Positions 1 to 21,373 of a DNA stretch of 21,373 bases are shown here, piece after piece. Positions within the stretch are counted from its first letter, which is position 1, and every line of letters begins with the position of its first letter. The position numbers were made by a program, and so were the translations under genes. The DNA lies in assembly GCF_006345805.1 (NCBI RefSeq), contig NW_021823794.1:1-21373 (forward strand), given 5' to 3'. This DNA comes from Octopus sinensis (taxonomy: Eukaryota). Under the pieces are notes generated by a model. It ran no database searches. It saw nothing but the letters and a program-made list of their open reading frames with translations, and was not told where the DNA came from.

Positions 1-27
1 AAAATGCCATTTTTACTAAGGAAATTC

Positions 28-1531
28 CATTGCTCGCCAAATTCTCTTACTCGCCACGTATAGATTACATGGAATCTATTGGAGTTTGCCTTAATGATGA
101 GATAATTTGTCGAAAGCAACTGAAATTGCTGCGTTTTTAAACGGTCTCTTCGAATTTAAAGCCAGTAAAGGATGGCTTGAAAAGTTCAAAAAAGGCACAA
201 TGTAAAACTAAGAAGTTTTCATGGTGAATTGGGATATACTGCGGATGAGTTCAAAGACCAAATCGAAGACTTTAAAAAAATTATCTCTTCTAAAATAAAT
301 GAATATGGTTCAGAAAATGTTTATAATGCCGACGAAACCGGCGTAATTTACAAGACCATTCCATCAAAAAGTGTCTGCAGGAAACGCCGACCAGGACAAA
401 ATTACTTAAAGATAGGTTTAACATTTTTAGCCAATTTTCAGTTTTCATTAATGCTTTGCGCAAATATGACTGGATCCGATAAAAGAACCCTTTGATGAGT
501 TCGGGCAGTTTAAGAAACCAAGGTGTTTTAAAAACTTGAACGTTGATGAATATTTACAATACCGGAATTCTTCAAAGGCTTGGATGAACATGGAAATATT
601 TAACGAATGGTTGTTATAATTGGACCAAGACTCTCAAACAAAAACAAAAAAAGATACTTTTGGTTGTAGACCATTGTCCTTCGCATAGAATAACAATCGA
701 ATTAAGTATGATAGAAGTTTTATATTTACCAAAAAACACGACTACTGTGCTTCAACCGATGGATCAAGGAATCATTAGATCATTCAAATCTCATTTCAAC
801 AAATTTAAATTTAAACATATAATTGAACAAATAAACTACGGTAACGCAACTATTGAATGCTATAAAAAATTAACCCTGAAAGATGCAGTCTTATTTTCTT
901 ATCTAGCCTGGAAAGATGTGTCAGTGGATACAATATCAAAATGTTTTCACCACGCCAAATGGGAAAACAGAATTGAAGAACCTATTATGGGAGACCATAA
1001 AATAAAAAATTTCGAACAAATTATAGAAAAATTAATGATCACAGATCCCATAAAAGAGGAGGAGTTTATAGACTTTACGTACTCTGAAAATGACGAACTT
1101 CATGAATTGTTCAAAACAACAAACTATGAAAATAACGATGAAAATGCAATTTTAGACAGTTCAATTACTGAAGATTGTGAAAGAAACAACTGTATTACAC
1201 ATCGAGATGCGATAAAATGTTTGTTTCGACCTCAAAAAATATTTTTCACATGACGATAATTTTGATGTGATATGCTAGAAAGTATATTAAAAATGCAAAA
1301 AAATATAGAGAAAAGATCATACAAAAAAACTATAAATGATTACTTTACTTAAAATTTTGGTTTTTTAAATAAATGTTTCGGCTATTTATTTAAATGTTTA
1401 GATAGTTAAAAATTATAGAAATTTTTTGTTGATAGAAAAATAGGATATTGATTATTTCTCTTACTCGCCAAATTCTCTTAGTCGCCAATTTTGGCTTGGT
1501 CCAAAAATGACGAGCAATAGAGGGAAGACTG
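28..1531 (+). mobile_element. pogo/Tigger (CENP-B/DDE_1) DNA transposon, disrupted; right TIR ends at 1531 followed by TA
   Basis: Manual translation of 69-1352 across frameshifts gives FKASKGWLEKFKK(RH) (Tc5 HTH), VYNADETG, KDRF..LMLCANMTG, KKPRCFKN, KAWMN..IFNEW, LLVVDHCPSH, YLPKNTT..LQPMDQGII and a C-terminal KTINDYFT*. The right end reads ...GAGCAATAGAGGGAAGACTG|TA. The subterminal motif CTCGCCAAATTCTCTTA recurs near 33-50 and 1463-1480. There is an in-frame TAA at 617-619, and the N-terminal HTH is missing. Confidence 0.92.
416..441 (+). other. Candidate 26-nt GT-AG intron inside the pogo transposase
   Basis: GTTTAACATTTTTAGCCAATTTTCAG sits between KD(R) and FSLMLCAN. Removing it restores the conserved KDRF-x-LMLCAN spacing, provided two single-base losses in nearby runs are accepted. 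Confidence 0.5.
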
Positions 1532-1649
1532 TATTATGATTATAAAATGCAATAATTTGTCCTTTCAGGAAATCTGAAAGGTGACTCGTCTTTGACTATA
1601 CATTTTTAGCTTCTTTTCAACGACTTTTAGATCTAAAAAGTTTTTTGAT

Positions 1650-2200
1650 TAATTGTCAATTTTAAAATTAACGTTTCTGTGATGATTGGATCGTTAAAAT
1701 CTCTTCTAAACAACATATTGATATTGTTTACTGCTCCTACAAAAACATCATTACTCAGAAAGTCGACGATGCACTTCGAAATAATTTGGCAAAATTTCCT
1801 TTTGTTAATTTCGGATTCTGAAAATCATATGAAATCAGGTAAACTTTTATGCTTATATTTTAGCTGTAAAATACTTAAAAATCTTTACACCAAATTATTC
1901 CATGTCAGATGTGCCGTTCATCTATTATACAATGCTGTGAGAAATAAGAGACTCTAACTGGAATTGATTCAATGATAGCTACTGTACAAGCTGCAACTAT
2001 CAGGAACAATAGAAGAAAATTAATATTCAAAGACAGAAACATCATTTCATTTCGTGTGCATTTGACAAGATGGGGTTCCTGGCATAAGTACGCTACATAC
2101 TATTTAGAAAATCTGATCGGAATGATTTTGTTGAGTCACTCGCTGTATTTGGTCCAGTGTATGAAAGATCTGTTTTGTTATGGAGGACGTGGTCAACGTT
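1650..2200 (+). mobile_element. Degenerate hAT-family (DUF659-like) transposase fragment
   Basis: FLLLISDSENHMKSG...LYTKLFHVRCAVHLL resembles the SDAAPYM..AG..L...YP..HVTC.AH motif. HLTRWGSWHKYATYY resembles the LTRWG(T/S)W..A.YY motif. Contains stops and frameshifts. Confidence 0.7.
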
Positions 2201-2369
2201 GAGTATAAGGATATTCTGCAAGTGCGGACAAGTCACTTTGATGTGATTATTAGGTTAGTATTGTAGAGAAGAGTTGTTGTGTGAGATCTGTGAGTGATGT
2301 GGCATGTGCAAGTACTGCCTTTCTTTCAAAAGTACGAGTTTCTTCTTTATTCTATACCAAAAAAACTTT

Positions 2370-2495
2370 AATTTATAATTGGCAACTTCAATTTTATAAT
2401 CAACAAGATCGATTTTATAGTTGACAACCTCAATTTTATAATTGGCAACTTTAATTTTAAAATTCGTAAGTTCAATTTTATAATTTACAATTGAA
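2370..2495. repeat. Degenerate 21-bp tandem array, 6 units (consensus ~ATTTTATAATTGGCAACTTCA)
   Basis: Units start at 2370, 2391, 2412, 2433, 2454 and 2475. They explain the NYKIEVA heptads of ORF 2255-2506. Confidence 0.9.
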
Positions 2496-2639
2496 CAAAT
2501 CGACAACGTATAAAATTAGAGAAAAAAATGAAAAATGGGCGTTATTTTAAAATTGGACTTTTTTCATGTAAATTGGACTTGGAAGTTTGCGCTGAATTTG
2601 CGCTATAAAGTCAAACACATTTTTGAACAGTGTTTTCTT

Positions 2640-2960
2640 CAATAATTCTCTCAAGACACCGTAAGCGATATTCTTTTCGTGTCAAGTCCGTTTGACTATT
2701 TTTAAGATGAATAGAATATGATTTGATAAATCTTTATCACTCCTGTCTTTAAAATTGACCATGAATTTTCAATTGGGTGATTATAGGCGTATATGGCACC
2801 AATCGAAGAATTCGATGCATTCTTCCAGTCGTAAATGGCTAGGGGGATTGTCAATTATAACCGGAGTTGTTTATTCCATAGGCCTTGAGAAGACAGTTCC
2901 TGACACTTGTACTCGGCATCAAAAAATTTGATTAAATGCCGTATATTTGATATGAGGGGT
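2640..2960 (-). mobile_element. Degenerate Tc1/IS630-type (DDE_3) transposase C-terminal remnant
   Basis: The minus strand gives PVIIDNPPSH...RL and, after a frameshift, YNHPIENSWSILKTGV. This matches the DN(A)xxH...(Y)SP..NPIE..W..LK signature. Confidence 0.55.
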
Positions 2961-3501
2961 TCCTATTAGGTACTATCAATTATAATTTTGTGATTAAATT
3001 ATTGTTTTATTTTTTTCTATTTATCCCACTTAATAATTTTTTAATAAACATTTTTTACACGTGATTATTTGTGGCGTTTGGTTGTATATATCTTTTATAG
3101 TTTTTTTACTTATTTTAATAGAGATTAAATGAATTATGACTTTTAAAATCCCTAGTAACTAGGGATTATATAAGTTAATTGTGTATTCATACATTCATGT
3201 TTAATCTTTATTGATATTCCATTTGTATAATTCATAATTTATATGAAACAGTTCTATTTATACCTGTTTTAATTTTATTATTTATTTCTATCTCGTTTTT
3301 CCTTTTCTATATTTTACCTGCATTTGATTTGTTATGTCTGATATCTATATATCTTGTTGGTGTTGTATATTCTTTGTATATTTCTACCTCCTTGTCCGCT
3401 AATACTTTTGGCAAGGGGGAATTCTTTCTAATTCATCTCTCTGCCCAATTTGAGATCTTTGTTTTTCTAATGACTAGGGCAACCGGAAAGTTGCTCTTAA
3501 A

Positions 3502-3773
3502 TATTATTATTAGCACTTCCGTAGGAACATTCACAAGGAAAGGAAAGAGTATATTCCCACAGTGCCACAACACGATACAATCTTCTTAACCATCGTTGCC
3601 ATCCTCTGCGGTTTTGTGCAAGCCATCGCAGTTCGTCCAAGTCCTCGCATTTCAGAGTTTTGCCCACGTGTTTCAGATCGTGTTCCAGCGCGACCGGCAG
3701 TGTTGTGCGGGGACGTCCGCGAAACTTTGGGCTATCGAGAGAAAGTACTCTTCCATGGCTTGGTAAGCAGGTG
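3502..3773 (-). mobile_element. 5'-truncated LINE (RTE/L2-like 3' end), 272 bp, (TAA)n tail, 14-bp target-site duplication
   Basis: The direct repeat AAGTTGCTCTTAAA is at 3488-3501 and 3774-3787. The minus strand ends ...GTGCTAATAATAATA. The peptide GRPRTTLP..LEHDL..VG....DL..LR..AQNR..W is typical of LINE ORF2 C-termini. Confidence 0.88.
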
Positions 3774-3882
3774 AAGTTGCTCTTAAAATGTAAAAAATTG
3801 ACCTTAAAAGTCAACTAAATTGCTTTTGGTCTGAACGAGGCGGGGTCGCAGGGGTCTTTATTGGGCTTCAAAATTGGAATTA

Positions 3883-3945
3883 CAGTCTAACCTCTTTTTG
3901 GGGCACCTAGTGCCACAAAAACAGGGGTTTCCCCAGATAGAGGGG
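3883..3945 (+). mobile_element. Isolated pogo-type terminus (TA|CAGTCTAACC...) with an internal hairpin
   Basis: Same family as the end at 14460 (CAGTCTAACC...TGGGGCACC-AGTGCC-CAAAAA-C-GGGG). TTTTTGGGGCAC/GTGCCACAAAAA forms a near-perfect inverted repeat. Confidence 0.7.
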
Positions 3946-3979
3946 TTTTCTAATATTAACGAAAAAAACTAACGTTTTG

Positions 3980-5322
3980 TTAATTTAAAACCAAAAGATG
4001 TTTATCACTTTCTAGCGTACATATGTCGCCTTCCCTCTTGATGATCGTGTACTTTTCCATGTGTAATCCGTCATATAAAGGATATTGCCTTACATTCGCA
4101 TCATTTTCTTGTCTAAATAAATTACATGTTTAAATATTGTAACCTAATTATTACCTCCCCTCCTATGCATAAAGGTTCTTCGTCGTACTTCCATCTTCGT
4201 CTCTGTGCCATTTTTTCCGCAGCTTGTAAAATATTTGAGTATGCTTTTTGTCTTGAATTCGTTAGATCATCAAATTTTTCAGTGACACAGTAGAGTTGTT
4301 CTAATTCTTCATCACTCGTTCTTATTGGAAATTGCATTTTCATAAAGATGTAGAATGGGATATTCCGTGTAGTAGAATGAACAGTATTGTTGTAGTCAAA
4401 TATGATGTCTTTGATAATATCGCAGTATTGTCCAAAATGTCCATCTGAATAACTTTTGGAAGATATCCACCTTTTTATACTTTGATTGAGCCTATAAACA
4501 TTTACATTTAGTCAAATTATAACCTTTCTACCTGACCTTGAATCCAGGGAGCCCTTGGTCTTTCTCGTACATGCTTTATGTTGTACTTTTCACAAAGCCG
4601 AATCATATGGGCATTACAAAATTCCTTGCCGTTGTCCGTATGCAGTATTAATGGAGGCCCCACGTATAAAAAAACTTTTTGAAATAGAGATGTAATTTCA
4701 GCGGAGCTTTTTGAATAAGCTAACTCGACCATGGCATATTTCGAAAAAGAATCAACAATAACAAGAATCTAATCGTTTAAGAGAAGGCAAATACCCAATT
4801 AAATGAGTCATTAATTTCCGAATATCTTCGGAGATCGACCAGATCGGCGATATACCGGTCTCTACTTCTTCTTGCAATTATCGGCGTAATAGGTGGCTTT
4901 GTTGCTAATGCCTTTTTAGACTAAAAATATAGGAAAAATCGTTACCTGACAAGGGACACATTGGGAAATGACTTGATTTATTTCGTTTCTTGTAATTCCA
5001 TAGTAGCGTGATCTGAGCTTAGAAAATAAGCGATCTCTACCAAAGTGATTAATATTGTGTTCAACCTATTGATATTGTATTCAAATACATACCTCAACAA
5101 ATTTGCGTCTCAATTCAGTTTCATCCGTACAAAAAAAACGTAATTTTAGATTATTGTGCCAAATGAATGGCGTTTCGCCTTCAAAAACAAATGATATAGC
5201 CAATTTTGCTAGCCTAAATCGTTTCATCCGAGACGATGAATCCTCCTAAAGAAGAGCACAGGGTTTTCTTGAAATTCTTTGATTTTCTGTAGGGATTCTT
5301 TTGTTATTTGCACTAAACGCAT
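3980..5322 (-). CDS. Ginger/TDD-like Gypsy-type integrase (HHCC zinc finger + DDE core + C-terminal extension), 6 exons, ~400 aa, one frameshift near 5246
   Basis: Exons are 5322-5093, 5065-4946, 4920-4795, 4768-4524, 4491-4144 and 4112-3980. Introns are 5066-5092 (27 nt), 4921-4945 (25), 4769-4794 (26), 4492-4523 (32) and 4113-4143 (31), all GT-AG. The spliced product contains EHNINHFGRD..LRSRYYGI....I...ISQCVPCQ, RYIADLVDL, WILVIVDSFSKY, LHTDNGKEF, RPRAPWIQGQVERLNQSIK and YNNTVHSTT..PF. No RT, RNase H or gag sequence is adjacent. Confidence 0.9.
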
Positions 5323-5421
5323 TATACACACTTGATAAAATGATTAAAATTTATTCATAATTTATCAATATTTATAGATATATTATTGTTTTACGTATTT
5401 TTAATTTTTTTTGTCTACATG

Positions 5422-5461
5422 CGTAACGCTTCCGGCGCCGTAACGCTTCCGGACTGCGACA
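5422..5461 (-). mobile_element. Candidate Ginger-type terminus upstream of the integrase (minus strand begins TGTCGCAGT, then two 17-bp-period repeats)
   Basis: CGTAACGCTTCCGG occurs at 5422-5435 and 5439-5452, and the plus strand ends ...CTGCGACA at 5461, about 140 bp upstream of the integrase ATG. Ginger elements are known to end 5'-TGT...ACA-3'. No matching second TIR was found. Confidence 0.6.
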
Positions 5462-5470
5462 TAATTTATC

Positions 5471-5903
5471 AGTAATACTTTTAACTAAATTAAAAAAATA
5501 AATCGAAAATTTTTTTTAGGGAGAGGAGGTCATGGAAGTGAGGACCACATCTTCGGGGACTTTCTCAGTAACGCTTTTAACTTAATTAAAAAAAATAAAT
5601 CGAAAATTTTTTTTAGGGAGAGGAGGTCGTGGAAGTGAGGACCACATCTTCAAGGACTTTCTAAGTAATGCTTTTAACTGAATTGAACAAAATTAAGTCG
5701 AAAATTTTTTTAGGGAAAGGAGGTCGTGGAAGTGAGGACCACATCTTCAAGGACTTTCTAAGTAATGCTTTTAACTGAATTGAACAAAATTAAGTCGAAA
5801 ATTTTTTTAGGGAAAGGAGGTCGTGGAAGTGAGGAACACATTTTCGGGGACTTTTTCAGTAGCACTTTTGACTAAATTGAAAAAATAAGTCGAAAAATTT
5901 TAG
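5471..5903. repeat. ~97-bp tandem array, about 4.5 units
   Basis: Units start near 5471, 5567, 5664, 5761 and 5858. Each full unit is AGTAA..CTTTTAACT.AATT(A)n..TCGAAAA(T)nAGGGA.AGGAGGTC.TGGAAGTGAGGA.CACAT.TTC..GGACTTT; units 3 and 4 are nearly identical. Confidence 0.95.
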
Positions 5904-7136
5904 TTGGTTAATGTTTTCAAGTGATCAGTTGGCCTTATCAGCCCGGACACTATGACATACGACAATAATTATTTTTTGTCACTTTAATAATTAAATTATA
6001 TATTTGTAATATTTTCAGCTAATTCTTTTATTTCAAAAACTGGAATTTTTTTTTTAAACCAAAATTTTAATTATAAAAACAACAATTAATTTCCCAATAG
6101 GATTATGTTTATGGTAGATATGTAGCCTGGCGGAAAACTGGAATTAAATATGTACACCAAAAACGACGTTGATAGATAGTACGTGGTGTGTGTCCATTTG
6201 AGACTTGGGAATCTCTTCCGATATGCAATTCCCTACAAGCAAGATTTCTTTTCTATAGTCCTGGGGTACAACAAGATTCATTTATTTAAGAGCATACGCA
6301 AGTGATGTCTTACGGTTTTCTGTACTATAAACGGTTTTCTGCACCATTTTCATGTTAATTTACTAATTTAGCATTTTTAGAACGACATTTTAACGGAACT
6401 TTACTTCTACGTTTTATTACTGTGTAGACCTCTGGTTTGTACGTTGTCTAACGATGCAATAAAAATAGTATACGCCTTCATTAATCAAACCGCGGTTGAT
6501 TCTTAGAATTCCAGAATAATCTAGAATGTTCCATCACCATATTTAACAGCTCCCGTTTAACTCTTCTTGCAGATCTTGTGATTCTTGGTTTTTAATTTGT
6601 GATAAGAAAAGATTTTGGATCTGCTCACTCGAATCCGTTTGAATCTCATTTGGGGCTATTTTCTTTTTTTCTCATGAATTAAATTTTTACTTTTACTAGA
6701 ACAACTATAAAATATACAATAAATTCTAGAAAATGATCGAAATACCATAAAAATTCAAATAGACAATAGAACATTATGAGAGAATTAAATTTAAAGTAAA
6801 AATTCTTATGAATGGAGATTAATTAATTGATAAAATGAATACAAATTCACTTGCAAAATAATTTTATCCAGGATATTTTACCAGTAGTCAAATTAATTAA
6901 TCTTCAAAAAAATAAATAAAACAAAAATATTAAACAATAAAACATTAATAGCAAGAAAAAATGAAATAAAAATTAACAACCAGAACCACAACAGAAGAAA
7001 AAAACAACGTGCATAACACGTGCTAATTTATTTTTATTTGATAAATCACGTGATAATTTCGATGTCCATTGACCAATAAAGAGGTTAGCTAAGTTTGGCT
7101 GTACACGTCACTGATTAAAATATTTGTACGCATTCA

Positions 7137-7851
7137 GTGTTTTCTCGACCAGAAAATCAGGTTTGTAAATTATGGGAATATTTTAGCATTGAGTGTATTC
7201 CCAGGCAATGCGATATCCTTTTGGTTACTTTTGAGGAACTTGTCGAGTCTGGGGTTCCCAGAGATCTTACATTTTATAAAATGCTAATCATTTGGTCGAA
7301 AAATGTATTTGGACTGTTGTTGAATTTTGCGGAAGTTCAAATCGCCAATATTGTTGATGGATTGCTATATTTTATTACTGCTGTTTTTGGAGTTATTCTT
7401 GAAATGTTTGGAAAAGGCGAATTTATGAGTTGTGACTTGGAATTTATTTCGACGGTTTTGAATTTGAATGTTGACATTTCACGTCGATTTGAACTTTCCT
7501 GCCACTTCCAAAAATATATGGCACTTTTGGGGAATTTAAATTACGAAATAATGGCCAACTATACACAAATTGTCTCTTTGTGTACCACTAAAACACATAC
7601 CGGTAATTTTAATTAATAAATTTAGCTATCGACATAAATGTGTACAGGAAAGGCAGAACAAGTTCTATGAGGAGTTTGGGGAGAGAATTGACGAGGCGAA
7701 CAAATGTTTGGAGATGAATTGTGCTTGGAAGGGTGCTTTGTTCGTTTCGTGTGATAAACTGGCTGTATCTGTCGCCGATTTGGTGAATTGCCTGTATGCC
7801 TGCTCATTCGCACACTTTATTGAGATCTTCACTAATGTTGGGGTCCGTTAA
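7137..7851 (+). CDS. Hypothetical host protein, probably spliced (candidate 23-nt intron 7603-7625); 5' exon(s) unresolved
   Basis: Two long overlapping stop-free frames are separated by GTAATTTTAATTAATAAATTTAG; joining them needs one extra base. A CAG acceptor lies at 7135-7137. No family recognised. Confidence 0.5.
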
Positions 7852-8243
7852 TACATCCGACCATGCGATAATACCAAATACAATAAGGATTTAATTAATA
7901 GCTTCAGAGATTTTTTTGTTTAATATCTTTTGGGTTTTGTTTGCCTTTTTTATTACATAGTATCTAAATATACATTTAAATAACTCCTAAATGTCAAAAT
8001 AATCTTTTAAATCGCTTATAATAAATAATTTGTTGTGCCAATTGGCACATAAGATTGAATTTGATAAATTAAACATTAAAATTATTATAAAAATAAGTAA
8101 AATACTATTTTTTACATATAATTTATGTCTGCTATTTACTTTTTCCTTTTAATTCAAAGTGGGTCCCTCGCCTCCCTGGGGGTCCCAACAACCTGTCCTA
8201 ATACAAATTAATTCAACATAAAAATGCCTTAATATTTATTATA

Positions 8244-8544
8244 ATGAACAACCCTCAATTAATTTTTGAGAAAAAGAGCATCATACAGAGCAGACTTCAA
8301 AAGTTGAGTTCAGTTAACACGCGACAAATATTGGATATCAGTCCGAATACTATTAACAGATGTCTATGACTTTTACTACAAAGTAAAACAAATTGTAAAA
8401 ATTCCAGGAAGGCAAAATATTGACGTCAATATTGAACTAGAGAAAAAATATGCTAATAATTTTCGACGATTAAAAATGGAAATCGATGATATGATACCAT
8501 TTTTCAGGATGAACTACGATTTTCAGTTTGTTATTTTAAATTAA
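8244..8544 (+). CDS. Possible small hypothetical gene immediately upstream of STX18
   Basis: An ATG-initiated frame is followed by a second ~60-codon open frame (LTDVYDFYYKVKQIVKIPGRQ...). They can be joined by a short GT-AG intron ending at ...GGATATCAG or by a frameshift. No family recognised. Confidence 0.3.
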
Positions 8545-8568
8545 ATCCATTTTAAATCGTATAACTAT

Positions 8569-9513
8569 ATGGTTGATGTTTCTTTGTTCTACAAATCAAC
8601 AGTAAAGGCCCTAAAATACAAACCAATATTAACCAAAAAGACAAGAGTATAATCCAGACGCTCATGAACAAATAATGAAAATATTTCAACTCTTGTAAAA
8701 GCATATAAACTAGTTTAGAACAGCTGTCTCCAATCTATTAGAGATCTCTTGCTCGAATATAATCAAGAATCTCTCAAATGTCATGAAATTATGGACTTTT
8801 CGACTAAACTGCAAAAATATGACGAAAAACTGACTAAATATTTAACTAAATACAAACAATTGAGCGACACAATTTCTAAATCAAATGGAGAAACCGCATG
8901 TTTGGTATTTTTTTTGCAGAAAACTACGTAAAAGGCACTTTAACCAATTTATTTTAGAATGTCTTAAATTATACGAACATTACAGAAACTCAGTACTCAA
9001 TGAATTATACAGATTTGATAAAATGTATTTTTAATGTTATATTTCTAAGAACAAGATTTGATTCGGTTTTCCACAAAACAAATAAAAACAAATTTTCTTT
9101 CAGTGCTAAAAACGTGGATAAAATGGAGGATTTATGTCCTCAGGAGTTAGAACAGGTGATTAGTGAATTCTGACAAAAAAGTTACAAGAAGAGAACGAGT
9201 TGCTGTTTCAAGGACTGAAAACGGTGGATGATGAGATAACTATGGCTGAACGGGCCATTTGTAAAATTGGAAGTTTGATGGATTTGATGGCGTGTTGGAC
9301 CGATCAGCAGAAAAGTCAAATGGAAAGGATTTTGGAGAATTCTGAGGCCACCGAAGAGGATTTGAGGTGTGGGAATAGGGATATGAAAAAGGTTGGCTGT
9401 TTTTTGTGTTTGAGTAGGCTTCCGTCAGTCAAACCACTCGTCGAATCAACTTTTTGATGGTAATTATCATGATGACTTTTTCCGTCATTTTTTTACATTG
9501 GTATAATCCTTGA
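8569..9513 (+). CDS. STX18: Syntaxin-18 / Ufe1 ER Qa-SNARE, multi-exon, with apparent single-base frameshifts in the 5' half
   Basis: N-terminus MVDVSLFYKSTVKALK, then IRDLLLEY and ECLKLYEH. The SNARE region is EDLCPQELEQ|LQEENELLFQGLKTVDDEI...QQKSQMERI...ATEEDLRCGNRDMKK|A, and the tail anchor ends INFLMVIIMMTFSVIFLHWYNP*. All are colinear with animal syntaxin-18 as recalled. Introns are 9025-9049 (25 nt), 9156-9181 (26), 9392-9417 (26) and probably 8695-8718 (24); the junction near 8905-8960 is unresolved. Confidence 0.88.
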
Positions 9514-9578
9514 TTTGCGTTGTTACTACTGTGCGTCTAGTTATCAAGGTGACCAAACTAATGTGTTATACTTATATA

Positions 9579-10455
9579 CAGGGTATTTCATTAATATATC
9601 CTCTAATTTCATAAATATATCCTCTGATTTCATAAATAAATCTTCTTATTCCATAAATATATCCTCTTATTTCATAAATATATCCTCTTATTCCATAAAT
9701 ATATCGTGTAATTTCATCAATATATCCTCTTATTTCATAAATATATCGTTTTATTGTGCACATAAAACTATCATGAATAGAAAATCTAGAATTTCAATGA
9801 CACAAGAAAAATTTGAGACAATAAATAGATTTTATCTAGAGAAAACTACAAAAGAACTATCCAATATAACTTTACTACATGAATCCACAATAAATAAAAC
9901 AATCAAAAAAATTCAAAATTGTCAAGACGAAGCTTCATATGTGGAATTGTTTCAGAAGTCTGGACGCAAAAAGGCAAACAAATTAAGCTTGTTTTCTGAA
10001 ATTCGGAATATTCTTGGAAATGACAATTCTTTAACTCAAGTGGGGCTAAAGCAAAAACTTGCCAAAAATATTTCGTTGCCACAGTTATGTCGAGACGTTA
10101 AAGAAGCAGGACTGAAAAGAAAAAGACTTAAGAAAAAATCTAATATATTATTAACAGAAAGTAATATTGACAAAAGAATGACTTTCTCTTTAACAGTATC
10201 TGGATTTAGAACCAGAAACTTGTTATTTCTGGATGAATCCGGATTTAATTTGCATACCTCAACAAATTATGGATATGCAGAAGTAAATCATGATCCAATT
10301 CTATATCAACCTGCATCAAAGGGAAAAAATATATCGTTGTGTTCAATAATATCCATAATGGGAATAGAATTTTCTAAAATAATTGATGGTGCATACAACA
10401 CAATTATTTTTTCTGAGTTTATCAATGAATGTTTTACAAAAGGAATTTTCACTGA
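9579..10455 (+). mobile_element. Tc1/IS630-type (DDE_3) transposon, left end plus 3'-truncated transposase (likely ATG 9773)
   Basis: TA|CAGGGT terminus at 9579. The protein runs MNRKSRISMT...HTH-like...LLFLDESGFNL...GKNISLCSII...GAYN...F..FI and is cut off before the second catalytic Asp (DN motif). Confidence 0.88.
9585..9752. repeat. 21-bp tandem array, 8 units (ATTTCATAAATATATCCTCTT), forming the Tc1 left subterminal region
   Basis: Units start at 9585, 9606, 9627, 9648, 9669, 9690, 9711 and 9732, beginning 6 bp inside the CAGGGT end. Confidence 0.95.
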
Positions 10456-10715
10456 TGATTCAGATAGCCACAAGAAAGGCCGAGCTGGAAGCGCTGACTG
10501 GGCACATTCTGAATGTGAGCAATGGGGTCAAGGGCAAGACTCCCCCCTTGGTGCGTACTTTACTTCGTCGGGAACGAGCTGGAAAATGGGACCTCAACGA
10601 GTTGAGCCGTGTCCGGGCAGAGAGGGAAGAGCTGATTCTAGTTTATCAGAAGAAGCTCTCAACTCATGAGTCTCGGTTTCAGCGCAGGCGGGAGAACAAC
10701 CTGTTTGAGTTAATC
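10455..10715 (+). mobile_element. Fragment of an RLE-type non-LTR retrotransposon (R4/Dong-like region upstream of RT)
   Basis: GC content rises abruptly. The peptide IATRKAELEAL...ELILVYQKKLSTHESRFQRRRENNLFE resembles the R4/Dong K..LR..L..L...KL.A...RLRRY....QNRLF motif as recalled. Confidence 0.55.
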
Positions 10716-10721
10716 ACAGGT

Positions 10722-10765
10722 TGTGGAAGGTCTTTGAGTGCACGGTCTTTGAGTGCATGAGTGCA
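10722..10765 (+). mobile_element. TGT-initiated terminus with 15-bp-period subterminal repeats
   Basis: TGTGGAA followed by GGTCTTTGAGTGCA at 10729-10742 and 10744-10757, then a partial TGAGTGCA. It begins where the R4-like homology stops. Confidence 0.5.
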
Positions 10766-10860
10766 ATATTTTTACTAAGAAAGAATTCCGCATTATTTCT
10801 TAAACAAGAACTCATTTTACCTATTTAATTAATTTTTTTTTAATTATTTTTGCCTGGAGG

Positions 10861-11570
10861 TCAGCTCAACGACGCCGCGCTGCGTATCGAGTGGCAGTTT
10901 CCGCGGAGCACCGCGACCGAGATTCGCTGGAAGAGCCAGCTCGTCTCCCTCCGGTCGTTAGTCTTCCTGGCAATCATCCTGGCAATGTCGGTAAGAAGGC
11001 GAGTCGCAGACCTGCCGACGATTCCGGATGTTTCGAAGGCGAGGGGGACAAACTCGTAAGAGTCCGAAATACTTCCATACTTCGTCCTCTTAGCGTCCTC
11101 AGCCTGAGCACTGGCTGAACCCGGGTTAGTGATTTGTCTTGAGTAACATCGTCGCGGAGAACGAGTCAACACAAGTGGCATCCCAAATCAGGGACTTGCC
11201 TTCCCTGAAAGGGAAGGTAGTCATCCCGTCAGGACGCTTTCCATCACTCCGACAGAGACCGACTGGCTCTAGAGTGGAGGGGAAACCTGCCGACTCTAGT
11301 GCCCTTTTGACGACGTCATTGAGGTGAGTGTGGCGAGGAATTCTGCCAGCACTCTTCTTGCACGATAGGGCGTGCAAACCGTTTGGCGAGATTGTAGACC
11401 CGCACCGGCATGGGTGGGGCTGACAAATGTCCAAGCCCAAGCATAAGCAAACACCAATCCGTAAGGATTCGTCGTCCAGAAGTAGTCCCGTACTAGGGGT
11501 AGGAAGTGCTTTGAGCCAGTCTCCCGTATGTGGCTGGCAAGCGCAGTTTAGAGATGCCAGTTGGGCCTTG
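10861..11570 (-). mobile_element. CRE-clade non-LTR retrotransposon, 5'-truncated (zinc knuckle + restriction-like endonuclease)
   Basis: GDWLKALP...GLLLDDESLRIG, CRCG....GLHALSC...GRIPRH.HLND, LEPVGL.RSDGKRPDG.T..PF..GKSLIWDATCVDS, K..KY....Y.FVPLAFETSG, LFQRISVAVLRGN; stop at 10861-10863; one frameshift near 11125-11180. Confidence 0.92.
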
Positions 11571-11699
11571 GTACCTTGACCGAAGTTTACACAGAGTGCC
11601 TGAGCAAAAGATTTCGTCCCAAAGTGCCTGAGCAAAGGTTATCTAATTCGCGCTTACACTCAAATATTGTCACACATCAGAAAATTTCTCCTCTATTAA

Positions 11700-12310
11700 T
11701 AAAGGCATATCTATCCCCCTTTCGATGTGCAACAACCTGGCCTCTGAGATCCTACTCAAATCTTTCGGATCTTGCCTGGACGGTGCTTTTTCGGATGGGC
11801 TTACTACCTGGGATCGCTCCTTTTCTGAGAGGCCTGAAGATTTATCCTCCCAACGTGCCTGGGACTCTATCGCATGCCGAGCGCGTGTGTCTGAGCTCTC
11901 GGCAACCCTTGACCAACACCGCCTGGCATGGCTTCGTGCGGCATCCGCCCCTCACTCTGGAGGCTGGCTGAATGCTCTTCCTCTTTCCAGCATCGGGACG
12001 TGGCTAGACGATGCTGCCATACGCATCGGAGTGGCTCACTGTCTCGGCCTGGATGTTTGTGCAAAACACCGCTGCAGATGCGGTGAGGACGTTGACGAAA
12101 AGAAACTGCACCCACTTTCCTGCAAGAGGAGCGCAGGCAGGGAACACAGACACAAAGCCCTCAATGAAATCGTGAAGGCCGGTCTCGAATCGGCGGGCCA
12201 TTCGTGCCTCCTCGAACCGGTCGGACTCGATCGGGGAGATGGCAAAAGGCCTGACGGGATGACAATATTCCCGTACTCGTCGGGGAAGGCCCTCGTATGG
12301 GACGTTACCT
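11700..12310 (+). mobile_element. Second CRE-clade fragment, divergent subfamily, truncated at both ends
   Basis: SSQRAWD...SGGWLNALP..SIGTWLDDAAIRIG...CRCG....HPLSC....GREHRH.ALN...LEPVGLDRGDGKRPDG.T..PY..GKALVWDVT, ending abruptly at 12309. Confidence 0.9.
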
Positions 12311-12320
12311 AGAGAAGCTG

Positions 12321-12644
12321 CTAGGAAACTTTTAGGGTCGGCGTCCGCAAATAGCGTGGCATTAATTTTACTTGTCCGATTTTGGAATTAAACTCAATTG
12401 AAGAAAGAATTTCCGTTTTGGGAGACATATTTTCTGGGCTATGACTTGACAAAAAAGAGTCCTCCTCTACTCTATTCCTAACTTGTGTCTTCACGTTCAG
12501 TATTGACTTTGTAGTTTGAAAATTTTCATTGAACGCCCGTGTTATATGAACCCATCCACCCCGAGGTATCCTTCCAAATCTTTTCCTTGCAGAGTGTACC
12601 ACTTCTTTGGCGGATAATATCTTAAAAGCATTAATTAATAACAA
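12321..12644 (-). other. Unassigned coding remnant, possibly Myb/SANT-like helix-turn-helix
   Basis: The pattern W..I...FN..F...KS...VK..VRN loosely resembles Myb/SANT-like or MADF folds; there is an upstream in-frame stop. Confidence 0.25.
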
Positions 12645-13040
12645 ATCTTACAAAACTGATTCATACGGAAAATTTAAGAAATTGTCACTCCGAAACGACT
12701 CCAAAACAAACATAAAAATGACCCAATTTATAAAAGTGTCAGGACCTGCAATATCAAGACATGAGGGTAGATGGCGTAGTTATCCAAAAAGAAGAAATCT
12801 TAATCAGTAGATAAAGTTTTTTAATATTGGAAAATATTGAAATTAACTTATTTTGATGGAAATTAACGTGATATTATTAAATTATCTATGAATATGGTCA
12901 TTCCTATGAATTGTGCATTTCTAAAATAGTACGTGGAAGGAGGAGAGTAATAAAACACACCATCCAACATTAAAACACAACCAAACCTATCAATATATCG
13001 GATTCAGGATCTCCTAATTCCAATTCAGACCTTTGTAGCA

Positions 13041-14110
13041 TTACGTCCCTTCCACACAGATCTGAAAAAAATCATCACCAAGCTGTGAAGAAATGTGCCC
13101 CAAACAAGATCACAGTCCCCAAACAATTCAACATCAAAAGTAAAGTCAGAAAGTGGTTCACGATTAATCAGGATTTGTGGAACTGACCCCCGAACTCTGC
13201 CTAAAGAGTCGCACATAACGAACCAACGGGGGATTGAGGACACCGGATGGACACTGAGAGAGGAGCCAATCACAAGGACGAGGTCACACTTTTCAATGTC
13301 ATGTTCCAGACTCGAATAAAAATGGGATCCAAGCTGTTCCCCAAAAAACACAATTTCAGGTTTCATGACTCCTTCACCACACGATACACATCTAGGAACA
13401 TTCTGTTCGACTATATGGTCCTTGAGTAGTTCAGTCTTCACTCTGTCCCACCAATCATACACACAGAATGGGAAAAGGACCCATGACATTCCACAAGATG
13501 TTCAATTCCGGCCAATCTATCCAGACCGTCAACATTCTGAGTGTAGCAGTTCAATAACTTGCCCTGACATTCCAGTTGTCGTACAAATTTGTGAGTAAGG
13601 CCAGGTTGGGCATCCAACATGAGCAGATCCTGAGATGAAATGGAAAATCTTACACGACATATTTGTAGAATGGACGAGGATTGTTTTGGAAAAATTTCAG
13701 GTCGAAAATGTCGGTAGGAGAAGAGAGTTCGGGGAACTCCTTGCTCAATCGAGCATATAGTCCGTCACTTGATCGGAAGTCCGGAATTCCACAAGAAACG
13801 GAAACCTGTGATGAATACACAAAACAGTGAACCCCTGCACCGCACAGAACCAGAATTGATTTTGACTCTTGAATGATGGATACGACGTCAGCAATGGTGT
13901 TTACATTATCTAGTTTCTTACGACGAATGTTAAGTAAGGAGTAAATGTTAAGTAAGGAAAGTAATCGACGTCGAAACCTGCAAATAGTTATTGCGTAGGT
14001 ACTAGAATCATCATGGTCTTCATCGCTCGAAGACCATTCCTAATGTTTAAAAAGGTATTCAATACAATTCCGATACAGGGTGATTCATTGGGAATATCAC
14101 TAGGAATATA
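13041..14110 (-). CDS. SIRT1: SIRT1/Sir2 class I NAD-dependent deacetylase with short introns and apparent single-base frameshifts; both ends uncertain
   Basis: RKKLDNVNTIADVVSIIQESKSILVLCGAG|VSVSCGIPDFRSSDGLYARL...PRPFYKY, THKF...GKLLNCYTQNVDGL, VECHGSF, VPRCVSC, MKPEIVFFGE, DLVLVIGSSL.V.PV, VPQILINREPL, FDVELFGDCD. Introns are 14040-14065 (26 nt), 13806-13832 (27), 13630-13653/5 (24 or 26) and 13201-13227 (27). Frameshifts lie near 13447 and 13078. Confidence 0.92.
13926..13958. repeat. 18-bp-period tandem duplication inside the SIRT1 coding exon
   Basis: AATGTTAAGTAAGGA at 13926-13940 and 13944-13958; reads in frame as SLLNIY-SLLNIR. Confidence 0.9.
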
Positions 14111-14337
14111 TTTTAATCTATTAATAAATTTGTTTAGGAAATATTTATCAATAAAATTAATATAATTTTATTACTTAAATCAGAGATGTACAATAGGTTC
14201 TTAGTCAACTACGTTCAAAAACCCTGCGGCACCGGACGATCTATCCGAAATTCCTGAGTTAGTCACTGGTTCCGTTTGTAATGCATATTCCCTCACTTCA
14301 GCGGAAGTATCTGCTGCTCTCAGCAGATAATATAATA

Positions 14338-14390
14338 TGTCGCGACCCACGCTGGCGACCATCCCACGCTGGCGACCATCCGACCATCAG
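14338..14390 (+). mobile_element. TGTCGC-initiated terminus with 17-bp tandem subterminal repeats
   Basis: TGTCGCGA, then CCCACGCTGGCGACCAT at 14346-14362 and 14363-14379. Shares the first 6 bp and the repeat period with the 5461 end. Confidence 0.55.
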
Positions 14391-14459
14391 TTGGACAGGT
14401 TATGACCTTCAGTGATGTATTTTTGACATTAGTTGCAACCATCAGTTTGACAGGTGATA

Positions 14460-15215
14460 CAGTCTAACCCCGGTGTGGGGCACCAAAGTGCCCCAAAAAG
14501 CGGGGCTGCCCTTCCAAACAGGGGTCTGGTTCAAACCATTGAATTATAGTTTATTTAACTTAAATTTTGGTTTACTTTGCGAACAAAGAACTCTTTCACA
14601 TTTCTCAAAGTGTTTATATGCGATAATACAATAAGTTGTGCTTTTTTGCTCTATAGTTTGATAGATTTCTATTCTGTTTTTTAATTGATTTTGATTAAAA
14701 TAAATCATTATTTTTAAACATTTTTTTGAAATAATCAGTCAATTTCAAATTTTTCTCATTTCTTAAATCTTTTCCGAGTTGAAATCTAATATTTTTGGAG
14801 TGTCTCGAAAGATGTATTTTGCGCTACATTTTCCAACTCATCCATCATTTCATACGTTTCTAATATCGTTGTTTTGTCCTCTGTCCCAGTTCCATTATAA
14901 AATTTGCGACTTTTGACTAGATCTTCATTTTCTTCAGATATTACTTTGGTTATTATTTCTTCCAGGACTTCTTCCCCGCAATTTTTATCTTCAAAAAATT
15001 CTTCTCTATTTTCCTCATTTTCTTCCAACAATTAATTATTGTTGTTTCTTAACTTCCATCCACGCTTTTCTAACGATATACCATAATCTGTCGCATATCT
15101 ATATTTTCAAAGATTTAGGATTAATTGTTGTATCTTCTTTCAAATCGAACATAAAGTCCATTAAAAGTTTGTGTAATATACTAAAACATTTATTATACCC
15201 ATGTCTAGAGGTTGA
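14460..15215 (-). mobile_element. 3' half of a second pogo/Tigger element with terminal TIR at 14460
   Basis: The minus strand gives IQPLDMGII, VRKAWMEVKK(T)TIINCWKK, an acidic tail and KLTDYFKK. TA|CAGTCTAACC terminus at 14458-14470. Confidence 0.82.
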
Positions 15216-15289
15216 ATCTCCACGATCTAGGCCTACTGACCCTAGCACCAAAAAGCTCGCTAACTCAAAAGCTCGTAGATAATATTATT

Positions 15290-17640
15290 AACAGCGGATA
15301 CCGATGAGCTCGTTTAACACTTCGTTTGGAAGAGAGTGAGTTGACATTTCTACGTCTCCCATTTTTTTACATCTTCGACGATTTTGTTTGCAGATTTCAA
15401 GTCCATTTTTCAGTGCAGTACTGATGCGCATGCAGTCATCCAAAATGTTCTGAGGCCGATTGCTGGCATAGAATTCAACCATAACCCGCTGTTTGGCACA
15501 GTTACAGAGCATAAACAGACGAGTCGATGCAGGTTGAGCCTCTTTGAAAGGTTGTCTGACGTGGATTGGGAGCGTAAATTTTCCCAGGTTTGTTGGAGTG
15601 ATGTTTGGAATGGGAATTTTAATCCTGAATCTTTCCACAGCATACATCCATCTTCAAAAGGCTTTTCCAAAGAAGATTCTGGGGATTTATGTAGAATCTC
15701 CAAAGATAGCCTTTGGATAGATAGTGAGATAACAGGAAAGCCGCGAGGACAAGCTCCAGGGCAGATCTTGAGCCAGCTCCGCCAGAATTAAGTAGTAGTT
15801 CACATTACGTTCACCTATCATCATAGAAATGAATGTTTTAAATAGACTCGGCACACAATTTTAACGTATTATCGACAGATTGCAGTATTTCATTTTGTAT
15901 TCGGCAAGAGAGCATCTTAATAAGCATAATAAGCCGAGGACGTGGATGCAATTGTTGAGGAGGAAAAAGGCCGTGTAGGAGTCAAATGTAGAGAGGCGCT
16001 AAGAAAAACGGGTCATTTAGCTTGGAGGTGGTTTTGCAATCCGGACTCTCCAAAAGAATCATCAAGATGTGTTTGTTTTGTGCCTGCCAAGATTTCCGAA
16101 ATATTCGCTATTACTAAGTCAAAATCTTATGTTGGGATTGAAATTTTTATGATCTCAGTTTTTTGTTGTTGACTTTTAGCCTATTTTTGCCAGGACAGGA
16201 ACAATTTTAGATAACTCATTCATGACCACTATCAACGTCAAAAAATCAATGAACCATCTTACAGAAAGACAGCACATCTTCTTAACAATGGCAAGATCTA
16301 CCGGAGGTGCCCTTGAAGAAGAGTATCTTGCCTATGAGAAATGTGTAGGAAATTTGAAAAAAATCATCCCCCTTTGGACGTTGATTAAGAACTCGAGACA
16401 AGGAAGAGATAAAAGGAGACGCACTAACACCGGGACCACTTAATTAGACGATTACTATTCCTCTTTCCTGTGTTCCTAGGGTTAAATAATAATAATGACC
16501 ACATCAACGGGGCCTCCAATAGTGGCATCGTCGTAGTACCAGCGGTTGAAAGGTGTCTTAACATTACGAACTACCTCGTTGAATTCCTGTCCGGGAATGA
16601 ATTATGTGTTTGTCAAAGACATGCAAAATTTCGAACCCGTAATTAAGATGATCCAGTCTCATGATTTCAGGCGTACACTGCAAGCACAATTACAACATAC
16701 AATTCTTCCTCAGACTATAGAACGCGTTTGAGATATCCAGCTTTACTGCAGAGGTATTCGGGAAATGCCTTATGTCGGTTGAAAAAAACCCTTGTCGATA
16801 GACACAGCGGCTTCATATCCGTTGAGAATCCAACTTCCAATGACCTCGAGATAATTCAGGAGCAACACGGAGACATACTCTTTGGGCTGCAATTTATAGA
16901 CATTACCGAATGCATAGAGCGAACACCGCCATCATTTTTTCGAAAAGCAGTAAAATGTGAATTAAAAAGAAGATCCCTAGCTAAGCTTGGGATCTCAGCA
17001 TTGATGTCGGTTAGACAAGTTTGGTAATAAATTTGATCAGGTAGATTCCAACTTCCATAGTCAATTGAAAAATCATGTTCTTATATGACTCGGCTAGAGA
17101 CTACATTAATTCCCCCACTGTTACTCGGTCTGAAAATCCCTTCCGAGATTTCTTGGTAAGAAATTGACAATGTAGGGAGCACTGTCTCGTGTTGGAAACT
17201 TCCCTATGTCTCAGAGGGCATCGGATGTTTGTTTTTTGAGGTGCTCAAAAGTCTCGGCAGTATATTCAGCAAGTGAATCTCCGGACAAAAAAACCCAAAC
17301 GGCCGCAGGGATGTTGCAATCCGTGAGTTCACGACTGACTTGGGTTTCAAACCACTGACGGGATTTTTCCTTAATACACATCTGGTAATTGTTCGCTTCA
17401 CAATCGTAGTCAATTCGTCGTCAATCCAATCGACTTAATGGCAGTCAAGAGGCTCTACTTTGTACTGAATCTTCAGTTGCTTGTTTAAGCACACAAGGTG
17501 CAAAGGAAAGAAGACGGATCCAAGAAAGATCCTCTCGGAGCTGAGCGCATCAGTCACAAGCAGTTTGCTGCAGAGAACCGAGCCTGTTTAGGGATTCGTA
17601 ATGGTATCTTCTTAGATTTCCATAAGTAGGAAATTTTGAG
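15290..17640 (-). mobile_element. Long degenerate CRE-clade retrotransposon including the RT domain, split by a LINE insertion; endonuclease domain deleted
   Basis: Colinear motifs on the minus strand: RIPKQARFSAANCL, WIRLLSFAP.VL, SGDSLAEY.AET..HLKK, AFRKNDGGVRS, GYEAAV, KLDISNAFYSL, TGIQRG, RWYYDDATIGG, IG.K.N..K.EI, AFFLLNNCI....LLRCS, GGAGSRSA.EL..AAFL, SGLWLNSMP, LDDCMRI. Many true stops. Confidence 0.88.
16238..16494 (+). mobile_element. 257-bp 5'-truncated LINE 3' end (RTE-like) with (TAA)n tail, inserted in the CRE RT
   Basis: Flanks are ATGACCAC-T-ATCAACG (16222-16237) and ATGACCAC-ATCAACG (16495-16509). The insert ends GTTAAATAATAATA. Removing it rejoins the CRE frame GGPVDVV-MNELSKI. 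Confidence 0.8.
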
Positions 17641-17799
17641 GATATACTGCAGCCTCCATTTGGAGCGTATTTCCTCATTGGGGCACATCTATTTGTGGGG
17701 CACCCCCATGTTTTGGGAAAGTTTGAAAATTACGTAATTTTTATACAGTAATTTCCTGAACCTCTTAGTAGGGAACTTGAGCTATTTTTATTGCCAAAA

Positions 17800-18982
17800 A
17801 TGCAAAATCATTGATTCAACCCTTAAATATGGGAAGTATGAAATCGTTCAAATTTATTTATATAATTTGATGAATTTTACCCTATCTTTTGAGGATGATA
17901 AGTTTACAATGCTGAATTTGAAGCAAGTAAATCTCGGACAAATAATCATTATTGTAGGCATGGAAGACATGACAAACATTTATTAATAAAAAGAAACTAA
18001 GTGCATTTTTTGTTCGAAGATCAATCAGATCTTCCTTGGGTTCATGATCATCTGACATAATTTTCAGATTATAAGAAAATGGACTCAGAATCCATTCATT
18101 CAAAATTTTAGATCCGTTCCGAATATCCTTCTAAAGATGTGGAAAATACTTCTAAATGAGACATTCATTCCCTACGAAGAGTAGGATTTATTGAATTGTC
18201 GACCACTTTTGAAGTTGGGAATTCGGGGAGATTGTATATTTCTATTCGCCGACGTCAGAGATAATTTATTTTGAATGCAGCCATTTTAACTATGTTAAAG
18301 ACATCTATTCGGTCATAATCATCATTCAATTCCTTTTGTGGTCATTTATAATTTTTTACAAAACAAAATCTTCTTCAATGCACCATCATGAAAATACCTA
18401 ACTAGTGCAATAAGTTTACCACAATAAAGACATCAGTTTTGATTTGTCCAACTAAAAAGATAAAAAAAGACTTGATTTGATCTCTAATAATTTTTGACAA
18501 AATATCATTGCTTAACTCACATATTCGACTGTGAATCATATTATTGGATAGCGGGATTGATTCAATCTTTTGTCTTAACTCTGTTCCAAGTATTAATGAA
18601 GCATTTCCATGCACATGATTTAATCAATTTTTTCCGACTGTATATGGCTTTTTAGACTTGCGTGTTTATAGGCCAATTTATAAGAGGCAAAAAAATCGGT
18701 TTATCAAAATATACAAATCCTTAGTTAGGAAGAGTCCACTTGCGATGCAAATTATATTGAGTTCCTTGATTTTTAGAAATTCAAAATCATTTTTGCTGCT
18801 ATTAGTTCCACCATGTTTATTTAAAAAGTCCTCTTCCATTTTGGAATGTTTCATATTCTGGTTAGAGAATATAACATCACATAAGAAAAATTTGGGTCTT
18901 TGCAGATTATCGATTTTAGTATATGTAAATCCAAAACGGACATAATCATCATTCTACTTTCTTTTTTTCATATTGGCGTCAT
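17800..18982 (-). mobile_element. hAT Buster/Charlie-type (ZBED5/SCAND3-like) transposase remnant with internal deletion
   Basis: NDDYVRFGF.....RP..F.C..I.SN.NMK.SK, KSKKPYTVG, KIESIPLSNN.I.SRI.ELS.DI, and NEWILSPF....KEDLIDLR. About 1.2 kb, shorter than the ~600-aa proteins of this family. Confidence 0.85.
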
Positions 18983-19389
18983 GCTTTTAATTCTTTAAAA
19001 TGAATGTAATTAACTAATAGTTTATCGAAAAAATAATGTTTAAGTTTTTCAAAGTCATCATATTTATCAAATTTTCAAAGCAAAAAAGTTTTTGAATCAT
19101 TTTTGGTCAAGATTGTAAACTCTGAATCAAATTGAATTAGTAGAAACTAATCGGAAAGAAGACCTTTGATCACCTGGAAACCAACTGGCTGTACCAGAGA
19201 ATATGTAACCAATCTTGCGAGGTAAATCGTTGCTATTCGCGGTGCAGCCACTGGCGAATCCGAATTGTTTTACCCTTCCATACTTTTAAATCAGTTTAAT
19301 ATTAAATTCAAGATACAATTATTAAAAATGAAGTAGAAAATGATGACGAGAATATACGGAGTAAAATTAATCTATTCTTATTTGGAAAC

Positions 19390-19448
19390 AATAACCGCAA
19401 TGATACACTTGAAGAGAACATAATAACCGCAAATCAATAACCGCAACA
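19390..19448 (-). repeat. Three AATAACCGCA repeats ending in ...CCGCAACA (minus strand begins TGTTGCGGTTATT); candidate TGT terminus
   Basis: Copies at 19390-19399, 19422-19431 and 19436-19445; ACA at 19446-19448. Confidence 0.5.
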
Positions 19449-19661
19449 AATCGGAATAGCTGTTGTTTGAAGCAATGCACACTTCATCAAACGTGCAGCT
19501 CGTAAAAATCGTAAATATCCTTGCCGCAAATGAAAACGACATGTGACATATCGCCCATTTTGCTTAGGCCGGTTTGGTCACTAGCTATATTTTATTATTA
19601 TTTTACAAGTATGAAGAAAAAAGTAAGCAATTGTGGCTAAGGGGATTGTCGAGAGCTGAGG

Positions 19662-20319
19662 TCAGCTCAACGATGCCGCGCTGCGTATTGAGTGGCAGTT
19701 TCCGCGGAGCACAGCGACCGAGATTCGCTGGAACAGCCAGCTCGTCTCCCTCCGGTCGTTTTGTTTTTGTGGAGATTTTTCTACCAATGGCGGTGAGGAG
19801 TTGAGTCGCAGCCTTTCCGACGATTCCAGAGGTTTCGAAGGCGAGGGGGGCAAACTCAAAAGCGTCCGAAATACACCGGTATTTCGTCATCTTGTCTCTT
19901 CAGCCAGCGCACTGGCGGAACCCGGGTTTGCGACAGTCCTGGGAGCATTGTCATCGAAAAAGAGTCGACACACGTGGCATCCCAAACCAGGGACTTGCCT
20001 TCCTAAAAGGAAAGGTCGTCATCCCGTCGGCGGCTTGCCGTCGCTCCGGGAAAGGCCGACTGGCTCTAGGGTGGAAGGGAAACCAGCCGACTCTAGAGCC
20101 CTCCTCACAACGTCATTCAGATGAGTGTGACGGGGAATTCTCCCGGCACTCTTCTTACACGACAAGGCGTGCAAGCCGTTTTGACGAAATTGAGGACCCG
20201 CACCGGCAAGGGTGGGGCTGGCAGATGTCCAAACCCAATCGTAAGCGATCCCAATCCGCAAGGATTCGTCGTCCAGTAGTAACCCCGTACTAGGAGTGGG
20301 GAGAGCTTTGAGCCAGTCT
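19662..20319 (-). mobile_element. Fourth CRE-clade fragment, 5'-truncated, same subfamily as 10861-11570, frameshifted
   Basis: Directly alignable at DNA level with 10861-11520 (both start TCAGCTCAACGA.GCCGCGCTGCGTAT.GAGTGGCAGTTTCCGCGGAGCAC). Homology ends at ...GAGCCAGTCT (20319). Confidence 0.93.
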
Positions 20320-20487
20320 GAATTATCTTTCTCTAAATTTTTTCTAAAAAAATAAATGTCCCTGGTTTTTGAACAGACTGGTTTCAATGGTAAAGCAGTC
20401 AACACCAGGTTCTTTTTGAATGAGTAGAATTGAGTTCAAATCTTAATATAAATAGTGAGAAAAATTTTTAAATCCAGTTACTCCAGG

Positions 20488-20512
20488 CAGGGGTGGCCAA
20501 CATTTTTCACCA
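20488..20512 (+). mobile_element. Isolated hAT-type terminal inverted repeat start
   Basis: CAGGGGTGGCCAACATTTTT matches the common hAT (Charlie/Buster) end pattern; no partner found. Confidence 0.45.
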
Positions 20513-20559
20513 GCGATATATTTAATAACAGAATTTTTTATTTATAATTAAAGTTAATG

Positions 20560-21373
20560 GGATTTTTGGCATTGTAATTCTCTGCGATTATTTGAATTCT
20601 AGTTCTGCGTTGTGACTATCTGTGTTTCCATGTTTCCCATAGCGACTTTGACACAGAAATATGATTTGTCTACTTTGAAAAAAATCTATCAGATCAATCA
20701 GGAACAGTAGTTTTGTGGAGTCGTCAGAAACATTATTGATCTGAGATTTTCATCCGGTCAAACCAGCTTTTCCAGTTTCTGTCTAGCGGTACAAGAATAT
20801 GTTTTCATAAATATATCAATTTGAGTCTTTTCCTAGTTAGTTGCTACTATATTGGCAAATTTTCAAAAGTTTCCTGTTGATATCATCAATTCCTGGCTTG
20901 TCTTTTTTCAGGCTTTATAGAGCTGCTTTTATCTTCGCCAGCGTTATGGGATATTCAAAAATTTAGGATCTCCGATGAATTGAGTTATGTATTTTCCGTC
21001 GTTTCCGAGAGAAATATTCAAAGTGAGTAACAATTGTCTCTGCTATTCTTTTTTTGTCAGTTATCTTGCATCCACAACCAATTTTTTAAACTGTTAGGTC
21101 TGTTTGGTAGCCGGATTGCTCTGAACGTTTTCAGCCCAAATTTGCCTTATCAACCTCCTGGGCGTACTGCTAAGTGTTCTTTAATAGAGTGGCCATACTC
21201 TTTTTTATGTTACGAAGAATAAAGTTCCTCTTTCCTTTTAATAGGGCTGTCTCAAAACTTTGTGTGTTCTTGATACTGAGTTTATTTGTTTATTGTATAG
21301 ATTATCGTATTCTTGAGACACCTTTAACAGAGACCTGATAATAGTCCTAACCCCAACATTTATTAGATAAACA
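20560..21373 (-). mobile_element. Highly degenerate LINE ORF2 (region just upstream of and entering RT), runs off the window
   Basis: KITDKKRIAETIVTHF, PITLAKIKAAL*SLKKDKPGIDDINRKLLK (cf. IT.EEI..AL..LK..KAPG.DGI..E.LK) and NLRSIMFL (cf. NYRPI.LL); many stops. Confidence 0.65.

Follow-up and report, generated by a model that had tools for sequence, protein, structure and literature searches.

Transposons of the Ginger2/Tdd type carry a single gene, which encodes an integrase-like transposase with an H2C2 zinc finger and a DDE core and contains neither a GPY/F nor a YPYY motif. These elements measure ~1.8-6 kb, have TGTNR ends whose inverted repeats span tens of bases, sit in AT-rich targets and have no reverse transcriptase (RT), and the family described here resembles them in each of these respects. 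The source paper on Ginger elements reported introns for Ginger1 only. Ginger2 gave rise by domestication to two mammalian genes, KRBA2 and SCAND3 (ZBED9) (Llorens et al. 2012, PMC3575427). Dicyemid genes have ~5 introns each, with GT..AG ends and a median length of 27 bp, and a mean exon of ~200 bp (PMC6543705, PMC6736024), and Dicyema japonicum was collected from its host Octopus sinensis (PMC6736024).

The locus under study lies in a window of 21,373 nucleotides, the whole stretch of DNA that was analysed, which was deposited as Octopus sinensis. We read positions 5461-4006 of its minus strand as a 5′-complete, 3′-truncated and frameshifted copy of a Ginger2/Tdd-type element whose family resides in a miniature-intron genome, most probably that of a dicyemid, and we assign this reading a probability of about 0.85.

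The gene runs on the minus strand, and removal of five introns joined it into a single frame from 5245 to a TAA at 3983-3981. Five GT-AG introns of 27, 25, 26, 32 and 31 nt in phases 0,0,0,2,2 had been claimed for the locus, and this was borne out exactly in coordinates, ends and phases. All five begin with GT and end with AG, and each of them contains an in-frame stop when retained. Intron 1 (5092-5066, 27 nt, phase 0, GTATGT...AATAG) would bring a TGA into the frame; intron 2 (4945-4921, 25 nt) and intron 3 (4794-4769, 26 nt) are likewise in phase 0, and intron 4 (4523-4492, 32 nt) and intron 5 (4143-4113, 31 nt) are in phase 2, the former splitting the Arg codon of QGQVER/LNQ. The first part of exon 1 (5246-5322) opens with an ATG at 5322 and holds ~25 codons (MRLVQITKESLQKIKEFQENP...) in another frame than the rest of the gene, and its second part (5093-5245) is in the main frame, as defined by translation and by alignment with homologues. 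Exon 2 (4946-5065, 120 nt) encodes the HHCC zinc finger with H79, H83, C112 and C115, exon 3 (4795-4920, 126 nt) encodes the first catalytic Asp, D142, and exon 4 (4524-4768, 245 nt) encodes HTDNGKEF with D203 and most of QGQVER with E239. Exon 5 (4144-4491) is 348 nt long, and the authentic part of exon 6 (4006-4112) closes with ...YPLYDGLHMEKYTIIKREGDICTLES, where the transposon sequence ends. When the spliced protein was compared with seven intronless homologues, the alignment ran free of gaps over all five junctions. On the strength of these gap-free junctions, the in-frame stops and the presence of introns 1-4 at the same codons in copies that diverged independently, we take the five intervals to be genuine introns and not the product of chance. 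Paramecium-type eliminated sequences (TA..TA) were rejected as an explanation, because the frame was restored by GT..AG removal only.

One frameshift was located between ~5262 and 5246, either in the DNA or in the assembly, in keeping with a single-base shift that had been suspected near 5246. The out-of-frame first 25 codons are the true N-terminus, being matched by the proteins P0001 and P0006 and by the copies at the related loci L001 and L009, and the frameshift is thus real. Were translation to begin at an ATG at ~5224 (MKRFRL...), the frameshift would be of no consequence, but this start was dismissed because the upstream 25 codons are conserved in homologues. A sixth intron of 14 nt (GTGCTCTTCTTTAG), replacing the frameshift near 5250, was also rejected; it would fall below any intron length seen in the analysis, and an indel suits the spacing in the L001 copy.

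The frame had been predicted to run uninterrupted from codon ~25 to the stop. It is indeed open over that distance, but its last eight codons and the TAA (3981-3983) are supplied by an unrelated 133-bp repeat with an internal hairpin (3873-4005), which abuts and truncates the element. L001 has a 95% identical copy of this repeat at 17953-18084 with no integrase sequence next to it, and a weaker copy is found at 14457-14511 of the window. The truncation at 4005/4006 removes ~17 codons and the 3′ inverted repeat, and the full C-terminus, as it is preserved in L009 and P0001, is ~17 residues longer (...GERLHGIHISRLAKID). We also considered whether 4005-3873 could be the family's own 3′ end. This was rejected because no integrase C-terminal coding sequence precedes the L001 copy of the repeat, because there is no ...ACA end, and because 95% identity in the repeat contrasts with only 68% in the genes. 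Beyond the other end of the element, a 97-nt satellite (5465-5901, 4.5 copies) represents the host DNA that received the 5′ end and lies outside the element. Scanning the window with Rfam and for tRNA genes gave no hits. The window copy is dead, being unable to make transposase, and it is immobile because it has only one end. The suggestion that it is potentially active does not fit a copy that is frameshifted, is cut off on its 3′ side at 4005/4006 and lacks a 3′ terminal inverted repeat (TIR). No intact copy was among the five intron-bearing ones examined.

Pfam analysis of the spliced product detected Integrase_H2C2 (E 8.9e-9) and rve (E 8.1e-14), and no KRAB, SCAN or other fused host domain. 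In the family alignment H79, H83, C112, C115, D203 and E239 are invariant and D142 is nearly so. The residues D142, D203 and E239 align with the catalytic triad of PFV integrase, so that the core is of the DD35E type. Neither a GPY/F nor a YPYY motif turned up when the conceptual protein (391 aa) was scanned with regular expressions. Integrase-type domains, and no RT, were seen in the 14 nearest homologues in the database (E 1e-87 or better), which are 314-458 aa long except for two longer Gypsy-like proteins, P0016 (itself part of the query alignment) and P0142. Microsporidia are among the sources of several close homologues, and the closest annotated relatives bear the automatic NCBI name 'KRBA2-like'. 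A protein nearly identical to the spliced product was absent from a collection of 5.8 billion proteins, in which the best match was 47%.

The 5′ terminus and terminal repeat region (5420-5461, minus strand) reads TGTCGCAGTCCGGAAGCGTTACGGCGCCGGAAGCGTTACGC and forms a GC-rich island within AT-rich DNA that is unique in the window. A TGT-type end had been predicted upstream of the gene, and the minus-strand terminus from 5461, TGTCGCAGTCCGG..., matches the ends of related complete elements. Its first bases, TGTCG, fit a TGTNR ... YNACA rule for which both ends are seen in L009, L007, L008 and L002, and L001, L004, L008 and L009 share a TGTSRC.GTCC start at the 5′ end, which L002 has at both ends. 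Between the terminus and the ATG lies a 5′ untranslated leader (5323-5419, minus strand) that contains no ORF and corresponds in position to a leader of ~170 nt in the complete L009 element.

A generic inverted-repeat search round the window, L001 and L004 copies returned AT-rich chance pairs only, and the TIRs came to light only when further loci were searched with the terminus motif. The complete element at L009 9165-10928 (1764 bp) has the integrase gene as its sole content, contains all five intron sites and is flanked by the target-site duplication (TSD) AATTA/AATTA. The elements at L007 7146-9365 and L009 1320-7537 are flanked by TGGCT/TGGCT and ATGCT/ATGCT, and that at L008 9483-13645 by TAATA/TGATA (4/5 match), giving three perfect 5-bp duplications and one of 4/5 among the relatives. 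L002 has TGTCACCGTCC at both ends and no evident TSD. The two TIRs are identical at 34/42 positions in L009 and 59/70 in L008, and L007 has a 23-nt perfect core plus the termini. When the 5′ end of the window copy was aligned to the downstream DNA, no 3′ TIR was found anywhere in the window, because the element is truncated at 4005/4006, and its TSD is unreadable because a single terminus was kept. The same alignment for L004 found no 3′ TIR, and the L004 copy, as judged from where the flanking satellite resumes, may end near 3345, where no ACA terminus is present. The original prediction had proposed a check for copy number, TIRs and 4-bp TSDs; at least five dispersed copies were found, several of them with TIRs and TSDs, but the duplication is 5 bp long.

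An HHCC and DDE integrase homologous to those of Gypsy elements and retroviruses, and TGT...ACA ends of a kind common to LTRs, would also be expected if the locus were what is left of the integrase of a Gypsy/Ty3 LTR retrotransposon, with short interruptions that reflect decay. Linked RT, RNase H or LTRs had been named as what would reveal such debris. Pfam analysis of ORF segments of ≥45 aa in window 1-10100, which covers 4-5 kb on either side, found no RT, RNase H, protease or gag, the only domain being a pogo DDE_1, and a self-comparison of the window found no LTR-like flanking direct repeats. In addition, complete family members measure 1.8-2.2 kb and have terminal repeats that are inverted, not direct, the GPY/F motif is absent, and matches that carry an RT domain are only 21-30% identical. 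GT..AG interruptions at conserved codons are not decay, and retrotransposition via a spliced RNA would have erased the introns. A Gypsy origin is thus hardly credible. The prediction of an RT-less integrase-type (Ginger2/Tdd-like) DNA transposon gene with real introns was supported, and on sequence evidence we consider the family to be a Ginger2/Tdd-type DNA transposon, neither Gypsy debris nor a domesticated gene. The placement in Ginger2 is based on architecture, termini, TSD and the NCBI 'KRBA2-like' names, not on a tree with Repbase Ginger2 references.

Intact members of the family would be transcribed as ~1.8-kb elements between TGTSAC... inverted repeats, and the host spliceosome would presumably remove up to five introns of ~25-30 nt in vivo. 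Translation of the resulting mRNA would yield a protein of ~410 aa, which combines an HHCC zinc finger with a DD35E core of retroviral type and an SH3-like tail. This protein is expected to bind the inverted repeats and, by a catalytic mechanism that we infer, to excise the element and reinsert it with a 5-bp target duplication.

The positions of the introns were then compared among the copies. The site of intron 1 is also occupied in L001 (27 nt), L004 (24 nt) and L009 (25 nt). Intron 2 is present in L001 (26 nt), L004 (23 nt) and L009 (30 nt) and absent in L008, and intron 3 is present in L001 (32 nt), L004 (24 nt), L008 (27 nt) and L009 (25 nt). Intron 4 occurs in L001 (33 nt), L004 (26 nt) and L008 (26 nt), and L009 has a 27-nt interval there with decayed splice sites. 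Intron 5 is common to the window copy and L009 (26 nt) and absent from L004 and L008. The window copy and L009 consequently have all five sites, L004 has sites 1-4, and L008 has sites 3 and 4 only (site 1 being unreadable). Exon lengths of 120/126/245 nt are identical in the window, L001 and L009 copies, and the intron sequences and lengths differ. Between these three copies the uncorrected pS is 0.83-0.85 (saturated) versus an uncorrected pN of 0.18-0.21, with 43% identity at third positions, and this pattern indicates strong purifying selection between subfamilies. The fixed intron codons, the drifting intron sequences and the saturated synonymous sites together argue that the introns are old and real and were formerly needed for expression. 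A long residence had been proposed for the element, and it is supported by the intron positions and exon lengths that synonymously saturated copies still share. In a neighbour-joining tree the core trio received a bootstrap value of 100, and the whole intron-bearing clade a weak value of 40. Intronless relatives are present in the same contigs as the intron-bearing copies, and intronless sister families persist both there and in other hosts.

Host-like intron density, strong purifying selection between copies and relatives that NCBI names 'KRBA2-like' could also be accounted for by a host gene that was domesticated from a Ginger integrase, as in KRBA2, SCAND3 or GIN1, and that acquired host introns and a cellular function. 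This alternative, which was one branch of the original prediction, is very improbable and is contradicted by the number and structure of the copies. At least five dispersed and diverged copies were found in ~100 kb of sampled sequence, in differing contexts, and several relatives are flanked by TIRs and 5-bp TSDs. The window copy has kept a transposon terminus and is itself frameshifted and truncated, and the KRAB, SCAN or other fused domain of a host gene is missing.

A Ginger2/Tdd-type transposon with introns of this size is poorly served by annotation. It had been claimed that the gene was hidden from ORF callers, and ORF callers and Gnomon do record only fragments or chimeras of such copies; the Gnomon model P0015, for instance, takes only the exon-3 equivalent of the L001 copy. 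Because the callers and Gnomon cannot splice 25-nt introns, the transposase gene is shredded into 70-aa pieces or wired into chimeras. Repeat and gene annotation of dicyemid-like genomes will miss whole transposon families.

The DNA nearest to the window is 96% identical and lies in contigs labelled Octopus sinensis. A SIRT1-like gene within the window has introns of 27/26/27/23 nt and an indel at ~13450 that may be an assembly error, and its protein is only 53% identical to the best non-self match. The clathrin heavy-chain gene on the sister contig L008, a contig of 1.29 Mb that also holds two family copies, has introns of 21-28 nt. Since ordinary genes on the same contigs have 21-28-nt introns and are unusually divergent, whole contigs behave as a micro-intron genome. 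The host is most probably a dicyemid parasite of the octopus, and the octopus reference assembly appears to include dicyemid contigs, as judged from the genes they carry. A literature search did not turn up any mention of dicyemid contigs in this O. sinensis assembly. The assembly and the derived 'Octopus sinensis' proteins appear to include megabase-scale parasite contigs, and they may mislead comparative and horizontal-transfer studies.

Every related contig was deposited as Octopus sinensis, including the one of 1.29 Mb, and contact between host and parasite favours the transfer of transposons. The window could on these grounds be octopus nuclear DNA, with the element and a SIRT1-like fragment horizontally transferred from a dicyemid and the micro-introns left as unspliceable relics. 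This is improbable, because unusually divergent clathrin heavy-chain and SIRT1-like genes with 21-28-nt introns lie on the same contigs, and because whole contigs are micro-intron-like, as parasite DNA co-assembled with that of its host would be. It is similarly unlikely that the host is another micro-intron organism. Myxobolid myxozoans, ciliates and microsporidia likewise have introns of <30 nt, and several close homologues are microsporidian. However, the long ORFs are open in the standard code, which differs from that of ciliates, and a microsporidian does not fit with SIRT1 and clathrin genes of metazoan type, with ~5 introns per gene or with the abundance of pogo, Tc1 and LINE-like repeats. 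Furthermore, the sample behind the sister contigs was Octopus sinensis, the octopus from which Dicyema japonicum was collected.

The density of micro-introns had been read as a sign of long residence and splicing-dependent expression. With a dicyemid as the host it is not special to this gene, since five introns with a median of 27 nt equal the published dicyemid average and host genes in the window and on sister contigs carry the same introns; the density is therefore the host norm. The find is real and not revolutionary, the size and number of the introns being normal for the host.

A tentative possibility is that the micro-introns were gained de novo, one by one, after the lineage had settled in the dicyemid genome. 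If this stepwise gain is true, the copies form a dated natural series of intron gains in an animal thought only to inherit and shrink introns, and they would show that a selfish element can be reshaped until nothing sets it apart from an average host gene. Intron content varies by subfamily and intronless kin exist in the same genome, and the family is a small, tractable system for intron birth under extreme miniaturisation.

Compared with known systems, the family shares with Ginger1, the source of GIN1/GIN2, the trait of canonical introns that travel with the element (1-4 GT-AG introns in Ginger1, e.g. Ginger1-5_HM of Hydra). In contrast to Ginger1, it has no YPYY or GPY/F motif, no extra Ulp1, OTU or PHD domains and no CCGG/CCGT 4-bp TSD. 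The Ginger2-type integrase core is common to the window gene and to KRBA2 and SCAND3. Each of those two genes is a single copy that has lost its TIRs, is joined to a KRAB or SCAN domain and has its integrase in one exon. The window family, in contrast, is multi-copy and still has TIRs and TSDs, and its gene lacks a fused domain and is interrupted by micro-introns. Its relatives have the same 5-bp TSD as TDD-4 and TDD-5, whereas metazoan Ginger2 has been described with a 4-bp TSD, and TIRs of ~34-60 nt place the family at the short end of the Ginger2/Tdd range. Unlike the described Ginger2/Tdd elements, it has up to five introns, and a dicyemid-like host was not previously listed for the group. 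Ginger2/Tdd is thus extended by a new host, by intron-bearing members and by a metazoan case of a 5-bp TSD. When the window gene is set beside ordinary dicyemid genes, its five introns, their median of 27 nt and its exons of 120-348 nt match the norm. Dicyemid introns have been described as ancestral and shrunk in place, whereas those in the window sit in a mobile element whose closest relatives, some of them copies on the same contigs, have none.

The five micro-introns of the integrase gene (minus strand, 5461-4006) all had GT..AG ends and lay at 5092-5066 (27 nt, phase 0), 4945-4921 (25 nt, phase 0), 4794-4769 (26 nt, phase 0), 4523-4492 (32 nt, phase 2) and 4143-4113 (31 nt, phase 2), exactly the intervals, ends and phases of the original prediction. 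Their removal left the predicted uninterrupted frame, open between 5245 and the TAA that occupies 3983-3981, and the product had two Pfam matches, Integrase_H2C2 at E 8.9e-9 and rve at E 8.1e-14. The gene had been called invisible to ORF callers, and the ORF listing indeed gave only fragments of 71 and 73 aa. Left in place, any of the five introns would stop the frame within a few codons, and the alignment of the spliced protein with seven intronless homologues ran ungapped across all five junctions. Throughout the family alignment, H79, H83, C112, C115, D203 and E239 were invariant and D142 nearly so; D142, D203 and E239, the last two separated by 35 residues, aligned with the catalytic triad of PFV integrase. 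Neither a GPY/F nor a YPYY motif was present in the window protein. The observation was right in every particular, except that a foreign repeat provides the stop codon.

Family homology ended at 4006, and an unrelated 133-bp repeat occupied 4005-3873, cut the transposon short and supplied the stop together with the eight codons before it. This repeat was 95% identical to 17953-18084 of L001, a locus with a related intron-bearing copy, where no integrase lies beside it; it is dispersed, has an internal palindrome (GGGGCACCTAGTGCC.) and recurs at window 14457-14511. Compared with the L009 copy and with P0001, the closest database homologue, the window copy was short of some 17 residues at the C-terminus (...GERLHGIHISRLAKID) and had neither 3′ leader nor 3′ inverted repeat, and no 3′ TIR was found in the window. 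At the other end, the N-terminal 25 codons (MRLVQITKESLQKIKEFQENP, ATG at 5322) were out of frame with the remainder. Because this N-terminus is conserved in homologues and sister copies, a 1-nt frameshift, genuine or an assembly error, lies between about 5262 and 5246, in keeping with the single-base shift expected near 5246. The expected upstream TGT-type end was found at 5461, where the minus strand reads TGTCGCAGTCCGGAAGCG..., a sequence occurring once in the window and fitting the TGTSRC.GTCC termini of the L001, L004, L008 and L009 copies and both ends of the element at L002, the locus of P0001. A 97-nt satellite (5465-5901, 4.5 copies, 90% match) directly adjoined this terminus, and the L004 copy was also inserted in a satellite, a different one (L004 2000-3300 and 5230-5340). 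Frameshifted and truncated at 4005/4006, the window copy is dead and immobile, and the suggestion that it was potentially active did not survive.

Reverse transcriptase, RNase H, protease and gag were not found in ORF segments of at least 45 aa in window 1-10100, where the sole domain was an unrelated pogo DDE_1, and no direct repeats flanked the window gene. The 14 closest database homologues (E 1e-87 or better), from microsporidia, these contigs and metagenome/Logan assemblies, carried integrase-type domains and no reverse transcriptase and were 314-458 aa long, except for the longer Gypsy-like P0016 (itself a member of the query alignment) and P0142. Proteins with RT domains were only 21-30% identical. 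The element around P0001, which is intronless and 47% identical, was 2272 bp long and had TGTCACCGTCC at either end. The left end of that element (L002 63-121) was a 59-nt palindrome (TGTCACCGTCC...GGACGGTGACA), like two termini joined head to head, and no clear TSD was found at its flanks. Other relatives were bounded by inverted repeats: L009 9165-10928 (1764 bp; TIR 34/42 identical; TSD AATTA/AATTA), which contained this gene only, with all five intron sites; the intronless L007 7146-9365 (2220 bp; TIR a 23-nt perfect core plus termini; TSD TGGCT/TGGCT); and L008 9483-13645 (4163 bp; TIR 59/70 identical; flanks TAATA/TGATA). A 6.2-kb element at L009 1320-7537, with termini TGTCACAGG/TGTGACCGG (TIR 10/12 identical at the tips), a perfect 5-bp TSD (ATGCT/ATGCT) and an integrase zinc-finger fragment inside, is a separate, larger Ginger-like family within the same genome.

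Judged by sequence features, the complete relatives with TIRs and TSDs settle the element question in favour of the predicted Ginger-type DNA transposon with introns. The alternative of a domesticated gene does not hold for the window copy, a dead element whose kin are bounded by TIRs and TSDs. The family matched the features of Ginger2/Tdd given by Bao et al. (PMC2836005) and may be placed in that class by motifs, termini and TSD. The TSDs of the relatives (AATTA, TGGCT, ATGCT) were 5 bp long, as in TDD-4/5 and unlike the originally anticipated 4 bp, which is reported for metazoan Ginger2. Relatives bear the NCBI name 'KRBA2-like' because KRBA2 and SCAND3 descend from Ginger2 (PMC3575427).

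The same intron sites were kept among independent copies of the family, as the original prediction had proposed to compare. At sites 1-4 the introns of the L001 copy (12525-13811) measured 27, 26, 32 and 33 nt; the L009 copy had introns of 25, 30 and 25 nt at sites 1-3, a decayed fourth and 26 nt at site 5; the L004 copy 24, 23, 24 and 26 nt at sites 1-4 and no intron 5; and the L008 copy introns 3 and 4 (27 and 26 nt), with introns 2 and 5 absent. The window, L001 and L009 copies had the same lengths for exons 2-4 (120, 126 and 245 nt), and their introns agreed little in sequence besides GT(A/T) starts and TAG ends. These three copies shared about 74% amino-acid identity and 43% third-position identity, with pairwise pS of 0.83-0.85 (saturated) and pN of 0.18-0.21. 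Since sites and exon lengths were kept while pS was saturated and pN low, the three lineages split long ago as coding sequences that needed these introns removed, in line with the long residence proposed; the support for splicing is evolutionary rather than transcript-based. At site 4 of the L009 copy (10084-10110, 27 nt) both splice sites were lost (GA...AT) and there was no stop; read-through would add 9 residues within the QGQVER catalytic motif, a case of intron death through mutation.

Intronless members also occurred in contigs of the same assembly, namely P0006 (L005), P0005 (L006) and P0014 (L007), the first on a 1.29-Mb contig that also has an intron-bearing copy. An NJ tree built from the core region placed the copies of the window, L009 and L001 in one clade (bootstrap 100) in which the window and L009 copies, sharing intron 5, were sisters (support 58). 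All intron-bearing copies grouped weakly (support 40), and a clade with support 76 took in these together with the intronless Pseudoloma, P0002 and L002 elements. By parsimony, this suggests that the introns were acquired within this lineage, intron 5 latest. The direction is suggested only, because the absence of intron 2 from the L008 copy needs a loss or another branching order. The differing intron states among subfamilies give the family a modest added interest.

The window is AT-rich eukaryotic DNA (GC about 30%) plus two 50%-GC blocks, and tRNA and Rfam scans of it gave zero matches. The two blocks (10464-12312 and 19658-20405) are repeats with 83% mutual identity, 95% identical to L004 8044-8846 and with weaker copies in L005, L007, L008 and L009; their ORFs of 100-195 aa had no Pfam match, and we suspect a retroelement-derived family. 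The window also held a pogo-type DDE_1 remnant (229-1253, plus strand, E 7e-25) and a Tc1/mariner-type DDE_3 remnant (9515-10669, plus strand) with a coding tandem repeat ahead of it (9584-9755, INISS...). A 105-aa ORF at 3497-3814 on the minus strand (…GRPRTTLPVALEHDLKHVGK…RRGWQRW…), with a 41-nt match at L001 10967-11007, had no Pfam match and resembles the C-terminal tail of LINE ORF2 proteins. At L001 10001-19228, the Gnomon model P0015 joined the ORF of an RTE-type endonuclease to precisely exon 3 of the integrase copy and ran on into intron 3, a concrete case of micro-introns yielding a chimeric annotation.

Short introns were not confined to the element. A SIRT1-like gene at about 14000-12990 (minus strand) was interrupted by GT..AG introns (27, 26, 27 and 23 nt). 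The first of them splits the NAD-binding motif GAG|VSVSCGIPDFRS, and the motif is canonical only once that intron is taken out. Its best match, 'sirtuin-1-like [Octopus sinensis]', was 94% identical and the next just 53%; that Gnomon model read through one 27-nt intron and left out the upstream exons. The window piece has a 1-nt frameshift near 13450, which a 96% identical 2-kb copy in a rearranged context at L004 5537-7571 lacks; the latter is either a duplicated segment or another haplotype or species. Clathrin heavy-chain exons in L008, separated by introns of 21-28 nt, aligned without gaps to mammalian clathrin and were clearly diverged. The contigs concerned, VCDQ01000492.1 (1.29 Mb; L008 and the L005 copy), VCDQ01001185.1 (L004), VCDQ01012456.1 (L001) and VCDQ01011016.1 (L009), are filed as Octopus sinensis (GCA_006345805.1), bear housekeeping genes with 21-28-nt introns, clathrin heavy chain and SIRT1-like among them, and have the look of DNA from a dicyemid parasite that was assembled together with that of its host. 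On indirect evidence, we put the probability that the window and sister contigs are dicyemid DNA, the latter apparently co-assembled with the octopus genome, at roughly 85-90%. The searchable literature yielded no mention of dicyemid contigs in the O. sinensis assembly. If this is parasite DNA, the nr proteins listed for 'O. sinensis' as KRBA2-like, sirtuin-1-like and CFDP2-like are parasite genes or chimeras, and an octopus reference with parasite contigs and faulty gene models in it is a practical side-finding.

The original prediction stands for the kind of element, the introns and the long residence, and falls for the alternatives 'potentially active or domesticated' for the window copy and for intron density as a signal of adaptation. 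Dicyemids and myxobolid myxozoans are the only animals with known introns below 30 bp (PMC13644364). In the D. japonicum genome, from specimens taken from Octopus sinensis, exons average 198 bp and repeats make up 49% (PMC6736024), and Dicyema genes have about five introns each with a median of 27 bp (PMC6543705). The intron density of the window gene is the host norm and not a special adaptation; because these published values equal its own five introns and 27-nt median, it is like an average dicyemid gene.
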